NCBI GenBank assembly: GCA_041640635.1 | Contig: JBEPZX010000001.1 | Coordinates: forward strand, 64,001-128,000 | DNA from: Aquificaceae bacterium | GTDB taxonomy: Bacteria; Aquificota; Aquificia; Aquificales; Aquificaceae | Direction of reading: 5' to 3' | DNA length: 64,000 nt | In this document: positions 1 to 64,000 of the stretch, piece by piece | Layout: each line of letters begins with the position of its first letter | How positions within the stretch are numbered: the stretch's first letter is position 1 | Notes under the pieces: generated by a model | What the model was told of the DNA's origin: nothing | Seen by the model: only the letters and a program-made list of their open reading frames with translations | Database searches by the model: none | Translations under genes and position numbers: made by a program

Positions 1-75
1 GCTGTAATTGAGATACCAGGCAAGAAAGTTGTAGTTTTCAGACCCGCCAAAAATCTTAGGGAAGGGGTAAAGTAA
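1..75 (+). CDS. hup: HU-family DNA-binding protein, 3' end only (truncated by window)
   Basis: Frame 1 reads AVIEIPGKKVVVFRPAKNLREGVK*, a typical HU/IHF C-terminal arm and helix; stop TAA at 73-75. Confidence 0.8.
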   Translation, partial: AVIEIPGKKVVVFRPAKNLREGVK

Positions 76-82
76 CATACTT

Positions 83-103
83 AGGGGGGCTTCCCCCCTT
101 TTT
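83..103 (+). terminator. Intrinsic terminator after HU gene
   Basis: AGGGGGG-CTT-CCCCCCT stem-loop followed by a T run. Confidence 0.8.
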
Positions 104-104
104 A

Positions 105-800
105 ATGGATAGGTTTATAGCATCTTATATTAGAAATAATTCCATATATATAGAAGGGGAGGAACTAAAACACCTAAAGGCAAAGAGGATAAGGTCAGGG
201 GATGAAATTGAGGTTTGGGTAGAAAAGCATATTTATGTATGCAAGGTTGAGTCTTTAGAAAGGGAAAGAGCCCTTTGCTCCATAATTCGCGAAGTAAACT
301 ACACTGTTCCAAAACCTTATGTTTACGTGTATCAATGTGTTCCAAAAGATCTTAAAGTAATGGATGAAATAGTTGAAAACTTAAGTCAAGTAGGTGCATA
401 CGCCTTAATTCCGGTCATATCTAATAGGAGCTTTAGAGATTATGATGTGATTCTTAATAAAAGGAGTAGATGGGAAAGAATAGCTTTAGCAAGCCTTAAG
501 CAATGTATGAGACCGGAGCCTTTAGTTTTGGAAGATCCTATTTTTATAGAGAATTTAGTTCCAAAACACTCTATTAACTTACTTCTCGATAATTTTCATG
601 CCGGAATTACAATTAAACATTTTTCTTTTGAAAAACACCATGATATTGGTTTGGTTGTAGGTCCTGAGGGGGGTTTTACGCAAAATGAAGTATTAATGTT
701 AAAAGATAAGGATTTTACTTTGTTAAATATTAAACCCTACATTATAAAATCTAAGTTTGTGGCTTCGTTGTTGGTAGGAATCATAATGAATCTTGCCTAA
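105..800 (+). CDS. rsmE: 16S rRNA m3U1498 methyltransferase RsmE
   Basis: N-terminal HL..R, and SPOUT motif VVGPEGGF; 231 aa. Confidence 0.9.
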   Translation: MDRFIASYIRNNSIYIEGEELKHLKAKRIRSGDEIEVWVEKHIYVCKVESLERERALCSIIREVNYTVPKPYVYVYQCVPKDLKVMDEIVENLSQVGAYALIPVISNRSFRDYDVILNKRSRWERIALASLKQCMRPEPLVLEDPIFIENLVPKHSINLLLDNFHAGITIKHFSFEKHHDIGLVVGPEGGFTQNEVLMLKDKDFTLLNIKPYIIKSKFVASLLVGIIMNLA

Positions 801-801
801 G

Positions 802-1425
802 TTATACCAAAGCCCTATCTATTATCTGACTCAAAAGATTGAGTATTTGACCTTTCTTATTCCTGTAGCTCGCTCTATTGCAAATTAAGTGTGCTGTAGA
901 TGTGGCGATTTCTTCATAAACTATGAGATTGTTTTCTTTCAGCGTTCTACCAGTTTGCACTAAGTCTACAATACAGTGAGAAAGTCCAATGATTGGTGCA
1001 AGCTCTACTGAACCACTCAAGTATATTATCTTTGTTTTTATACCTCTTTCTGCAAAAAAATCCTTAGTTATTTTTGGGTATTTGGTAGCTACTTTCAGAT
1101 AAGTGCCTTTTGCATATTTTTCGTAGTCCTTTTGCAATCCTGCAACAACTATTTTACAAAAGCCAATTCCTAAGTTGTAAAGCTTATACACATCTGAATC
1201 TTTTTCCATAAGCACATCGTAACCTACTATTCCCAAATCAGCTACTCCATTTTCTACATATACGCTCACGTCTGAAGGTTTTACTAGAAAGAACTCATAA
1301 TTTTTTAATTTTACTGTGAGTTTTCTACCTTCCTCAATGGGCTCTTCTATTATGCCTTTTTGATAGAGTAAGTTTACGCTCTCTGCAAAGAGTCTTCCTT
1401 TGGGTAAAGCTACTCTTAAAAACAT
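802..1425 (-). CDS. hisG: ATP phosphoribosyltransferase, short form (needs HisZ)
   Basis: ALPKGRL, VATKYP, GSVELAP, DLVQTGRTL; 207 aa with no C-terminal regulatory domain. Confidence 0.95.
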   Translation of the reverse strand: MFLRVALPKGRLFAESVNLLYQKGIIEEPIEEGRKLTVKLKNYEFFLVKPSDVSVYVENGVADLGIVGYDVLMEKDSDVYKLYNLGIGFCKIVVAGLQKDYEKYAKGTYLKVATKYPKITKDFFAERGIKTKIIYLSGSVELAPIIGLSHCIVDLVQTGRTLKENNLIVYEEIATSTAHLICNRASYRNKKGQILNLLSQIIDRALV

Positions 1426-1429
1426 TACT

Positions 1430-1439
1430 TATAATTTTA
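1430..1439. promoter_or_regulatory. Overlapping divergent -10 elements for hisG and pdhA
   Basis: TATAAT 1430-1435 (+), 7 nt before ATG 1443; TAAAAT 1439-1434 (-), 8 nt before ATG 1425; 17-nt intergenic gap with no SD. Confidence 0.6.
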
Positions 1440-1442
1440 AGC

Positions 1443-2417
1443 ATGAGTCAAACTCTAGCAGAAAAATTCTACTTTCTTATGAAGTTAGGAAGGGAGTTAG
1501 AGCTCAGAGCCAAAGAGGAGTATTTGAAAGGAAATATTAGTGGTTTTTTGCATCTGGATATTGGACAGGAAGCTGTAAGCGTGGGAGCTGTTGTAGGCTT
1601 TGGTAAGGGGGACCTGTTTTGTCCATACAGGGAGCACGTTTTGGCTTTGGCAAGGGGAATGGATCCAAAGCTCATAATAGCAGAGCTCTTTGGTAAGTAT
1701 ACGGGGGTATCAAAAGGTAAAGGTGGTTCGATGCACCTTTACGAGCCAAAGTTGGATTTTTACGGTGGGAATGCTATCGTTGGAGCTCATCTTTCTCACG
1801 CTGTTGGTGCAGCTTACGCAAGAAAGTTAAGAAACGAGAAAGCGGGTGTTTTAGTTACATTTGGGGATGGTGCAACAAACGCCGGTAGCTTCTTTGAAGC
1901 TGTAAATTTGGCTGTAGTTTGGAAAGTTCCCGTCCTTTTTCTCTGCATAAATAATTACTACGCCATAGGCACGCGTATTGATAGGGTTTCTGCTTTTAAG
2001 GACACTTACCTTAAGGTAAAGGATTATATGCCCGCTGTTCAAGTGGATGGAATGGACGTTTTTGCCGTATATGAAGCTGTGATTGAAGCCAAAAAGTACC
2101 TTGAAGAGTATGGAAAACCTTACTACATAGAAGCTATAACGTACAGGTTCGAAGGGCACTCAATGGCTGACAAAGGTGATTACAGATCACCAAGGGAATT
2201 GGAGATGTTTAAAAAGAAAGATCCTATCGAGAACTTAAAGAAGGTAGCTTTGGAGAAGGGGTGGTTAACTCAGGAGCAAGTAAACCTAATGGATAGCAAA
2301 ATTGCTCAAATTGTGGAAGAGTCTGTAGAGTTTGCCTTGAGCTCTCCTGAGCCACCACCTGAGGAGCTATACAGGGATATATACTGCGGTAGTGTATGCG
2401 AAGATATAGGAGTATAA
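1443..2417 (+). CDS. pdhA: Pyruvate (2-oxoacid) dehydrogenase E1 alpha
   Basis: GFLHLDIGQEA, GKGGSMH, TPP motif GDGA..N, YRFEGHSMAD. Confidence 0.9.
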   Translation: MSQTLAEKFYFLMKLGRELELRAKEEYLKGNISGFLHLDIGQEAVSVGAVVGFGKGDLFCPYREHVLALARGMDPKLIIAELFGKYTGVSKGKGGSMHLYEPKLDFYGGNAIVGAHLSHAVGAAYARKLRNEKAGVLVTFGDGATNAGSFFEAVNLAVVWKVPVLFLCINNYYAIGTRIDRVSAFKDTYLKVKDYMPAVQVDGMDVFAVYEAVIEAKKYLEEYGKPYYIEAITYRFEGHSMADKGDYRSPRELEMFKKKDPIENLKKVALEKGWLTQEQVNLMDSKIAQIVEESVEFALSSPEPPPEELYRDIYCGSVCEDIGV

Positions 2418-2420
2418 ATC

Positions 2421-3395
2421 ATGCTTTACAGAGAAGCTTTAAACCTGGCATTGGATCATGCTATGGAATCGGATCCAAGCGTGGTAATTTTGGGGGAAGA
2501 TGTGGGCTTTTATGGGGGTAACTACAAAGTAACGGATGGGCTTTACGCAAAGTATGGGGAGTCAAGGGTTATAGATACTCCTATAGCGGAAAATTCCATC
2601 GTAGGAACGGCGATTGGTATGGCTATGGTGGGGTTACGCCCTGTGGCGGAGATAATGACGGCAAACTTTGCCATGCTAGCTATGGACCAGATAGTAAATA
2701 ACATGGCAAAGCTTAGGTATATGAGCGGTGGAAAGATAAGCCTTCCCATGGTGGTTAGGATGCCACAGGGTGTGGCAAAGCAACTTGCAGCTCAGCATTC
2801 CCAAAGTTTGGAGCATATGTTTGCAAGCGTGCCGGGAATATACGTCTTTTGCGCATCGGATTCCATAACAGCTTACCATGGTTTGTTAAGCGCTATAAGA
2901 TTCGATGACCCTGTTATATTTTTGGAACACGTTGCTTTATATGCCTGGGACTTTCCTTTCGAGTATCTTAAAAATTTCGATCCCTTCAGTGCAAGGATTG
3001 TAAAGGAAGGTAAAGACGTAACCGTTGTTTCTTACCTAAAATCCTTACACGATACGCTAAAGGCTTGCGAACAACTGGAAAAGGAAGGTATATCCTGCGA
3101 AGTGATAGACCTTGTATCTTTGCGTCCCATCGATTTTGAAACCATATACAACTCGGTAAAAAAAACAAAAAGGTTGGTTGTGGTGCATGAAGCTCCAAAA
3201 AGCTTAGGATTAGGTGCGGAAATTAGCGCAAGAATTAGCGAAGAACTCTTCTACTACTTGGATGCACCGCCTTTGAGAGTTTGTGGAGAGGAAGTCCCAA
3301 TACCCTATAACAGGAATCTGGAACTTATGAGTATACCTACGCCTGAGAAAATATACAGAGCTATTTTGGATTGGGGGAAACAAAATGGACTATGA
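2421..3395 (+). CDS. pdhB: Pyruvate dehydrogenase E1 beta
   Basis: GEDVG, DTPIAE, AQHSQS, transketolase C-terminal domain. Confidence 0.92.
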   Translation: MLYREALNLALDHAMESDPSVVILGEDVGFYGGNYKVTDGLYAKYGESRVIDTPIAENSIVGTAIGMAMVGLRPVAEIMTANFAMLAMDQIVNNMAKLRYMSGGKISLPMVVRMPQGVAKQLAAQHSQSLEHMFASVPGIYVFCASDSITAYHGLLSAIRFDDPVIFLEHVALYAWDFPFEYLKNFDPFSARIVKEGKDVTVVSYLKSLHDTLKACEQLEKEGISCEVIDLVSLRPIDFETIYNSVKKTKRLVVVHEAPKSLGLGAEISARISEELFYYLDAPPLRVCGEEVPIPYNRNLELMSIPTPEKIYRAILDWGKQNGL

Positions 3396-4641
3396 GGTTC
3401 TCATGCCCCAGTTTTCTGATACAATGGAGAGGGGGAAAATAGTAAAGTGGCTAAAAAGAGAAGGGGAGTATGTGGAAAAAGGGGAAACGATAGCAGAAAT
3501 TGAAGCGGAAAAAGCCATAATGGAACTCCAAAGTTTTAGAAGCGGTATTTTGAAGAAAATCCTTCATGGTGAAAATGAAGAGGTAAAAGTAGGTAAAGTG
3601 ATAGCGATAATAGAAATAACTGACAAACCGGTGCAAACAAAGGAGACACCACCTAAGGAAGAGCCTAAAAAAATGCCCGAAGAAAAGCCAAAGGAAACCT
3701 TTGTAAAAGAGGAAAGGAAAGAGTTAAAAGAGGTAAAAAAATCAATGGCTCCTGGTTTTGCCTCACCTTACGCTAAGGTTTTGGCTAAAGAACTTGATTT
3801 GGACATAAGCGAATTTCAAAAGATGGGTAAAATACCATCGCCTGCGCATGCAAAGGACATAGAGAAGTTTTTGACAGAAAGATACTTTACACCAAGGGCT
3901 TTAGAAATCATAAAGGACTACCAGATAGACCCCAAAGATGTAATCTCTTACTTTGGAGAGAGGAAAGTAAACGAAGATATGCTAATTACCTATATAGAAA
4001 ACAATGAAATTCCCAAAAAAATTTCTGTATCTTTCACCCAAAAGACTCTTATAGAGAACTTAACCAAGAGCATACAAAACCCTCAATACCGCATAACGGA
4101 CAAAATTAACGCTTCCTTTATTCCTTACATAGAAGGTATCACCTACACCCACTGGTTTATAAAAATCATAGGCGACTCTATGATGTACTTTGACAGGTTA
4201 AGGGCTAAACTGAAAGGGGATAGTTATCTTATAAGTCCCAATGCAAATGTAGGTGTTGCTGTAGGCATTGGCGAAGAGCTTTACAATGTAGTGATAAAAA
4301 GGGTAAATAAGAAGACACTAAAGGAAATATCGGAGGAGCTTCAAACTTTAAGACAGAAGGCTCAGGAATCGAGACTCTCACCTGAGGATATAAAAGGTGC
4401 TACACTAACCATATCCAACCTTGGTATGTTTGGTATTATGCAATTTGATGCCATTTTGCCTTTTGAACAAGCTTGTATAGTAGCCATAGGCGCCATAGAT
4501 GAAAACAAAACCTTTTACGCTACCTTTACCTTTGACCATAGGATAGTTAACGGTTTAACGGGGGCTTTGTTTGTTAAGCATGTGAAGGAGAGATTTACAG
4601 ACAAGGCTTACTTAAAACTTCTCTCTAAGGGGGCAAAATGA
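3385..4641 (+). CDS. pdhC: Dihydrolipoamide acyltransferase E2
   Basis: Lipoyl domain (EAEKA), Pro/Lys/Glu linker, subunit-binding domain ASPYAK, TISNLG, DHRIVNG. Confidence 0.9.
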   Translation: MDYEVLMPQFSDTMERGKIVKWLKREGEYVEKGETIAEIEAEKAIMELQSFRSGILKKILHGENEEVKVGKVIAIIEITDKPVQTKETPPKEEPKKMPEEKPKETFVKEERKELKEVKKSMAPGFASPYAKVLAKELDLDISEFQKMGKIPSPAHAKDIEKFLTERYFTPRALEIIKDYQIDPKDVISYFGERKVNEDMLITYIENNEIPKKISVSFTQKTLIENLTKSIQNPQYRITDKINASFIPYIEGITYTHWFIKIIGDSMMYFDRLRAKLKGDSYLISPNANVGVAVGIGEELYNVVIKRVNKKTLKEISEELQTLRQKAQESRLSPEDIKGATLTISNLGMFGIMQFDAILPFEQACIVAIGAIDENKTFYATFTFDHRIVNGLTGALFVKHVKERFTDKAYLKLLSKGAK

Positions 4642-5882
4642 AGGAATACGATGTAGTAATAATTGGAGGAGGGCTAGCTTATACGGGTGCTTACCTTTTA
4701 AGAAATGCGGGGCTAAAGGTAGCGGTAGTGGAAAAGGAAGAGAAAAACATAGGTGGGGTTTGTTTAAATAAGGGGTGTGTTCCTACCAAGCTTTACATCA
4801 AGGAAGCAAAAACCTTATACCAAGCCAAGCACTCAAAGGTCGCATCTTTTAACCTTCAGGTAAACTTAAAGAATCTTTATGCTTACAAGGAAGAGCTTAC
4901 AGCCAGACTAAGGCAAGACATACTCAAGATGCTAAAAGGTGTAGATGTATACTTTGGCTACGGTGAATTAATTGAGCCTTACACGGTGAAGGTGGACAAA
5001 GAGATTTTAAAAGCAAAGCACGTGATTATAAACACGGGCAAAAGGCAAGCTGAATCTCAAGAAGGTTTTTTAACATCCGATGACCTTTTGAATCTTCAAG
5101 AAGTGCCCAAATCCTTAAGCCTAAAAGGTAACGATCCTATACTTTACGAATTTGCTTGTATGTTTTCTGTGTTTGGCTCTCAGGTGAGCATTTTCACAGA
5201 AGGCAAAGACTTGGATTTTATGCACCCTAGTATAAAAAGCAGGTTTTTAAAGATGATAAAAGCTTTAGGAGTGAACGAAAAGAAAGAAAGTGAGTTTGAA
5301 AAATCGGAGCTTAATGTGCTTTTTGAAAAGAGAGTTCCAAACTCCGAAGCCGTAAAGCTCCAAGACATACAAAAGGATAAAGAGGGACACATCATAGTAG
5401 ATGAGAATTTTGAGACATCGTTAAAAAATCACTATGCCGTAGGTGATGTAAACGGTCTTTTTGAACTAGCTCACGCTGCGCGTATACAATCCTTAATTGT
5501 AGCCAACAGAATACTAGGCAAAGAAAAACTATTTGTTAATTTTAAAAACATTCCATACGTTTTGTATACTTTGCCCATGTCTTATGCAAAGGTTGGCATC
5601 ACCCATTATGAGCTCAAAAGTAAAGTTATACAATACCAAGAAAAATTGATAAGTTTTAGACCTTACGCCATAGGTAGCATACAAAACACGGAGGATGGTT
5701 TGGTAATTCTTTACTTTGACAAAAGGAACTTTCTAATAGGTGCTGAGGTCCTAAGTGCTATGGCTGAGGAAGTAATTGGCAGTGTTACGTGCATGCTAAA
5801 TGCCGAGTTGGATTTGAAGTTTATTTCCCAAATGGTTTTGCCTCACCCAACGGTGAGTGAGGTTCTTGTGTTGGGTCTATAA
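4638..5882 (+). CDS. lpdA: Dihydrolipoamide dehydrogenase E3-like protein with degenerate NAD-binding domain
   Basis: IIGGG, GGVCLNKGCVP, AVGDV, LAHAA and HPTVSE present; GNDPILYE replaces GxGxxGxE; only 414 aa. Confidence 0.8.
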   Translation: MKEYDVVIIGGGLAYTGAYLLRNAGLKVAVVEKEEKNIGGVCLNKGCVPTKLYIKEAKTLYQAKHSKVASFNLQVNLKNLYAYKEELTARLRQDILKMLKGVDVYFGYGELIEPYTVKVDKEILKAKHVIINTGKRQAESQEGFLTSDDLLNLQEVPKSLSLKGNDPILYEFACMFSVFGSQVSIFTEGKDLDFMHPSIKSRFLKMIKALGVNEKKESEFEKSELNVLFEKRVPNSEAVKLQDIQKDKEGHIIVDENFETSLKNHYAVGDVNGLFELAHAARIQSLIVANRILGKEKLFVNFKNIPYVLYTLPMSYAKVGITHYELKSKVIQYQEKLISFRPYAIGSIQNTEDGLVILYFDKRNFLIGAEVLSAMAEEVIGSVTCMLNAELDLKFISQMVLPHPTVSEVLVLGL

Positions 5883-5891
5883 TTTTTTGAC

Positions 5892-8800
5892 ATGGACAAA
5901 AGGGAGTTAGTGAAGGAATATTTAAGCAGTATAGCGGGAAAACCTGAAGATACTATAAGGCATAATTTTTTACGTTTTCTTGAAAAGCTTTTCCCTCAAA
6001 TTGAACTCCAGGAGATAGAACTGGAAAAGTATATACGTGGCATACGTGCAAAAAGTGGATATGCGGATGCCATAGTAGGGCACATCATTTTTGAGTTTAA
6101 AAGAAAGTTAGATGAGCATAGCAGAAATGTTGGTAAAGAAGAGCTAAAAAAGTACATCAAAAACCAAGAAAGACCTGAAAGTGTGTTTGGTTTTTTAACG
6201 GATGGAAAAGTTTTTGAGGTTTACGCTTTAAAAGGGGAAGAACTTGAGAAGTTAAGTGAGTTTAGGATAGAAGAGGACAAAGCAGAGGAAATATACCAAA
6301 AGTTTGATATCTACCTTTTTACAGAGAAAAACATAAAGCCCACCTCTGCTGACATTGCTAGAAGATTTGGGCTTGGGAGCATTCTCTATTACAGGCTCAA
6401 GAGTGCTTTAGAATCTGCCTTTAAGAGTTTGAAAGACAGTTCTGTGTTGTTTACTAAGTTTTACGAGTGGAGAAATCTTTTGTCCATTGTTTACGGTTCT
6501 GGTGAGGTAGGAGAGGAAAGTCTTTTTATTACACACACTTACTTGGCAACCTTTGCAAAGATTTTGTCTTTTGTTGCAATAGAAAAAAGAGCCCCTAACA
6601 GTGAGCAAGAACTAAAGGAAATTATAACAGGTAAAGCTTTTGAGAAGTTAGGCTTTGAAAACTTTGTAGAGGATGACTTTTTCAGTTGGTTTGTGGATGA
6701 AAATGTTTGGCAACCGTTTTATCCTTTGCTTCTTTCTATGGCGGACACGCTTATAAGTGCTTACAACCTTTCTTACATAAACGAGGACATTTTGAAAGAA
6801 ATATACCAAGAAATGGTAGATCCAGAAACAAGGCACGATTTGGGTGAGTACTACACACCCGATTGGTTGGCTGAGCTGTTACTTATAGAAGCAGGCTTTC
6901 ATGAAGCGGAAGATAAATCCCTTTTGGACCCTTCATGCGGGTCTGGAACTTTCCTTCTGAATGCTATAAAGCTACTCAAAAAGCAAGGGCTAAAGGGGAA
7001 AGAGCTTGTAGATTTTGCTCAAAAGTTTTTAGCAGGTATGGATGTCAATCCTTTGGCTGTGATTATTGCAAAAACTAACTTTGTGCTTGCTTTGAGTGAG
7101 GATTTAAAGGATTACAGAGGTAAGCTCTACATTCCCATATTCATGTGTGATAGTCTAAATGCAAGAGGTGCATACTCTGAGCCATACGTGAAAATACCAA
7201 TACCTTTAGAAGAGTTTAGGAAAATTAAACCGCTGTCTTCTCAAACACCTTCTACCTTTTCTTTGCCTTTGGATATAAGCCAAGAGAAGATGGAAGAGAT
7301 CTTGGACATGCTTATAGAGTATGCAGATCCAAAAATGGACGAAAGCACAGCAAAAAGAGGTTTCAAGTCCTATCTGGAAAAATTGCAGTTGACTCCCGAT
7401 GAAATTACCCACTGGATGTCCAATCTAACCTTAATGAGATACTTACTCAAAGAGCCTCCCACAGACACCATATGGAAGTTTGTTTTAAAGAACGCCCACA
7501 GACCAATAATTTTTAGCAAAAACAAGTTTGCCTTTGTAGTAGGTAATCCACCATGGCTTACATACAAAGATATCAATAGAAAGGAATACCAAGAAAGAAT
7601 ACGACATTTAAGCATAAAAAAGTATAAACTCATTGAAGGAAAGGACACCCACTTGGTAACCCACTTGGAGCTTGCCACTGTGTTTTTCGCATTAAGTGAA
7701 GACCTTTACCTAAAGAACAATGGAACATTGGCTTTTGTAATGCCAAGGAGCATTATGAAGGACAGCAAGCACCACAAAGCATTTCAGGAAAAATACTTAA
7801 TGAAATCGGAAAAAATAATAGACTGTTCGGATGTGAAACCCCTTTTTAACATTCAGAGCGTTTGCGTAATCTACAAAAAGGGAGCTCAAACAAAACCTCA
7901 TGTGCCTATTCTAAAGCTAAAAGGAGTCTTGCCTTACAAAAACATGGACTTAAGTAGTGCAAGTGAACTTTTTGAAAAGTCAGAGGGCACTTACAAACCC
8001 GCAGAAGGAGTGGGAGAAAGTGTATATCTTAAGGAAGTTTTCCAAGGAGCAACCTTAGTTCCAAGAAGCTTTTGGTTTGTAAAACCTAAGGAGAGGGGGA
8101 CTCATTTAGAGACTGATCCTGTAGCACAAGAGCAAGGGAAAGAGCCATGGAAAAGTATAAAACTTGAAGGTGAGGTAGAAGAGGAGTTCTTATATGCCAC
8201 GCTTCTTTCTACGGAGCTTTTCCCCTTTTCCTATAGAAAACTTTCTTTGGTAATAATACCCTTAAAGAATGGAAAACTTTTGAACTCTCAAAAAGCTTAC
8301 GCTGAAGGACGTCCAAAGCTTGGAAAGTGGCTTTCTCAGGTAGAAGAGCATTGGAACAAACTCGCAAAAAGGACTTCGGAGAGAGTAAAAACTCCATACG
8401 AACGATTGGACTTTCAAGGTCTTTTCTCCAGACAAAAACTATCAGGCGTAGTAAAACTACTCTATAACAAAAGCGGAGCTAGTATAAGCTCGTGTGTAAT
8501 AAATACAAATCAGATTAAGGAAGTTTACGGTTTGAACGTCCAAGGCTTTATAGCAGAACATAAAACCCACTACATAGAAACTTACAACGAGAAGGAAGCT
8601 CATTACCTCTGTGCAATTCTCAACTCAAATAAAGTAAATGAATTCATAAAGCCTCTTTTAGGTGAAAGGGATATTCACAACAGACCCTTTGAGTATCTAC
8701 CCATTCCAAGATTTGATGAAAGGAACGCTGTTCATTTGGAGCTTGCAGAACTTAGTATGCTTTGCCATCAAAAGGTGAAGGAGAAAATGAAGGATGAAAG

Positions 8801-8909
8801 AGTTCTAAACTTAAACTATATCAAACTAAGAGACTACATTCGCAAGGAACTTGTAAGGGAAGAGCTAAAGGAAATAGATAAATTAGTAGGCGCTTTGCTT
8901 GGGATTTAG
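5892..8909 (+). CDS. Type IIG-like restriction-modification fusion (endonuclease + N6-adenine methyltransferase + target recognition region)
   Basis: N-terminal ADA..IFEFK (PD-D/ExK-like) and LTDG; GEYYTP, LLDPSCGSGTF (motif I), GNPPW (motif IV); 1005 aa. Confidence 0.85.
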   Translation: MDKRELVKEYLSSIAGKPEDTIRHNFLRFLEKLFPQIELQEIELEKYIRGIRAKSGYADAIVGHIIFEFKRKLDEHSRNVGKEELKKYIKNQERPESVFGFLTDGKVFEVYALKGEELEKLSEFRIEEDKAEEIYQKFDIYLFTEKNIKPTSADIARRFGLGSILYYRLKSALESAFKSLKDSSVLFTKFYEWRNLLSIVYGSGEVGEESLFITHTYLATFAKILSFVAIEKRAPNSEQELKEIITGKAFEKLGFENFVEDDFFSWFVDENVWQPFYPLLLSMADTLISAYNLSYINEDILKEIYQEMVDPETRHDLGEYYTPDWLAELLLIEAGFHEAEDKSLLDPSCGSGTFLLNAIKLLKKQGLKGKELVDFAQKFLAGMDVNPLAVIIAKTNFVLALSEDLKDYRGKLYIPIFMCDSLNARGAYSEPYVKIPIPLEEFRKIKPLSSQTPSTFSLPLDISQEKMEEILDMLIEYADPKMDESTAKRGFKSYLEKLQLTPDEITHWMSNLTLMRYLLKEPPTDTIWKFVLKNAHRPIIFSKNKFAFVVGNPPWLTYKDINRKEYQERIRHLSIKKYKLIEGKDTHLVTHLELATVFFALSEDLYLKNNGTLAFVMPRSIMKDSKHHKAFQEKYLMKSEKIIDCSDVKPLFNIQSVCVIYKKGAQTKPHVPILKLKGVLPYKNMDLSSASELFEKSEGTYKPAEGVGESVYLKEVFQGATLVPRSFWFVKPKERGTHLETDPVAQEQGKEPWKSIKLEGEVEEEFLYATLLSTELFPFSYRKLSLVIIPLKNGKLLNSQKAYAEGRPKLGKWLSQVEEHWNKLAKRTSERVKTPYERLDFQGLFSRQKLSGVVKLLYNKSGASISSCVINTNQIKEVYGLNVQGFIAEHKTHYIETYNEKEAHYLCAILNSNKVNEFIKPLLGERDIHNRPFEYLPIPRFDERNAVHLELAELSMLCHQKVKEKMKDERVLNLNYIKLRDYIRKELVREELKEIDKLVGALLGI

Positions 8910-8926
8910 CCTTATAATCTTTCCTT

Positions 8927-9280
8927 ATGAGTGTAAGGCACAAGGTAAGAGAGAGAGTAGAGAAGCTTTTTTCTAACTTTAAGGATTTGAAAGGTGAGTT
9001 TGTCATATACAATCTTTACGCTCCTGTTGGCAACCAAGAGATAGAGGCAGAGGACTTAAACTACGTGGACATAAAGGTGGACTTTAATGATCCAGAAAGT
9101 ATAAAAAAATTTTTGGATAGAACTACAAGAGAGACCTTAGAAAACGAAGTAAAGGGCTATTACCTGCTTGGTATGGTGTTGGATAAAGGGAACGAGTACA
9201 TACCTTCGTCCGATATGGATCTGCTAAAGGAAGTTTTCGGTGATGTAAAAGATGTCATAGAAAGGCTAAAGGAAGAATGA
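8927..9280 (+). CDS. Hypothetical protein
   Basis: 117-aa acidic ORF; TATAAT 8 nt upstream; ATGA overlap with ispD. Confidence 0.75.
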   Translation: MSVRHKVRERVEKLFSNFKDLKGEFVIYNLYAPVGNQEIEAEDLNYVDIKVDFNDPESIKKFLDRTTRETLENEVKGYYLLGMVLDKGNEYIPSSDMDLLKEVFGDVKDVIERLKEE

Positions 9281-9951
9281 TATCCCTTATACTCCTTGCC
9301 GCTGGTAGTGGCACAAGGTTTGGGCAAAAAAAGCAGTTTGTGGAGCTTCTGGGAAAACCCCTTTTTTTGTATTCTGTAGAAAAAACTATGGGACTTTTCG
9401 ATGAAACCCTTTTGGTTCTTCCCCAAGAAGATTTGGACCATGTGGACGTGCCCAAAGGTATAAAAAAAGTTGCCGGTGGAAAGGAAAGACAGGACTCAGT
9501 CTTTAACGCTTTGCTACAAGCCAAAGGTGACATAGTGGTTATCCACGACTGTGCAAGACCCTTTGCCACAAAGGATATGTTTATTAGAGTGTCCAATCTT
9601 TGTGGATACGATGGGAAGATTGTAGCTATACCCGTAAGAGACACACTAAAATATGTGGTAGATCTTCATGTAATAAAAACCATAGACAGGTCAAACCTTT
9701 ATTACTCTCAAACACCTCAAGCCTTTAAAAGAGATATTCTCTACAAAGTCCACATAAAAGCAAGAGAAGAGGGGATAATACTTACCGATGATGCTGCCCT
9801 TTTGGAAAGATACGGCTACAAAGTAGCTATAGAAGAAGGTTCGCCTACAAATATAAAGCTGACCTATCCAGAAGACCTAATTTATGCAGAATGCCTTCTT
9901 ATGGCTAACAAGAAGGTAAGGGAAGAAAGCAAACCCAAAGCTAAGGAATAG
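9277..9951 (+). CDS. ispD: 2-C-methyl-D-erythritol 4-phosphate cytidylyltransferase
   Basis: LAAGSGTRF..KQF, GGKERQDSV, IHDCARP, QTPQAF, NIKLTYPED. Confidence 0.95.
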   Translation: MISLILLAAGSGTRFGQKKQFVELLGKPLFLYSVEKTMGLFDETLLVLPQEDLDHVDVPKGIKKVAGGKERQDSVFNALLQAKGDIVVIHDCARPFATKDMFIRVSNLCGYDGKIVAIPVRDTLKYVVDLHVIKTIDRSNLYYSQTPQAFKRDILYKVHIKAREEGIILTDDAALLERYGYKVAIEEGSPTNIKLTYPEDLIYAECLLMANKKVREESKPKAKE

Positions 9952-11027
9952 ACCACTGCGTAGTAAATCCCCAAACTGTATAGAAAACCTACAAGCACAC
10001 TACCTAATAAAGTAGCAAGACCCAATACAAAGTATAGCAACCCATAAGCAAAAGCTCTTGAATATAAAGGTACGTTCTGAGCTATCCAAGACCTCAGTAT
10101 AGATTCTTGTATGCCAAGCAAAGCACCCCAAAGAGCTACTCCAAAGATTACGAACTCTCCGCTAAAAACAAAAAGAGGATACATTGTACCAATGGCTATG
10201 CCTATAGGGAGAACCATAGAACCTTTTTTATCAAAAAGATACCCAAAAAGCACAGCTGCTACTGCATCCACAAGCATGGCAAAAGCGTAAAATAGGGAAA
10301 TAAGATAACCTTCTAAACCCAAGTTTTTTTGATGGTATGCCATAAGTGGGAAGTGAATAAAGCTCAAACCTAAAAAGAAAGTAGCCAAAAGGTAAAAAAG
10401 TAAGCCCTTAGGAACCTTTTTTACATCCGAAGAACTTTCATGCACTTCCACATTGTTTGTGTAAAACCTTTTGGCAACAAAAAGTGTAGTTAGTGCAACT
10501 ATAGCCGGGACAAATAGAGAACCAAAAGCCATCTGGTAGCTTCCAAACTTGTAAATAACGAAGGACACAAACAAAGGTCCAGTTATTGCACCTATTTGGT
10601 CTAAAAATTCGTGAATTCCAAAGCCTCTACCATGCCCTACCTTTTGTGTAGCATGAGACAAAAGCACATCTCTGGAAGGTGTTCTGATAGCTTTCCCTAT
10701 TCTTTCCAAAAGAATCAAAACACTAGCCCACTGCCACGTGCTTACAAATGCCAAAGCTGGGACAGCCAAAAGATTTAGAGTATAGCCAAAAAAGGTAAAA
10801 GCCCAATATGACTTTAGTCTATCCGATAAGTATCCAGATACTAAGCGCAAATTGTAGCCCAAAAACTCACCTAAACCAGAAATGGCACTCACATAGAAAG
10901 CACTGGCACCCAAAAAAGCAAGGTAAGGACCAGTTAAACTCTTTGCGCTTTCGTATGTAATGTCAGAAAAAAGGCTCACAATGCCCATAAGAAATATGAA
11001 GGTGTAAGCTTTGGAATTAACCCACAT
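9882..11027 (-). CDS. MFS transporter
   Basis: About 12 hydrophobic segments; GYLSDR, RIGKAIRTPSRD. Confidence 0.85.
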   Translation of the reverse strand: MWVNSKAYTFIFLMGIVSLFSDITYESAKSLTGPYLAFLGASAFYVSAISGLGEFLGYNLRLVSGYLSDRLKSYWAFTFFGYTLNLLAVPALAFVSTWQWASVLILLERIGKAIRTPSRDVLLSHATQKVGHGRGFGIHEFLDQIGAITGPLFVSFVIYKFGSYQMAFGSLFVPAIVALTTLFVAKRFYTNNVEVHESSSDVKKVPKGLLFYLLATFFLGLSFIHFPLMAYHQKNLGLEGYLISLFYAFAMLVDAVAAVLFGYLFDKKGSMVLPIGIAIGTMYPLFVFSGEFVIFGVALWGALLGIQESILRSWIAQNVPLYSRAFAYGLLYFVLGLATLLGSVLVGFLYSLGIYYAVVYSLALGLLSSLTFLLAIRRHSA

Positions 11028-11253
11028 CTATTTCTTCCACAAGCCCTAAAAGCTCTATATCCAAGTGTTTTTTTATGTTTTCCAATACATTTAGAAGGTT
11101 TTGATAAGTGTCCGGTGTGGCAATTAAATAAACCAGGTCTTGGGATTTTTCCTTTGTTCTGACAATGGCGTTTCTACCAGAGCCGTCCACTAAGGCACTA
11201 AAGAGACCTATTTTTTCCCTTGGGACTTTCACTAGCAAAGTTTTAGGCTTCAT
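11017..11253 (-). CDS. Small conserved protein (DUF4911-like)
   Basis: 78 aa, coupled to dnaX and the MFS gene; pattern VPREKIG..ALVDG..AIVRT. Confidence 0.6.
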   Translation of the reverse strand: MKPKTLLVKVPREKIGLFSALVDGSGRNAIVRTKEKSQDLVYLIATPDTYQNLLNVLENIKKHLDIELLGLVEEIDVG

Positions 11254-12685
11254 TTTCTCTTTTTTGCTCGATTAATTTGGCATCAAACATTTCTTTAACT
11301 TTTTTGGCTGTATCTTCTAAAGTTCCAAGCTTTTCTTTTTCTTCCGATATAGTACGTACTTCGAAATCTACGAAAGGAAACTGAGATTTTAGTTTCTCAA
11401 TCTCTATTACTTTTACATCTTCAGAGGAAATAGCGAAAATTACCTTATCGCCTTCAATTCTGTAAGGAGCCTTTTTTAGTATACTCAATGTTATTGGTTT
11501 GAGATTAGCGGATTTGAAAAACCTAGATCTTAGATCTTCTTGTTGCACCTGCTTTGTTGGTGTACTTTCTTCTTTACCTTCTTCTAAATACTTTATCAAC
11601 TCTGTAAGATACACAATATCTTTCACAATGATACTTTTCACTATAGCGATCTCTATGGCTCGTTGAAGACCCCTTGTTCTTGCGTACTCCTTTGCGTTAT
11701 TGATAAGCTTTTCCAGGTAGAGCAAGGTGCTAAGCGGGACATTTGCAAACTCCTTATGAAACTCTTCAACCTGAATAACTTTATAAGGATCCTTTAAGCT
11801 CTTATATAGTATGAGTGTTCTTACTTCTTCTTCGACCATACTCCAGAATCTAAGCAAATTAAAACCCTTATGCACAAGCTCGTTAATCACTTCCAAAGCT
11901 TCGTCTACATGTGAATGTAAAAGCAACCTAATAAAGTCTCTTACCCTTTCCTGGCTTGGAAGTCCCAAAAACTCTTCTACAACGTCTGAAGTTATCTTAC
12001 CCTCACCGTAGGTTGCAGCTTGGTCCAAAAGAGATACAGCATCTCTCATAGCGCCATCACTTACCGCTGCTAAAGCTCTCAAAGCTTGTTCTTCACAGTT
12101 TAAATTCTCGCTTTTACATATTCTAATAAGGTTGTATACAATTTCCCCGTCAGAGTGTTTGCTAAATATCAATCTTTGACACCTTGATAGTATTGTAGGA
12201 AGAATTTTTTCGTATTCTGTGGTACAAAGTATGAACACAGTTCTGGGTGGTGGTTCTTCTAAAGTCTTGAGCAATGCATTAAAGGCTTCCTTTGTTAGCA
12301 TATGGGCTTCGTCTAAGATGTAGACTTTGTATTTGCCCTTTATAGGTGTGTAGGAAACTGCGTCTCTTATAGACCTTATGTCTTCTATTCCTCTATTGGA
12401 TGCGGCATCTATTTCTATGAGATCTGGAAAGTTACCTTTGTCAATGCTTACACAATTTTCGCACTCTCCACAAGGTTCACCGTCCTGAGGATTTAAACAA
12501 TTTATAGCTTTTGTTAATATACGTGCTAATGTAGTTTTTCCGCTTCCTCTTGGACCTGCAAACAGGTATGCGGACGAGACTTTTCCAGTTTTTACAGCAT
12601 TTAAAAGCACCTTCTTTGGTACTTCCTGTCCAACTACCTCTTTAAATTTTCTTGGCCTATACTTTCTAGCAAAGGGTATATGCAT
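11243..12685 (-). CDS. dnaX: DNA polymerase III subunit tau/gamma
   Basis: ARKYRP, GPRGSGKTT, Zn motif C..PCGECENC, EIDAAS, DEAH, SRC. Confidence 0.97.
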   Translation of the reverse strand: MHIPFARKYRPRKFKEVVGQEVPKKVLLNAVKTGKVSSAYLFAGPRGSGKTTLARILTKAINCLNPQDGEPCGECENCVSIDKGNFPDLIEIDAASNRGIEDIRSIRDAVSYTPIKGKYKVYILDEAHMLTKEAFNALLKTLEEPPPRTVFILCTTEYEKILPTILSRCQRLIFSKHSDGEIVYNLIRICKSENLNCEEQALRALAAVSDGAMRDAVSLLDQAATYGEGKITSDVVEEFLGLPSQERVRDFIRLLLHSHVDEALEVINELVHKGFNLLRFWSMVEEEVRTLILYKSLKDPYKVIQVEEFHKEFANVPLSTLLYLEKLINNAKEYARTRGLQRAIEIAIVKSIIVKDIVYLTELIKYLEEGKEESTPTKQVQQEDLRSRFFKSANLKPITLSILKKAPYRIEGDKVIFAISSEDVKVIEIEKLKSQFPFVDFEVRTISEEKEKLGTLEDTAKKVKEMFDAKLIEQKRENEA

Positions 12686-12696
12686 AACATCTTAAA

Positions 12697-13308
12697 TTAT
12701 AAAATTTTTTCCACAAATGTAATGAGCCTTTCTTTAGTTTGATTCTGCCTATGGGATGGAAGAGAAGGGTTGCATATAGTGCATGAGTTCCATACAAAGA
12801 ACTTCTCAATACCTAAGGATCTCAATTGAATTAACGCTTCCTTTTGGGTATCCATGTAAAATCCATTGTTGCGAAAAGTAATTGCCTTAAAGAAATCTTT
12901 AAAAAATTGGTCTACTTGATAACAGCATGCTTTTGCAGAAGGTCCCAAAAAAGCAAAAACGTCTTTAGGGTCGTCTTCCATGAGCTTTAGCGTATTTTGT
13001 ATTATGCCACTTTTGAGTCCTCTCCAACCAGCATGTATAGCTGCCACATCTCTATTTCCAATGAGAATTACAGGTACACAATCAGCCGTTTTTATACCTA
13101 TTCTTATAGCTTTGCTTGTGACTAGAGCATCACCTTCTTCTAAAGTTAAGGATGTTTTATCCACTCTAAAAGCTATGTTAGAGTGTATCTGTCTTAGAGT
13201 AACACAATCTTCATTTTCGTTCCAATACTTTACGCCAACTATAGTGTTCTTTATTCTAAATTCAAATATTAAAGCTTCTTTGCTTTCTCTGATGTTTTTC
13301 TTATGCAT
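12697..13308 (-). CDS. pgeF: YfiH/PgeF (laccase-domain, purine nucleoside phosphorylase-like) protein; start uncertain
   Basis: QIHS, GDAL, TADCVP, HAGWRG, GPS...CY, CT, SHR. Confidence 0.88.
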   Translation of the reverse strand: MHKKNIRESKEALIFEFRIKNTIVGVKYWNENEDCVTLRQIHSNIAFRVDKTSLTLEEGDALVTSKAIRIGIKTADCVPVILIGNRDVAAIHAGWRGLKSGIIQNTLKLMEDDPKDVFAFLGPSAKACCYQVDQFFKDFFKAITFRNNGFYMDTQKEALIQLRSLGIEKFFVWNSCTICNPSLPSHRQNQTKERLITFVEKIL

Positions 13309-14033
13309 TCCATTAGTATACCTTCAAAGCCTTTCTCTAGAAGAAGCTTTATACCTTCCACCGTTGTGCCACCTGGGGATGTGACTTTTGAAACAAGCTC
13401 ATCGGGATGTACTTTTTCTTTTTCCAAAAGTTGACACGAACCTACGATAGTTTGTAAGACTATATCCAAGGATGTTTTGTAGTCAAAGCCTTCCATAACA
13501 CCTGCCATAGCTAAGCCCGAGATGAACTTAAACACAAAGGCGGGTCCAGAACCAGCCAAAGCCGTAAAGGAATCCATAAGTCTTTCTTCAATTGGGTAAA
13601 GCTTTCCACACGATGAAAAGAGATTTATAAATTTTTCTTTTGTTTCTTCGTCCAAATCTGTAGTAAAAGCTATGCATCCTTTCTGAACTTTTACGTTAAT
13701 GTTGGGCATAGTTCGTATAATTTTTGCCTTCTCTCCTAAGATGCTTTTCATTCTTTCCAAGCTTAGCCCAGCTACTATGCTAACCAAAATTTCCCTATCT
13801 ATCTTACCTTTTAGGTGATTTAAAACTTCTTCGGCATCCTTTGGCTTTACAGCAAGTAAGAGGAAATCGCTTCCAAGGAGGAAGTCCAAATCTTTTGATA
13901 CACCGAATCCTAATTGTATGGCTTGTTCCTTTTTGGATTCTTCTTTATCGTAAACTACTATATGAGAGGACTCTTTCAAACCCTGGGCAAAGGCACTGCC
14001 CATATTACCAAAGCCAATTATACCGACCTGCAT
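13269..14033 (-). CDS. proC: Pyrroline-5-carboxylate reductase
   Basis: GFGNMG, AVKP, RTMPN, GSGPA, SPGGTT; start moved to ATG 14033 (MQVGIIG), 6 nt after TATACT. Confidence 0.95.
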   Translation of the reverse strand: MQVGIIGFGNMGSAFAQGLKESSHIVVYDKEESKKEQAIQLGFGVSKDLDFLLGSDFLLLAVKPKDAEEVLNHLKGKIDREILVSIVAGLSLERMKSILGEKAKIIRTMPNINVKVQKGCIAFTTDLDEETKEKFINLFSSCGKLYPIEERLMDSFTALAGSGPAFVFKFISGLAMAGVMEGFDYKTSLDIVLQTIVGSCQLLEKEKVHPDELVSKVTSPGGTTVEGIKLLLEKGFEGILMECIRKTSEKAKKL

Positions 14034-14037
14034 TACT

Positions 14038-14688
14038 TTAGTATACAAAAATGTTTGATATCTGTGTAGCTAATCTGTCAGCTAATATTTTCAACACTTG
14101 AGCCTTATCCATATTGGTTTGTTCTGCCTTTACGGCTATACGCGTGTCGTGTTCCTTTGTAGTATTGTTTAAATTTTCTTGAATGCGGACTTCTGCAACA
14201 CCTGTAAAGCTATTTACAGCTATAGTTTTTCCAACAAGCCCACCTATTAGGCTTCCTATAACTGCACCACCTAGAGCTCCAGCTATATTTTCTCTTGTAC
14301 CACCGCCTATGTAACTACCAGCTATGGCACCTCCTACACCACCTACTAGCATACTATCCGCTGTTAGGCTTTCCTTCTCTTCATCCAAATAAAGGACGTT
14401 AACTTGAACGATGTAATCAGCTTTACCTGGGTCATCTATTACATTAAAGCCCTTTTCACTTATCTTGCGCTTCAGAAGATCCATGAAATCTATGCCTTGG
14501 TATCCTGAAGTGTTCATTACACGAACATAAATATTCCTATTCTTAGACAAGTTTTGCGGATCCAACCAAACACTTTGATACATCTTCGCACTAATTTTGG
14601 GTTCTGTATAATCAATAGCTTTAATGGTGCTAGCACAGCCTATAATAAAAAACATAGAAGGTATAACTAAGAATTTCAGTAATTTCAT
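14038..14688 (-). CDS. traT: TraT-family (complement-resistance/surface-exclusion) lipoprotein
   Basis: SD GGAGG before ATG 14688; signal peptide with lipobox IIGC; SVWLDP, IYVRVMNTS, DDP.KA.YIVQVNVL, glycine-zipper hairpin. Confidence 0.75.
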   Translation of the reverse strand: MKLLKFLVIPSMFFIIGCASTIKAIDYTEPKISAKMYQSVWLDPQNLSKNRNIYVRVMNTSGYQGIDFMDLLKRKISEKGFNVIDDPGKADYIVQVNVLYLDEEKESLTADSMLVGGVGGAIAGSYIGGGTRENIAGALGGAVIGSLIGGLVGKTIAVNSFTGVAEVRIQENLNNTTKEHDTRIAVKAEQTNMDKAQVLKILADRLATQISNIFVY

Positions 14689-14776
14689 GGGTATGCCTCC
14701 AATACAAGATATAAATATAAAATCTCTTATGATATAGGTTATCAATTTTTGGAATACATTATGTTATATTTTAGGC

Positions 14777-15781
14777 ATGGATAGGTACGAAAATTTCATT
14801 TGGACACTAAAAAATAAAGTTCTAGAGGGCTACCAGGTAACCAAAGAAGAGTCTCTGAATGTCCTGACTCTTCCTGATGAATATATAGCATTGCTAGTTT
14901 ATGCTGCTCAAAAGATCAAAGCAAAGTTCCATGATCCAAGTAAGATAGAGTTTTGTTCCATAATAAATGCCAAAAGCGGTGCATGTTCAGAAGATTGCAA
15001 ATTCTGCGCCCAATCCAAGTTTTACAAAACTCCTATAAACATTTATAACCTTGTTCCAAAAGAGGAGATTATTGAAGGTGCATACAGAGGTGTAGAATAT
15101 GGAGCCAACAGGTATTGTGTAGTTTTAAGCGGAAAAGCTGCATCAAAAGAAGAAGTGGAAAGAATTATAGAAAGCGTAATAGAAATTAAAGAGGTAGAAA
15201 AAATCCCTATTAATGTTTGTGTATCCGCTGGTACTCTTTCCGAAGAAGACTTAAGAAAACTAAAGGAAGCTGGTGTAAAAAGGATAAATCACAATTTGGA
15301 AACTTCTAAGAACTTCTTTCCTAATATAGTGACAACACACGCTTGGGAAGAAAGGTATGAAACCGTAAAGAAAATTAAAAAAGTTGGGCTTTCTGCATGT
15401 TGTGGTGGTATATTTGGCATGGGAGAGACTTTGGAAGATAGAGTAGATTTGGCGCTAACATATAGAGAGCTAGGCGTAGACTCTATACCTCTTAACTTTA
15501 TAATGCCTATAGAAGGAACACCTATGACAAATGCACCGGGGATAACACCTTTAGAGGCTCTAAAGACTATAGCTATGTTTAGGTTTACCAATCCAAAAGC
15601 TGAACTCAGATTGTGTGGTGGAAGAGAGCAGAACTTAAGAGACTTTCATGGAATGGCTGTATTGATGACCAATGCTATGATGGTAGGAGGATACTTAACG
15701 AGAGCTGGAAGAGATATAACAAAAGACTACCAATTGCTTAAGGATCTGGGAGCTCAGAGACTTGTAAAAGAGGAAGTATAG
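14777..15781 (+). CDS. bioB: Biotin synthase
   Basis: CSEDCKFCAQS radical SAM motif, NHNLET, CCGGIFG, PLNF, GYLT. Confidence 0.96.
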   Translation: MDRYENFIWTLKNKVLEGYQVTKEESLNVLTLPDEYIALLVYAAQKIKAKFHDPSKIEFCSIINAKSGACSEDCKFCAQSKFYKTPINIYNLVPKEEIIEGAYRGVEYGANRYCVVLSGKAASKEEVERIIESVIEIKEVEKIPINVCVSAGTLSEEDLRKLKEAGVKRINHNLETSKNFFPNIVTTHAWEERYETVKKIKKVGLSACCGGIFGMGETLEDRVDLALTYRELGVDSIPLNFIMPIEGTPMTNAPGITPLEALKTIAMFRFTNPKAELRLCGGREQNLRDFHGMAVLMTNAMMVGGYLTRAGRDITKDYQLLKDLGAQRLVKEEV

Positions 15782-16899
15782 TTCTTGGGTTTATATAACC
15801 ATACAAAAAAACCTATAATGGGGAAAGTTGCCATCAAAAGAGCTGAAAGTTTGTAGTTGTTATTTGTTACAAGCAATAAAAAACTCCAAATAAAAAGACC
15901 TATACTCGATGATATTCTTTCTGTGAGTGAAAGAAAGGACATTCTTACTGAAACTTCGCCTTTTGAAAAGTTTTCTATTAGATATACCCTTGAAACTGTC
16001 CAAAGATGAGCTAAAGAAAAACCTCCCAGAAAGCCTATACCAATTAAAAGTTCTCTTGGAACAAAGTATAGAGAAATCAAAAAAGCTAACCAAAGAAAAA
16101 AACCTATGGGAAAGATCCTTTTACTGTTGTATTTATCTACGACTTTTCCCCAGAAGATCCCACCTATAACGCCACCTAATGCAGAGAATCCTATAGTTTT
16201 ATATATATCCGTGTCATCAAGAAGGTAAACTTTCTTCAAATAAATACTCATCATGGCTATCAGTGTGTTAGCAACTTCGGTTAAACATAGTAAAGAAATC
16301 ATGAAAAGTAAGAAACTTTTGTCTGAAAAAATGCTCCTTAAATTTGCTATTGATTTGTGTCTAGGATTTTCTAGAACTATTAAGGAGGGCAGAGATATTA
16401 AAAGAAATATTAAAGGAACTACCAAAAATACACTTGGAATTTCTAGAATGTTAATCAGAAACAGTAATGCAGAAGCTGAGCCTATATAACCCAAGGCCAC
16501 TCCAAAACCAGATATAAAACCTTTCTTTTCAAAGGAAGCTAGTAAAGAGTTGTAGAAAATCATAGATTGTTGGTGACTTATAGCCATTAATGAGTATAAA
16601 AAAAGTGCTAAAAAGGGGAGTATATAAGTGAAGTATATGAAAACCCCAAATAAAGTTGTTAGGAGAACAAAAAAAATAAAAAAGTGTTTTCTAAGAGCTC
16701 TTCTATCTGCTATTTTACCAAAATACAAAGCGAGAAAAAAAGATACGAGAAAAGAAAACCCGTAAACTAAAGAGTAAACTTTAGTGTCTATATGCTTAGT
16801 TATATATAAGGGGAAAAAGGTGGAAAAGATAAGAGCTCCAAGAATAGTTTCTGCTGAATCGAACAAACCAAAGCTAAGTACCTTAAGCTTTTCTTTCAG
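15754..16899 (-). CDS. MFS transporter (UMF1/ATG22-like); probable CTG start at 16899
   Basis: Multi-TM protein; GKIADRR, FYNSLL, GYIGS; frame open upstream of TTG 16866 to CTG 16899, which has SD GAGGT 8 nt upstream. Confidence 0.8.
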   Translation of the reverse strand: MKEKLKVLSFGLFDSAETILGALIFSTFFPLYITKHIDTKVYSLVYGFSFLVSFFLALYFGKIADRRALRKHFFIFFVLLTTLFGVFIYFTYILPFLALFLYSLMAISHQQSMIFYNSLLASFEKKGFISGFGVALGYIGSASALLFLINILEIPSVFLVVPLIFLLISLPSLIVLENPRHKSIANLRSIFSDKSFLLFMISLLCLTEVANTLIAMMSIYLKKVYLLDDTDIYKTIGFSALGGVIGGIFWGKVVDKYNSKRIFPIGFFLWLAFLISLYFVPRELLIGIGFLGGFSLAHLWTVSRVYLIENFSKGEVSVRMSFLSLTERISSSIGLFIWSFLLLVTNNNYKLSALLMATFPIIGFFVWLYKPKNYTSSFTSL

Positions 16900-19800
16900 C
16901 TTGAGCTACCTCGCATTCATCGCTTTCCCCATATGTACTTCTCTTACATTGTTCCAAAGGTATAACTTTATAAAATTTGTTTACAAAGTCAGAGAGATTA
17001 TCCAATATGTATCTTCCCCATGCACTCTGTGTGTACCTTACATGTTTTTCCAATACGCTTTTTAGTTCTTCCGTCTCTCTTTCTTTCAATTTTCTGATTG
17101 TTACGTAACTTGGGTTTATCTTTTTCTCCAAGTCTTCATCGAGGATGTATGCATATCCACCTGTCATTCCAGCACCTACATTGAAGCCAACTTTGCCTAA
17201 AATTACCACCAAGCCACCCGTCATGTATTCACAGCAGTGAAGACCTGCACCCTCTACACAGGCTATAGCTCCACTGTTTCTGACAGCGAAGCGTTCACCT
17301 ACTGTGCCCGCTATATAAAGCTCTCCACCAGTGGCTCCGTAGAGAATAGTATTTCCAGCTATAGTGTGATTTTGAGTGTCCTTTACATCTGTTGGTCTAA
17401 TAACTATTCTTCCACCGTACATCCCCTTACCTACGTAATCGTTAGCATCACCAAAAAGCGTTAAAGACATACCTTTATGATTGAAAGCTCCAAAACTCTG
17501 CCCTGCTGTTCCTCTAAACACCAAGTTTATTGTATCTTCTGGTAAGCCTTCATCTCTATACTTTAATGCTATGTAATAAGCAAGTCTGGTAGGTATGCTT
17601 CTATCTATGTTTCTAATTTCATACTCTTTGTAAACCTTTTCACCCTTTTCTATGTATGGAAGTATTTCTTCTTCTATTTTTTTTGCAAGTTCTGACCGCC
17701 TTGGATTGTCATTTTTTTCTATCGAGCACTTAAGAGGCTTGTCCTTTGAATAATTTTCTTTTAGAAATTCCTCAAGCTTCACTCTCTTGGATCCTGGCAA
17801 ATTGTCAAAGGTTCTTATTTCCAAAAGCTCCTTTCTTCCTATAACTTCATCCAAAGATCTAAAGCCCATAGAAGCTAAAATTTCTCTAACTTCTTGTGCA
17901 ACGGCTTTAAAGTAAGCCATTATGTCTTCCACTTTACCTTTGAACTTAGCTCTATACTTTGGATCTTGAGTAGCTACCCCTGTAGGGCATTGATTGGTGT
18001 GACAAAGTCTTGCCATTACACACCCTTCTGCTATCATAGCTGCTGTTCCGAAACCGAACTCCTCAGCGCCTAAAAGAGCCGCTATTACTACATCCTTACC
18101 TGTGCGCATTCCACCATCAACTCTCAATCTCACTTTATCACGTAAACCATTTTCCATAAGGACTTTGTGCGTTTCAGAAAGTCCTATTTCCCAATAATTA
18201 CCAGCGTTCTTTATAGAAGAGTATGGACTTGCACCTGTTCCACCTTCGTTCCCGCTTATTTGAATTATGTCTGAATAAGCCTTTGCGACACCAGCTGCAA
18301 TTGTTCCTACTCCTGTTTCAGAAACAAGTTTTACACATACTTTAGCCTTTGGGTTGGCTTCCTTTAAGTCGTTTATGAGCTGTGCTAGGTCTTCTATGGA
18401 ATATATATCGTGATGAGGTGGAGGAGAGATAAGTGTTACGCCAGGTTGAGCATGTCTTAATCTTGCTATATACTCATTTACTTTATGTCCAGGAAGCTGT
18501 CCACCTTCTCCAGGTTTTGCTCCTTGAGCTATTTTTATTTCTATATCTTGAGCTGATGCTAAATATGTAGGAGTGACACCAAACCTACCTGACGCTACTT
18601 GTTTTATAGCAGAGTTTTTTATGCTAAAGTACCTTTCGGGATCTTCTCCACCTTCTCCTGAGTTACTTTTCATTCCTAATTTATTGCATGCTTCTGCTAT
18701 AGCTTCGTGAGCTTCTGGTGAGAGAGCCCCAAGAGACATACCACCTGTTACAAATCTTTTGAGAATGCTTTCAACAGGCTCTACTTCATCTATTGGTATA
18801 GGCTTTTCAGCTTTTTTAAAATCTAGCAGATGCCTTATGAATGTAGGATGTTCATTGTTAGCAATTTCTGAATAGGATTTATAGTCTTGGTAATTTTTCG
18901 TCTCCAGAAATCTATGCAAAGATCTGACAACAAAAGGCGACCATGCATGCCACTCGCCACCTTTGCGAAACTTCATTTCACCGCCGTAATCCAAAGATGG
19001 ATTATCTGTTTCAAAGGCTGCATCGTGCCTTGCCAGTAAGCTATCCTGTATTTCAAATATACCATCAGCTTCCAATGTAACGGGTGTTCCCGGGAAGAAC
19101 TCCTCCACAAAGTCCTTATTTAAACACACAGTGTCAAATATCTTTGAGCCTTGATACGAGTTAAGAGTAGATATACCCATCTTAGACATTATCTTTAAGA
19201 GACCATCTTCCAAAGCTTTCTTGTAGTTAAATACAGCCCTGTCGTAAGGTATATCAATCTCACCTTTTTCGCATAGTTCTTTTATGGTTTGGTAAGCAAG
19301 ATAAGGATACACAGCAGAAGCACCATATCCTATCAAGCATGCTATATGGTGAGTGTCTCTTGCTTCACCAGTTTCCACTATCAAGGAGACTTTGTTAGAA
19401 AGACCTCTTTCCGACAACCACTTAAATACAGCCGACACAGCCAGCAAACTAGGCACAGCCAAACGATACTTATTTATGTTCCTATCTGAAAGGATAACTA
19501 TTTGAGCTCCCTCTCTTACAACCTCTTCCACTCTTCTACAGACAATTTCTACACCTAGTCTTAGATCGCATATGCTTATACCTTCGTACATAGCATCGTA
19601 AAGGATATCCGTTATACGCCTCTCACCTGCTAAATCTTGAAGTTCTGCAACGCAGTAGCTTCTTTCTTTTGGATACGTGATAGGTACACGTGCTACTTTA
19701 AAGTGCTCTTGAGTTTCTATTGCCTTAATGTGATACGAAAGTAGTATAGGGCTATCTATCTGAAGCCTTTTTGCATGTTCTGGAGTTTCTTTGAGAAAGT

Positions 19801-21379
19801 TTCTCTTGTATCCAAGGTTCATCCTTAAGGACATTACAGATCTCTCTCTTATAGGGTCTATAGGTGGATTCGTAACTTGCGCAAAGCGTTGTTTGAAGTA
19901 CCTAAACAAAAGAGGTGGTTTTTCTGCCAAAGGTGGAATGGGTGTGTCGTCTCCCATAGAGAAGGTTAATTCTTTTCCTTCTTTGGCAGCATAGGAGATG
20001 ACATTTTTTATTTCTTCTTGTGTGTAACCAAAACTTATCTGTTTTCTTAATATATCCGCATCTTCAGAAATATCTATGTTCCAGTCATTTATTACGTCTA
20101 TAAGCCTTACCAGATTTTTAGAAAGCCACTCAGAATAGGGCTTTTGTGAAGAAAGCTCCTCTAGTATTTCTTGTGTTTCTTTTACAGTACCATTCGAAAG
20201 ATCTACAAGCAATGTATCTCCAGGTCCTAACCTTCCCTTTTTCTCAATTTCTTTTTCACTAAGATCTATCATACCAACTTCTGAACCAAGAACCAAAATA
20301 CCATCCTTTGTTAAAATGTATCTGGCAGGTCTTAAACCATTCCTGTCTAGGTGTGCACCTATAACTCTACCATCGGTGAAGGCTATTGCCGCAGGTCCAT
20401 CCCATGGTTTCATAAGTAGAGACTGGTACTCAAAAAAGTCTCTAAACTCTTTAGGCATATCTGGAACGCTTTCCCAAGCTGGAGGAATTAGCATATTTAT
20501 GGCGTGTTCGGGTTTGTAACCAACTAGACACAAAAGGTCAAAGACTTTATCTAGAGAAGCAGAATCACTCTCATCGTAACTTACCAATGGTTTGATTAAC
20601 TTAATTCTATCTCCCAAGATCTCATGTTCAAGCTCATGTGAAATAGCCACCATCCAGTTTCTGTTACCTAATACCGTGTTTATTTCTCCATTATGTGCTA
20701 GATACCTAAAAGGTTGCGCCAATTTCCAATTAGGGAATGTATTAGTGGAATATCTTTGATGAAACAGGCATATAGCCGACTCTATTCTCTCATCTAGAAG
20801 CTCTGGGTAAAAAATATCCAATTGAGGAGCAACTAACATGCCTTTATAAACCATTGTGCGTGTGGATAAAGACGCTATGTAAACTTTATCTTTTATTTTC
20901 TTGTCTGTTTCTATAAGACGTCTCAAAAAGTATAGCTCTAATTCTCTTCTCTCTTGTTCCACCTTTTCGCAATCTAGCAAAAGATGGAATATTTTTGGCA
21001 TGACCTTTAGCGCCGATTCCCCTACGGCACCTTTATCTATAGGAACTTCTCTCCAAGCTACGAATGTAAAAGATGTTTTATTGATTATTTCTTGTATATG
21101 TTGTCTTAAATCTTCGTAAAAAAATAAAACTCCTACTGCTAAGTTATCTATACTGGAGATATCCAAGAACTCCTCACTCAAATAGTCCTGAAAGAATTTC
21201 CTGGGTATCTGTATAAGAATTCCTGCTCCATCGCCTGTTTTACCATCGCCTCCTACAGCACCTCTATGAGTTAAGTTTTTTACAGCTGTTATTCCCCACT
21301 TAACTATTTGATGACTTGGAACTCCACTTATGTTGCACACAAAACCTACGCCACAAGAATCGTATTCTCTAACCTCCAT
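16883..21379 (-). CDS. gltB: Glutamate synthase large subunit (no adjacent gltD; probably ferredoxin-dependent)
   Basis: DSCGVGF (catalytic N-terminal Cys), HQRYSTNT, HNGEIN, PWDGPA, QGAKPGEGG, 3Fe-4S CVMARLCHTNQCP; SD GAGGTG before ATG 21379. Confidence 0.96.
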   Translation of the reverse strand: MEVREYDSCGVGFVCNISGVPSHQIVKWGITAVKNLTHRGAVGGDGKTGDGAGILIQIPRKFFQDYLSEEFLDISSIDNLAVGVLFFYEDLRQHIQEIINKTSFTFVAWREVPIDKGAVGESALKVMPKIFHLLLDCEKVEQERRELELYFLRRLIETDKKIKDKVYIASLSTRTMVYKGMLVAPQLDIFYPELLDERIESAICLFHQRYSTNTFPNWKLAQPFRYLAHNGEINTVLGNRNWMVAISHELEHEILGDRIKLIKPLVSYDESDSASLDKVFDLLCLVGYKPEHAINMLIPPAWESVPDMPKEFRDFFEYQSLLMKPWDGPAAIAFTDGRVIGAHLDRNGLRPARYILTKDGILVLGSEVGMIDLSEKEIEKKGRLGPGDTLLVDLSNGTVKETQEILEELSSQKPYSEWLSKNLVRLIDVINDWNIDISEDADILRKQISFGYTQEEIKNVISYAAKEGKELTFSMGDDTPIPPLAEKPPLLFRYFKQRFAQVTNPPIDPIRERSVMSLRMNLGYKRNFLKETPEHAKRLQIDSPILLSYHIKAIETQEHFKVARVPITYPKERSYCVAELQDLAGERRITDILYDAMYEGISICDLRLGVEIVCRRVEEVVREGAQIVILSDRNINKYRLAVPSLLAVSAVFKWLSERGLSNKVSLIVETGEARDTHHIACLIGYGASAVYPYLAYQTIKELCEKGEIDIPYDRAVFNYKKALEDGLLKIMSKMGISTLNSYQGSKIFDTVCLNKDFVEEFFPGTPVTLEADGIFEIQDSLLARHDAAFETDNPSLDYGGEMKFRKGGEWHAWSPFVVRSLHRFLETKNYQDYKSYSEIANNEHPTFIRHLLDFKKAEKPIPIDEVEPVESILKRFVTGGMSLGALSPEAHEAIAEACNKLGMKSNSGEGGEDPERYFSIKNSAIKQVASGRFGVTPTYLASAQDIEIKIAQGAKPGEGGQLPGHKVNEYIARLRHAQPGVTLISPPPHHDIYSIEDLAQLINDLKEANPKAKVCVKLVSETGVGTIAAGVAKAYSDIIQISGNEGGTGASPYSSIKNAGNYWEIGLSETHKVLMENGLRDKVRLRVDGGMRTGKDVVIAALLGAEEFGFGTAAMIAEGCVMARLCHTNQCPTGVATQDPKYRAKFKGKVEDIMAYFKAVAQEVREILASMGFRSLDEVIGRKELLEIRTFDNLPGSKRVKLEEFLKENYSKDKPLKCSIEKNDNPRRSELAKKIEEEILPYIEKGEKVYKEYEIRNIDRSIPTRLAYYIALKYRDEGLPEDTINLVFRGTAGQSFGAFNHKGMSLTLFGDANDYVGKGMYGGRIVIRPTDVKDTQNHTIAGNTILYGATGGELYIAGTVGERFAVRNSGAIACVEGAGLHCCEYMTGGLVVILGKVGFNVGAGMTGGYAYILDEDLEKKINPSYVTIRKLKERETEELKSVLEKHVRYTQSAWGRYILDNLSDFVNKFYKVIPLEQCKRSTYGESDECEVAQAERKA

Positions 21380-21523
21380 ACTTTCACCTCTCATAGACAA
21401 AATGGCATATTATTTTAAAATAAACGAAACTTAAAAAACATGCAATTTATTTATGTCTAAAAGACTAAATTTTAAAAGGAGATTGACCAACTATTCATTA
21501 ATAGTGATTCTATATTTATAGCT

Positions 21524-21775
21524 ATGTGCTTAGCTATACCATCAAAAGTTATACAGATACTTGAGGAAAATAGAGCTGTTGTAGATACACTAGGGACTAG
21601 GCGCATCGTATCACTGGATCTAATTCAAGAGGATATAAAATTGGGAGACTATCTTTTAATTCACGTAGGTTTTGCAATAGCTAAGCTGGATCAAAATTAC
21701 GCTTTAGAATCGCTGAAACTACTTGAAGAGATAATACAAAGGGAGGAGGTGGATGAAGGAAGAAACGTTGTTTAA
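21524..21775 (+). CDS. hypC: Hydrogenase maturation chaperone HypC
   Basis: MCLAIP N-terminus, LIHVGFA. Confidence 0.96.
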   Translation: MCLAIPSKVIQILEENRAVVDTLGTRRIVSLDLIQEDIKLGDYLLIHVGFAIAKLDQNYALESLKLLEEIIQREEVDEGRNVV

Positions 21776-22862
21776 TGTATTCAAGGATGCTAAGATAGTT
21801 AACGCGTTAATTAGAGAAATAAAGAATAGGATAGACACTTTTGGAAGAAAGCCCATTTACATAATGGAGTTTTGTGGAGGACATACTCATGCAATTGTGA
21901 AAAATGGTATTGATCAGCTTTTAAAAGGCTATGTTAGTTTTGTCCACGGTCCAGGTTGTCCTGTATGTGTTTTAGCTCAAAGAAGAATAGACCTTGCTAT
22001 AGAACTTGCAAAAATGAATTTCATTCTATGTGTGTACGGTGATATGCTAAGAGTTCCAGGATCGCAAAAGCAAAGCCTTATGGATATGAAAGCTCAGGGT
22101 TTGGATATTAGAATGGTTTATTCTTGTTTAGACACTATAGATATTTCTCTTGAGAATCCTGATAGAAATGTAGTGTTCTTCGCTATAGGTTTCGAAACTA
22201 CAACACCTCAAACAGCAGCTTTGATATTAAGGGCAAAACATACGAACATAAATAATCTCTATGTGGTTTGCAATCATGTTAAGACTCCACCAGTTATTGA
22301 ATATATACTAAAACAGGGTAAAGCCAAAGTAGATGCCATTATAGGTCCGGGACATGTAAGCGCAATAATAGGAACTAAACCGTATGAACATCTTGTAAGA
22401 GAATTTAAAAAACCCATAGTTATATCAGGATTCGAACCTGTTGATATTTTGAGGGCTACTTTAGCTATTGTTAATCAGTTAAATAAAGAGGTTTTTAGAG
22501 TAGAAAACGTGTACGAAAGAGTAGTTAGTCAAGAAGGTAATACCAAAGCTCAATTGCTTATAAAAGAAGTTTTTGAAGATAGAAAATCTTTTGAATTTAG
22601 AGGATTAGGCCAAGTTCCGTACTCTGCCTTTGCGATAAAAGAGAAATATAGAAAATACGATGCTGAAGTTGTTTTTGATATAAATTTACCTCCTCAAAAA
22701 GAATTAAAAGGCTGTATATGCGGAGATGTATTAAGCGGGCTTAGATCTCCACTAGATTGCAAACTCTTTGGAAACATCTGCACTCCAAAAAATCCCATAG
22801 GTTCCTGTATGGTATCTTCGGAAGGTGCTTGTAACGCCTATTATAGGTACAAAATAGCGTAA
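21753..22862 (+). CDS. hypD: Hydrogenase maturation protein HypD
   Basis: MEFCGGHT, GPGCPVC, GFETT, GPGHVS, CMVSSEGAC. Confidence 0.96.
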   Translation: MKEETLFNVFKDAKIVNALIREIKNRIDTFGRKPIYIMEFCGGHTHAIVKNGIDQLLKGYVSFVHGPGCPVCVLAQRRIDLAIELAKMNFILCVYGDMLRVPGSQKQSLMDMKAQGLDIRMVYSCLDTIDISLENPDRNVVFFAIGFETTTPQTAALILRAKHTNINNLYVVCNHVKTPPVIEYILKQGKAKVDAIIGPGHVSAIIGTKPYEHLVREFKKPIVISGFEPVDILRATLAIVNQLNKEVFRVENVYERVVSQEGNTKAQLLIKEVFEDRKSFEFRGLGQVPYSAFAIKEKYRKYDAEVVFDINLPPQKELKGCICGDVLSGLRSPLDCKLFGNICTPKNPIGSCMVSSEGACNAYYRYKIA

Positions 22863-22895
22863 AAGATAATACGAAAAACTTTTTGATATAATTAA

Positions 22896-24353
<1,458 letters not shown>

Positions 24354-24421
24354 ATAAAGATCTATATTGGTGAATGTTTTTTTATTGTTTTTTTAAAAAA
24401 TGAGTATATAATATTAAACTT

Positions 24422-24874
24422 ATGATATACTCAGACACTGTAAGATATGCTCTTTTGGCTCTGGCTTACCTTGCATTAAACAGAGACAGGTTAGTAAAGG
24501 TAGAAGAGATAGCGGAAGCTCAGAATATCCCTAAACCCTTTCTTTCCAAGATATTCCATAAACTTTCAAGAGAGATGGTTCTAAAATCTTATAAGGGTCC
24601 AAACGGTGGTTTTGCTTTCGCTATACCTCCGGAAAATATTACAATTTTCGATTTAATGAGATACTTGGATGAAGATTATAAACTTGATCTATGTGCTTTA
24701 AGACCAGAAAGGTGCGAAAAATACGAGTTTGCACCCTGTGTTATACATGAAAAATGGACAAATGTAAGACGTCAAATACTAGAATACCTAAGAACAGTAA
24801 CTATTGCAAATTTGGCAGAAGCTGAGGCAAAATTCACTAAAGATAAAGAGGAAATTTCACTAGAAAAGGTTTAA
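24422..24874 (+). CDS. Rrf2-family transcriptional regulator with C-x6-C-x7-C-x2-H putative Fe-S ligands
   Basis: YAL.AL..LA, IAEAQNIP..FL.KI, S.KGPNGGF, CALRPERC...PCVIH. Confidence 0.9.
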   Translation: MIYSDTVRYALLALAYLALNRDRLVKVEEIAEAQNIPKPFLSKIFHKLSREMVLKSYKGPNGGFAFAIPPENITIFDLMRYLDEDYKLDLCALRPERCEKYEFAPCVIHEKWTNVRRQILEYLRTVTIANLAEAEAKFTKDKEEISLEKV

Positions 24875-24914
24875 TGGTGTGTTAGCTTTGCCTTTTCATG
24901 TTAAAATATAACGA

Positions 24915-26162
24915 ATGCTTAAAGATTACAATCCTTACTTAGAATACAAAAACGGAGAACTTTTTATAGAAGGATTATCACTAAAGGATTTAGCGAAAGA
25001 ATTTGGAACCCCACTATATGTATATAGTGCCTCATTTATAAGAGAAAGAATTAACGCATACAAGAAGGCATTCCCTGGGGCTCTCATATGCTATGCTGTT
25101 AAAGCAAACTTCAATCCTCACATAATAAAAATCGCAAAGGAAGAAGGAGCTGGAGCTGATATAGTTTCTGGAGGTGAGCTCTTCTGTGCCTTAAAAGCTG
25201 GTGTAGATTCGCAGAAAATAGTTTACGCGGGTGTCGGTAAAACACTTCCAGAAATAGAATACGCACTAAGAGAAGACATACTAATGTTTAATGTCGAATC
25301 TATTATGGAGTTGGATGTGTTAAACCATGTTGCCAAAAAACTCGGCAAAAAAGCAAGAGTAGCTATAAGAGTTAATCCTGACGTGGATCCCAAAACTCAC
25401 CCATACATATCTACAGGTATGAAAAAAAGCAAATTTGGAGTGGATATAAGCACGGCAAAAAAGGAGTATGAATACGCAAGGAAACTCGAAAACATAGAGG
25501 TAGTAGGTATTCACTGCCATATAGGTTCGCAAATTTTGGATATTTCACCTTATATAGAAGCTGTTGAAAAAGTATTAGATCTATACAAGTATCTAACAAA
25601 GGAAGGTTTCAACATAAAGTATGTGGATATTGGTGGCGGACTGGGCATAAAGTATAAACCTGATCAATCTAATGCGGAACCACAAGATCTAGCCGATGCT
25701 ATAAGATCTTACATTAGAGAGTTTGATGCTCAGTTAATTCTCGAACCTGGACGTTCTGTGGTTGGAAACGCTGGTATACTGCTAACGCAGGTGCAGTTCT
25801 TAAAAGATAAAGGTCACAAACATTTCGTAATTGTCGATGCCGGAATGAATGACCTCGTTAGACCAGCTATGTACGACGCTTACCATCATATTGTTCCCGT
25901 TACTAAAAAAGATAGCAGATACATAAAGTGTGACATAGTAGGACCTATATGTGAAACAGGAGACTTCTTAGCATTGGACAGAGAGATAGAACAAGTTGAA
26001 CGAGAGGACTATCTGGCTGTTCTTTCTGCTGGCGCCTACGGTTTTGCCATGTCATCTCAATATAATGTAAGACCTAGAGCCTGCGAAGTTCTTGTGGAAA
26101 AAGGTTCTTACAAAGTTATCAGAAAACGAGAAACTTATGAATCTATTATAGATATGGTATAA
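24915..26162 (+). CDS. lysA: Diaminopimelate decarboxylase
   Basis: YAVKAN, SKFG, HCHIGSQ, EPGR, GPICETGD, GAYG. Confidence 0.97.
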   Translation: MLKDYNPYLEYKNGELFIEGLSLKDLAKEFGTPLYVYSASFIRERINAYKKAFPGALICYAVKANFNPHIIKIAKEEGAGADIVSGGELFCALKAGVDSQKIVYAGVGKTLPEIEYALREDILMFNVESIMELDVLNHVAKKLGKKARVAIRVNPDVDPKTHPYISTGMKKSKFGVDISTAKKEYEYARKLENIEVVGIHCHIGSQILDISPYIEAVEKVLDLYKYLTKEGFNIKYVDIGGGLGIKYKPDQSNAEPQDLADAIRSYIREFDAQLILEPGRSVVGNAGILLTQVQFLKDKGHKHFVIVDAGMNDLVRPAMYDAYHHIVPVTKKDSRYIKCDIVGPICETGDFLALDREIEQVEREDYLAVLSAGAYGFAMSSQYNVRPRACEVLVEKGSYKVIRKRETYESIIDMV

Positions 26163-26187
26163 TAAGGTGTTTGCTTAGGAGGTAGTT

Positions 26188-26553
26188 ATGAGAGTAAAGG
26201 GACCATCTTCCAAAAGGTTTAAAAAGAAAATTTTAAAACTTGCCAAGGGTTTTAGAGGACAAAGAAAGAACGTTTATAGAAGGGCAAAAGAGTATGTTTT
26301 TAGAGCTCTTCAATATCAATACAGAGACAGACGCCAGCGCAAGAGAGAGTTTAGGCGCTTGTGGATAGCTCGTATAAATGCTGCAGTAAGACCTTACGGT
26401 TTATCTTATAGTAAGTTTATGCATGGAGTAGCTTTGGCTAATATTCCATTGAATAGAAAAATGCTTGCCGAATTGGCTATAACAGATCCACAGGCTTTTG
26501 CTCAGGTAGTGGAAAGGGTTAAAAAAGTTCTTTCTGAACTACAACCAGCATAA
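26188..26553 (+). CDS. rplT: 50S ribosomal protein L20
   Basis: [35 protein letters not shown]. Confidence 0.98.
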
Positions 26554-27563
26554 TGAACATAGAGGAAATACTAAAAAGTGCGGAACAAGATATTTCTTCT
26601 TGTTCTCAACTTCATGAACTTTACGCAACGAAAGCCAAATATATAGGGAAGGAAGGCATTGTCACTAATCTGATAAAAACGCTAAAAAATCTGTCGCCAG
26701 AAGAAAAAAAACTTTATGGACAAAGGATAAATTCACTAAAGGAACAGCTTGAAGAGCTCTTTAAAGAAAAAGAAAAACAAATAAAAGAACAAGAAGTACA
26801 GTTAGCTTTACAAAAGGAATGGGTTGATCTGACTTTCCCCATTGAAAACTCTATTGGTCATTATCATCCAATTAGCCTAACATTAGAAAGAATAAGGGAA
26901 ATCTTTTTAAGTATGGGTTTTGAAGTAATGGAAGGTCCAGAAGTAGAAAGAGAAGACTATAACTTTGACCTTTTAAATATTCCAAAGGAACATCCCGCAA
27001 GGGATATGCAAGACACATTCTATGTGAACAAAGAAGGTTATCTTCTAAGAACACATACTTCCCCAGTGCAGATAAGAACCATGCTCTCAAAAAAACCACC
27101 CATCTATATGATAGCTCCAGGGAAAGTATACAGAAGAGATGACGATCCTACGCACTCTCCCATGTTTCATCAAGTGGAAGGTTTAGTGATAACTCAAGAT
27201 GCGAACTTTAGACATATGAAATACACTATACATACCTTTTTAAAAGCCTTTTTTGAAAAAGATGTGAAGCTAAGATTTAGAAGTTCTTACTTCCCATTTA
27301 CCGAGCCTTCTGCAGAGGTGGACATAGGATGCATTATATGCGGTGGTGTAGGCTGTAGAGTTTGTAAAGGAAGCGGTTGGCTAGAAGTTATGGGATGCGG
27401 CATGGTACATCCACAGGTGCTTAAAAACTGTAATGTAGATCCAGAAACATACCAGGGTTTCGCCTTTGGTATGGGAGTTGAGCGCCTTTGTATGCTTTAC
27501 TATCAGATAGATAACATTAAGCTCTTTTACGAAAATGATCTTAGGTTTATAAGTCAATTTTAG
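26553..27563 (+). CDS. pheS: Phenylalanine-tRNA ligase alpha subunit
   Basis: HPARDMQDTF, LRTHTS, FHQVEG, FPFTEPS, GFAFGMGVER. Confidence 0.98.
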   Translation: MNIEEILKSAEQDISSCSQLHELYATKAKYIGKEGIVTNLIKTLKNLSPEEKKLYGQRINSLKEQLEELFKEKEKQIKEQEVQLALQKEWVDLTFPIENSIGHYHPISLTLERIREIFLSMGFEVMEGPEVEREDYNFDLLNIPKEHPARDMQDTFYVNKEGYLLRTHTSPVQIRTMLSKKPPIYMIAPGKVYRRDDDPTHSPMFHQVEGLVITQDANFRHMKYTIHTFLKAFFEKDVKLRFRSSYFPFTEPSAEVDIGCIICGGVGCRVCKGSGWLEVMGCGMVHPQVLKNCNVDPETYQGFAFGMGVERLCMLYYQIDNIKLFYENDLRFISQF

Positions 27564-27571
27564 GAGCTTTT

Positions 27572-28765
27572 ATGCTTAAAGAGTTCACAGCTCATGAAAG
27601 GAAAGTGGTATTGGGTATAACTTTCGCTGTGGCAGTGAGAATGCTTGGTCTTTTTCTTTTGCTTCCTGTACTTTCTCCATACGTGGCTACCTTAGAAAAT
27701 TCTACACCTGAATTGGTAGGACTTTCCATAGGTGTATATGGCTTCGCTCAGGCCTTTTTGCAGATCCCCTTTGGATACCTATCTGACAAATACGGTAGAA
27801 AGCCTGTAATTATAGTTGGAATGTTAACTTACATAATAGGGAGCTTAGTTGGAGGGATAGTGAAAACGGCAAATTTAATGGTGTTGGCTCGTTTTGTACA
27901 AGGTTTTGGAGCTGTTTCTTCAGCAATGACAGCCCTTTCTGCGGACTTAGTTCGCGAAGAAGTAAGAACTAGAGCTTTTGCACATATAGGTGCGTCCATA
28001 GGATTGGTTTTCGCTTTGAGTATAGTGATAGCTCCTTATATTGCTGGTAAATTTGGAGTTCCTTTTCTTTTTTTCATTACGGCTTTTTTAAGCTTTATAG
28101 CTACCGCTTATATAGCTTTTTTTATACCAGAACCTAAGGTTTATTCTAACGAAAGGAAAATACAACCAAGTTGGTCCAATATACTAAAAATAATTAAAAG
28201 CAAAGATCAACTTTTTCTAAACTTTTCTATTGGATTGCTACATGCTTACTTAGTCGCCATTTTTACCATAATTCCCTATGAGTTGGTATACGCATACAAT
28301 TTTCCAAAAGTAGAACATTGGAAAATTTATTTACCATCTATACTAATATCATTAATCATTATGGTACCTGCTATTGTATGGGCTGAAAAGAAACATAAAT
28401 TTAGCCCCGTATTTTTATCAGGAATATCCTTCATAGGATTTGGTCTATTGGTTATATTACTTTTCAACAACTTTTTTTCTAATATACTACTTTTCCTTTT
28501 GTTCTTTATAGGATTTAATTTCTTAGAGCCTATCATACCATCACTCTTGGTGAGGCTGACATCAAAGGAAGTACGAGGACTTTCGCTAGGCTTTTTTAAT
28601 ACTACCCAGTTTATTGGAGCTTTCGTAGGTGGAATGTGGGGTGGATATGCCTTAAAGCATGGAGAATCATTCTTTTTATTGCCAGGAATTTTTGTAGTGA
28701 TTGTTTGGTTATTAATAAGCTTTGTCTATCTTAAGAATTTATCCGTACCTAAAAAGATGGTATAA
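27572..28765 (+). CDS. MFS transporter (YajR-like)
   Basis: RMLGLF, QIPFGYLSDKYGRKP; about 12 TM segments. Confidence 0.88.
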   Translation: MLKEFTAHERKVVLGITFAVAVRMLGLFLLLPVLSPYVATLENSTPELVGLSIGVYGFAQAFLQIPFGYLSDKYGRKPVIIVGMLTYIIGSLVGGIVKTANLMVLARFVQGFGAVSSAMTALSADLVREEVRTRAFAHIGASIGLVFALSIVIAPYIAGKFGVPFLFFITAFLSFIATAYIAFFIPEPKVYSNERKIQPSWSNILKIIKSKDQLFLNFSIGLLHAYLVAIFTIIPYELVYAYNFPKVEHWKIYLPSILISLIIMVPAIVWAEKKHKFSPVFLSGISFIGFGLLVILLFNNFFSNILLFLLFFIGFNFLEPIIPSLLVRLTSKEVRGLSLGFFNTTQFIGAFVGGMWGGYALKHGESFFLLPGIFVVIVWLLISFVYLKNLSVPKKMV

Positions 28766-28774
28766 TCTTAATAC

Positions 28775-29176
28775 ATGATAAAGGTAGAAATTGTTACACC
28801 ACAGGGAAAGGCTCTAATAAGGGAAGTAAAGTCAGTAAACATACCAACATCAGAAGGAGAAATTGGAGTCTTAGAAAAGCATATGTATTTAATGACACTT
28901 CTAAAACCTGGTTTGGTCTATTTTGATGGAAATATGTCCGAGGGGTTAGCGGTTACATATGGTTATGTTGATGTAAGCCCTGAACGTGTAATAATTTTAG
29001 CTGAGGAAGCCTATACAATAGGCGAAATAGATGTAGGAAAGGAAAAAGAGGATTTTGACCGAGCTGTAAGACAACTTGCAACTGCTAAAACCTTAGAGGA
29101 AATTCAGGAATGGGAAAGAATTAGGGAAAAAGCTCGTACTTTATTGGAGCTGGTAGAAAGGTTTGGAGGGGTTTAA
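28775..29176 (+). CDS. atpC: ATP synthase F1 epsilon subunit
   Basis: VEIVTP, GEIGVL..H, L.PG, ILAEEA plus C-terminal helical hairpin. Confidence 0.92.
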   Translation: MIKVEIVTPQGKALIREVKSVNIPTSEGEIGVLEKHMYLMTLLKPGLVYFDGNMSEGLAVTYGYVDVSPERVIILAEEAYTIGEIDVGKEKEDFDRAVRQLATAKTLEEIQEWERIREKARTLLELVERFGGV

Positions 29177-29867
29177 GGAATTTTCCTTTTTTGGTGGTAA
29201 GGTAAAATTTAAACAACCAAAGGAACATAGACTCTCTGTTGTTGAACTATTGTTTGTTGCCAACTTAAAGATAATAAAAAAATCATCTAAGGTTTTAGAT
29301 CTAGGTGCCGGTTTTGGTGCTTTGTCCATACTAATTGCCCTCAAATTTGGGTGTGAAGTGTATGCTTTAGAAAGAGATTCTGTTATGCTGAATTTGTTAC
29401 GTTATAATCTGAGGATTAATAAGCTGGTAGACAAAATAAAAGTTATTGAAGCTGATTTAAAGTATTACAATAAGTTTATAAAACCATCTTATTTCGATTG
29501 TGTTGTAGTTAATCCACCTTTTTATACGCAGGAAAATACAAATAATCCTTATCACTTTGAAACGGATACAAAACTCGAAGATTTTTTAGATTGTGCGTAT
29601 TATGCTTTAAAAAATAATGGATATTTGAATTTATTAATACCTACGAATAGATTGAATGAAGTTTATAAAAATCTTTCTGTGAAGGATTTAGTCCCTGTTT
29701 ATATACGTTTCTTCTATGCAAAAGAGAATAAAAATGCGAAATTAGCACGAATAGTTTGTAAAAAAAAGGCAAAAAGCCAGGTAACTATAGAAAAACCTTT
29801 GATCATAAATAAATTAGATGGTAGCTACACTCCTGAGGTTCAAAACATAATAAATTTTATGATATAA
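29163..29867 (+). CDS. SAM-dependent methyltransferase (tRNA1(Val) A37-N6 / YfiC-like)
   Basis: VLDLGAGFG, VVVNPPF; TTG start uncertain. Confidence 0.8.
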   Translation: MEGFKEFSFFGGKVKFKQPKEHRLSVVELLFVANLKIIKKSSKVLDLGAGFGALSILIALKFGCEVYALERDSVMLNLLRYNLRINKLVDKIKVIEADLKYYNKFIKPSYFDCVVVNPPFYTQENTNNPYHFETDTKLEDFLDCAYYALKNNGYLNLLIPTNRLNEVYKNLSVKDLVPVYIRFFYAKENKNAKLARIVCKKKAKSQVTIEKPLIINKLDGSYTPEVQNIINFMI

Positions 29868-29891
29868 TAGGAAAGTTTTTAGGAGGAGTTT

Positions 29892-30440
29892 ATGAAACTA
29901 CCTGAAAAGTTGGTAGATCGAATAAGTGATAGGATAATAAATGAGCTAACTCAAGAAGGGTTAGTTGAGGCGGAGGATGCCTATACCTTTAAAAAAAAGA
30001 TAGTAGCCATATTTAAGAAAGCTCAGGAAGAAGAACGACTTCTCGATGAAGAAACTAAAGAAATTCTTAGAACAAAGTTGGAGTTGCTTGAGGAAGCTAG
30101 TTTAGATTTTAGATCAGCATTCAAGGCAGTAAGGGCAAGATTGGCAGAAGAGAAAAATATTCATATTTCAAAAAGAGAGAGAATAAATCAAATAGCTAAT
30201 ATGATAATGGACCTTATACTGGAGGATCAATCGATAGAAATATTCGATGATCCACCTAATATAAGAAAACGTATAAGACAGATTCTAATGGATGCGGTAA
30301 AAGAGGAAGAAGACATAGATAAAGAGGTTAGGGAAAGAATAAAGTCCTACTCAAGGAGAATAGTGGAAGGAACACCTGAGTGGAATCATCTGTACAAAAA
30401 GATATACGAAGATGCATTAAAAAGAAGGGGCTTATTGTAA
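29892..30440 (+). CDS. DUF507-like protein (two internal repeats)
   Basis: Repeated E...LD.E.R helical units; EGTPEW..LY; SD AGGAGG. Confidence 0.7.
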   Translation: MKLPEKLVDRISDRIINELTQEGLVEAEDAYTFKKKIVAIFKKAQEEERLLDEETKEILRTKLELLEEASLDFRSAFKAVRARLAEEKNIHISKRERINQIANMIMDLILEDQSIEIFDDPPNIRKRIRQILMDAVKEEEDIDKEVRERIKSYSRRIVEGTPEWNHLYKKIYEDALKRRGLL

Positions 30441-30522
30441 ACTCTTTAAGAGATTACAAGCACATCAATTAAGTCTAGATATAAATTGCTATTGCCTAAT
30501 TAAATCCTTGCGGTTACTGAGC

Positions 30523-31155
30523 TTAGGGTAAATAAGCTATTGGATTTTGCCTGTTTCCATACTTTATCACTTCGTAATGGAGATGTGGTCCAGATGTTCT
30601 TCCTGTCATACCTACGAATCCTACTACTTGTCCTTTTACTACCTTGTCACCGTAGCCTACTGTATAATCAGATAAATGTCCATATAAGGTAACAAATCCA
30701 TGACCATGGTAAACTATAACACTTTTGCCATAACCGTTAATCCATCCTACGTAAATAACTTTTCCGTCTGAGGTTACACTTACAGGTGTGCCATGAGGTG
30801 CTGCTATATCAATTCCGGTATGAAATTCCCTTTGTCCTCTGAACACCCTCCAGCCATAATCGGATGTTACTATTCCCACCACTGGCCATATGTCAGGTTT
30901 TGTCATCTCTACAGTTCTTATATCTAAAAGTTCACTTAATGCTGCATCCTTTGAAACTTCAATTGCGATTATTTCTTCAACTTCTTGTGTACTTAGTTGA
31001 TTCTGTGAAAGGCTATTTTGCTCTATCTGTATGGTTTTGTTCTTAGGAATTTGAAAGGAGTCTTCTGCAGGCCCACCAGATCCTATTGGTGAAGTATTCA
31101 CTAAAGGCTTGCAGAAAACCCCCCCAACAGCTAACGCAAGTAATAGCTTTTTCAT
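30523..31155 (-). CDS. M23-family peptidase, exported
   Basis: HTGIDI, LYGHL, TGRTSGPHLHYEV; SD GGAGG before ATG 31155 and signal-like MKKLLLALA. Confidence 0.9.
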   Translation of the reverse strand: MKKLLLALAVGGVFCKPLVNTSPIGSGGPAEDSFQIPKNKTIQIEQNSLSQNQLSTQEVEEIIAIEVSKDAALSELLDIRTVEMTKPDIWPVVGIVTSDYGWRVFRGQREFHTGIDIAAPHGTPVSVTSDGKVIYVGWINGYGKSVIVYHGHGFVTLYGHLSDYTVGYGDKVVKGQVVGFVGMTGRTSGPHLHYEVIKYGNRQNPIAYLP

Positions 31156-31189
31156 AGGAATACCTCCTATTTTTTTATAACTATTAACC

Positions 31190-31222
31190 ATAATACATCT
31201 AGTAATTAACTTGTGTCAAGTT
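31190..31222 (-). promoter_or_regulatory. Sigma70-like promoter of the M23 gene with palindrome over the -35
   Basis: TTGACA (31219-31214), 18 nt, TATTAT (31195-31190); inverted repeat AACTTG-N3-CAAGTT at 31208-31222. Confidence 0.55.
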
Positions 31223-31290
31223 TTTATTATAATAGGTCGTAAAATCTTATAAATTGGTTTAGCCAATGAAAAAGGTAGAAATTTCTTTAG

Positions 31291-31689
31291 TTAGGAACTT
31301 ATTATTTTAACTATAACTTTTCTCTCCCTAGGACCATCAAACTCCGCTAAAAATATAGATTCCCACGTACCTAAGACTAAATCACCATTTTCAACAGGAA
31401 TTATTCTTGAGTTACCAATTATAGAACTCCTTATGTGGGCAGCTGAATTACCTTCCGCATGTTGGTAGTTTGAATCGCTCCAAGGTATTAATTTTTCCAA
31501 GAAATACACAATGTCCTTAACAACATCTGGGTCCGCACCTTCGTTTATGAATATACATGCTGTAGTATGTGGGACGTAAACAACGCATAATCCATCATTT
31601 ATACCGCTTCTTTTTACTTCTTCCTTTACATGATTAGTTATATTTACGATGCTAGTCTTTCTAGTCGTTTTAATCTTAATTATTCCCAT
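31291..31689 (-). CDS. yjbQ: YjbQ/UPF0047 family protein
   Basis: PHTTA..INE.ADPDV, HAEGNSAAH, LGTWE.I...EFDGPR. Confidence 0.92.
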   Translation of the reverse strand: MGIIKIKTTRKTSIVNITNHVKEEVKRSGINDGLCVVYVPHTTACIFINEGADPDVVKDIVYFLEKLIPWSDSNYQHAEGNSAAHIRSSIIGNSRIIPVENGDLVLGTWESIFLAEFDGPRERKVIVKIISS

Positions 31690-32165
31690 TACCCTTGCTT
31701 AATTTTGAATACGCACTTTTCTTTGCCTTGCGCTTGGCATTGTATTTCCTTTACTTCTATACTCTTTTCTAAGAGTTCACTCAAAAAGCCTTTGAAAAAT
31801 CCTGCCATAGGTTCGCATACTGGCTTTTCACTAGTTCCGACAGCTTCTACCAATATGGAGCCTTCTACTTTTATTTCCATTTTTTCTATATCGTACTCAA
31901 ATATGTCTAATAGCCTAGATGATTCTGCTATTATGGTCAAAATATCTAAAGCTTCATCTAACCTATCTGTATATAGGTTATACCTGTCCTTAAGTATACG
32001 TGCTCCTTTTTTACCACCGTACTCTGTAGCTTTTTTAATTATTTTATCGATACCAAGCTTCGAAAGTTTATGCAGATCTTTGTATCCGTCGATGAGTGCA
32101 GCACGATGTATTAATACAGACTCCCTTTCTATGGCTTCTGCAAGAATTCTAAGTTTATCGCTCAT
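31689..32165 (-). CDS. Stand-alone V4R-domain protein
   Basis: PVCEPMAGFFKG..E..EIQCQAQGKEKCVF; ATGA overlap with upstream gene (alternative start 32174). Confidence 0.8.
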   Translation of the reverse strand: MSDKLRILAEAIERESVLIHRAALIDGYKDLHKLSKLGIDKIIKKATEYGGKKGARILKDRYNLYTDRLDEALDILTIIAESSRLLDIFEYDIEKMEIKVEGSILVEAVGTSEKPVCEPMAGFFKGFLSELLEKSIEVKEIQCQAQGKEKCVFKIKQG

Positions 32166-32473
32166 AGATTCCATCCCATACTCCTTAATTTTTCCTTTCC
32201 TTCTTCAGATATTTTATCCTTATTCCATGGTGGCTCAAACACAAAGTTTACCACTACATCTTTTAGATGAGGAAAGCTATCTAAAATGTACTGTTTGATA
32301 TGTTGTGCAAAATAGTTTTTAGCAGGGCACCCCTGGACAGTAAGCGTCATATCTATGTAAGCTATATCATCCCTAACTAATACACCATATATCAATCCTA
32401 AGTTAACTATATCCAGTGGTATCTCTGGATCTCTTACTCCTTTAAGTTTTTCTAATATATCAAGCTCTATCAT
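32162..32473 (-). CDS. DUF59/SufT-like metal-sulfur cluster assembly factor
   Basis: V.DPEI..DIVNLGLIY, MTLT..GCP, FEPPW. Confidence 0.9.
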   Translation of the reverse strand: MIELDILEKLKGVRDPEIPLDIVNLGLIYGVLVRDDIAYIDMTLTVQGCPAKNYFAQHIKQYILDSFPHLKDVVVNFVFEPPWNKDKISEEGKEKLRSMGWNL

Positions 32474-32492
32474 AGTTGTATAAAAATATAAC

Positions 32493-33482
32493 TCATAAAT
32501 CCCCTTTTAGCTGATTTTGTTTTAGTTCCCACTTCCATGCAGTTTCTACGATGATATCTAAGCTATTGTATTGAGGAACCCATCCAAAAAGTTGTCTAAT
32601 CTTTGTGTTACCAGATACTAAGTTTGGTGGATCTCCTTCTCTTCTTGGGGAATGTCTTACCTCAAAGTTTACTTTCGTAACTTCTTTAACTTTTCTTATA
32701 ACTTCTAAAACAGAATAACCGTGACCATAGCCTACATTTAGTATTTCACTTTTACCACCTTTTATTAAATAATCCAGCGCATCTGTGTGAGCTTTAGCTA
32801 AATCCATTACGTGTATATAGTCTCGGATACATGTTCCATCATGTGTTGGGTAATCAGTTCCGTAAATTTCCAAATAGGGAAACTCTCCTTTTGCTGTTTT
32901 TACTGCTCTTAATATTAAGTGAGTTGGGTTTTTGCTAACCTGACCTATTTTTAAGTCTGGATCTGCTCCTGCCACATTAAAGTATCTTAGGATTATGTAC
33001 TGAAAACCTTTTGCGTTTGCTTGATCCATTATTATTCTTTCCGAAAAGAGCTTGCTCCATCCGTATGGATTTATTGGTACAGTTGGGTCTTCCTCCTTTA
33101 CTGGAACCTTCTGAGGAATTCCATAAACAGCAGCTGTTGAGGAAAATATGATGTAGTTAATCCCTAATTCCTCCATGGCTTTTAAAAGGTTTAGAGTACC
33201 CATGGTGTTGTTTTCGTAATACATCAAAGGTTCTTTAACGCTTTCTGGAACTACCACTTTTGCAGCAAAGTGCATAACGGCATCTGGTTGAAACTCTTTC
33301 ATAGCCTTCTTTAGGCTTTCATAGTCCAGCATATCTCCAACTACGAGCTTCCCATACAGGACTGCCCACGGATTACCGGTGGATAGGTTATCGTAGGTTA
33401 AAACTTGGTGCCCTAACTCTCCCAAAAGTTTTACAACATGAGAACCTACGTACCCTGCTCCTCCGGTTACAAATATACGCAT
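32493..33482 (-). CDS. galE: UDP-glucose 4-epimerase
   Basis: TGGAGYVGSH, FSSTAAVYG, YGWSK, LRYFNVAGA, RDYIHV. Confidence 0.96.
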   Translation of the reverse strand: MRIFVTGGAGYVGSHVVKLLGELGHQVLTYDNLSTGNPWAVLYGKLVVGDMLDYESLKKAMKEFQPDAVMHFAAKVVVPESVKEPLMYYENNTMGTLNLLKAMEELGINYIIFSSTAAVYGIPQKVPVKEEDPTVPINPYGWSKLFSERIIMDQANAKGFQYIILRYFNVAGADPDLKIGQVSKNPTHLILRAVKTAKGEFPYLEIYGTDYPTHDGTCIRDYIHVMDLAKAHTDALDYLIKGGKSEILNVGYGHGYSVLEVIRKVKEVTKVNFEVRHSPRREGDPPNLVSGNTKIRQLFGWVPQYNSLDIIVETAWKWELKQNQLKGDL

Positions 33483-33507
33483 GCAAGTATTATATATAGC
33501 TTTTTAC

Positions 33508-33580
33508 TCGGGGTGAGGGGACTCGAACCCCTGACCTTCGGCTCCCGAAGCCGACGCTCTACCACCTGAGCCACACCCCG
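33508..33580 (-). tRNA. tRNA-Pro (anticodon CGG), CCA not encoded
   Basis: CGGGGTG TG GCTC AGGTGGTA GAGC G TCGGC TT-CGG-GA GCCGA AGGTC AGGGG TTCGAGT CCCCT CACCCCG A; full cloverleaf. Confidence 0.96.
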
Positions 33581-33581
33581 T

Positions 33582-34865
33582 CTAGTTTTTACTAAGAAAA
33601 TCCGTTATTTTCTTAGCCCATTTGTTGGCTACGTGCTTTACTTCCTGCATATCTATGGTTTTTAGTTCCCTTTTCTCCATAAGGACTCTTCCCTTGCACA
33701 CGAGGGTGTCTATGTCACAGGATTTAGCCGAGTAAACCACTTGCGATACAGGCTCATACAAAGGTTGCAAGTGCGGTTTGTCCAAGTCTATCAAAATTAT
33801 ATCAGCTTCAAAGCCTTCCTTTATCATACCTGCCTTTATGTTGCATGCTGAGAAACCATTGTAAGTAGCTATTTCCAGAGCTTTTCTTGCATCCATGGCT
33901 TTGGCATCTAAAGATGCACCTTTTTGAAGTTTAACCATTGTGGAGAGTTCCTCCAACATATCGAGGTTATCGTTGGATGCTGGTCCATCTGTGCCTAAGC
34001 ATACGTGTATTCCGTGCTTTATGTAACGGCTTATTGGTGCAATACCTGAGGCTAATTTTAGGTTACTTTCTGGACAGTGAATAACTTTGGTGTTTCTGTG
34101 TTTGATTATTTCAAATTCTTCGTCCGAAAGCCAAACCATGTGAGCGCACAAAACCTTTTCTGACAAAAAGCCAATTGATTCCAAGTGCATTATTGGTGTC
34201 TTGGAGTAGGTTTCTTTTATTCTTTCCACTTCGCCTTTTGATTCTGCTACATGTGTGTGTATTAATACGTTTTCTTCATCAGACAGTTCCTTTACCATCT
34301 TTAGTGTATTTGGTGAACATGTGTAAGGGGCATGAGGGCACAAGACTGGGAAAACCAAGGGATCATTTTTGAAATCTCTTATAAATTCCTTTGCTCTTTG
34401 TATGTACTCCTTTGGAGTTTTTGCCACCTTTGTGGGAAAGTCTAAAATACCAAATCCAAGACCCACCCTAATACCTGCATCCTTTGCTACCTTTGCCACT
34501 TCTTCTTCAAAAAAGTACATATCCATAAGTAAAGAGGTTCCAGATAGTATACTTTCTGCTATTCCAAGGAGCGCTCCATCTCTAACAAACTCCTTAGAAA
34601 CAAACTCGCTCTCTAAAGGCCATATGACTTTTTGTAACCAATCCATCAAGGGAAGATCGCTTCCTAAGCCTCTCAGAAGTGTCATAGAAATGTGTGTGTG
34701 CATATTGGCAAAAGCCGGTAATGCCAATTTACCGTTGGCGTGTATTATCTCTCTTGCATCCTCTTCCATTTGATCTACATAGATAATCTTTCCATCCTTT
34801 ATACCTATGTTACTACGCTTACCCGTATCAAATATCAGCGCATCCTTTATCAGCAGATCTAACAT
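33582..34865 (-). CDS. mtaD: Amidohydrolase, 5-methylthioadenosine/S-adenosylhomocysteine deaminase
   Basis: NMHTH, DMYF, PHAPYTC, HTHVAES, HCPESNLKLASG, GTDGPASN. Confidence 0.88.
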   Translation of the reverse strand: MLDLLIKDALIFDTGKRSNIGIKDGKIIYVDQMEEDAREIIHANGKLALPAFANMHTHISMTLLRGLGSDLPLMDWLQKVIWPLESEFVSKEFVRDGALLGIAESILSGTSLLMDMYFFEEEVAKVAKDAGIRVGLGFGILDFPTKVAKTPKEYIQRAKEFIRDFKNDPLVFPVLCPHAPYTCSPNTLKMVKELSDEENVLIHTHVAESKGEVERIKETYSKTPIMHLESIGFLSEKVLCAHMVWLSDEEFEIIKHRNTKVIHCPESNLKLASGIAPISRYIKHGIHVCLGTDGPASNDNLDMLEELSTMVKLQKGASLDAKAMDARKALEIATYNGFSACNIKAGMIKEGFEADIILIDLDKPHLQPLYEPVSQVVYSAKSCDIDTLVCKGRVLMEKRELKTIDMQEVKHVANKWAKKITDFLSKN

Positions 34866-34885
34866 AGGTTTATATTATAAAGTTT

Positions 34886-35584
34886 ATGGTAGTAGAAGAA
34901 ATACTAAAGCTTCAAGAAAAGGAACAGAGAATATACAATTTGGAAAAAACATTGAAAGTTTTAGAAAAAAGTAAGCAAGAAATTCTGCTTAATATTGATG
35001 CTATAGATCAAGCAGAACAAAAATTAAAATCTCAAATACAGTATTTAGAGAAGCACATAAAAGGGCTAGAGGAAAATATACAAATATGTAAAGAAAAAAT
35101 TAAAAAAGCAGAAAGAAACCTTGCTTTGGTTAAGAGAGCTGATGATTACAAGAAAGTATTAAGAGAAAAAGCAAACAATGAAAACTGTGTTATAAAGCTT
35201 TCCAATCAGCTCCAAGAAGCAAAAAAAAACAAGGAGACTCTAAGAAAACAATTGGAAAACTATTCGATGGAAGTACAGAAGAAACGACAGCATCTTACCC
35301 TTGAACTTCAGGAAATAAATGCTGATACAGATAGGATACAGAAAGAACTTAAAGAAACCTACCAAGAAGTGCAGAGGTTAAAGGAAAGTATGGATAAAAA
35401 TGTTTTATCCGAATACGAAAAACTGAAAGCTCAAATGGGACTTCCAGTAATGGTGAAGGTTGATGCCTTTAGAGCTTGTGGTGGGTGTGGCATGGTTCTC
35501 CCTTCTTCTTTATACTTAAACTTAATAGCAGGTAAGGTAATTAAATGCCCCAGCTGTAAACGGTTAGTCTATTATGAAGCTTGA
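34886..35584 (+). CDS. Coiled-coil C4 zinc-ribbon protein (DUF164/CT398-like)
   Basis: Long coiled coil followed by CGGC and CPSC.R. Confidence 0.85.
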   Translation: MVVEEILKLQEKEQRIYNLEKTLKVLEKSKQEILLNIDAIDQAEQKLKSQIQYLEKHIKGLEENIQICKEKIKKAERNLALVKRADDYKKVLREKANNENCVIKLSNQLQEAKKNKETLRKQLENYSMEVQKKRQHLTLELQEINADTDRIQKELKETYQEVQRLKESMDKNVLSEYEKLKAQMGLPVMVKVDAFRACGGCGMVLPSSLYLNLIAGKVIKCPSCKRLVYYEA

Positions 35585-36674
35585 TTTAAAGAATTACGAC
35601 TTAAAACTCCTGGTTATATTGTCAATTATTCAAATTGTAAGTTTATTTGCTATCTACAGTGCTACCTATAAATCTGTGCTTAACGTTATGTTTTTTAAGC
35701 ATGTCGTGTACTTATTACTTGGGTGGTTAGTAATTCTGTTCCTTTCCCGTATAAACTATAAATCTTTACATGATATATCCCTTTTCGTATTTATGTTAAA
35801 TTTATTTTTATTAGTACTTGTACCTATAATAGGAAAAACCGTTTACGGAGCAAAGCGGTGGATAGATATAGGACCAATAAATTTACAGCCCTCTGAATTT
35901 ATGAAGTTTTCTCTCATACTCTTTCTTTCTTCTTTCCTGAGCCGCGCTTCAAGACTTCTCAGTAAAGAAACGGGTATTATGCTTTTGGGGCTTTTGATGG
36001 CTAGTGTATTGACACTAAAGCAGCCTGACCTTGGAACTACTATAACTTATTGGGTGATATTTGTGAGCCTGCTATTTTTGTATGGTGTAAGGATAAGGTA
36101 CTTTGTTTTTTCTGCTATAGCTTTTGTGGTGGCTTCCCCCTTCTTGTGGCATTTTTTGAAAGACTACCAAAAAAACCGGATACTTGCTGTAATAGATCCT
36201 TACAAAGATTATCTAGGAAGCGGTTACCAGATAATACAGTCCATGATAGCCATAGGATCTGGTGGTTTAATAGGTAAAGGCTTTCTGAAGGGAACACAGG
36301 TGCATTTGCTTTTCTTACCAGAAAAGCACACAGACTTTATCTTTGCTACTGTAGCGGAAGAGTGGGGCTTTTTTGTTAGCTTTTTGCTGGTTTCCTGTTT
36401 TTTCGGTATTTACTTTTTACTCATAGATTACGCCAGAAAGGTTCAGGACAGAACCGCTAGCCTGATACTGGCAAGCTCTGCGCTTCTCATACTCTTTCAG
36501 TCTTTTACCAACGTAATTATGACCATGGGTATGGCTCCTGTTGTAGGTATACCCTTACCCTTTGTAAGTTACGGAGGAAGCGCAATACTTACCTTTAGCC
36601 TTATCCTAGGAATGTGCTTTTCCATAATAAGAGAATACAAGCTAAGTCCCATAAAGTTTCATCAAAATGATTAA
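35574..36674 (+). CDS. rodA: Rod shape-determining protein RodA (SEDS)
   Basis: GAKRWI, QPSEF.K, QPDLGT, GYQ..QS.IAIGSGG, LPEKHTDFIF, SYGGS. Confidence 0.93.
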   Translation: MKLDLKNYDLKLLVILSIIQIVSLFAIYSATYKSVLNVMFFKHVVYLLLGWLVILFLSRINYKSLHDISLFVFMLNLFLLVLVPIIGKTVYGAKRWIDIGPINLQPSEFMKFSLILFLSSFLSRASRLLSKETGIMLLGLLMASVLTLKQPDLGTTITYWVIFVSLLFLYGVRIRYFVFSAIAFVVASPFLWHFLKDYQKNRILAVIDPYKDYLGSGYQIIQSMIAIGSGGLIGKGFLKGTQVHLLFLPEKHTDFIFATVAEEWGFFVSFLLVSCFFGIYFLLIDYARKVQDRTASLILASSALLILFQSFTNVIMTMGMAPVVGIPLPFVSYGGSAILTFSLILGMCFSIIREYKLSPIKFHQND

Positions 36675-37782
36675 AGGACTTTATATCCACATACCTTTTT
36701 GCCATTATAAGTGCCCTTACTGTGATTTTGTCTCCTTTACCAATGACTTTCCCTATGAGCTTTACCTTAAATACATTTTGCAAGAAGCTAATTTATACAA
36801 AGACGTGGATATGGATATAAAAACCATCTACTTGGGTGGTGGAACTCCGTCTATTTTGGATACGAAGCTTTACAGAAGCTTTCTTGCTCAACTATCGAAG
36901 GTGTTTGACACCTCTGGTGTAGAAGAAATTTCCATCGAATGCAATCCAGAGGACTACAGAGAGAATGACTTTAAGGCTTTGTTGGACGTGGGATTTACAA
37001 GAATTAGTATAGGTGTCCAGAGTTTTACAGAAAAAGGTCTTTTAAACTTAGGTAGAAATCACTCTCCAAAGGAATCTATTGAAAGTGTGCACAGTGCATA
37101 CAAGGCTGGCTTTGATAACATAAATGTAGATATCATTTACGGCTATCCTCACCAAACCTTAGAAGATCTAAAGAAAGATTTAGAAATGGTAAGTAGCCTT
37201 CCCGTAAAGCACGTTTCCTTTTATCTTCTCACACCTTACGAGGACACCCTTTTTGGTGAGCTCTTTCAGAAAAAGATGCTGAAAATACCAGAGGAAAAGG
37301 AAATTGAGGAGATGTTTCTTCTTATACACGAAAGTATGGAAGACTTAGGATTTGAGCATTACGAAGTATCCAACTACGCAATAGAAGGCTACCAATGCAA
37401 GCATAACCTCATATACTGGAATCAAGAAGAATTTTTAGGTTTAGGTGTGAGCGCTTGGAGTTTCTATGAAAATTTAAGGTTTGGTAATGTAAGAAACTTA
37501 AGTGTGTATATGGAAACTTTAAGGAAAGGGGAAAAACCTGTAGCTTACGAGGAAAAACTGGAAGGTCTAGAGCTACTAAAAGATTACGTGTTTTTAAAGC
37601 TTAGAACCTCTGAAGGTATTCCTAAGCTGAAGGAAATCCCGTGGGATAAGGTGTTTGAGGAATTGGGTGAGTTTTTGATAGACGAGGGAGAAAGGGTTGC
37701 CTTAAATCCAAAGGGTATGCTTCTTATAAATGAGGTTCTTCTTAGGTTATTCAAACTTATAGAACATCCACATGTGGTTTAA
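36667..37782 (+). CDS. hemW: Radical SAM heme chaperone HemW (HemN-like)
   Basis: YIHIPFCHYKCPYCDF, GGGTPS, YEVSN, HN..YW. Confidence 0.9.
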   Translation: MIKGLYIHIPFCHYKCPYCDFVSFTNDFPYELYLKYILQEANLYKDVDMDIKTIYLGGGTPSILDTKLYRSFLAQLSKVFDTSGVEEISIECNPEDYRENDFKALLDVGFTRISIGVQSFTEKGLLNLGRNHSPKESIESVHSAYKAGFDNINVDIIYGYPHQTLEDLKKDLEMVSSLPVKHVSFYLLTPYEDTLFGELFQKKMLKIPEEKEIEEMFLLIHESMEDLGFEHYEVSNYAIEGYQCKHNLIYWNQEEFLGLGVSAWSFYENLRFGNVRNLSVYMETLRKGEKPVAYEEKLEGLELLKDYVFLKLRTSEGIPKLKEIPWDKVFEELGEFLIDEGERVALNPKGMLLINEVLLRLFKLIEHPHVV

Positions 37783-38547
37783 GGGTCCATGCCCTTTTCC
37801 TATTTTGAGGTTGTTCTCTATTGCCTTTTGTATGTAGTCTTTGGCTTTTTTTATGGATGTCTTTAGATCCATTCCCTTTGCAAGGAAAGCGGTAATGGCA
37901 GAGGAGAGTGTGCAACCAGTCCCATGCGTATTTTTTGTCTTAACAAACTCACCTTTAAGATACTCAAAGTTTACACCATCGTAAAAGACATCCACGTTTT
38001 CTCCACTTTCAAGATGCCCGCCTTTTACAAGCACGGCTTTGCATCCAAGAGATAACAGAAATTTACAAGCCTTTTCCATATCCTCAACGGATCTTATTTT
38101 GAAGTTGCACAATCTTTCAGCTTCCGGAATGTTTGGTGTGATTAGAGCGGCTAATGGGATGAGTTTTTCAATAAGTGCTTTTTGCGCTCTCTCCTCTAAG
38201 AGTGGATACCCCGATTTACTGTACATCACCGTATCTACAACCAACTTCTCTATGGAAAAGTCTTTTACGGCTTTTGCCACAAATTCTATGATGTCTTCTC
38301 TATGTAACATACCCGTCTTTACAGCATCCACACCTATGTCTTCCATTACTACTTTTATTTGCTCATAAACCATCTGAGGGGGAACGTCCAGAACACCGTA
38401 AACACCTTGCGTGTTCTGAACGGTGACAGACGTTATAGCAGACATTCCATAAACACCTAAAGCGGTAAAAGTTTTCAAATCGGCTTGAATACCTGCTCCA
38501 CCGCTACTGTCGGATCCAGCTATGGTCAAGGCTCTTGGTATGTGCAT
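37747..38547 (-). CDS. thiD: Hydroxymethylpyrimidine/phosphomethylpyrimidine kinase
   Basis: IAGSDSSGGAGIQADLKT, TPNIPEA, KGGH, HGTGCTL. Confidence 0.96.
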   Translation of the reverse strand: MHIPRALTIAGSDSSGGAGIQADLKTFTALGVYGMSAITSVTVQNTQGVYGVLDVPPQMVYEQIKVVMEDIGVDAVKTGMLHREDIIEFVAKAVKDFSIEKLVVDTVMYSKSGYPLLEERAQKALIEKLIPLAALITPNIPEAERLCNFKIRSVEDMEKACKFLLSLGCKAVLVKGGHLESGENVDVFYDGVNFEYLKGEFVKTKNTHGTGCTLSSAITAFLAKGMDLKTSIKKAKDYIQKAIENNLKIGKGHGPLNHMWMFYKFE

Positions 38548-38567
38548 AAAACTATAAGATAATTCCT

Positions 38568-39233
38568 TTAGCTTACTAGTGTAAGGTATTTGGTTTTGTA
38601 GTAATCACAATACTCGGAAATTTTACAAAGGTGACAGTCAGGCTTTATAGGTTTACATATGGTTTGCCCAAAAGCCACAAGTATTTTGTTGTAGTCAAGC
38701 CAATACTCCTTAGGTAAAACCTTTTCCAAGGCTTTTTCCGTTTCCTCAGGTGTTTTCGTTTTAACAAGCCCCCACCTGTTGGATATCCTATGAACGTGCG
38801 TGTCTACACATATAGCTGGTTTTTTGAAAGCATCAGCCAAAACCAAGTTGGCTACCTTTCTACCTACACCAGGCAGTTTTAAGAGGTTTTCCAAAGTATC
38901 CGGGACATTTCCGCTAAATTCTTCCACTACTTTTTGCGCTAAAGCTTTTAGTTGTTTGGCTTTGTTTCTGTAAAAGCCTACAGGATACAAAAGTTCCTCG
39001 AGTTGCTCAACATCTAAAGCCAAAATATCCTCAAAGTTTTTGACTTTGCTCAAAAAATGCTTACACACCTGTGAGGTTGTAGTATCCTTTGTTCGTGTGG
39101 AAAGTAAAGCACAAACTAAAACCTTGAAAGGGTCGTTACTTTTCTGGGCTATCAGACTTACAACGGGTGCGTTCCAGTTTTTGAACTCCTCCTTTAGAAT
39201 TTTCATAACTTCATGTATGTGTTCTCTCTTCAT
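38568..39233 (-). CDS. nth: Endonuclease III (paralog 1)
   Basis: HhH LPGVGRKVA, VDTHVHR, C-x6-C-x2-C-x5-C. Confidence 0.92.
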   Translation of the reverse strand: MKREHIHEVMKILKEEFKNWNAPVVSLIAQKSNDPFKVLVCALLSTRTKDTTTSQVCKHFLSKVKNFEDILALDVEQLEELLYPVGFYRNKAKQLKALAQKVVEEFSGNVPDTLENLLKLPGVGRKVANLVLADAFKKPAICVDTHVHRISNRWGLVKTKTPEETEKALEKVLPKEYWLDYNKILVAFGQTICKPIKPDCHLCKISEYCDYYKTKYLTLVS

Positions 39234-39945
39234 CCTCCAGAACCTTTAGTATTTCTTTTTTAATTTCCTCATCAACTTTGTAATTGATATCCTCTATACT
39301 CTCCACACTTACGCAACCTATCAATGAGTTTACAATAAAAGCTCCATCGAAGGCGTCAAGATTTTTTATCTTCTCTTCTCTTATGTCCAACTTTTCGGAA
39401 AGGGAAGCAAGCGTTGTCCCATACAAAAGGCCACATTCTCTGTGGGGTGTGAAGATCTTGGAACCTTTAAAGAAAAGTATATTAGACGAAGAGGTTTCAC
39501 AAACAAGGTCTTGTTCATTTAAAATGAGTGCGTCGTAAAAGCCTCTCTTGATAGCTTCCCTTTTTACCAGTATGTTGAAAAGGTAAGATGTAGTTTTGTA
39601 TTTACAAACGGGGTCTCTGGAGTGCCTTCTACTTTTGCTTATACAGAGTTTTACCTTGCTTGGTGGTTTTGGCAAATCCTTTACTATTACGCTGTAGCTG
39701 TATTGGTTGGGGTAATCGGCAAAGTAAGAGGAACCTTCAAAGGTTAATAAAAACTTAACGTAAACCTTTTTATCCTTTGCTACCTCATTTATAGCATTTA
39801 GAAATTCCTCATAGGATGGATAGGGGTATCCTAAATCTATGCATGAAGATTTTAGTCTTTCGTAATGCCTCTTGAGTTTCCTATTTTCTCCAACCCACTT
39901 TATGGTTTCAAAGAAACCTTCCCCAAAAAGTAAAGACCTATTCAT
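39211..39945 (-). CDS. Class IV aminotransferase (aminodeoxychorismate lyase PabC-like)
   Basis: FGEGFFET, H..RL, KTTSY, ETSSSN, LYGTT, NSL. Confidence 0.8.
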   Translation of the reverse strand: MNRSLLFGEGFFETIKWVGENRKLKRHYERLKSSCIDLGYPYPSYEEFLNAINEVAKDKKVYVKFLLTFEGSSYFADYPNQYSYSVIVKDLPKPPSKVKLCISKSRRHSRDPVCKYKTTSYLFNILVKREAIKRGFYDALILNEQDLVCETSSSNILFFKGSKIFTPHRECGLLYGTTLASLSEKLDIREEKIKNLDAFDGAFIVNSLIGCVSVESIEDINYKVDEEIKKEILKVLEDEERTHT

Positions 39946-40585
39946 ATAGCATGGATCTAAGTTTTACCATCTCATCCAAAGGTAGCTGTCCAGGTGCTAC
40001 AGATTGACCTATATAGGAGTAGGTGATGACAGAGCCAAATGCAAAGGCACATATGCGTGAAAGCTTTCCGTAGCTACCCATGGCTATGAGTATCTTGTCT
40101 CCATCGTCATCTCTTCCAACGCACAAAAGTTTTGCCACATCTTCATAAGAGTTAGCCATTACCGCAAGCTTTACTATATGTGCTCCTAAGCGTCTGGCTT
40201 CTCTGATTATCTCCTTTAGCACCCATTCAGCAGGTGTTATTTGAAAGTTGTGGTAGGAAATGATTAACTTTCTTGCCAAAGGTTTTATTTTTGCAAGTAG
40301 ATCTTTCGAAGATAACTCTATATCTGTGTAGTCACTTATAGGTGCACATTTTGTAAAGATTTTTTCTCTGTTTTCCACAAAGGACCCACCTTCCCTTTCG
40401 GACCTTACCGTAAGTATAGTTTCCAAACCTAGAGAGTGGGCATAGTCTATCAGGTATTGGACTTTTTGAATGCTTCTGTCTTGGAACATATCCACCCTCA
40501 GTTCTACGATGTCAGCACCTTTTTCTTTACAGAGCTTGGTATTCTCCTCAAAGTTTACGTCTGTCAGAGGAACAGCTATTTTCAT
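39938..40585 (-). CDS. aroD: Type I 3-dehydroquinate dehydratase
   Basis: ELRVD, TVRSEREGG, ISYHNF..TP, KLAV, AMG..G.LSR, APGQ. Confidence 0.95.
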   Translation of the reverse strand: MKIAVPLTDVNFEENTKLCKEKGADIVELRVDMFQDRSIQKVQYLIDYAHSLGLETILTVRSEREGGSFVENREKIFTKCAPISDYTDIELSSKDLLAKIKPLARKLIISYHNFQITPAEWVLKEIIREARRLGAHIVKLAVMANSYEDVAKLLCVGRDDDGDKILIAMGSYGKLSRICAFAFGSVITYSYIGQSVAPGQLPLDEMVKLRSMLYE

Positions 40586-41781
40586 CTTCTGCTGACCCTT
40601 GCGTAAACTTTCAGTGGTAATCCGTAAACCTTGGTAAACATTCCACCCGCTTTGTGGTCGAAACTGTCCTTTTCCGAGTAGGTAGCAAGATCTTCCACGT
40701 ATAGTGAGCGAGGGGAGCTCCTGCCAACAACCTGAACGCTACCTTTATAAAGCTTTAACTTTACCTTCCCTTCCACATCCTGCGCTACTTTTTCCACAAA
40801 GGCATCCAAAGCTTGCTTTAGCTTACTGAACCACAAACCTTCGTAAACAAGCTTTGCATAGTTATGAGGTATGTAATTCAAAAAGTAATGAAAAGTGAAC
40901 CTGTCTGTAACTAAGGAGAGAAGGTCTGAGTAAGCTTGGTATAGAATTGTAGCTGCAGGGGCTTCGTAAACTTCCCTGCTTTTTATTCCTACGAGCCTAT
41001 TCTCTACCATGTCTATTCTTCCTATTGCGTGTTTTCCACCAAGTGCGTTTAGATCCATAATCAATTGACTCAAAAGTTGGTATCTTTTTCCATTGATAGA
41101 TACAGGTTTCCCCTCTTCAAACTCTATCTCTATATACTCAGGTTCCTCTGGAGCTTTTTGGGGCGATACTGTCCATTCAAAAGCGTCCTCTGGTGGTTCT
41201 TGCCACGGATCCTCCAAAGGACCACACTCTATGGAAATACCCCACAGGTTTTTATCTATGGAGTAAGGTTTATCCCTTGTGACTTTAACGGGGATACTGT
41301 GCTTTAGAGCGTAATCCACTTCCTCCTCTCTAGATTTAAACTCCCACTCTCTTACTGGAGCTAAAACTTCCAAATCTGGGTTTAAGCTCCATGCGGAAAG
41401 TTCAAACCTCACTTGGTCGTTCCCTTTTCCGGTAGACCCATGAGCTACGTAGTCAGCGCTAAACTTTTTTGCATACTCTACCAGCTTTTTGGAAATTAAG
41501 GGTCTCGAAAGTGAAGCGCTTAAAGGATACTTTCCTTCATACAGAGCCAAAGCTCTCAATACGGGAAGGCAATATTCCACAGCAAACTCTTCCTTTAGAT
41601 CTTCCACGATAGCCTCAACAGCACCAGATATTGTAGCCTTTTGTGGAATTTCAGAGAGTTCTTCACCCTGTCCCACATCGGCTGTGTAGGTTATAACTTC
41701 AAACCCTCTATCGGTGAGCCACCTAACGATAACCGATGTATCCAAACCACCTGAATATGCAAGTACTACCCTTTTAGCCAT
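40582..41781 (-). CDS. argG: Argininosuccinate synthase
   Basis: LAYSGGLDTS, HGSTGKGNDQVRFE, ENRLVGIKSRE. Confidence 0.98.
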   Translation of the reverse strand: MAKRVVLAYSGGLDTSVIVRWLTDRGFEVITYTADVGQGEELSEIPQKATISGAVEAIVEDLKEEFAVEYCLPVLRALALYEGKYPLSASLSRPLISKKLVEYAKKFSADYVAHGSTGKGNDQVRFELSAWSLNPDLEVLAPVREWEFKSREEEVDYALKHSIPVKVTRDKPYSIDKNLWGISIECGPLEDPWQEPPEDAFEWTVSPQKAPEEPEYIEIEFEEGKPVSINGKRYQLLSQLIMDLNALGGKHAIGRIDMVENRLVGIKSREVYEAPAATILYQAYSDLLSLVTDRFTFHYFLNYIPHNYAKLVYEGLWFSKLKQALDAFVEKVAQDVEGKVKLKLYKGSVQVVGRSSPRSLYVEDLATYSEKDSFDHKAGGMFTKVYGLPLKVYARVSRR

Positions 41782-41806
41782 AAAAAAATTATAATCATAA
41801 AGTATT

Positions 41807-42334
41807 ATGAAAAATCTAAAAGCACTTAAACAGAAGGCTCAAAATGTAAGATTTTTTTTGATGGATGTAGACGGAGTACTAACGGATGGGAAACTATACT
41901 ATACGGAAAGGGGGGAAGAAATAAAGGTTTTTAATGTTAAAGATGGTTTGGGGATAAAGCTTCTTCAGATGGCAGGAATACCAAGCGGCGTGATATCTGG
42001 GAGAAAATCAGGTGCTTTGGAGAAACGTTTAACGGAACTGGAAGTAGATGAAATTTATCTAGGGCACAATGAAAAGCTCAGTATATTGGATGAGATATTA
42101 AGAAGAAGAAACATAGGTTACGAGAATGTGGCTTACATAGGAGATGATTACGTGGATTTGCCCATTTTAAAGCGTGTAGGATTCCCTATGGCTGTGAAGG
42201 ATGCCCATCCCGTAGTTAAAAAACATGCTCTGTACGTTACCAAAGCCAGAGGTGGTGAAGGAGCTCTGCGAGAAGCTATAGAGTTCTTTCTTGATTTATC
42301 AGGATTTTTAAGTGCTTTGGTTGATGGAGTTTAA
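41807..42334 (+). CDS. kdsC: KDO 8-phosphate phosphatase (HAD)
   Basis: DVDGVLTDG, FNVKDG, IGDD..D, GGEGALRE; next to lptC. Confidence 0.94.
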   Translation: MKNLKALKQKAQNVRFFLMDVDGVLTDGKLYYTERGEEIKVFNVKDGLGIKLLQMAGIPSGVISGRKSGALEKRLTELEVDEIYLGHNEKLSILDEILRRRNIGYENVAYIGDDYVDLPILKRVGFPMAVKDAHPVVKKHALYVTKARGGEGALREAIEFFLDLSGFLSALVDGV

Positions 42335-42840
42335 TGGTTAGAACAGTCCTTTTTAGCTTGTTTATTATTTTTGTAGGTTTTTTGCTAAACATGTTTGTGC
42401 AGAGTAGATACAAAAGTATAAAGTCTGTATCCGAAGACATCGGCAATAGAAGCTTGTTTGAAAACACACAAGTAAAGGTGTACGGTAAATCTGGTGTTGA
42501 ATGGATTGTTAAGGGTAACATTCTTGAAATGGAAAAGGATTGGGTCAAATTGCAGAACCCAGTTTTTGTCTCAAATAAGGGTGAAACAATAAAAGCAGAC
42601 AAAGGTATATTGAACAGATCTACAGGTTTAGGAAAATTGGAAGGAAATGTATTGCTAGAATCACAGGATATTTACATAGAAACTGATGTAGCTGATGTAG
42701 ACCTTAAGAATAACTTAATAAGTGGAGAAGGCTATGTATATGCAAAAAATGAAGATAAGATTATTCGTGGGAAAGGTTACGTTATATATCTTAGATCCCA
42801 AAAGGTTATAATTAAGAATGTAGATACGGAGATAAGATGA
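42334..42840 (+). CDS. lptC: LPS export protein LptC
   Basis: Single N-terminal TM then beta-jellyroll-like repeats; kdsC-lptC-lptA order. Confidence 0.8.
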   Translation: MVRTVLFSLFIIFVGFLLNMFVQSRYKSIKSVSEDIGNRSLFENTQVKVYGKSGVEWIVKGNILEMEKDWVKLQNPVFVSNKGETIKADKGILNRSTGLGKLEGNVLLESQDIYIETDVADVDLKNNLISGEGYVYAKNEDKIIRGKGYVIYLRSQKVIIKNVDTEIR

Positions 42841-43292
42841 GAATCCTTATATTTCTTTATGTTTTGCTTATAGGTTTATCTTTTGGTCAACAAGGGATAC
42901 TTGTAGAAGCAAATAAAATGGAATATGAGAAAAATACCATAACTTACATAGGTAATGTGAAGGCTACACGTGGTCAAGCTTTATTAAAAGCAGATAAGGT
43001 AATTGTATACCTCGATGAAAATAAAAAAGCAAGTAAAATAGAAGCTATAGGCAATGTGTCTTACGTGGAAGGAATAAGAAAGGGTAAAGCGGATAGGGCA
43101 CAGTACGATTTGAAGTCAGAAATTCTAATCTTAATAGGAAACGCTAAGATTGAAGAAGGAACAAACTTTGTGGAAGGTGACGAAATTGTTTACTACAAAA
43201 GGGAAGATAGGGCAGTTGCAATAGGGAAAAACGGCAGAGTTAGGAGTTTCTACATAGAGGAAAAAGATGACAAAGTCAGAAATAATAAATAG
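42837..43292 (+). CDS. lptA: LPS transport periplasmic protein LptA
   Basis: Signal peptide; GNV..., L.AD.V, A.GNV, L.GNA, GD.I.Y. Confidence 0.88.
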   Translation: MRILIFLYVLLIGLSFGQQGILVEANKMEYEKNTITYIGNVKATRGQALLKADKVIVYLDENKKASKIEAIGNVSYVEGIRKGKADRAQYDLKSEILILIGNAKIEEGTNFVEGDEIVYYKREDRAVAIGKNGRVRSFYIEEKDDKVRNNK

Positions 43293-43548
43293 GCTTTCAA
43301 GTGATTACCAAATAGATGTAAAGCTTGCTGCAAAAATAGTAAACATGGTGTTTGACGAAATATTAAATCTTACAATAAATCACGGTAAATTAGAGATTAG
43401 GGGTTTTGGAAACTTTAAACTTAAAAAGAAGAACGGTAGGTTTATAAAGAATCCAAAAACTGGTGTGGAAATGTTTGTAAACAGTAGATACACTGTTGTA
43501 TTTAAACCTTCAGAAATTTTAATAAGGAAGATAAATGGAAAAGTTTGA
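43267..43548 (+). CDS. HU/IHF-family DNA-binding protein
   Basis: MTKSE, EIRGFGNF, NPKTG, FKPS. Confidence 0.92.
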   Translation: MTKSEIINRLSSDYQIDVKLAAKIVNMVFDEILNLTINHGKLEIRGFGNFKLKKKNGRFIKNPKTGVEMFVNSRYTVVFKPSEILIRKINGKV

Positions 43549-44575
43549 CGTAGTTATAATAGGTGGAGGTCCCGCTGGATCCACATGTGCTTATAAGTTA
43601 GCCAAAGCAGGAGCTAAAGTTCTGGTTGTGGATTTCAAAGTTCAAATTGGGAAACCTGTCCAATGTGCAGAGTTTGTGCCTATACAACTTTTTCATCAAT
43701 TTAAGGAGTTTTTTCCCAGGGAAGTGATAGCTCAGAAAGTAAAAAATATGGTTCACTATACACCTTGGAATCAGTTAGTAGACATGTGGTCGGAAGGCTT
43801 TGTTCTTCATAGAGAAAGGTTTGATTCAAACATCGCTCAGCTTGCCGTAAATAAAGGTACCAAGTATATGCTGCGAACCATCTTCTTAGGCTTTGAAGAT
43901 GGTAGGGTTCTATTGGAAGAGATACCTACAAGAAAAAGATTTAATCTAAAGGCTGAAATAATTGTAGGTGCAGACGGTCCAAGGTCAAAGGTGGCTAAAC
44001 TAACTGGAAGGCATACAAAAAGTTTTCTAACCACGGCTCAGTATACCATGAAGCTTAAGAAAAAACTTGAAGACTTAATAATTTACTTTAGGGAATATAT
44101 ACCTGGAGGGTACGGATGGATTTTCCCAAAGGGGGAATGGGCAAATGTAGGTGTTGGCATAGATCCGGAATATTCATACAACGTAATGGATGTGCTCAAA
44201 AGATTCGTTAATGAAGTTGTCTCAGATGGTTGGGTAGAAAAGAAAGTGATAAAAAAAACGGGTGGTTGGATACCTGCGGATGGTCTCTTGGATGTGAGAA
44301 GAGGTAGAGTTTTGCTGATAGGTGATGCGGGTGGTTTTTGTCATCCCATAACCGGTGGAGGAATAGCAAACGCAGTTTTATCTGGAGACGCTTGTGCCGA
44401 GGCTATAATAGAAGGGGACTTAGAAATTTTTCAGGAATATGCTTACGACACCTTTGGTACCACCCTTTCAAGGGCAGCTAAAAAACGCAAAATGCATATG
44501 AAGAAATGGGACAACTTAGAAAAAATCATTCCAAAAACGTGGATAGCTTTCAAGGAGTATTGGGAAACTTTATAA
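43535..44575 (+). CDS. Geranylgeranyl-reductase-family FAD oxidoreductase
   Basis: IIGGGPAGS, PVQCA, R..FD, GADG, PGGYGWIFPK, GDAGG...P.TGGGI. Confidence 0.88.
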   Translation: MEKFDVVIIGGGPAGSTCAYKLAKAGAKVLVVDFKVQIGKPVQCAEFVPIQLFHQFKEFFPREVIAQKVKNMVHYTPWNQLVDMWSEGFVLHRERFDSNIAQLAVNKGTKYMLRTIFLGFEDGRVLLEEIPTRKRFNLKAEIIVGADGPRSKVAKLTGRHTKSFLTTAQYTMKLKKKLEDLIIYFREYIPGGYGWIFPKGEWANVGVGIDPEYSYNVMDVLKRFVNEVVSDGWVEKKVIKKTGGWIPADGLLDVRRGRVLLIGDAGGFCHPITGGGIANAVLSGDACAEAIIEGDLEIFQEYAYDTFGTTLSRAAKKRKMHMKKWDNLEKIIPKTWIAFKEYWETL

Positions 44576-44580
44576 ACAAA

Positions 44581-44865
44581 TTATCCGCCAGCTATTGCTG
44601 GTACTATTGAAAGTGTATCTCCATCTTTTAGTTCGGTATTTGCTCCGTTTAAAAACCTAATATCTTCATCGTTTACATATAGGTTAACAAAACGTCTGAC
44701 TTCTCCATTTTCGTCCAGAATTCTTTCTTTAATACCTGGATACATGGAATCTAATTTCTCTATCAAAATAGATAATTTTATGCTACCTTCTGTATCAACA
44801 TTTATTTCCCCTTGTCCGTTAGTCAGTCTTCTGAGTGGCGTAGGTACTCTTACCACTATACCCAT
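44581..44865 (-). CDS. Ubiquitin-like sulfur carrier (MoaD/CysO family)
   Basis: PTPLR, RRFVNLYVNDEDIR, C-terminal PAIAGG; SD GGAGGT. Confidence 0.9.
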   Translation of the reverse strand: MGIVVRVPTPLRRLTNGQGEINVDTEGSIKLSILIEKLDSMYPGIKERILDENGEVRRFVNLYVNDEDIRFLNGANTELKDGDTLSIVPAIAGG

Positions 44866-44903
44866 TTTTTACCTCCGAAAAAAAAGTGATTAATAATTAT
44901 AAC

Positions 44904-45341
44904 ATGGAACCTTATGAAGTATGTATTAATCTAGCGAAGCAGTCGTATCGTATGGGTGAGGTACCCGTAGGATGCGTGATAATAAAAAATGGTCAAATTT
45001 TAGCTGCTACGCATAATCTTGTACAGACTCTAAAAGACCCCACAGCTCACGCAGAAATACTCGCTATAAGGGAAGCAAGTAGTAAACTAAATGAGAAATT
45101 TTTGTTGGATTGTGAAGTCCATGTTACGATAGAGCCATGTATAATGTGCACTTACGCCCTACTACTTGCTAGAGTCTCAAAGATAATTTTTTATGCACCA
45201 GATCCAAAACATGGGGGAGTTATGAGCCTTTACAACATTTTAGACGATTCTCATCTAAACCACAAAGTTAAGTGGGTATATAAACCCAAAGAGGAGGCAA
45301 AGGAATTAATGAAGGCTTTCTTTAGGGAAAGAAGAGTGTAA
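44904..45341 (+). CDS. tadA: tRNA adenosine(34) deaminase
   Basis: GEVPVG, DPTAHAE, EPCIMC; likely start ATG 44904. Confidence 0.92.
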   Translation: MEPYEVCINLAKQSYRMGEVPVGCVIIKNGQILAATHNLVQTLKDPTAHAEILAIREASSKLNEKFLLDCEVHVTIEPCIMCTYALLLARVSKIIFYAPDPKHGGVMSLYNILDDSHLNHKVKWVYKPKEEAKELMKAFFRERRV

Positions 45342-46199
45342 GCAGCCATTTTTAAGAAAGCAATCGGTATTTGCTTCTTCTACTTGGATAGTAGTATGTT
45401 TTATTCCATACTCATTCAATATAGTGTTTATTCTCTGTATAGCTTCTGTAGAGTTTTTTATGTCATTTACTACTATGTGAGCTGTAAAGATGTGATCTTT
45501 TGGTGTTAGTGACCAAAGATGAAGGTCATGTAAATCTTCCACATAAGGCAAGCTTCTTATTTTGGCTTCTATTTTTTCCAACGGGATGTGTGAAGGTGCA
45601 GTTTCTAAAAATATTTCAATGGATATCCTTAATATGTTGTAAATTTGAGGTATTATTAGAAGAGTAAGTCCTAAACTCACAAACAAATCAGCTACGTAAG
45701 TTTGCGTTAAGAGTATAACTATACCAGCTATCAAGGTAGAGATGGATCCTATAGTATCAAATATAACGTGAAGAAAAGCAACTTTTAAGTTTATGTTTTC
45801 ATGCGCATGATTGTGTAAAAGAAAAACCATAATAAGGTTTAGGATTAAACCTATAAATGCTACAGTCAACATAGGAATTGCCATGATTTCAACGGGACTG
45901 AAGAATCTGTTTATGAATTCGTATAAAATGTAACCTATCAGGAAAATAAGAAATATAGCATTTATAAAACTGGATAAAACTTCAGCTCGCTTGAGTCCGT
46001 AAGTCATTCTATTAGTACCATTTTTTGAAGCCAAGTAGCTACCTATGAACGCTATAAGCAAAGCAGCAGAATCTGTGAACATGTGACCAGCATCGGAGAC
46101 CAAAGCCAAACTGTTGGTGTAAATACCTGTTAAGAATTCGATTATCCCAAACCCGAATGTTATTAGCAAGGCTATGCCTAATACCTTTTTTTGCTCCAT
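45306..46199 (-). CDS. Cation diffusion facilitator (CzcD/ZitB-like)
   Basis: SLAL.SDAGHM.TD, TYG..RAE, FLHV..D, HDLHLW, H.TIQ.E. Confidence 0.92.
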   Translation of the reverse strand: MEQKKVLGIALLITFGFGIIEFLTGIYTNSLALVSDAGHMFTDSAALLIAFIGSYLASKNGTNRMTYGLKRAEVLSSFINAIFLIFLIGYILYEFINRFFSPVEIMAIPMLTVAFIGLILNLIMVFLLHNHAHENINLKVAFLHVIFDTIGSISTLIAGIVILLTQTYVADLFVSLGLTLLIIPQIYNILRISIEIFLETAPSHIPLEKIEAKIRSLPYVEDLHDLHLWSLTPKDHIFTAHIVVNDIKNSTEAIQRINTILNEYGIKHTTIQVEEANTDCFLKNGCLHSSFPKESLH

Positions 46200-46250
46200 G
46201 ATTACTGTTAATATTTAAATTATGATACTAAAGTATGAAAGCAATAAAAA

Positions 46251-48626
46251 ATGAGCACAGAGAAGCTTGAAAAGGCAAAGTCTTTAATAAAATCTCTAAA
46301 AGAGAAAAACTATCTAAAACTTAGAAGAAGTATAGGTACAGGTATGTACCTTTTTAATCTTCTGAAAGATTATTTGAGTATTACCTATCTAGATCTTTTA
46401 AAAGAGTTTGATAGATTGCCCATCCAAAAACGAATAGCGATTCTTGAACAGGTAGAAAAAGTTGTAGAAAGTGCTAGTAGTAACATCGTTGTGTTTTATA
46501 ACTTTGACAACATACCTAAAAAGACTATAGAAAGCTTTTTCATAGATGTAGACAAGCTCAGTGTTTTGAGTGAAAAGGAGAAAAAACTTTTGAAAGCTTT
46601 TGGAATAAGAGATCTTTACTCTGCTCTATGGTTCTTACCTATAAGGTATGAAGATAGAAGGATAAATACTAGCATAATAACTGCCAAAGCAGGAAAGAAA
46701 GTAACTTTGAAGGTAAGTGTTTTAGAAAGTGGTTACAATGCTAACGAAAAGTATCCGGCGTTTGTAAAAGTCAAAGATAGCACAGATACTATGTATCTGA
46801 AATTTAGGTTTAAAAGTCCAAAAGCTTTAATACCTTTCAAAGTAGGATCAACTCTTATAGTTTATGGAACACTGAAAGAATTTAATAAACAGAAGTATAT
46901 GGTGCATCCAAAAATACTAAGAGATTACGAAGTAGGAAACATATTGCCTTTTTATAACGTACGTGGAGATGTAGGGATAAAGTCCGTAAATACTAAACAC
47001 AAGAAGCTTAGAGAAACCCTATCTAAACTCGTAGAGTATGCCAAAAGCATTAAGGAGTATCTTCCAAATGAGGTATTGCAAAAGCATAACTTTCCAAAAA
47101 TAGGTGAGTCACTGTACTTTTTACACAAACCCCCACCTATTGATATAGTGGACGAGTTAAACAACTTTCAAAGCATCTATCAAAAGCGTCTAATATACGA
47201 AGAGTTATTACTCTTTCAATTAGCATTGAGACTAAGGAAACTAAAAGTAGAAAGCTTACCAGCTATAGTAATAGGTTCGGATGCACAGGAGCATCTAGAG
47301 AATTTTAAGTCTAGATTACCCTTTAAATTAACGCTTCCTCAGGAGAAGGTGATACACGAAGCTTTAGAGAGTATGAGCTCTGGTAAACCAATGAATAGAT
47401 TACTGCAAGGTGATGTAGGAAGTGGCAAGACTGTTGTCGCTATGGCATTATCTTACATACTTGCCAAACATGGTTATCAAAGTGCTGTGATGGTACCTAC
47501 GGAAATACTGGCTTTTCAACACTATAAGAACTTTGAAAGCTTGCTATCACCTATGGGAATAAAGGTTGGACTTCTGGTAGGTTCAGTAAAAGGAGTCAGA
47601 CGAAAGTCTCTATACAAACATGTGAAGGATGGGGATATAGACATCGTTATAGGAACCCACGCTCTAATTCAGGAGGGCTTAGAATTTAAAAAACTTGGAC
47701 TTGTAATTATAGATGAGCAACACAGGTTTGGTGTCCTTCAAAGAAAGATCCTTATGGAGAAGGCAAAGGGTGTATATCCCCACTGTCTCGTAATGAGTGC
47801 TACACCTATACCTAGAACTTTGGCATTGTCTATATATGGTGACTTGGATGTTTCTATAATAGATCAGCTACCGCAAGGAAGGAAACCCGTTATAACACGA
47901 TTGATGTTCGATAGTGAGTTTGAAAGGGTGTTGGAGTTTGTAAAAAGGGAAATGCAACAAGGAAACAAAGTTTACGTGGTATATCCTCTTATAGAAGAGT
48001 CGGAGAAAACAGACCTAAAGGCTGCAACTGTGGAGTATAAAAGGTGGCAGTCCTTGTTTCCAGACAGAAACGTTATTTTGCTGCATGGAAAAATGAAAGA
48101 TGAGCAGAAACAAGAAGTTCTAAAAGAGTTCAAAGAAAAGGGACATATTTTGGTGTCAACTACCGTAATAGAAGTAGGGATAGATATACCGGAAGCCACG
48201 GTTATGGTGATAGAATCCGCTCATAAGTTTGGTCTGTCTCAACTGCACCAGCTAAGGGGTAGGGTAGGCAGATCAGACAAACAAGGTTTCTGCTTTTTGG
48301 TTGTTCCAGATAACATAAAGAACCAAGACAGCGATACATTAAAGAGGTTAGGAATCTTGGTCAGAACCAACGATGGGTTCAAGATAGCAGAAGAGGACCT
48401 GAAGATAAGAGGTCCAGGTGAGCTTTTGGGAGCCTCCCAATCAGGATACTTTGGTTTTAACATAGCGAATTTAAATAGGCTTTTAGACACAAAGCTTTTG
48501 CAAGTAGCTAAAGAGGATGCTCTATTCATCTTAGAAAAGGATTCCAAGCTAGCCAATTTAGTAGACCTTAAAAAGGTTATTCTTAAAAGGTACTCACAGA
48601 AGTTGGATCTAGGACATATAGCTTAA
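46251..48626 (+). CDS. recG: ATP-dependent DNA helicase RecG with N-terminal extension
   Basis: RLLQGDVGSGKT, DEQHRFG, MSATPIPRTL, QLRGRVGR, DL.IRGPGE. Confidence 0.97.
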   Translation: MSTEKLEKAKSLIKSLKEKNYLKLRRSIGTGMYLFNLLKDYLSITYLDLLKEFDRLPIQKRIAILEQVEKVVESASSNIVVFYNFDNIPKKTIESFFIDVDKLSVLSEKEKKLLKAFGIRDLYSALWFLPIRYEDRRINTSIITAKAGKKVTLKVSVLESGYNANEKYPAFVKVKDSTDTMYLKFRFKSPKALIPFKVGSTLIVYGTLKEFNKQKYMVHPKILRDYEVGNILPFYNVRGDVGIKSVNTKHKKLRETLSKLVEYAKSIKEYLPNEVLQKHNFPKIGESLYFLHKPPPIDIVDELNNFQSIYQKRLIYEELLLFQLALRLRKLKVESLPAIVIGSDAQEHLENFKSRLPFKLTLPQEKVIHEALESMSSGKPMNRLLQGDVGSGKTVVAMALSYILAKHGYQSAVMVPTEILAFQHYKNFESLLSPMGIKVGLLVGSVKGVRRKSLYKHVKDGDIDIVIGTHALIQEGLEFKKLGLVIIDEQHRFGVLQRKILMEKAKGVYPHCLVMSATPIPRTLALSIYGDLDVSIIDQLPQGRKPVITRLMFDSEFERVLEFVKREMQQGNKVYVVYPLIEESEKTDLKAATVEYKRWQSLFPDRNVILLHGKMKDEQKQEVLKEFKEKGHILVSTTVIEVGIDIPEATVMVIESAHKFGLSQLHQLRGRVGRSDKQGFCFLVVPDNIKNQDSDTLKRLGILVRTNDGFKIAEEDLKIRGPGELLGASQSGYFGFNIANLNRLLDTKLLQVAKEDALFILEKDSKLANLVDLKKVILKRYSQKLDLGHIA

Positions 48627-49874
48627 CTAAAGCTTGAGTATGTAATCAGCTTTTTCTACCGCATCTTTTACGAGATTTAATATTTCATCCTTTTCTATTT
48701 GTGTTTGCTTTTCTAAACTATCAAGAAGGGGATCTGAGTAAGGATTACTAGATGATAGTATGGCATTAGATGCTTCCTCAATCAAAACTGCTTTATTGAG
48801 TATTGAATTTAAAACTTGATTTTTACCTGTAAAACCATCTATTATATCTTGCGATACATTTACCTCTTTTAAAAAGACAATCTTATCTTCCCCTACTATT
48901 TGATCTATCAAAGAAAACAGCCCCATCATGTAAGCTTTAGATGAAATGTCCTTTGCATGTGAATTTGCTATCCTTTCAGCTATTATAGCCCTTACTAAAG
49001 ATTTTTTCCATAAATTGGGATCTTCTATGGTTAGGTAATCGTTTATAGAAAATACCATTAAAAAGTTCCTTAGGTTTCTGAGACCTAGCATAGCGCATGC
49101 TTGCTCTATGTTTGTTATCTCTTTAACTAAAGAGAAATACGCAGAATTGACCAATTTTAAAATTTTAGCACTCATTCCTACATCTGTGGATATCACTTTT
49201 GCTATTTCCTTTGTGCTTTCCGCAGTGTGAATTATGGCTAATAGTCTTAGTAACGTGCTCTTTAAATACTGTGTTATATGTATCTCTTTCTGGATTAGCG
49301 GAGGCCCCAGGAAATTTCCTTCAAAAAACATGCCTACTTCTAAGGCTTTATTGTATTCCTTTTCTGTTTCAATTTGCGTTATTATTAAAGCTTTATTATC
49401 AGCTTTTGATTTTAGTTCTAGTTCCTTACTTAGTTTATGGATGCTGGTAGTAATAAAGTGTGCTTTTTTATACATTTCTTGATAGAAGCTGTCTTGTATC
49501 AAATCTTCTGATATAGAAAACCTGGTTCCACTATTCGTCATATTGTCCATGACCTTTAAAATATTTTGATAAACTATCTGACCTATACTTATCTGAGGAT
49601 GAATGATTTCTATAATTAACTTGCTAGGTTCTAGCAAATTTAGAGCTTTGTTCATGAGAGAATCTACAGATACATTCAATATGATCTTTTTCCCTTCCCC
49701 CACTCTTTCTAGACCATATTCGGAAATTATTTCCAGTATTATAAAAGTAGCTCTGTTGTATGGAACTTCCTTTGGATACTCTTTCATACTACTCTTTTTT
49801 CTTAAATAAACTTCAAAGGCTACTAAATTCCCCTTTTTGTCAAATACTGGTTGTTTGGCTATAACAAAACTCAT
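48627..49874 (-). CDS. Degenerate-EAL + HDOD domain signalling protein (CdgJ/YuxH-like)
   Basis: AKQPVFD..FEVYLR; D...SAKILKLVNSA, I..I.QA..LG, GLFSL.D. Confidence 0.85.
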   Translation of the reverse strand: MSFVIAKQPVFDKKGNLVAFEVYLRKKSSMKEYPKEVPYNRATFIILEIISEYGLERVGEGKKIILNVSVDSLMNKALNLLEPSKLIIEIIHPQISIGQIVYQNILKVMDNMTNSGTRFSISEDLIQDSFYQEMYKKAHFITTSIHKLSKELELKSKADNKALIITQIETEKEYNKALEVGMFFEGNFLGPPLIQKEIHITQYLKSTLLRLLAIIHTAESTKEIAKVISTDVGMSAKILKLVNSAYFSLVKEITNIEQACAMLGLRNLRNFLMVFSINDYLTIEDPNLWKKSLVRAIIAERIANSHAKDISSKAYMMGLFSLIDQIVGEDKIVFLKEVNVSQDIIDGFTGKNQVLNSILNKAVLIEEASNAILSSSNPYSDPLLDSLEKQTQIEKDEILNLVKDAVEKADYILKL

Positions 49875-49881
49875 GTCCCCC

Positions 49882-51162
49882 CTATTTATGAAGCTTTATT
49901 ATATCATCTACTACTTCTTCTCTTAATTCAGGATACAAGGGAAATTGCTCGCATATTTGTGCCACTTCCTGTTTTACTTCTTCTATTAAATTCTCATTAT
50001 CTATGTTTTTTATAACTTTGGCAATAAGTTTCGCTGTGATTCTGCTTTCATATTCCTTCATACCTCTCGTGGTTATGGCGGGTGTTCCTATCCTTATTCC
50101 GCTGGTCTTGGTGGGTGGTAGCGGATCAAAGGGCACGGCGTTTTTGTTGACTGTTATATTGGCTCTTCCAAGAGCTTCCTCTACTTGCTTACCTGTGAGT
50201 CCCTTGTCCCTGAGGTCCACCAAAACTATGTGACTGTCCGTCCCACCTGTTACTATCTTGAAACCTTCCCTTGAAAGCTCATCAGCCATGGCTTGTGCGT
50301 TCAGTACCACCTGTTTGGCATACTCCTTAAATGCGTCGGTCATGGCTTCTTTGAAAGCAACGGCTTTTGCCGCTATGACGTGCATCAAGGGTCCCCCTTG
50401 TATTCCTGGAAATACCGCCTTGTCTATGTCCTTGGCAAACTCAGCTTTGCAGAGTATAAAGCCGCTTCTTGGTCCCCTTAGTGTCTTGTGGGTTGTAGAG
50501 GTCACAAAGTGAGCGTAAGGCACGGGATTAGGATACACGCCACCTGCGATGAGTCCAGAGTAGTGCGCCATATCTACCATAAATAAGGCGCCTACCTCAT
50601 CCGCTATCTCTCTCATCTTTGCCCAGTCTATAACTCTTGGGTATGCAGAAGCTCCACCCACTATGAGTTTGGGTTTGTGCTCCTTTGCCAACTTGTACAT
50701 CTGGTTGTAGTCTATCCTTTCTGTTTCTGGATTTAAACCGTAATACACAGCGTTGTATACTTTGCCTGAGAAGTTCACCTTTGCTCCGTGGGTTAAGTGT
50801 CCACCGTGGGCAAGATCCATTCCCATTATGGTATCACCTGGTTTTAGGACAGCCATGTACACAGCCATATTGGCTTGGCTTCCAGAGTGTGGTTGCACGT
50901 TGGCATGCTCTGCACCATAAATAGCCTTTACCCTCTGAATTGCTAAATCTTCCGCTATGTCTACAAACTCACATCCGCCGTAATACCTTTTATGTGGTAG
51001 TCCTTCGGCGTATTTGTTGGTAAGGACTGATCCTTGAGCTTCCATAACGGCAAGGGATGTAAAGTTCTCAGAAGCTATAAGCTCAAGATGATAAAACTGC
51101 CTCTGGTACTCTCTAACTATTACTTCGTAAATTTCTCTGTCTACTTCTTTAATGTGTCTCAT
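49882..51162 (-). CDS. glyA: Serine hydroxymethyltransferase
   Basis: [30 protein letters not shown]; start moved to ATG 51162. Confidence 0.98.
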
Positions 51163-51170
51163 TTCTAACA

Positions 51171-51234
51171 ATTATAATGCCTAAAACTTCATGTGACAAT
51201 TTGTGTTGCATATATGACATATTTGACATATAAT
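51171..51234. promoter_or_regulatory. Divergent sigma70 promoters for glyA and moaE, both leaderless-type
   Basis: Minus strand TTGTCA (51199-51194), 17 nt, TATAAT (51176-51171), 8 nt, ATG; plus strand TTGCAT (51206-51211), 17 nt, TATAAT (51229-51234), 7 nt, ATG. Confidence 0.8.
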
Positions 51235-51241
51235 TTGATTT

Positions 51242-51664
51242 ATGGTTCCTAAGTTATATCTCGGAGTGGAGTGGATAGGTTTGGAGAGGGTATTGCCTGA
51301 TTATCAAGTGCCACCTGAGTGTGGTGCCAGTGTTAGCTTTTTGGGCATAGCGCGTAGCGCTCCGGAGGACGGAGACGTTAAGGAACTCCATTACGAAGCT
51401 TTTCCCGAAATGGCGCTAAAGGTTATGCAGGAGATAAGACAGGAGGCTATACAGACGTTCAACGTCAAAGAAATATATATACACCACCGATTGGGAGTGG
51501 TCAAGGTAGGTGAACCTTCCTTTTTGGTGGTGGTCTTTGGTGGACACAGGGAAGAGACTTTCAAAGCCTGTAGATACGTTGTAGATGAGGTAAAAAAGAG
51601 AGTTCCTATTTGGAAAAAAGAGGTCTTCTCCGATGGAAAGGGAGAGTGGGTCCTTGGTGGATAA
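51242..51664 (+). CDS. moaE: Molybdopterin synthase catalytic subunit
   Basis: GA...F.G..R, L.YEA, HR.G, HR...F, K..VPIWKKE. Confidence 0.95.
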
Positions 51665-52643
51665 ACTCTACAGACCCTTAAAAGATCTGAGAATTTCGGT
51701 AACGGATAGGTGTAACTTTAGGTGTAACTTCTGTATGCCTGCGGGAGAACCTGTTGAGTTCTACCCAAGAAATGAGATACTGAGCTTTGAGGAAATTCTG
51801 AAAGTAGTGAAAGCTTGTATGGAGCTGGGAGTAAAAAAGGTAAAAATAACAGGCGGTGAGCCTCTGCTCAGAAGGGACGTGCATAAACTCATAGGAATGA
51901 TAAAAAACATAGGTATGGACAATATTACACTCACAACAAACGGGTTTTTACTCAGAGAAAGGACTCATAAGCTAAAAGAATCGGGACTGAAGAGGGTTAC
52001 CGTAAGCGTGCATTCTTTAAGGGATGACGTTTTTTCAAAGATTGTTGGCAAAAGGGTTTACGTGAAAGATATTTTAGCGGGAATAGATGCTGCCATTGAT
52101 GTAGGATTAACACCTGTAAAGGTAAACGTGTGTGTAATTAAGGGTGTGAACGACTTGGAAATACTGGATATAGCTAAGTTTTTTAAAGAAAAGGGCTGTG
52201 TTGTGAGGTTTATAGAGTTTATGGATGTGGGCACGCTTAATGGCTGGTCCTTGGACAGAGTGGTAAGTTACGATGATATTTTGAGTATACTTTCTAAAAG
52301 CTTCAAGTTTAAACCTCTGGGGAAGGACTATACGGAAACTTCTTTTAAGTTCACCTATGAGGATGATGGATTGGAGTTTCACGTAATACCTTCTGTGACA
52401 AGACCTTTTTGCACTGACTGTAGCAGGCTCAGACTCACAGCGGATGGTCACCTTTACACATGCCTCTTTGCAAGCTATGGATGGAACGTAAAGGAGCTAA
52501 TAAGAAAAAGAGCAAGCACAGAAGATATAAAAAACTTCATAATCAACGTATGGGCACAGAGACAAGACAAATACTCTCAGGAGAGATTGGAAAAACTAGA
52601 CTTAAAGAGTAAAAAAGTGGAGATGTTTAAGCTTGGTGGTTAA
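51633..52643 (+). CDS. moaA: GTP 3',8-cyclase (start may be about 51654-51657)
   Basis: [37 protein letters not shown]-terminal GG. Confidence 0.96.
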
Positions 52644-52679
52644 GTTAATTTGTAGAAATCCTATACAGGAGGTGTGGAC

Positions 52680-53519
52680 ATGTTAAAGCTACTTGCCTTT
52701 TTACTTTTTGGCTTCTTATCTTTGCAAGCTTTTGCGGAGCAACGTCTTTTAATCTTTGCCGGTGCTGCCAGTAAGCCACCTCTGGAAGAAGCTGCTAAAC
52801 TTTTCGAAAAGAAAACAGGTGTCAAAGTGGACATAACCTTTGGTGGCTCAGGTTACGTTCTATCCCAGATGATCCTAAGCAAAAAGGGAGACCTATACTT
52901 TCCAGGTTCATCAGACTATATGGAAGTAGCCAAAAGGCAAGGAGTAGTATATCCAGAAACAGAAAGGTATGTGGTGTATCTTGCACCAACAATCAACGTG
53001 CAAAAGGGAAACCCAAAGAACATAAAAACGCTAAAAGACCTTACAAGACCTGGTATAAGAGTCGCCATCGCCAATCCTGAAGGTGTGTGTGTTGGAGCTT
53101 ACGCTGTGGAGATAATCGAAAGGCACTTTACACCGGAAGAAAAGGAGCGCTTCAGAAAGAATTTAGTCAACTACACCGAAAGCTGCGAAAAAACGGCAAC
53201 GGTGGTATCCCTAAAAGCGGTAGATGCTGTCATAGGGTGGCATGTATTCGAGTCCTGGGATCCGCAAAACATAGAGAACGTCCCATTGAAAAAATCGGAA
53301 ATCATTCGTGTGGGTTACATACCCATAGCTGTGTCTAAGTTCACAACCAACAGAGAACTGGCGCAAAGGTTTATAAACTTTTTGCTATCTAAGGAAGGTC
53401 AAGACATTTTCAAAAAGTATCAGTACTTTGCAACTCCAGAGGAAGCTTTTGCTTGGATAGGTGAGAAAAAACCAGTAGGTGGTGAGTATGTAGTGCCAGC
53501 GGACTGGATTAAGAGATGA
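52680..53519 (+). CDS. modA: Molybdate ABC transporter substrate-binding protein
   Basis: Signal peptide, AGAAS, FGGSG..L.Q, V.KGNP; SD AGGAGG; follows moaA. Confidence 0.88.
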   Translation: MLKLLAFLLFGFLSLQAFAEQRLLIFAGAASKPPLEEAAKLFEKKTGVKVDITFGGSGYVLSQMILSKKGDLYFPGSSDYMEVAKRQGVVYPETERYVVYLAPTINVQKGNPKNIKTLKDLTRPGIRVAIANPEGVCVGAYAVEIIERHFTPEEKERFRKNLVNYTESCEKTATVVSLKAVDAVIGWHVFESWDPQNIENVPLKKSEIIRVGYIPIAVSKFTTNRELAQRFINFLLSKEGQDIFKKYQYFATPEEAFAWIGEKKPVGGEYVVPADWIKR

Positions 53520-54295
53520 GCTTTAAAGCTCTTTGTATAGCTTTTGCTTTTTCCATTTTTTTGTTCTATGTGGGACTGACTTTGTCCCTTTTTTACTTTT
53601 TCGAAGGTGAGACATTTCTTGAAACCCTTCTTTCAGAGAGAACCTTGTTTTCCATAAAGATAAGTCTTTTGGCGGCTACTGTTGCCACCATCACCTCTGT
53701 TATCCTTGCCTTACCTGCCGCTTACGCTCTTTCGAGGTTTGAGTTTAAAGGTAAATACATTGTGGATACTATACTGGAACTTCCCATGGTTGTTTCTCCA
53801 TCCGCTATAGGTGCCATGCTTCTCATATTTTTCAGTAACCCTTTGGGGTCTTGGATTCAGGAAAATTACATCCAGGTAGTTTTTACCTTTTACGGTATAA
53901 TCGTTGCACAATTTGTAACTACATTGGGTATTGCTACTAGGTTGATCAAAGCATCCATGGACGAAATACCCACAAGGTTTGAAAGCGTGGCTCAGTCCTT
54001 GGGAGTTTCACCTTTTAAGGTTTTTTTGACTGTCACTTTACCCCTTTCCAAAAAGGGGATAGTAGCTGCATCCATACTCACGTGGGCAAAGGCTATAGGA
54101 GAGTTTGGAGCCACTATCACTTTGGCTGGTTCTATGGCAATGAAGACAGAAACGCTCCCTATAGCCATCTTTATGAGGCTAGCAACGGCGGATATAGAAG
54201 GCACAGTGGCGCTTATTTTGATCCTAATATCCGTGGGACTTTTTACCTTATACGGTGTTAGATTACTAACAAAGAAAGACTACACCTATGATTGA
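53516..54295 (+). CDS. modB: Molybdate ABC transporter permease
   Basis: LPMVVSP, A.SLG EAA-like loop, AIGEFGAT, TLPIAI. Confidence 0.9.
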   Translation: MSFKALCIAFAFSIFLFYVGLTLSLFYFFEGETFLETLLSERTLFSIKISLLAATVATITSVILALPAAYALSRFEFKGKYIVDTILELPMVVSPSAIGAMLLIFFSNPLGSWIQENYIQVVFTFYGIIVAQFVTTLGIATRLIKASMDEIPTRFESVAQSLGVSPFKVFLTVTLPLSKKGIVAASILTWAKAIGEFGATITLAGSMAMKTETLPIAIFMRLATADIEGTVALILILISVGLFTLYGVRLLTKKDYTYD

Positions 54296-55376
54296 ACTAA
54301 GGGAGATCACCGTAGAAGTCAGAGGTCAACCTTTGATAAAGGACGTGTCTCTGGACATTCAAACACCATCCTTTCACTGCCTGATTGGACCTACCGGATG
54401 CGGAAAAACTACACTGTTGGAAACAATTGTGGGACTAAGAAAAGTAAAAAAAGGAAAGATACTTTTGGATGGAAAAGATATAACTCACTTGCCCACATAC
54501 CTTAGAGGCTTTGCCTATGTGCCCCAAGACGCTGCCCTTTTCCCACATCTCACCGTAGAAGAAAACATCATGTATGGTATAAGGCACGGATCTGTTTCTG
54601 ACAAGCAAAGCCGATACAAAGTTGCTATGGAAATTGTAGAGATCTTGGGTATTTCTCACTTGCTCAAAAGAAAAGCCGTAAACCTTAGCGGAGGTGAACG
54701 TCAAAGGGTAGCATTAGCCCGTGCTTTGGCTCCAGGTTATAAATACATACTCTTAGATGAACCGCTATCCGCACTACATAAAGGAATGAAAAAAGAGCTT
54801 TGGTTTTTACTTAAGGATTTACAAAAAAGGTATAACCTTACCTTTTTGATGGTTAGCCATGACTTGGAGGAAGCTTTCTTTTTGGCGGATACCATCAGCG
54901 TTATGATAGATGGCAGGATACACCAAACGGGTACTAAGGAAAGCATATACAGCAAGCCTAAGACAGAAGAAGTGGCACGCTTTTTGGGTATTAAAAACAT
55001 CTTCAGCGCACAAATAACAAAGGTGGATAGCAATCGGGTTTCTGTTTACTGTCCTGAACTTTCCCAAACTTTTACCTTGCCTTGTGAAAAAAGCCTTTTG
55101 AATAACACTTTTGTGAAAATAGGGATACATCCCGAAAGTGTAAAAGTAGAAAAGGATACTGTTCAAGAAAACGGAAAAAAGCTGAGTGGAAAAGTAGAAA
55201 GGATTTTTGAGAAGGCGTCTTCTTACTTGGTTGTTTTTAGACCTTACAATTCAAGGGTAACAATGGAGGTGGAAATTCCCAGTATGGAGTATAAGGAGCT
55301 TGGTATTGGCGAGGGTTCCCATGTATCTTTAGTCTTAAAGGAAAGTTCCATTTTCCTGCTTGATGGTTCGCAATAA
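54288..55376 (+). CDS. modC: Molybdate ABC transporter ATPase with C-terminal TOBE-like domain
   Basis: GPTGCGKT, LSGGERQRVALARAL, LLDEP, SHD. Confidence 0.88.
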   Translation: MIELREITVEVRGQPLIKDVSLDIQTPSFHCLIGPTGCGKTTLLETIVGLRKVKKGKILLDGKDITHLPTYLRGFAYVPQDAALFPHLTVEENIMYGIRHGSVSDKQSRYKVAMEIVEILGISHLLKRKAVNLSGGERQRVALARALAPGYKYILLDEPLSALHKGMKKELWFLLKDLQKRYNLTFLMVSHDLEEAFFLADTISVMIDGRIHQTGTKESIYSKPKTEEVARFLGIKNIFSAQITKVDSNRVSVYCPELSQTFTLPCEKSLLNNTFVKIGIHPESVKVEKDTVQENGKKLSGKVERIFEKASSYLVVFRPYNSRVTMEVEIPSMEYKELGIGEGSHVSLVLKESSIFLLDGSQ

Positions 55377-55385
55377 AATACACTT

Positions 55386-56318
55386 ATGAACCCTTACAGC
55401 CTAATTGTAAAGCTTAGAAACTTTTTATACGATAAAGAAATACTTAAAAGCTTTAAGCTTGATATTCCAGTTATAAGCGTGGGTAACCTGTCTGTAGGTG
55501 GAAGCGGTAAGTCCTCTCTGGTTACCTTTTTAGCAAAACACTTTCAAAACTTTTTGCATGTATGTGTTCTTTCAAGGGGATACAGAAGAAAGACAAAAGG
55601 AACTTTTTTGGTTTCTTACAAAGGTAATATCAAATGCTCTTGGCAAGAAAGCGGAGATGAGCCCTATATGATGGCTACTCTTTTGAAAAAATCCAGCGTG
55701 GTTGTAGATGAGGACAGATACAGGGGAGGCGTTTTCGCTTTTGAAAAACTCGGAGCGGATATCATTATACTGGATGATGGATTTCAACACAGAAGACTTA
55801 AAAGGGACGTGGATATCGTAGTTTTAAAGCAAAGAGACCTAAAGGATAAACTTTTACCTTTTGGGAGACTGAGGGAACCGCTTTCTTCTTTAAAACGTGC
55901 TCACTGCATTGTTTTGTCATATCAAGACGTTACGCAATGGGATATGCATTTGGGTAAACCTACATTTAAGATGTGGAGGGAAAATTGGAGAGTTTTAGAT
56001 GCTTTTGGAAATGAAGTAAACCCAAAAGGTATGAAGTTTGTGGCTTTTGCGGGACTTGGGGACAATGAACAGTTTTTCCAAACCCTTGAAAAACTCGGTA
56101 TAGAGCTAATTCAAAAAATAAGCCTTCCAGACCATTACGACTACCAAAACTTTACCCTTTCACCTGGAAAAAACTACATCACCACGCTTAAGGACTTTAT
56201 TAAACTTCCCCGTAAAGAAAATCTCTTTTACTTAGACTTCGATGTAAAGGTAGAAGGCTTGATGGATTTCATCGAAAGCAAACTAAGATACACAAGAAAC
56301 AATTTCAAGACTCTCTAA
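55386..56318 (+). CDS. lpxK: Tetraacyldisaccharide 4'-kinase
   Basis: VGNLSVGGSGKS, LSRGY, GDEP, LDDGFQH, LRE, PDHY. Confidence 0.96.
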   Translation: MNPYSLIVKLRNFLYDKEILKSFKLDIPVISVGNLSVGGSGKSSLVTFLAKHFQNFLHVCVLSRGYRRKTKGTFLVSYKGNIKCSWQESGDEPYMMATLLKKSSVVVDEDRYRGGVFAFEKLGADIIILDDGFQHRRLKRDVDIVVLKQRDLKDKLLPFGRLREPLSSLKRAHCIVLSYQDVTQWDMHLGKPTFKMWRENWRVLDAFGNEVNPKGMKFVAFAGLGDNEQFFQTLEKLGIELIQKISLPDHYDYQNFTLSPGKNYITTLKDFIKLPRKENLFYLDFDVKVEGLMDFIESKLRYTRNNFKTL

Positions 56319-57536
56319 ACGCACATTAACCACCTTCCCAGGTTTTTCGTCAATGGATAAGTTAAGCTGTATGTAGTTCTCCGTTAATACTTTATCTTCT
56401 GTTAACACGGTGGCTCTCAGCGTTTGATTTAGGTTCTTTTCGTAAAACTCTTCCCTTTTCCTTTTGTCTAGTTCTTTTAGTATATGAACACGTTGCTTTT
56501 TCACCTTTTCTGGAACCTTTGGATTTAGCTTGCTTGCTTTTGTGTTTGGTCTATCTGAGTATGGGAAAATGTGCAAGTAACCTAAAGGTAAGTCCTTTAT
56601 TAAGTTGTAAGTTTGTTCAAAGTCTTCTTGGCTTTCCGTAGGGAAGCCTACTATTACGTCTGTGCCTATATTGGCTAATGGTCTTTTGCTTAGTATTTTG
56701 TCAATTAAGGATACGTAATCCTTTACCGTGTATCTTCTATCCATCAATTTTAAAATCCTGTCTGAACCACTTTGTAGGGATAAATGGAAGTGGGGAGCTA
56801 TTTTTTCTTCAGATACAATAAGCTCCAAAAGGTTTGCATCTATTTCCGAAGGATAAAGGGATGAAAGCCTTATAAGTTTTAGCCCTTCTATCTTGACAAG
56901 CTCTTTAAGTAAGTTATAAAGACTTGTGTTTATATCCCATCCATACTGTGTAAGCTGTGTCCCGCTTAAAACGATTTCTTCAAACCCCAAGGAAGCTAAG
57001 GCTTTTGCTTCTTCCACAACTTTTTCCATAGGAACGCTTCTACACTTTCCCCTCGCGAAAGGAATAACACAGAAGGTGCAAAACTTATTGCAACCTTCCT
57101 GCACCTTTAGGAAAGGTCTCGATTTTTCAAAGTAAGTTACCAAATCAAATTCCACGTTTGGCATTCTGAATACTTCACCCACGTATACTTTACCCGTTTT
57201 TCTTTCCATGTATTCTTCGAGTATCTGGATTATTTGGTGTTTGTGAGTGTTCCCTATCACCAAATCTGCCGTATGGGCTAGTTGGTTGGGATTTGTTTGT
57301 GCATAACAGCCTGTGGCTACAACGATGGCGTTTTTATTTCTTCTTTTTGCTTGGTATATGGCTTGTCGTGAAGACCTATCAGCTCCATGGGTAACTGTGC
57401 AGGTGTTTATTATATAAACATCTGCCACATCTTCAAACTCTACCAACTTGTAACCTTTTTCCATAAACTTTTGCGCCATCAATTGGGTATCAAAGACGTT
57501 GCTCCTGCAACCTAAGGTAAAAAAGGACACTTTCAT
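56283..57536 (-). CDS. mtaB: tRNA t6A37 methylthiotransferase
   Basis: TLGCRSN, INTCTVT..AD..SR, GCYAQ, QEGCNKFCTFCVIP, FPYS.RP.T. Confidence 0.93.
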   Translation of the reverse strand: MKVSFFTLGCRSNVFDTQLMAQKFMEKGYKLVEFEDVADVYIINTCTVTHGADRSSRQAIYQAKRRNKNAIVVATGCYAQTNPNQLAHTADLVIGNTHKHQIIQILEEYMERKTGKVYVGEVFRMPNVEFDLVTYFEKSRPFLKVQEGCNKFCTFCVIPFARGKCRSVPMEKVVEEAKALASLGFEEIVLSGTQLTQYGWDINTSLYNLLKELVKIEGLKLIRLSSLYPSEIDANLLELIVSEEKIAPHFHLSLQSGSDRILKLMDRRYTVKDYVSLIDKILSKRPLANIGTDVIVGFPTESQEDFEQTYNLIKDLPLGYLHIFPYSDRPNTKASKLNPKVPEKVKKQRVHILKELDKRKREEFYEKNLNQTLRATVLTEDKVLTENYIQLNLSIDEKPGKVVNVRLESLEIVSCVS

Positions 57537-57561
57537 GGAATTACAAAATATAATTAAAAGT

Positions 57562-58392
57562 ATGGAATTTGCAAAGCTTCAAGGCTCGGGCAACGATTTT
57601 ATAGTTATAGACAACAGGGATGCAAAGGTGGAAAGGTTCTTGGAAAAAAAAGGTATTAGCATTAAGGATTTTGTAGTGAAGCTCTGCGCTTTTCATACAG
57701 GTATAGGAGCCGATGGATTGATTCTTATAGAGAATCCAGAAAATACCGAAAATCATTTTAAGTGGCGTTTCTTTAATTCGGACGGCTCGGTTGCCGAAAT
57801 GTGTGGCAATGGCTCTCGGTGTGCTGTAAGGTTTGCTTACCAAATGGGTATATGTCCAGAGGAAGCAAGGTTTGAAACATTGGCTGGGGTTATTAAGGCT
57901 ACCGTAAAGGAAGGAGGGAAGCGTGTAAAGGTTAAGCTCACTAAACCTCATGGACAAAGAGAGTTGAGTTTAGAAGTAGACGGTAATGTATTTAATGGGT
58001 TCTTTTTAAACACAGGTGTTCCACACTTTGTGAGTGTAGTTGAAGATTTGGAAAGCTTAGATGTGGTTAAGTACGGAAGAGCTATAAGATTTCACAAGGC
58101 TTTTGAACCTAAAGGTAGTAACGTAAACTTTATAAAAGTTGAGGACGAAAAATCTGTAAAAATTAGGACTTACGAGAGGGGAGTAGAGAGCGAAACATTG
58201 GCTTGTGGAACTGGAGCCACAGCATCCGCTATAGTTGCTTTCTTAGCTGGACTTGTAAAACAAAAACCTGTGCAAGTTAAAACAAAAGGTGGAGAGGTGT
58301 TAAGTATAGACTTTGATGAGAGCTTAGAAGAGGTTTACTTGGAAGGTGATGTGTATTGGGTTTTTGATGGATACTTGAGAGAAATTGTATGA
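57562..58392 (+). CDS. dapF: Diaminopimelate epimerase
   Basis: K.QGSGNDF, GADG, EMCGNG.RC, GVPH, ERG...TLACGTG; start moved to ATG 57562. Confidence 0.97.
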   Translation: MEFAKLQGSGNDFIVIDNRDAKVERFLEKKGISIKDFVVKLCAFHTGIGADGLILIENPENTENHFKWRFFNSDGSVAEMCGNGSRCAVRFAYQMGICPEEARFETLAGVIKATVKEGGKRVKVKLTKPHGQRELSLEVDGNVFNGFFLNTGVPHFVSVVEDLESLDVVKYGRAIRFHKAFEPKGSNVNFIKVEDEKSVKIRTYERGVESETLACGTGATASAIVAFLAGLVKQKPVQVKTKGGEVLSIDFDESLEEVYLEGDVYWVFDGYLREIV

Positions 58393-58793
58393 GAATTTTG
58401 TTTTTGTGTACTGGAAACTCTGCAAGAAGTCAGATGGCTGAGGCTTTGACAAAGCAGATGGCTAAAGAGCGTCAACTTGAACTTGAAGTTTGGTCCGCCG
58501 GTTCTAAACCAGCGGGTTACGTGCACCCTTTAGCTATACAGGCGATGAAAGAGCTGGGAATAGACATATCCCATTACAGATCCAAAGGTTTGGACCAAGT
58601 GTCTCAGGATGTGGACTTGGTAATTACCTTATGTGATTCGGCAGCCCAAGAGTGTCCCTACATACCAGGTGCAAAAACAGTTCACATAGGCTTTCCAGAT
58701 CCTGCTGAAGAAAACACCCTTGAAGCCTTCAGAAAAGTAAGGGACCAGATAAAGCAAACCCTTGAGAATTTGATGGATAGCCTTTTGAGATGA
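58389..58793 (+). CDS. arsC: Thioredoxin-dependent arsenate reductase (LMW-PTP fold)
   Basis: P-loop CTGNSAR, resolving pair TLC-x6-CP, DP motif. Confidence 0.88.
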   Translation: MRILFLCTGNSARSQMAEALTKQMAKERQLELEVWSAGSKPAGYVHPLAIQAMKELGIDISHYRSKGLDQVSQDVDLVITLCDSAAQECPYIPGAKTVHIGFPDPAEENTLEAFRKVRDQIKQTLENLMDSLLR

Positions 58794-58999
58794 AAGGTAA
58801 AGACTTTTTTGCTTTGAATGTAGGCTTAAATATTGTAGGAGGTGTGGTCGCTGGGATTTTGGTAGGTTTTGCCTTCGATCTTTGGCTTATGGAAGGTCTT
58901 TTTAGGATAAAAACCTTTCCCTTTGGTATGCTTTTCTTCTTTGTCATAGGTATAATCTCAGGCTTTAGAAACGCTTACAGGGACCTAAAGAAATTATGA
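58790..58999 (+). CDS. AtpZ/AtpI-family small membrane protein
   Basis: Two TM helices, G...D......PFG.......G...GF. Confidence 0.8.
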   Translation: MKGKDFFALNVGLNIVGGVVAGILVGFAFDLWLMEGLFRIKTFPFGMLFFFVIGIISGFRNAYRDLKKL

Positions 59000-59625
59000 G
59001 TGTGGATATTCAAAGCAAGGTTCAAGAGATTATAAAAAGGTTGGAACAGGTGTATCCAAACAAAATAGAACTGGAGTTTTCTACAGACTTTGAGCTTTTG
59101 ATAGCTATCATTTTGTCAGCGCAAACAACGGACAAAAAAACCAACCAGGTGACAAAGAAGCTCTTTAGTGTGTATAAAACACCTCAGGACTTTGCCAATG
59201 CTTCCCTTGAGGCAATTCGAGAACTTATAAAGAGTATAAACTACTCTCGCAGAAAATCCCAGTTCATAAAAGAAGTAAGCAAAAAAATAGTGGAACTTGG
59301 ATATATTCCAAAAAGCATAGACAAACTTGTAGAGTTTCCCGGTATTGGAAGAAAGTCAGCTGCTATGTTTTTATACAACGCATACAGAATCAACGAAGGT
59401 ATAGCTGTAGACACACACGTAAAAAGGGTTGCCAATAGACTAGGACTTTCCAAATCAGAAACACCTCAGGCTATAGAAGAGGATTTGATGAAAATTACAC
59501 CTCAGCAAGATTGGGGAAAGCTATCCAACCTGTTAATCTTACACGGTCGTTATACATGCACAGCTAATAAACCCAAGTGTAATGTGTGCCTTTTGAGGGA
59601 TATGTGCCCATACTATGGTGCTTAA
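58996..59625 (+). CDS. nth: Endonuclease III (paralog 2)
   Basis: LSAQTTD, PGIGRKSA, AVDTHV.R, C-x6-C-x2-C-x5-C. Confidence 0.93.
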   Translation: MSVDIQSKVQEIIKRLEQVYPNKIELEFSTDFELLIAIILSAQTTDKKTNQVTKKLFSVYKTPQDFANASLEAIRELIKSINYSRRKSQFIKEVSKKIVELGYIPKSIDKLVEFPGIGRKSAAMFLYNAYRINEGIAVDTHVKRVANRLGLSKSETPQAIEEDLMKITPQQDWGKLSNLLILHGRYTCTANKPKCNVCLLRDMCPYYGA

Positions 59626-60364
59626 AAAGTGGTACGGTCAGCACCTTCTACTTTCAAAAGGTGTAATATCCAAAATAGCCCAAGAAGCATATTTCACACC
59701 GGAAGATATCGTTGTAGAGATAGGTCCGGGAACGGGAAATTTAACGGAGGAAATTTTGAAATACCCTATAAAGCAGCTTCATCTGATAGAAATAGACAAG
59801 GACATGGTAGAGGTTCTCAATAAAAACATAAAGGATGATAGAGTTTTTATTTACAATCAGGATGCAACCAAGTTTAATTTATGTAGCATAGGAAAACAGA
59901 TAAAGGTTGTGGGTAATCTACCTTACAACGTAGCAAGCTTGATAATAGAAAATGTAATCTTTCATAAGGAATGTGTGATAGTGGCTTTGTTTATGGTTCA
60001 AAAAGAAGTAGCTCAAAAGATCCAGAAAGGTCCTTCCTGGCTTTCCACCTTTGTCAGAACCTTTTACAGCGTAGACTACATTATGAGCGTGCCAGCCAAG
60101 TTTTTTGTTCCTCCACCGAAGGTTCAATCAGCTCTAATAAAGCTTTCACGTCTTACACAAGCACCCAACTTTGACCTAAAAGCCTACAAAAGCTTTCTTA
60201 CAAGGATTTACGCCAACAAAAGGAAAGCACTGAAAAACAAAGTGGATATTGAGATACTCAAGCGTTTAAACATAGATCCTATGCAAAGGGTTGACCAACT
60301 ATCCTTGGATCAAGTTAAGGACTTATTTTTGGAACATGGGAAAACATTTAAGGCGGAAGTATAA
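59615..60364 (+). CDS. rsmA: 16S rRNA dimethyladenosine transferase
   Basis: GQHLL, EIGPG.G.LT, EID, NLPY, QKEVA, F.PPPKV.S. Confidence 0.96.
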   Translation: MVLKKWYGQHLLLSKGVISKIAQEAYFTPEDIVVEIGPGTGNLTEEILKYPIKQLHLIEIDKDMVEVLNKNIKDDRVFIYNQDATKFNLCSIGKQIKVVGNLPYNVASLIIENVIFHKECVIVALFMVQKEVAQKIQKGPSWLSTFVRTFYSVDYIMSVPAKFFVPPPKVQSALIKLSRLTQAPNFDLKAYKSFLTRIYANKRKALKNKVDIEILKRLNIDPMQRVDQLSLDQVKDLFLEHGKTFKAEV

Positions 60365-60380
60365 ACCAGTTTGCCGCTGG

Positions 60381-60435
60381 CTTAACCAATTTTTAACTAA
60401 TACTTAACTTCTTTTTAACACTTAAAGCTTAGATT
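60381..60435 (+). promoter_or_regulatory. Pho-box-like array (4 direct repeats, 11-bp period) plus putative -10
   Basis: CTTAACCA 60381, TTTAACTA 60392, CTTAACTT 60403, TTTAACAC 60414; TAGATT 60430-60435; SD AGGAGG before phoX. Confidence 0.75.
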
Positions 60436-60457
60436 TTCATTTCAGGAGGGTGACCAA

Positions 60458-62323
60458 ATGAGACTTGCGTTGCTGAGCGCCATACTAAGCTTGGGTGTAA
60501 TTGCCATGCCCAGTAGCTATGCAAAAGAGACACAAAAGCAAAAATCCAAAAACCAAGTGGTAAAGGTTGAATTTACTCCAACACCTGCACCAAAGGATAT
60601 AGACAAAATAACGAGCGTTTACACAGAATCAAAGATAAGGTTTGTATACTCTAACGGAAAGGTAAAGGAGTATCCCTTGCAGTATAACGTCCTGTTTAGC
60701 GTATTGGATAGGGTAGGTAACAATCCCTTTGCCGCTGGACAAGCTCTCAACTACAAGATGGAACCCATAAAAGACCCTCACGGAAAGGATGTAATATTTG
60801 AAACGCCTGATGCCAATAGCCTTCTTAAGGTAGGAAACAAAATCTTTTTGGTCACCCACTACGAGTACGATTGGTTGCTTTCCAATGGAGAGGAAGGCAA
60901 GAAATCAAAGGGTTGGTACACAAGAGTTCCATCTCCACTTACCCTAACTGAACTGAAACAAGACAGAAAAACCGGAAAGCTTTTTGCGGTTAATCAGAAA
61001 CATATAGACACTTCAAAAGCAAAGGGAGTTTGGATAACGTGCTTTGGTTCTCAAACTCCATGGAACACTCACTTGGGCGGAGAGGAAGACTATGATCTTT
61101 TACACAATCCTCTCTCTCCTAATTATGAAAAGAAAACCATCGCAGGCTTAAAAGCTATAACCGATCTGTACTTCAAAGGTGAGAAGCAAGCGAATCCATA
61201 TCACTACGGAAGAATTTTTGAGGTTTTTGTAAAGAAGGATGGCTCTTACACTATAAAAAAGCACTACGCTATGGGAAGGGGAACCTTTGAACATGCAATA
61301 GTTATGCCAGATGGGAAAACAGCTTATTTTGGTGATGATGGAACTTACACCATGCTCTTGATGTTTGTGGCAGACAAATCTGGAAATTTGTCCTCTGGAA
61401 CTTTGTATGCTGCCAAGTGGATACAAGAATCGGCAGAGAATGGTGGAAGGGCAAGACTTGAGTGGATTAAGCTTGGGCATGCAAACAACGATGAGGTACT
61501 AAGGCTTATAGAATCTGGAATAAGCTTTGATGACATATGGGATAACGCTCCTTTTGATAAGAACACAAAGTCCTGTCCAGTCGGCTACAAGCACATTAGA
61601 GCGGGATCAAGCTTCGATGAGTGTTTAAAACTAAAACCAGGTATGGAAAAAGCGGCGGCTTTCTTGGAAACAAGGCGATACGCAGCTTACTTAGGAGCAA
61701 CCACAGAATTTGAAAAAATGGAAGGTATAAGCTTTAACGCAAAGGATAAGAAGTTATATATAGCTATGAGTTACATAGAGAATGGGATGCTGGACCAAAA
61801 AGATGAACCAGCAAATCATATAGCTCTGCCAAAGCTCAAAGCTGGCGCTGTGTATACTTTAGACTTAGGCAAGGACAAAGTCATAGGTTCTGGTTGGGTA
61901 GCAAAAAATATGTATGTTGAGTCTCCTCTCTTGCTTGGTAAGGACTTACCGAATCCTGACGAAAAGGGGAATACTGCAGATGAAGATCATATCGCAAATC
62001 CTGATAATCTCTTTTTCTCGGAGAGATTGCGCACCTTGTTTATTGGAGAGGACTCATCAAAGGGTCACGTAAATAACTACTTATGGGCTTACAATGTGGA
62101 TACAAAGGAGTTGGTGCGTATCTTATCTCTTCCAGCAGGAGCAGAAGCTACAGGGTTACAGGTTGTGGAAGATCTAAATGGTTACACCTATATATTAGCC
62201 AACAGCCAACACTGGGGAGACATACCGCAAACGGTACCAGATAGGCTCAAAGAAGACATATTGAAATCAATAAACAGGTTTTACGCACCAATTGGTTACA
62301 TAGGACCAATACCTAAGTTTTGA
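60458..62323 (+). CDS. phoX: PhoX-family (DUF839) alkaline phosphatase
   Basis: C.G..TPWNTHL..EE, MGR..FE, GDD, GTLYAAKW, NPDNL, IGED, AE.TG, N.QH. Confidence 0.85.
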   Translation: MRLALLSAILSLGVIAMPSSYAKETQKQKSKNQVVKVEFTPTPAPKDIDKITSVYTESKIRFVYSNGKVKEYPLQYNVLFSVLDRVGNNPFAAGQALNYKMEPIKDPHGKDVIFETPDANSLLKVGNKIFLVTHYEYDWLLSNGEEGKKSKGWYTRVPSPLTLTELKQDRKTGKLFAVNQKHIDTSKAKGVWITCFGSQTPWNTHLGGEEDYDLLHNPLSPNYEKKTIAGLKAITDLYFKGEKQANPYHYGRIFEVFVKKDGSYTIKKHYAMGRGTFEHAIVMPDGKTAYFGDDGTYTMLLMFVADKSGNLSSGTLYAAKWIQESAENGGRARLEWIKLGHANNDEVLRLIESGISFDDIWDNAPFDKNTKSCPVGYKHIRAGSSFDECLKLKPGMEKAAAFLETRRYAAYLGATTEFEKMEGISFNAKDKKLYIAMSYIENGMLDQKDEPANHIALPKLKAGAVYTLDLGKDKVIGSGWVAKNMYVESPLLLGKDLPNPDEKGNTADEDHIANPDNLFFSERLRTLFIGEDSSKGHVNNYLWAYNVDTKELVRILSLPAGAEATGLQVVEDLNGYTYILANSQHWGDIPQTVPDRLKEDILKSINRFYAPIGYIGPIPKF

Positions 62324-62330
62324 GGGTTAA

Positions 62331-63197
62331 ATGTTAGTAGGTGCGAATATGAGAGGTTTATGGAACGATAGGTTCCTTCTGGGGATTGAGGAAATTGATA
62401 AACAGCATAAAACACTTGCAGAAATTTTAGAAAAGTTTGGTCAAATTGTGGCGGATGGTAATCACCAAGCAGCTAAGGACTTTCTTTTAACCAAGATAAA
62501 GGAATACATAGAATTTCATTTTTCCTACGAAGAGGCATTCCAGGAATCCATAGGTTATCCTGAACTGGAACAACACAGAAAGACCCATCAGGTATTTGTA
62601 AAAGAGTATGAAAAGGTTTTAGAACTTTTGGATAAGGAAGATAAAAGTGCAATTGATGAGCTAAATAACTTTCTAATAGGTTGGTTGTTTACACATATAG
62701 ATAAGACAGATAGAAAGTATGCAGAATTTTATTTTGAGAAAAATAAAAGTAAAGAACAAAAGTTTTATAAGGTAGATGTTGCGAAAAGTTTATGGAATGA
62801 TAGGTTTCTCCTAGGAATCGAAGAAATAGAAATTGATAACCAACACGAAGGTTTTGCACGAATGTTAGAGGAGTTTTTGCATATGGTAGCACAAGAAAAT
62901 TACGAAAAAACTAAGGAACACCTATTAACCAAAGTTAAGGAATATATAGACCTTCATTTTCCCTATGAAGAGGCTTTTATGGAATCCATCGGCTATCCTG
63001 AGCTAGAGCAACATAAGAAGGCACATAAACTGTTTATAAACGAATATAACAAAGTTTTGCAACTCTTAAAGGAAGAAGATTCAAAAGAAAGAATAAGAGA
63101 ATTAAGCAGTTTCTTAATTGGTTGGCTTTTTACACACATTGATAAAACAGATAAAAAATTCGCAAAGTTTTATCACGAAAAGAATAAAGCGCCATAA
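62331..63197 (+). CDS. Tandem two-domain bacteriohemerythrin (alternative start 62349)
   Basis: Each half has ID.QH, HF.YEE, H...H, WL..HI.K.D. Confidence 0.92.
   Translation: MLVGANMRGLWNDRFLLGIEEIDKQHKTLAEILEKFGQIVADGNHQAAKDFLLTKIKEYIEFHFSYEEAFQESIGYPELEQHRKTHQVFVKEYEKVLELLDKEDKSAIDELNNFLIGWLFTHIDKTDRKYAEFYFEKNKSKEQKFYKVDVAKSLWNDRFLLGIEEIEIDNQHEGFARMLEEFLHMVAQENYEKTKEHLLTKVKEYIDLHFPYEEAFMESIGYPELEQHKKAHKLFINEYNKVLQLLKEEDSKERIRELSSFLIGWLFTHIDKTDKKFAKFYHEKNKAP
62356..63190 (+). repeat. Internal tandem duplication of the hemerythrin domain
   Basis: gtttatggaacgataggtt (62356) vs gtttatggaatgataggtt (62788); ggaatccat..gg.tatcctga and ggttgg.t.ttt acaca.at.gataa.acagata recur; offset 432 nt at the start. 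Confidence 0.9.
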
Positions 63198-63204
63198 AAC
63201 ATCC

Positions 63205-63549
63205 TTATTCCCAATACTCAGCTCCACCATGCTGAGTTTCCCATACCACTACTTTTCTTAAGGTGGGGTATTTGGATTTTAGTTGTTTATACAACCACTG
63301 GGCTACGTTTTCTGCGCTTGGAGAGAAATCGAAAACCTCGTTTAGACAAGTGTAATCTGGTAGAAGCTCGCTCAGGTGTTTGTCTATTTCTATAAAATCG
63401 TAACCCATTCCTCCTTTGTCCACTTGGTCTGCCTCTATAAAGACTTCCACCGTCCAAGTGTGACCATGCAAAGGTTCGGGCTTTCCGTGGTAATCGGTAA
63501 GAAAATGAGCAGCGTTGAACTGTTTTTTTACTCTCACCATCCAGGGCAT
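63205..63549 (-). CDS. 6-pyruvoyl-tetrahydropterin synthase/QueD-fold protein with PTPS-III-type motif
   Basis: FNAAH.L, EPLHGH (no Cys), DF, LN, PSAENVA, VWET; SD GGAGG before ATG 63549. Confidence 0.85.
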   Translation of the reverse strand: MPWMVRVKKQFNAAHFLTDYHGKPEPLHGHTWTVEVFIEADQVDKGGMGYDFIEIDKHLSELLPDYTCLNEVFDFSPSAENVAQWLYKQLKSKYPTLRKVVVWETQHGGAEYWE

Positions 63550-63550
63550 A

Positions 63551-63784
63551 TCAGTCCTCCAAACTTTCACCTCTTAAAAGCCTTTGTGCGTAATTTACAC
63601 ATGCCAAAACAGTGAACATAAGAGCGTGATTTTCCATTTTATCGAAAGTCTCTTTGACTATAAGACTACCATCTTCCTTCTCCACAAGTTTTATGTATTC
63701 CAAAGCTTTAGCACCCAAGTATTTATTTTGAATCTTTTCCAAAATTTTTTCCTTCATCCATTGAGGAAGTTCCATCTCCTTCAT
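63551..63784 (-). CDS. Hypothetical protein
   Basis: 77 aa, SD GGAGGT, stop 1 nt before the next gene's ATG. Confidence 0.7.
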   Translation of the reverse strand: MKEMELPQWMKEKILEKIQNKYLGAKALEYIKLVEKEDGSLIVKETFDKMENHALMFTVLACVNYAQRLLRGESLED

Positions 63785-64000
63785 CTTCTACCTCCGCAGT
63801 AGTTATAAAAAGAGGTTTCATGCCAAAATAAAACCTTCCTATTTTAAAGGTATACAAATAACCATAAATTACAAAGTGCGGTGAGCCATTAATTTTTAAA
63901 TTAAGCATAGAGCCTTCATAAATCCTTTCTTCATCCCTGTTTTTTAGAAAGATTAAGGAATTTTTGTAAGGGGAAATAACTATTAAGTTCCTTTTTTGAC

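Follow-up and report, generated by a model that had tools for sequence, protein, structure and literature searches.

A dihydrolipoyl dehydrogenase-like protein with a degenerate NAD site in a 2-oxoacid dehydrogenase operon of Aquificaceae

Results

A four-gene operon ending in an E3-like gene

The window analysed here is a 64,000-nucleotide stretch of a contig from a hot-spring bacterium of the family Aquificaceae. It contains four overlapping or abutting genes in the order E1α, E1β, E2 and a fourth, last gene whose product is related to dihydrolipoyl dehydrogenase (E3 or Lpd) and is called here the E3-like protein (Table 1). The E1α translation shows the GDG...NN pattern, and its score for the pyruvate dehydrogenase profile TIGR03182 (PDH_E1_alph_y) is 361.9 bits, under the cut-off of 393.85. 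The C-terminal 78–91 residues of E1β are 74–83% identical across the loci of 15 relatives. E2 is the sole PF00198 match in the genome, and its residues K43, H385 and N389 are invariant in 8/8 orthologs. The start codon of the E3-like gene overlaps the E2 stop codon in an ATGA (4638–4641), so that the frame, which is open over its 414 codons as the earlier note had claimed, is translationally coupled to E2. The operon is present in one DNA metagenome run; no RNA data containing it were listed.

The peripheral-subunit-binding domain (PSBD), which binds E3, is divergent in E2. The only part recognisable as such is its first helix, where the PF02817 match covers profile positions 2–20 of 36. A second PSBD at about residues 170–210 had been read by eye; the Pfam profile search gave no PF02817 match between residues ~165 and ~215, and this stretch is now considered a conserved helical segment. 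Docking of the E3-like protein on E2 is treated here as presumptive, since the E3-binding segment of E2 is only half recognisable.

Table 1. Genes and sequence features of the operon, in window coordinates.
Feature	Position	Strand	Evidence
E1α, 324 aa, TPP-dependent 2-oxoacid dehydrogenase subunit, pyruvate type	1443..2417	+	PF00676, 268 bits
E1β, 324 aa	2421..3395	+	Transket_pyr and Transketolase_C; NF006667, 360 bits (cut-off 321)
E2, 418 aa: lipoyl domain with K43, Lys/Glu/Pro-rich linker, divergent peripheral-subunit-binding segment, catalytic domain with DHRIVNG	3385..4641	+	Biotin_lipoyl and 2-oxoacid_dh
E2 residues 125–143, part recognisable as PSBD (first helix)	3757..3813	+	PF02817, 21.1–21.6 bits (cut-off 23.7)
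AGGGGG, ribosome-binding-like site for the E3-like gene, inside the E2 end	4628..4633	+	5–10 nt upstream of the ATG
E3-like protein, 414 aa, Lpd-fold flavoprotein disulfide oxidoreductase with degenerate NAD site	4638..5882	+	Translation, Pfam, model
FAD P-loop IIGGGLAYTG, residues 8–17, one residue shorter than canonical	4659..4688	+	G10 and G12 invariant, 80/80
Redox-active disulfide C42-L-N-K-G-C47	4761..4778	+	Both Cys invariant, 80/80
G164-N-D-P-I-L-Y-E171 where GxGxxGxE is expected	5127..5150	+	Alignment
F-E-K231-R-V-P-N where A-x-G-R-x-P-N is expected	5322..5342	+	Residues 229–235
H403-P-T-V-S-E408, catalytic His-Glu pair of the interface domain	5844..5861	+	H403/E408: 27/27 clade, 19/19 sister group, 33/34 canonical Lpds

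The E3-like protein has an Lpd fold with intact FAD and disulfide motifs

The AlphaFold2 model of the E3-like protein is of high confidence (pLDDT 96.5, pTM 0.92). Comparison with canonical Lpd by structure prediction, which the earlier note had proposed, returned the Lpd fold: the top Foldseek matches are all Lpds, with TMq values of 0.91–0.93 to solved structures. The protein exceeds the cut-offs for PF07992 (103 bits) and PF02852 (45.5 bits) and scores 245.7 bits with the Lpd profile TIGR01350, whose cut-off of 408.8 is not reached. It shares with dihydrolipoyl dehydrogenase (EC 1.8.1.4; TIGR01350; structures 1EBD, 2EQ6 and 5U8V) the four-domain fold, the CxxxxC disulfide, the flavin Lys-Glu pair, the C-terminal HPxxSE and the position as last gene of an E1-E2-E3 operon. 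Unlike Lpd, it is devoid of the GxGxxG motif, the Glu at the end of β2, the Gly of xxGRxPN and the β-meander of the NAD domain.

Residue conservation was assessed in an alignment of 80 proteins comprising the clade of the E3-like protein (27), its sister group from Campylobacterales (19) and canonical Lpds (34). The motifs quoted in the earlier note are all found in the translation: IIGGG at residues 8–12, CLNKGC at 42–47, AVGD at 267–270, LAH at 277–279, HPTVSE at 403–408 and FEKRVPN at 229–235. No variation is seen among the 80 proteins at C42, C47, K51, E171, G269 or D270. By sequence, the FAD-binding motifs are kept, namely the N-terminal GxG loop, the acidic end of β2 (E32, which is Glu in 79/80 proteins and Asp in one canonical Lpd) and the GD motif. 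The FAD loop reads GGGLAY where canonical Lpds have GxGPGGY; the sister group, in which the NAD motif is intact, has the same one-residue shortening. Position 14 of this loop is Ala in 26/27 clade members, Asn in 19/19 sister proteins and Gly in 34/34 canonical Lpds.

The NAD site is replaced and the NAD domain shortened

In the Rossmann fingerprint, the second Gly must be free of a side chain for the pyrophosphate to approach the helix. Alignments to solved Lpd and to the canonical Lpd of the same genome agree that GxGxxGxE is replaced in the E3-like protein, as the earlier note had stated, with G-N-D-P-I-L falling exactly on G-x-G-x-x-G. The motif KGNDPILYE that it quoted is real; the range 5127–5150 given for it corresponds to GNDPILYE (residues 164–171), the preceding Lys being encoded one codon before, at 5124–5126. 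The loss is shared by all 27 orthologs, none of which keeps GxGxxG; close orthologs with an intact motif, which the earlier note had named as a finding that would speak against its reading, were thus looked for and did not turn up. Their loop reads G-[DN]-D-[PHL] (27/27), with G164, D166 and E171 in every protein, D165 in 26 (Asn in the window) and P167 in 24. The third-Gly position is occupied by Ala, Leu, Gly, Ile or Val, and by Ala, Leu, Ile or Val in 24/27.

The second glycine motif is altered as well. Position 231 is Lys or Arg in 27/27 clade members, compared to Gly in 18/19 sister proteins and in 30/34 canonical Lpds, while E171 and R232-x-P-N are retained in the clade. The Glu that ends β2 in 27/34 canonical Lpds is replaced by Phe, Thr, Leu or Ala at position 187, and an acidic residue stands one position further, at 188, in 26/27 members. 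The Pfam NAD(P)-binding unit Pyr_redox (PF00070) scores 20.5 bits with the E3-like protein, under its cut-off of 22.

The shortening of the protein is concentrated in this domain, again as had been claimed: the median length from P157 to R232 is 74 residues in clade members, compared with 95 both in the sister group and in canonical Lpds. All 27 orthologs are without about 21 residues of the β-meander of this domain. This loss is also observed by DSSP when the E3-like model is compared with a sister model, and in the TIGR01350 matches of the orthologs, which are split near model positions ~231–272. The Rossmann core is nevertheless intact in the model, at pLDDT above 90 (β159–164, α168–179, β182–187, α197–209 and β212–216). 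A shortened NAD domain is not diagnostic alone, as 20 of the 22 listed representatives of less than 432 residues keep the motif; a 409-residue paralog in the relative G050 reads GSGASA at the loop.

The E3-like protein is under purifying selection and co-inherited with E1 and E2

Purifying selection maintains the E3-like protein, which is inherited together with E1 and E2. NG86 estimates of dN/dS were 0.11–0.125 for the seven closest pairs among the clade relatives of the window's protein (dS 0.15–0.74); values for the NAD-like domain were 0.08–0.20. Mean pairwise identity in the clade is 53% in the NAD-like domain and 64–65% in the other domains. The nearest full-length relatives of the window's protein are 60–61% identical to it, and of the 72 positions at which the other 26 orthologs all agree it retains 68, the four departures being E19Y, L38I, D165N and Y258F.

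The order E1α-E1β-E2-E3-like was found in 8/9 loci of 16 kb, whose flanks are unrelated, and E2 lies immediately upstream of the E3-like gene in 16/19 loci of relatives. Among 90 genomes of the family, 21 carry the E3-like gene and 22 carry E2; 20 have the pair, and each of the 3 cases with a single gene falls at a contig end. In the complete genome G083, 288 kb separate the two genes. Comparison of the relatives' loci revealed no conserved partner gene beside the operon that is common across genera. A 200-residue FAD-binding-like ORF follows the E3-like gene in only 3/9 loci.

The earlier note had also considered that a second Lpd elsewhere might do the work while this copy decays. A second Lpd does exist, and it may supply the NAD link: a search of the genome identified a canonical Lpd of 468 residues on the same contig, ~55 kb upstream of the operon, with a TIGR01350 score of 417.7 bits (cut-off 408.8). 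Its gene is solitary, preceded by a superoxide dismutase gene and followed by mutL, and is tied to no single complex. A canonical Lpd is likewise present in 5/5 complete relatives that carry the E3-like gene, and it is found across the family, genomes without the operon included. The proposed decay is contradicted: the loss of the NAD site does not represent decay, because all 27 orthologs carry it, dN/dS is ~0.11 and 68 of 72 positions are kept.

Origin and rarity of the clade

In a quick IQ-TREE search, the E3-like clade was monophyletic (SH-aLRT 100), with a stem of 1.26 substitutions per site. In the same tree the terminal branch of the window's protein measures 0.46, versus a median of 0.17. 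The sister clade (SH-aLRT 100) consists of short E3 proteins from a homologous operon of Sulfurovum and other Campylobacterales MAGs (P0030–P0048; loci L039–L059). These proteins share with the E3-like clade the operon order and the GGGLxY FAD loop, and the E1β subunits of the two operons are 60–63% identical. Unlike the E3-like clade, they have GxGAIG in 19/19 cases and the full 95-residue NAD-domain span. An Arg, His or Lys follows β2 in 18/19 of them, which suggests that they may use NADP. Since the sister operon retains GxGAIG, the loss of the NAD site dates to the stem of the Aquificaceae clade; it arose later than the split from the sister operon that bears the NAD motif. L060, from a Bacteroidales MAG, turned out to be a canonical Lpd.

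At 50% identity the clade is covered by a single representative out of 1.84 billion, and its acidic loop was found in none of the 148 next-best representatives. Using the NAD-like domain alone (residues 146–240) as query, we obtained only 7 proteins, all from the same clade. Three other Lpd-like proteins have a degenerate NAD loop, P0071 ('GSDHME') and P0085/P0087 ('GKSPIA'). CxxxxC and HPxxSE are intact in them, the second Gly is replaced by Ser or Asp, and the next residue is Pro or His. Unlike the E3-like protein, they have a full-length NAD domain (450–457 residues in total) and belong to separate lineages within canonical Lpds. Loops of this kind in Lpd lineages unrelated to the clade raise the possibility that a sealed NAD site evolved more than once.

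Discussion

In 2-oxoacid dehydrogenase complexes, the reduction of NAD+ by E3 is the textbook last step. We tentatively favour, at somewhat less than even confidence, a reading in which the E3-like protein re-oxidises dihydrolipoyl-E2 yet is unable to use NAD(P)+ at the canonical site, its electrons passing to another acceptor. The earlier note had proposed such an NAD-independent complex, and the proposal would be consistent with all the observations made here. The dihydrolipoyl arm of E2 would be re-oxidised through the Cys42-Cys47 disulfide and FAD, the reductive half-reaction being presumably intact. At the N-terminus of helix 168–179, Asp166 and Pro167 would, together with Lys/Arg231, fill the site of the NAD pyrophosphate and thereby keep NAD from docking. 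Flavin electrons may then leave to a quinone, O2 or another small oxidant, or to a housekeeping redox protein; these acceptors are proposed on the grounds that no partner gene accompanies the operon. Ferredoxin, which the earlier note had listed among the acceptors, would be thermodynamically unfavourable downstream of lipoamide, as judged from standard potentials. Extended to the Aquificaceae clade as a whole, the proposal is of a putative pyruvate-type complex whose E3 has a sealed NAD site and sends lipoyl electrons to a non-nicotinamide acceptor (quinone, O2 or redox protein), and we put it forward with a little more reserve.

Other explanations have to be weighed against this one. The E3-like protein may be a non-turnover subunit with a structural, assembly or regulatory role on the E2 docking site, the lipoyl arms being re-oxidised with NAD+ by the canonical Lpd. 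Such an Lpd, unattached to any single complex, is indeed at hand ~55 kb away and in all five complete relatives, and the 5 GcvH-like lipoyl proteins of the genome need it anyway. However, the invariance of C42, C47, K51, E171, H403 and E408 in 27/27 orthologs is unexpected for a purely structural protein, and inheritance along with E1 and E2 is a feature of the E3-like gene, the canonical Lpd being family-wide, also where the operon is missing. We consider this arrangement unlikely, though it deserves to be kept in mind. The GcvH-like proteins, five in number, could also serve as partners if the E3-like protein were a dithiol-disulfide relay that carries electrons from dihydrolipoyl-E2 to another disulfide, on a lipoyl-GcvH/LbpA-type or a thioredoxin-like protein, with FAD in a structural or buffering role. 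The preservation of the disulfide and of the His-Glu pair alongside a dismantled pyridine-nucleotide side would be consistent with such a relay. It is made improbable by the lack of any partner of this kind linked to the operon and by the fact that K51, E171 and the FAD-binding motifs are just as invariant, although a relay independent of the flavin would have no need of them.

Use of NAD+ or NADP+ in a non-canonical mode, on the retained Rossmann core, is a further possibility. The β-α-β core is modelled at pLDDT above 90, no ortholog departs from G164, E171 or R232, 26/27 members have an acidic residue at 188, and a short NAD domain is by itself compatible with an intact motif. The invariant Asp at the second-Gly position, the Lys or Arg in the second glycine motif in 27/27 and the PF00070 score under cut-off argue against it, and we judge this mode quite improbable. 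Decay of the gene in this particular genome would agree with its low TIGR01350 score and its long terminal branch, but is hardly credible for an open, translationally coupled frame that retains 68 of 72 clade-invariant positions in a clade with dN/dS of ~0.11.

Disulfide oxidoreductases whose electron partner is not NAD(P)H are known in a neighbouring family. Ferredoxin-dependent flavin thioredoxin reductases (FFTR) are not known to have NADPH motifs. According to the available part of PMC12796991, FFTR function without NADPH, and they and related thioredoxin-reductase-like flavoproteins use an electron partner other than NAD(P)H, as we propose for the E3-like protein. Unlike it, FFTR belong to the low-molecular-weight thioredoxin reductase family, work in the direction of disulfide reduction on thioredoxin as substrate and are not of the Lpd/glutathione-reductase architecture. 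Because the fold of the E3-like protein is of the Lpd type, FFTR are a functional analogy only and no membership is proposed. Yeast Irc15p is, in the available part of PMC6296175, an Lpd paralog that has likewise lost one half of the classical chemistry; unlike the E3-like protein it lost the redox cysteines, the opposite half, and is not encoded in a dehydrogenase operon. A literature search, which included the available parts of PMC3917532 and PMC1924876, returned no description of an E3 lacking its NAD site or of the Aquificaceae operon.

Since orthologs of the E3-like protein are present in complete genomes of the same family, expression and assay should be straightforward. If the favoured reading is true, the complex would be an NAD-independent member of the 2-oxoacid dehydrogenase complex family, which would be unusual for the class. 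More generally, an E3 that has lost this site yet stays under selection and is inherited along with E1 and E2 points either to a new electron outlet for the complex or to a second, non-redox role of E3. The genome holds two genes for 2-oxoacid:ferredoxin oxidoreductase alpha subunits. The finding would also bear on how pyruvate may be oxidised in microaerophilic CO2-fixers without disturbing the NADH pool.

Operon organization and conservation

E3*, the 414-aa product resembling dihydrolipoyl dehydrogenase (Lpd) and carrying an altered NAD loop, is encoded by the last of four genes arranged head to tail. The nearest NCBIfam models of both E1 subunits are pyruvate dehydrogenase. The E2 stop overlaps the E3* start within ATGA, and AGGGGG lies a short way 5′ of this start. 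The catalytic motif of E2 is DHR-x-x-N-G, not the usual DHRxxDG, in all eight orthologs. The E3-binding helix of E2 is half recognisable; beyond it, residues ~170–210 form another conserved helical segment, which leads into the catalytic domain with no linker between them.

Coordinates of the genes and motif discussed (window numbering unless a contig or locus is given)
Feature	Coordinates	Strand	Domains or family	Remarks
E1 alpha	1443-2417	+	Pfam E1_dh	
E1 beta	2421-3395	+	Pfam Transket_pyr + Transketolase_C	
E2	3385-4641	+	Pfam Biotin_lipoyl + 2-oxoacid_dh	
E3*	4638-5882	+	Pfam Pyr_redox_2 + Pyr_redox_dim	
G164-N-D-P-I-L-Y-E171 of E3*	5127-5150			
1005-aa ORF	5892-8909		N6_Mtase, Eco57I, MmeI-type methylase	directly 3′ of E3*
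Canonical Lpd, 468 aa	G000:C1:12409-13815		Pyr_redox_dim, TIGR01350	genome of the window; ~55 kb upstream of E3*, same contig
GcvH-like genes	G000 contig C4 ~88686-90177 and elsewhere			five, two adjacent
200-aa ORF	L024 10497-11944 (also L025, L028)		N-terminal FAD/NAD(P)-binding Rossmann part of Pyr_redox_2 only	single genus
409-aa Lpd-like paralog	L073 1489-2718			relative G050

In 16-kb stretches from eight relatives and the window, the order E1a-E1b-E2-E3* was found in eight of nine loci, with flanking genes that vary from genus to genus. No partner gene co-travelling with the operon was found among the neighbours in the relatives' loci. A look-up of RNA datasets containing the operon gave no match. 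E2 and E3* are separated by 288 kb in the complete genome G083, where E3* stands by itself with a permease gene on one side and purH on the other. Orthologs of E3* (E below 1e-120) are present in 21 of 90 family genomes, with a fragment in G045; E2 is present in 22, and both together in 20. In the three mismatched genomes (G052, G060, G065) the gene found is at a contig end. Operon structure and co-inheritance suggest that E3* docks on E2, whose E3-binding segment (PF02817) is just half recognisable.

The 1005-aa ORF encodes a type IIG/IIL-like restriction-modification fusion and does not adjoin the operon in the relatives' loci. In three of the nine loci the 200-aa ORF lies ~270 nt downstream of E3* and is followed by a lysyl-phosphatidylglycerol-synthase-like membrane protein.

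The NAD site of E3*

The fold of E3* is that of an Lpd, yet its score falls below the cut-off of the Lpd family model. Dihydrolipoamide dehydrogenases rank first in a phmmer search of solved structures, which aligns E3* 'slslkGnDpiLyE' with 'klvviGaGyiGlE'. The AlphaFold2 model (80 sequences; mean pLDDT 96.5, pTM 0.92) retrieves Lpd structures with Foldseek at TMq 0.91–0.93. However, E3* scores 245.7 bits against TIGR01350 (cut-off 408.8) and 20.5 bits against the NAD(P)-binding unit PF00070 (cut-off 22). The motifs from which the earlier note had proposed intact FAD and disulfide chemistry without an NAD site are all in the translation, where it had placed them.

A search of 5.8 billion proteins yielded 26 further full-length orthologs (396–422 aa, 46–62% identical to E3* in alignment), those with a source name being mostly from Aquificaceae.

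Residues at NAD-site positions (E3* numbering)
Position	E3* clade (n=27)	Sister group (n=19)	Canonical Lpds (n=34)
164	G 27		
165	D 26; N in the window's E3*		
166 (fingerprint's second Gly)	D 27		
167	P 24		
Third Gly	A 12, L 9, G 3, I 2, V 1		
171	E 27		
187 (canonical beta2-end Glu)	F 22, T 2, L 2, A 1		E 27
231 (Gly of xxGRxPN)	K or R 27	G 18	G 30

The median span from P157 to R232 is 74 residues in the clade, compared to 95 in both the sister group and canonical Lpds. DSSP assigns a single strand (225–229) between strand 212–216 and RxPN in the E3* model, and four (224–230, 233–238, 243–246, 248–251) in the corresponding stretch of a sister model; the antiparallel β-meander is therefore gone and the β-α-β-α-β core kept. 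Conservation also extends to the residues facing dihydrolipoamide (Cys pair, His-Glu) and to those at the flavin (FAD motifs, K51-E171); according to an excerpt of PMC1924876, a conserved Glu/Asp and a Lys occur at the flavin in this superfamily. The nicotinamide-dinucleotide side has been remodelled to a constant pattern. The loss of the NAD loop is common to the clade, specific and old.

The earlier note had offered decay as an alternative. On codon alignments from 20 genomes, the NG86 dN/dS of the gene is 0.11–0.125 in the seven closest pairs (dS 0.15–0.74), and 0.08–0.20 in the NAD-like domain. Moreover, the window's E3* matches 68 of the 72 positions invariant across the other 26 (differences E19Y, L38I, D165N, Y258F). 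These values contradict decay, which we consider very improbable; the orthologs share the loss, with D166 in every one, under purifying selection. Mean pairwise identity in the clade is 53% for the NAD-like domain and 64–65% for the other three domains (58% and 62–64% in the sister group). What remains of this domain varies somewhat more freely but is still clearly constrained.

Origin and rarity

The proteins next nearest to the clade (434–441 aa, 32–36% identical) are from Sulfurovum and other Campylobacterales MAGs. Unlike E3*, they retain G-x-G-A-I-G (second Gly in 19/19) and a full NAD domain. Arg, His or Lys follows β2 in 18/19, from which a preference for NADP rather than NAD is possible. 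Their loci have the same gene order, and their E1a, E1b and E2 are 52–58%, 60–63% and 33–39% identical to the window's. That both have this operon is indicative of transfer between Campylobacterota and Aquificaceae. A quick maximum-likelihood tree places the two groups as sisters (SH-aLRT 100) and recovers the E3* clade as monophyletic (SH-aLRT 100); the stem of this clade, at 1.26 substitutions per site, is the longest of the internal branches listed.

When searched against 1.84 billion representatives at 50% identity, the clade profile matched a single full-length protein (680 bits) and one fragment, followed by a protein of the sister type at 290 bits. An acidic NAD loop is absent from all of the 148 next-best representatives; three of them fail G.G..[GA], two reading GAGxIS and one lacking the cysteines. 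The first protein search gave two further lineages of full-length Lpd-like proteins with a degenerate loop and intact cysteines and HPxxSE, P0071 (GSDHME) and P0085/P0087 (GKSPIA; P0087 from a Bacteroidetes MAG). Both are placed apart from the E3* clade in the tree and may represent independent loss of the NAD site. An intact motif is found in some short NAD domains too; what distinguishes E3* is its loop together with both glycine replacements, not domain length. Open-access papers and bioRxiv gave no description of such an E3. The 409-aa paralog of G050 (CLNRGC, GSGASA, HPSLCE) also has a shortened NAD domain, and lies between a small ORF of no known family and a second uncharacterised ORF.

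Possible routes of re-oxidation

The second Lpd that the earlier note had envisaged elsewhere in the genome exists: a Pyr_redox_dim search found E3* and one other gene, a canonical Lpd (GGGAVGAEFA ... AVGRVPN ... HPSLSES; 417.7 bits, passing TIGR01350). It is preceded by a phosphate-transporter operon and a superoxide dismutase gene, and followed by mutL. All five complete relatives with E3* also have one (four pass the cut-off, the fifth scoring 407.1). This enzyme could perform the redox work, with E3* structural or regulatory. We regard this as unlikely; E3* keeps its Cys pair, K51-E171 and His-Glu, and Lpd-like matches with open frames of ~466–485 aa occur in most of the 90 family genomes, many without the operon. 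The same Cys pair could serve a dithiol-disulfide relay, and the remaining Rossmann core could bind NAD(P) in a non-canonical way; the relay appears improbable, and non-canonical binding, set against the fixed replacements at 166 and 231, slightly more so.

The residue at the second Gly of the Rossmann fingerprint has to be free of a side chain for the pyrophosphate to rest at the start of the helix; an Asp-Pro pair is a favoured N-terminal helix cap. In E3*, Asp166-Pro167 would cap helix 168–179 with Lys/Arg231 opposite, and between them they would occupy the pyrophosphate site, so that NAD(P)+ would not bind. The two-electron-reduced enzyme would then have to be re-oxidised by another route. 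As the operon has no accompanying partner gene, the acceptors ranked first are a small oxidant (quinone or O2) or a redox protein with a housekeeping role. Ferredoxin is an unlikely acceptor given its potential below −400 mV, compared to roughly −290 mV for lipoamide.

The genome holds one E2 gene and two 2-oxoacid:ferredoxin oxidoreductase alpha-subunit genes. Its GcvH-like lipoyl-protein genes exceed the needs of the glycine cleavage system and recall the lipoate-binding proteins of sulfur-oxidising Hdr-like systems, as an excerpt of PMC6067878 presents them. Taken as a whole, the reading that we tentatively favour, while holding it somewhat short of probable, is that E3* has its pyrophosphate site filled, does not bind NAD(P)+ and would be re-oxidised by such another route.
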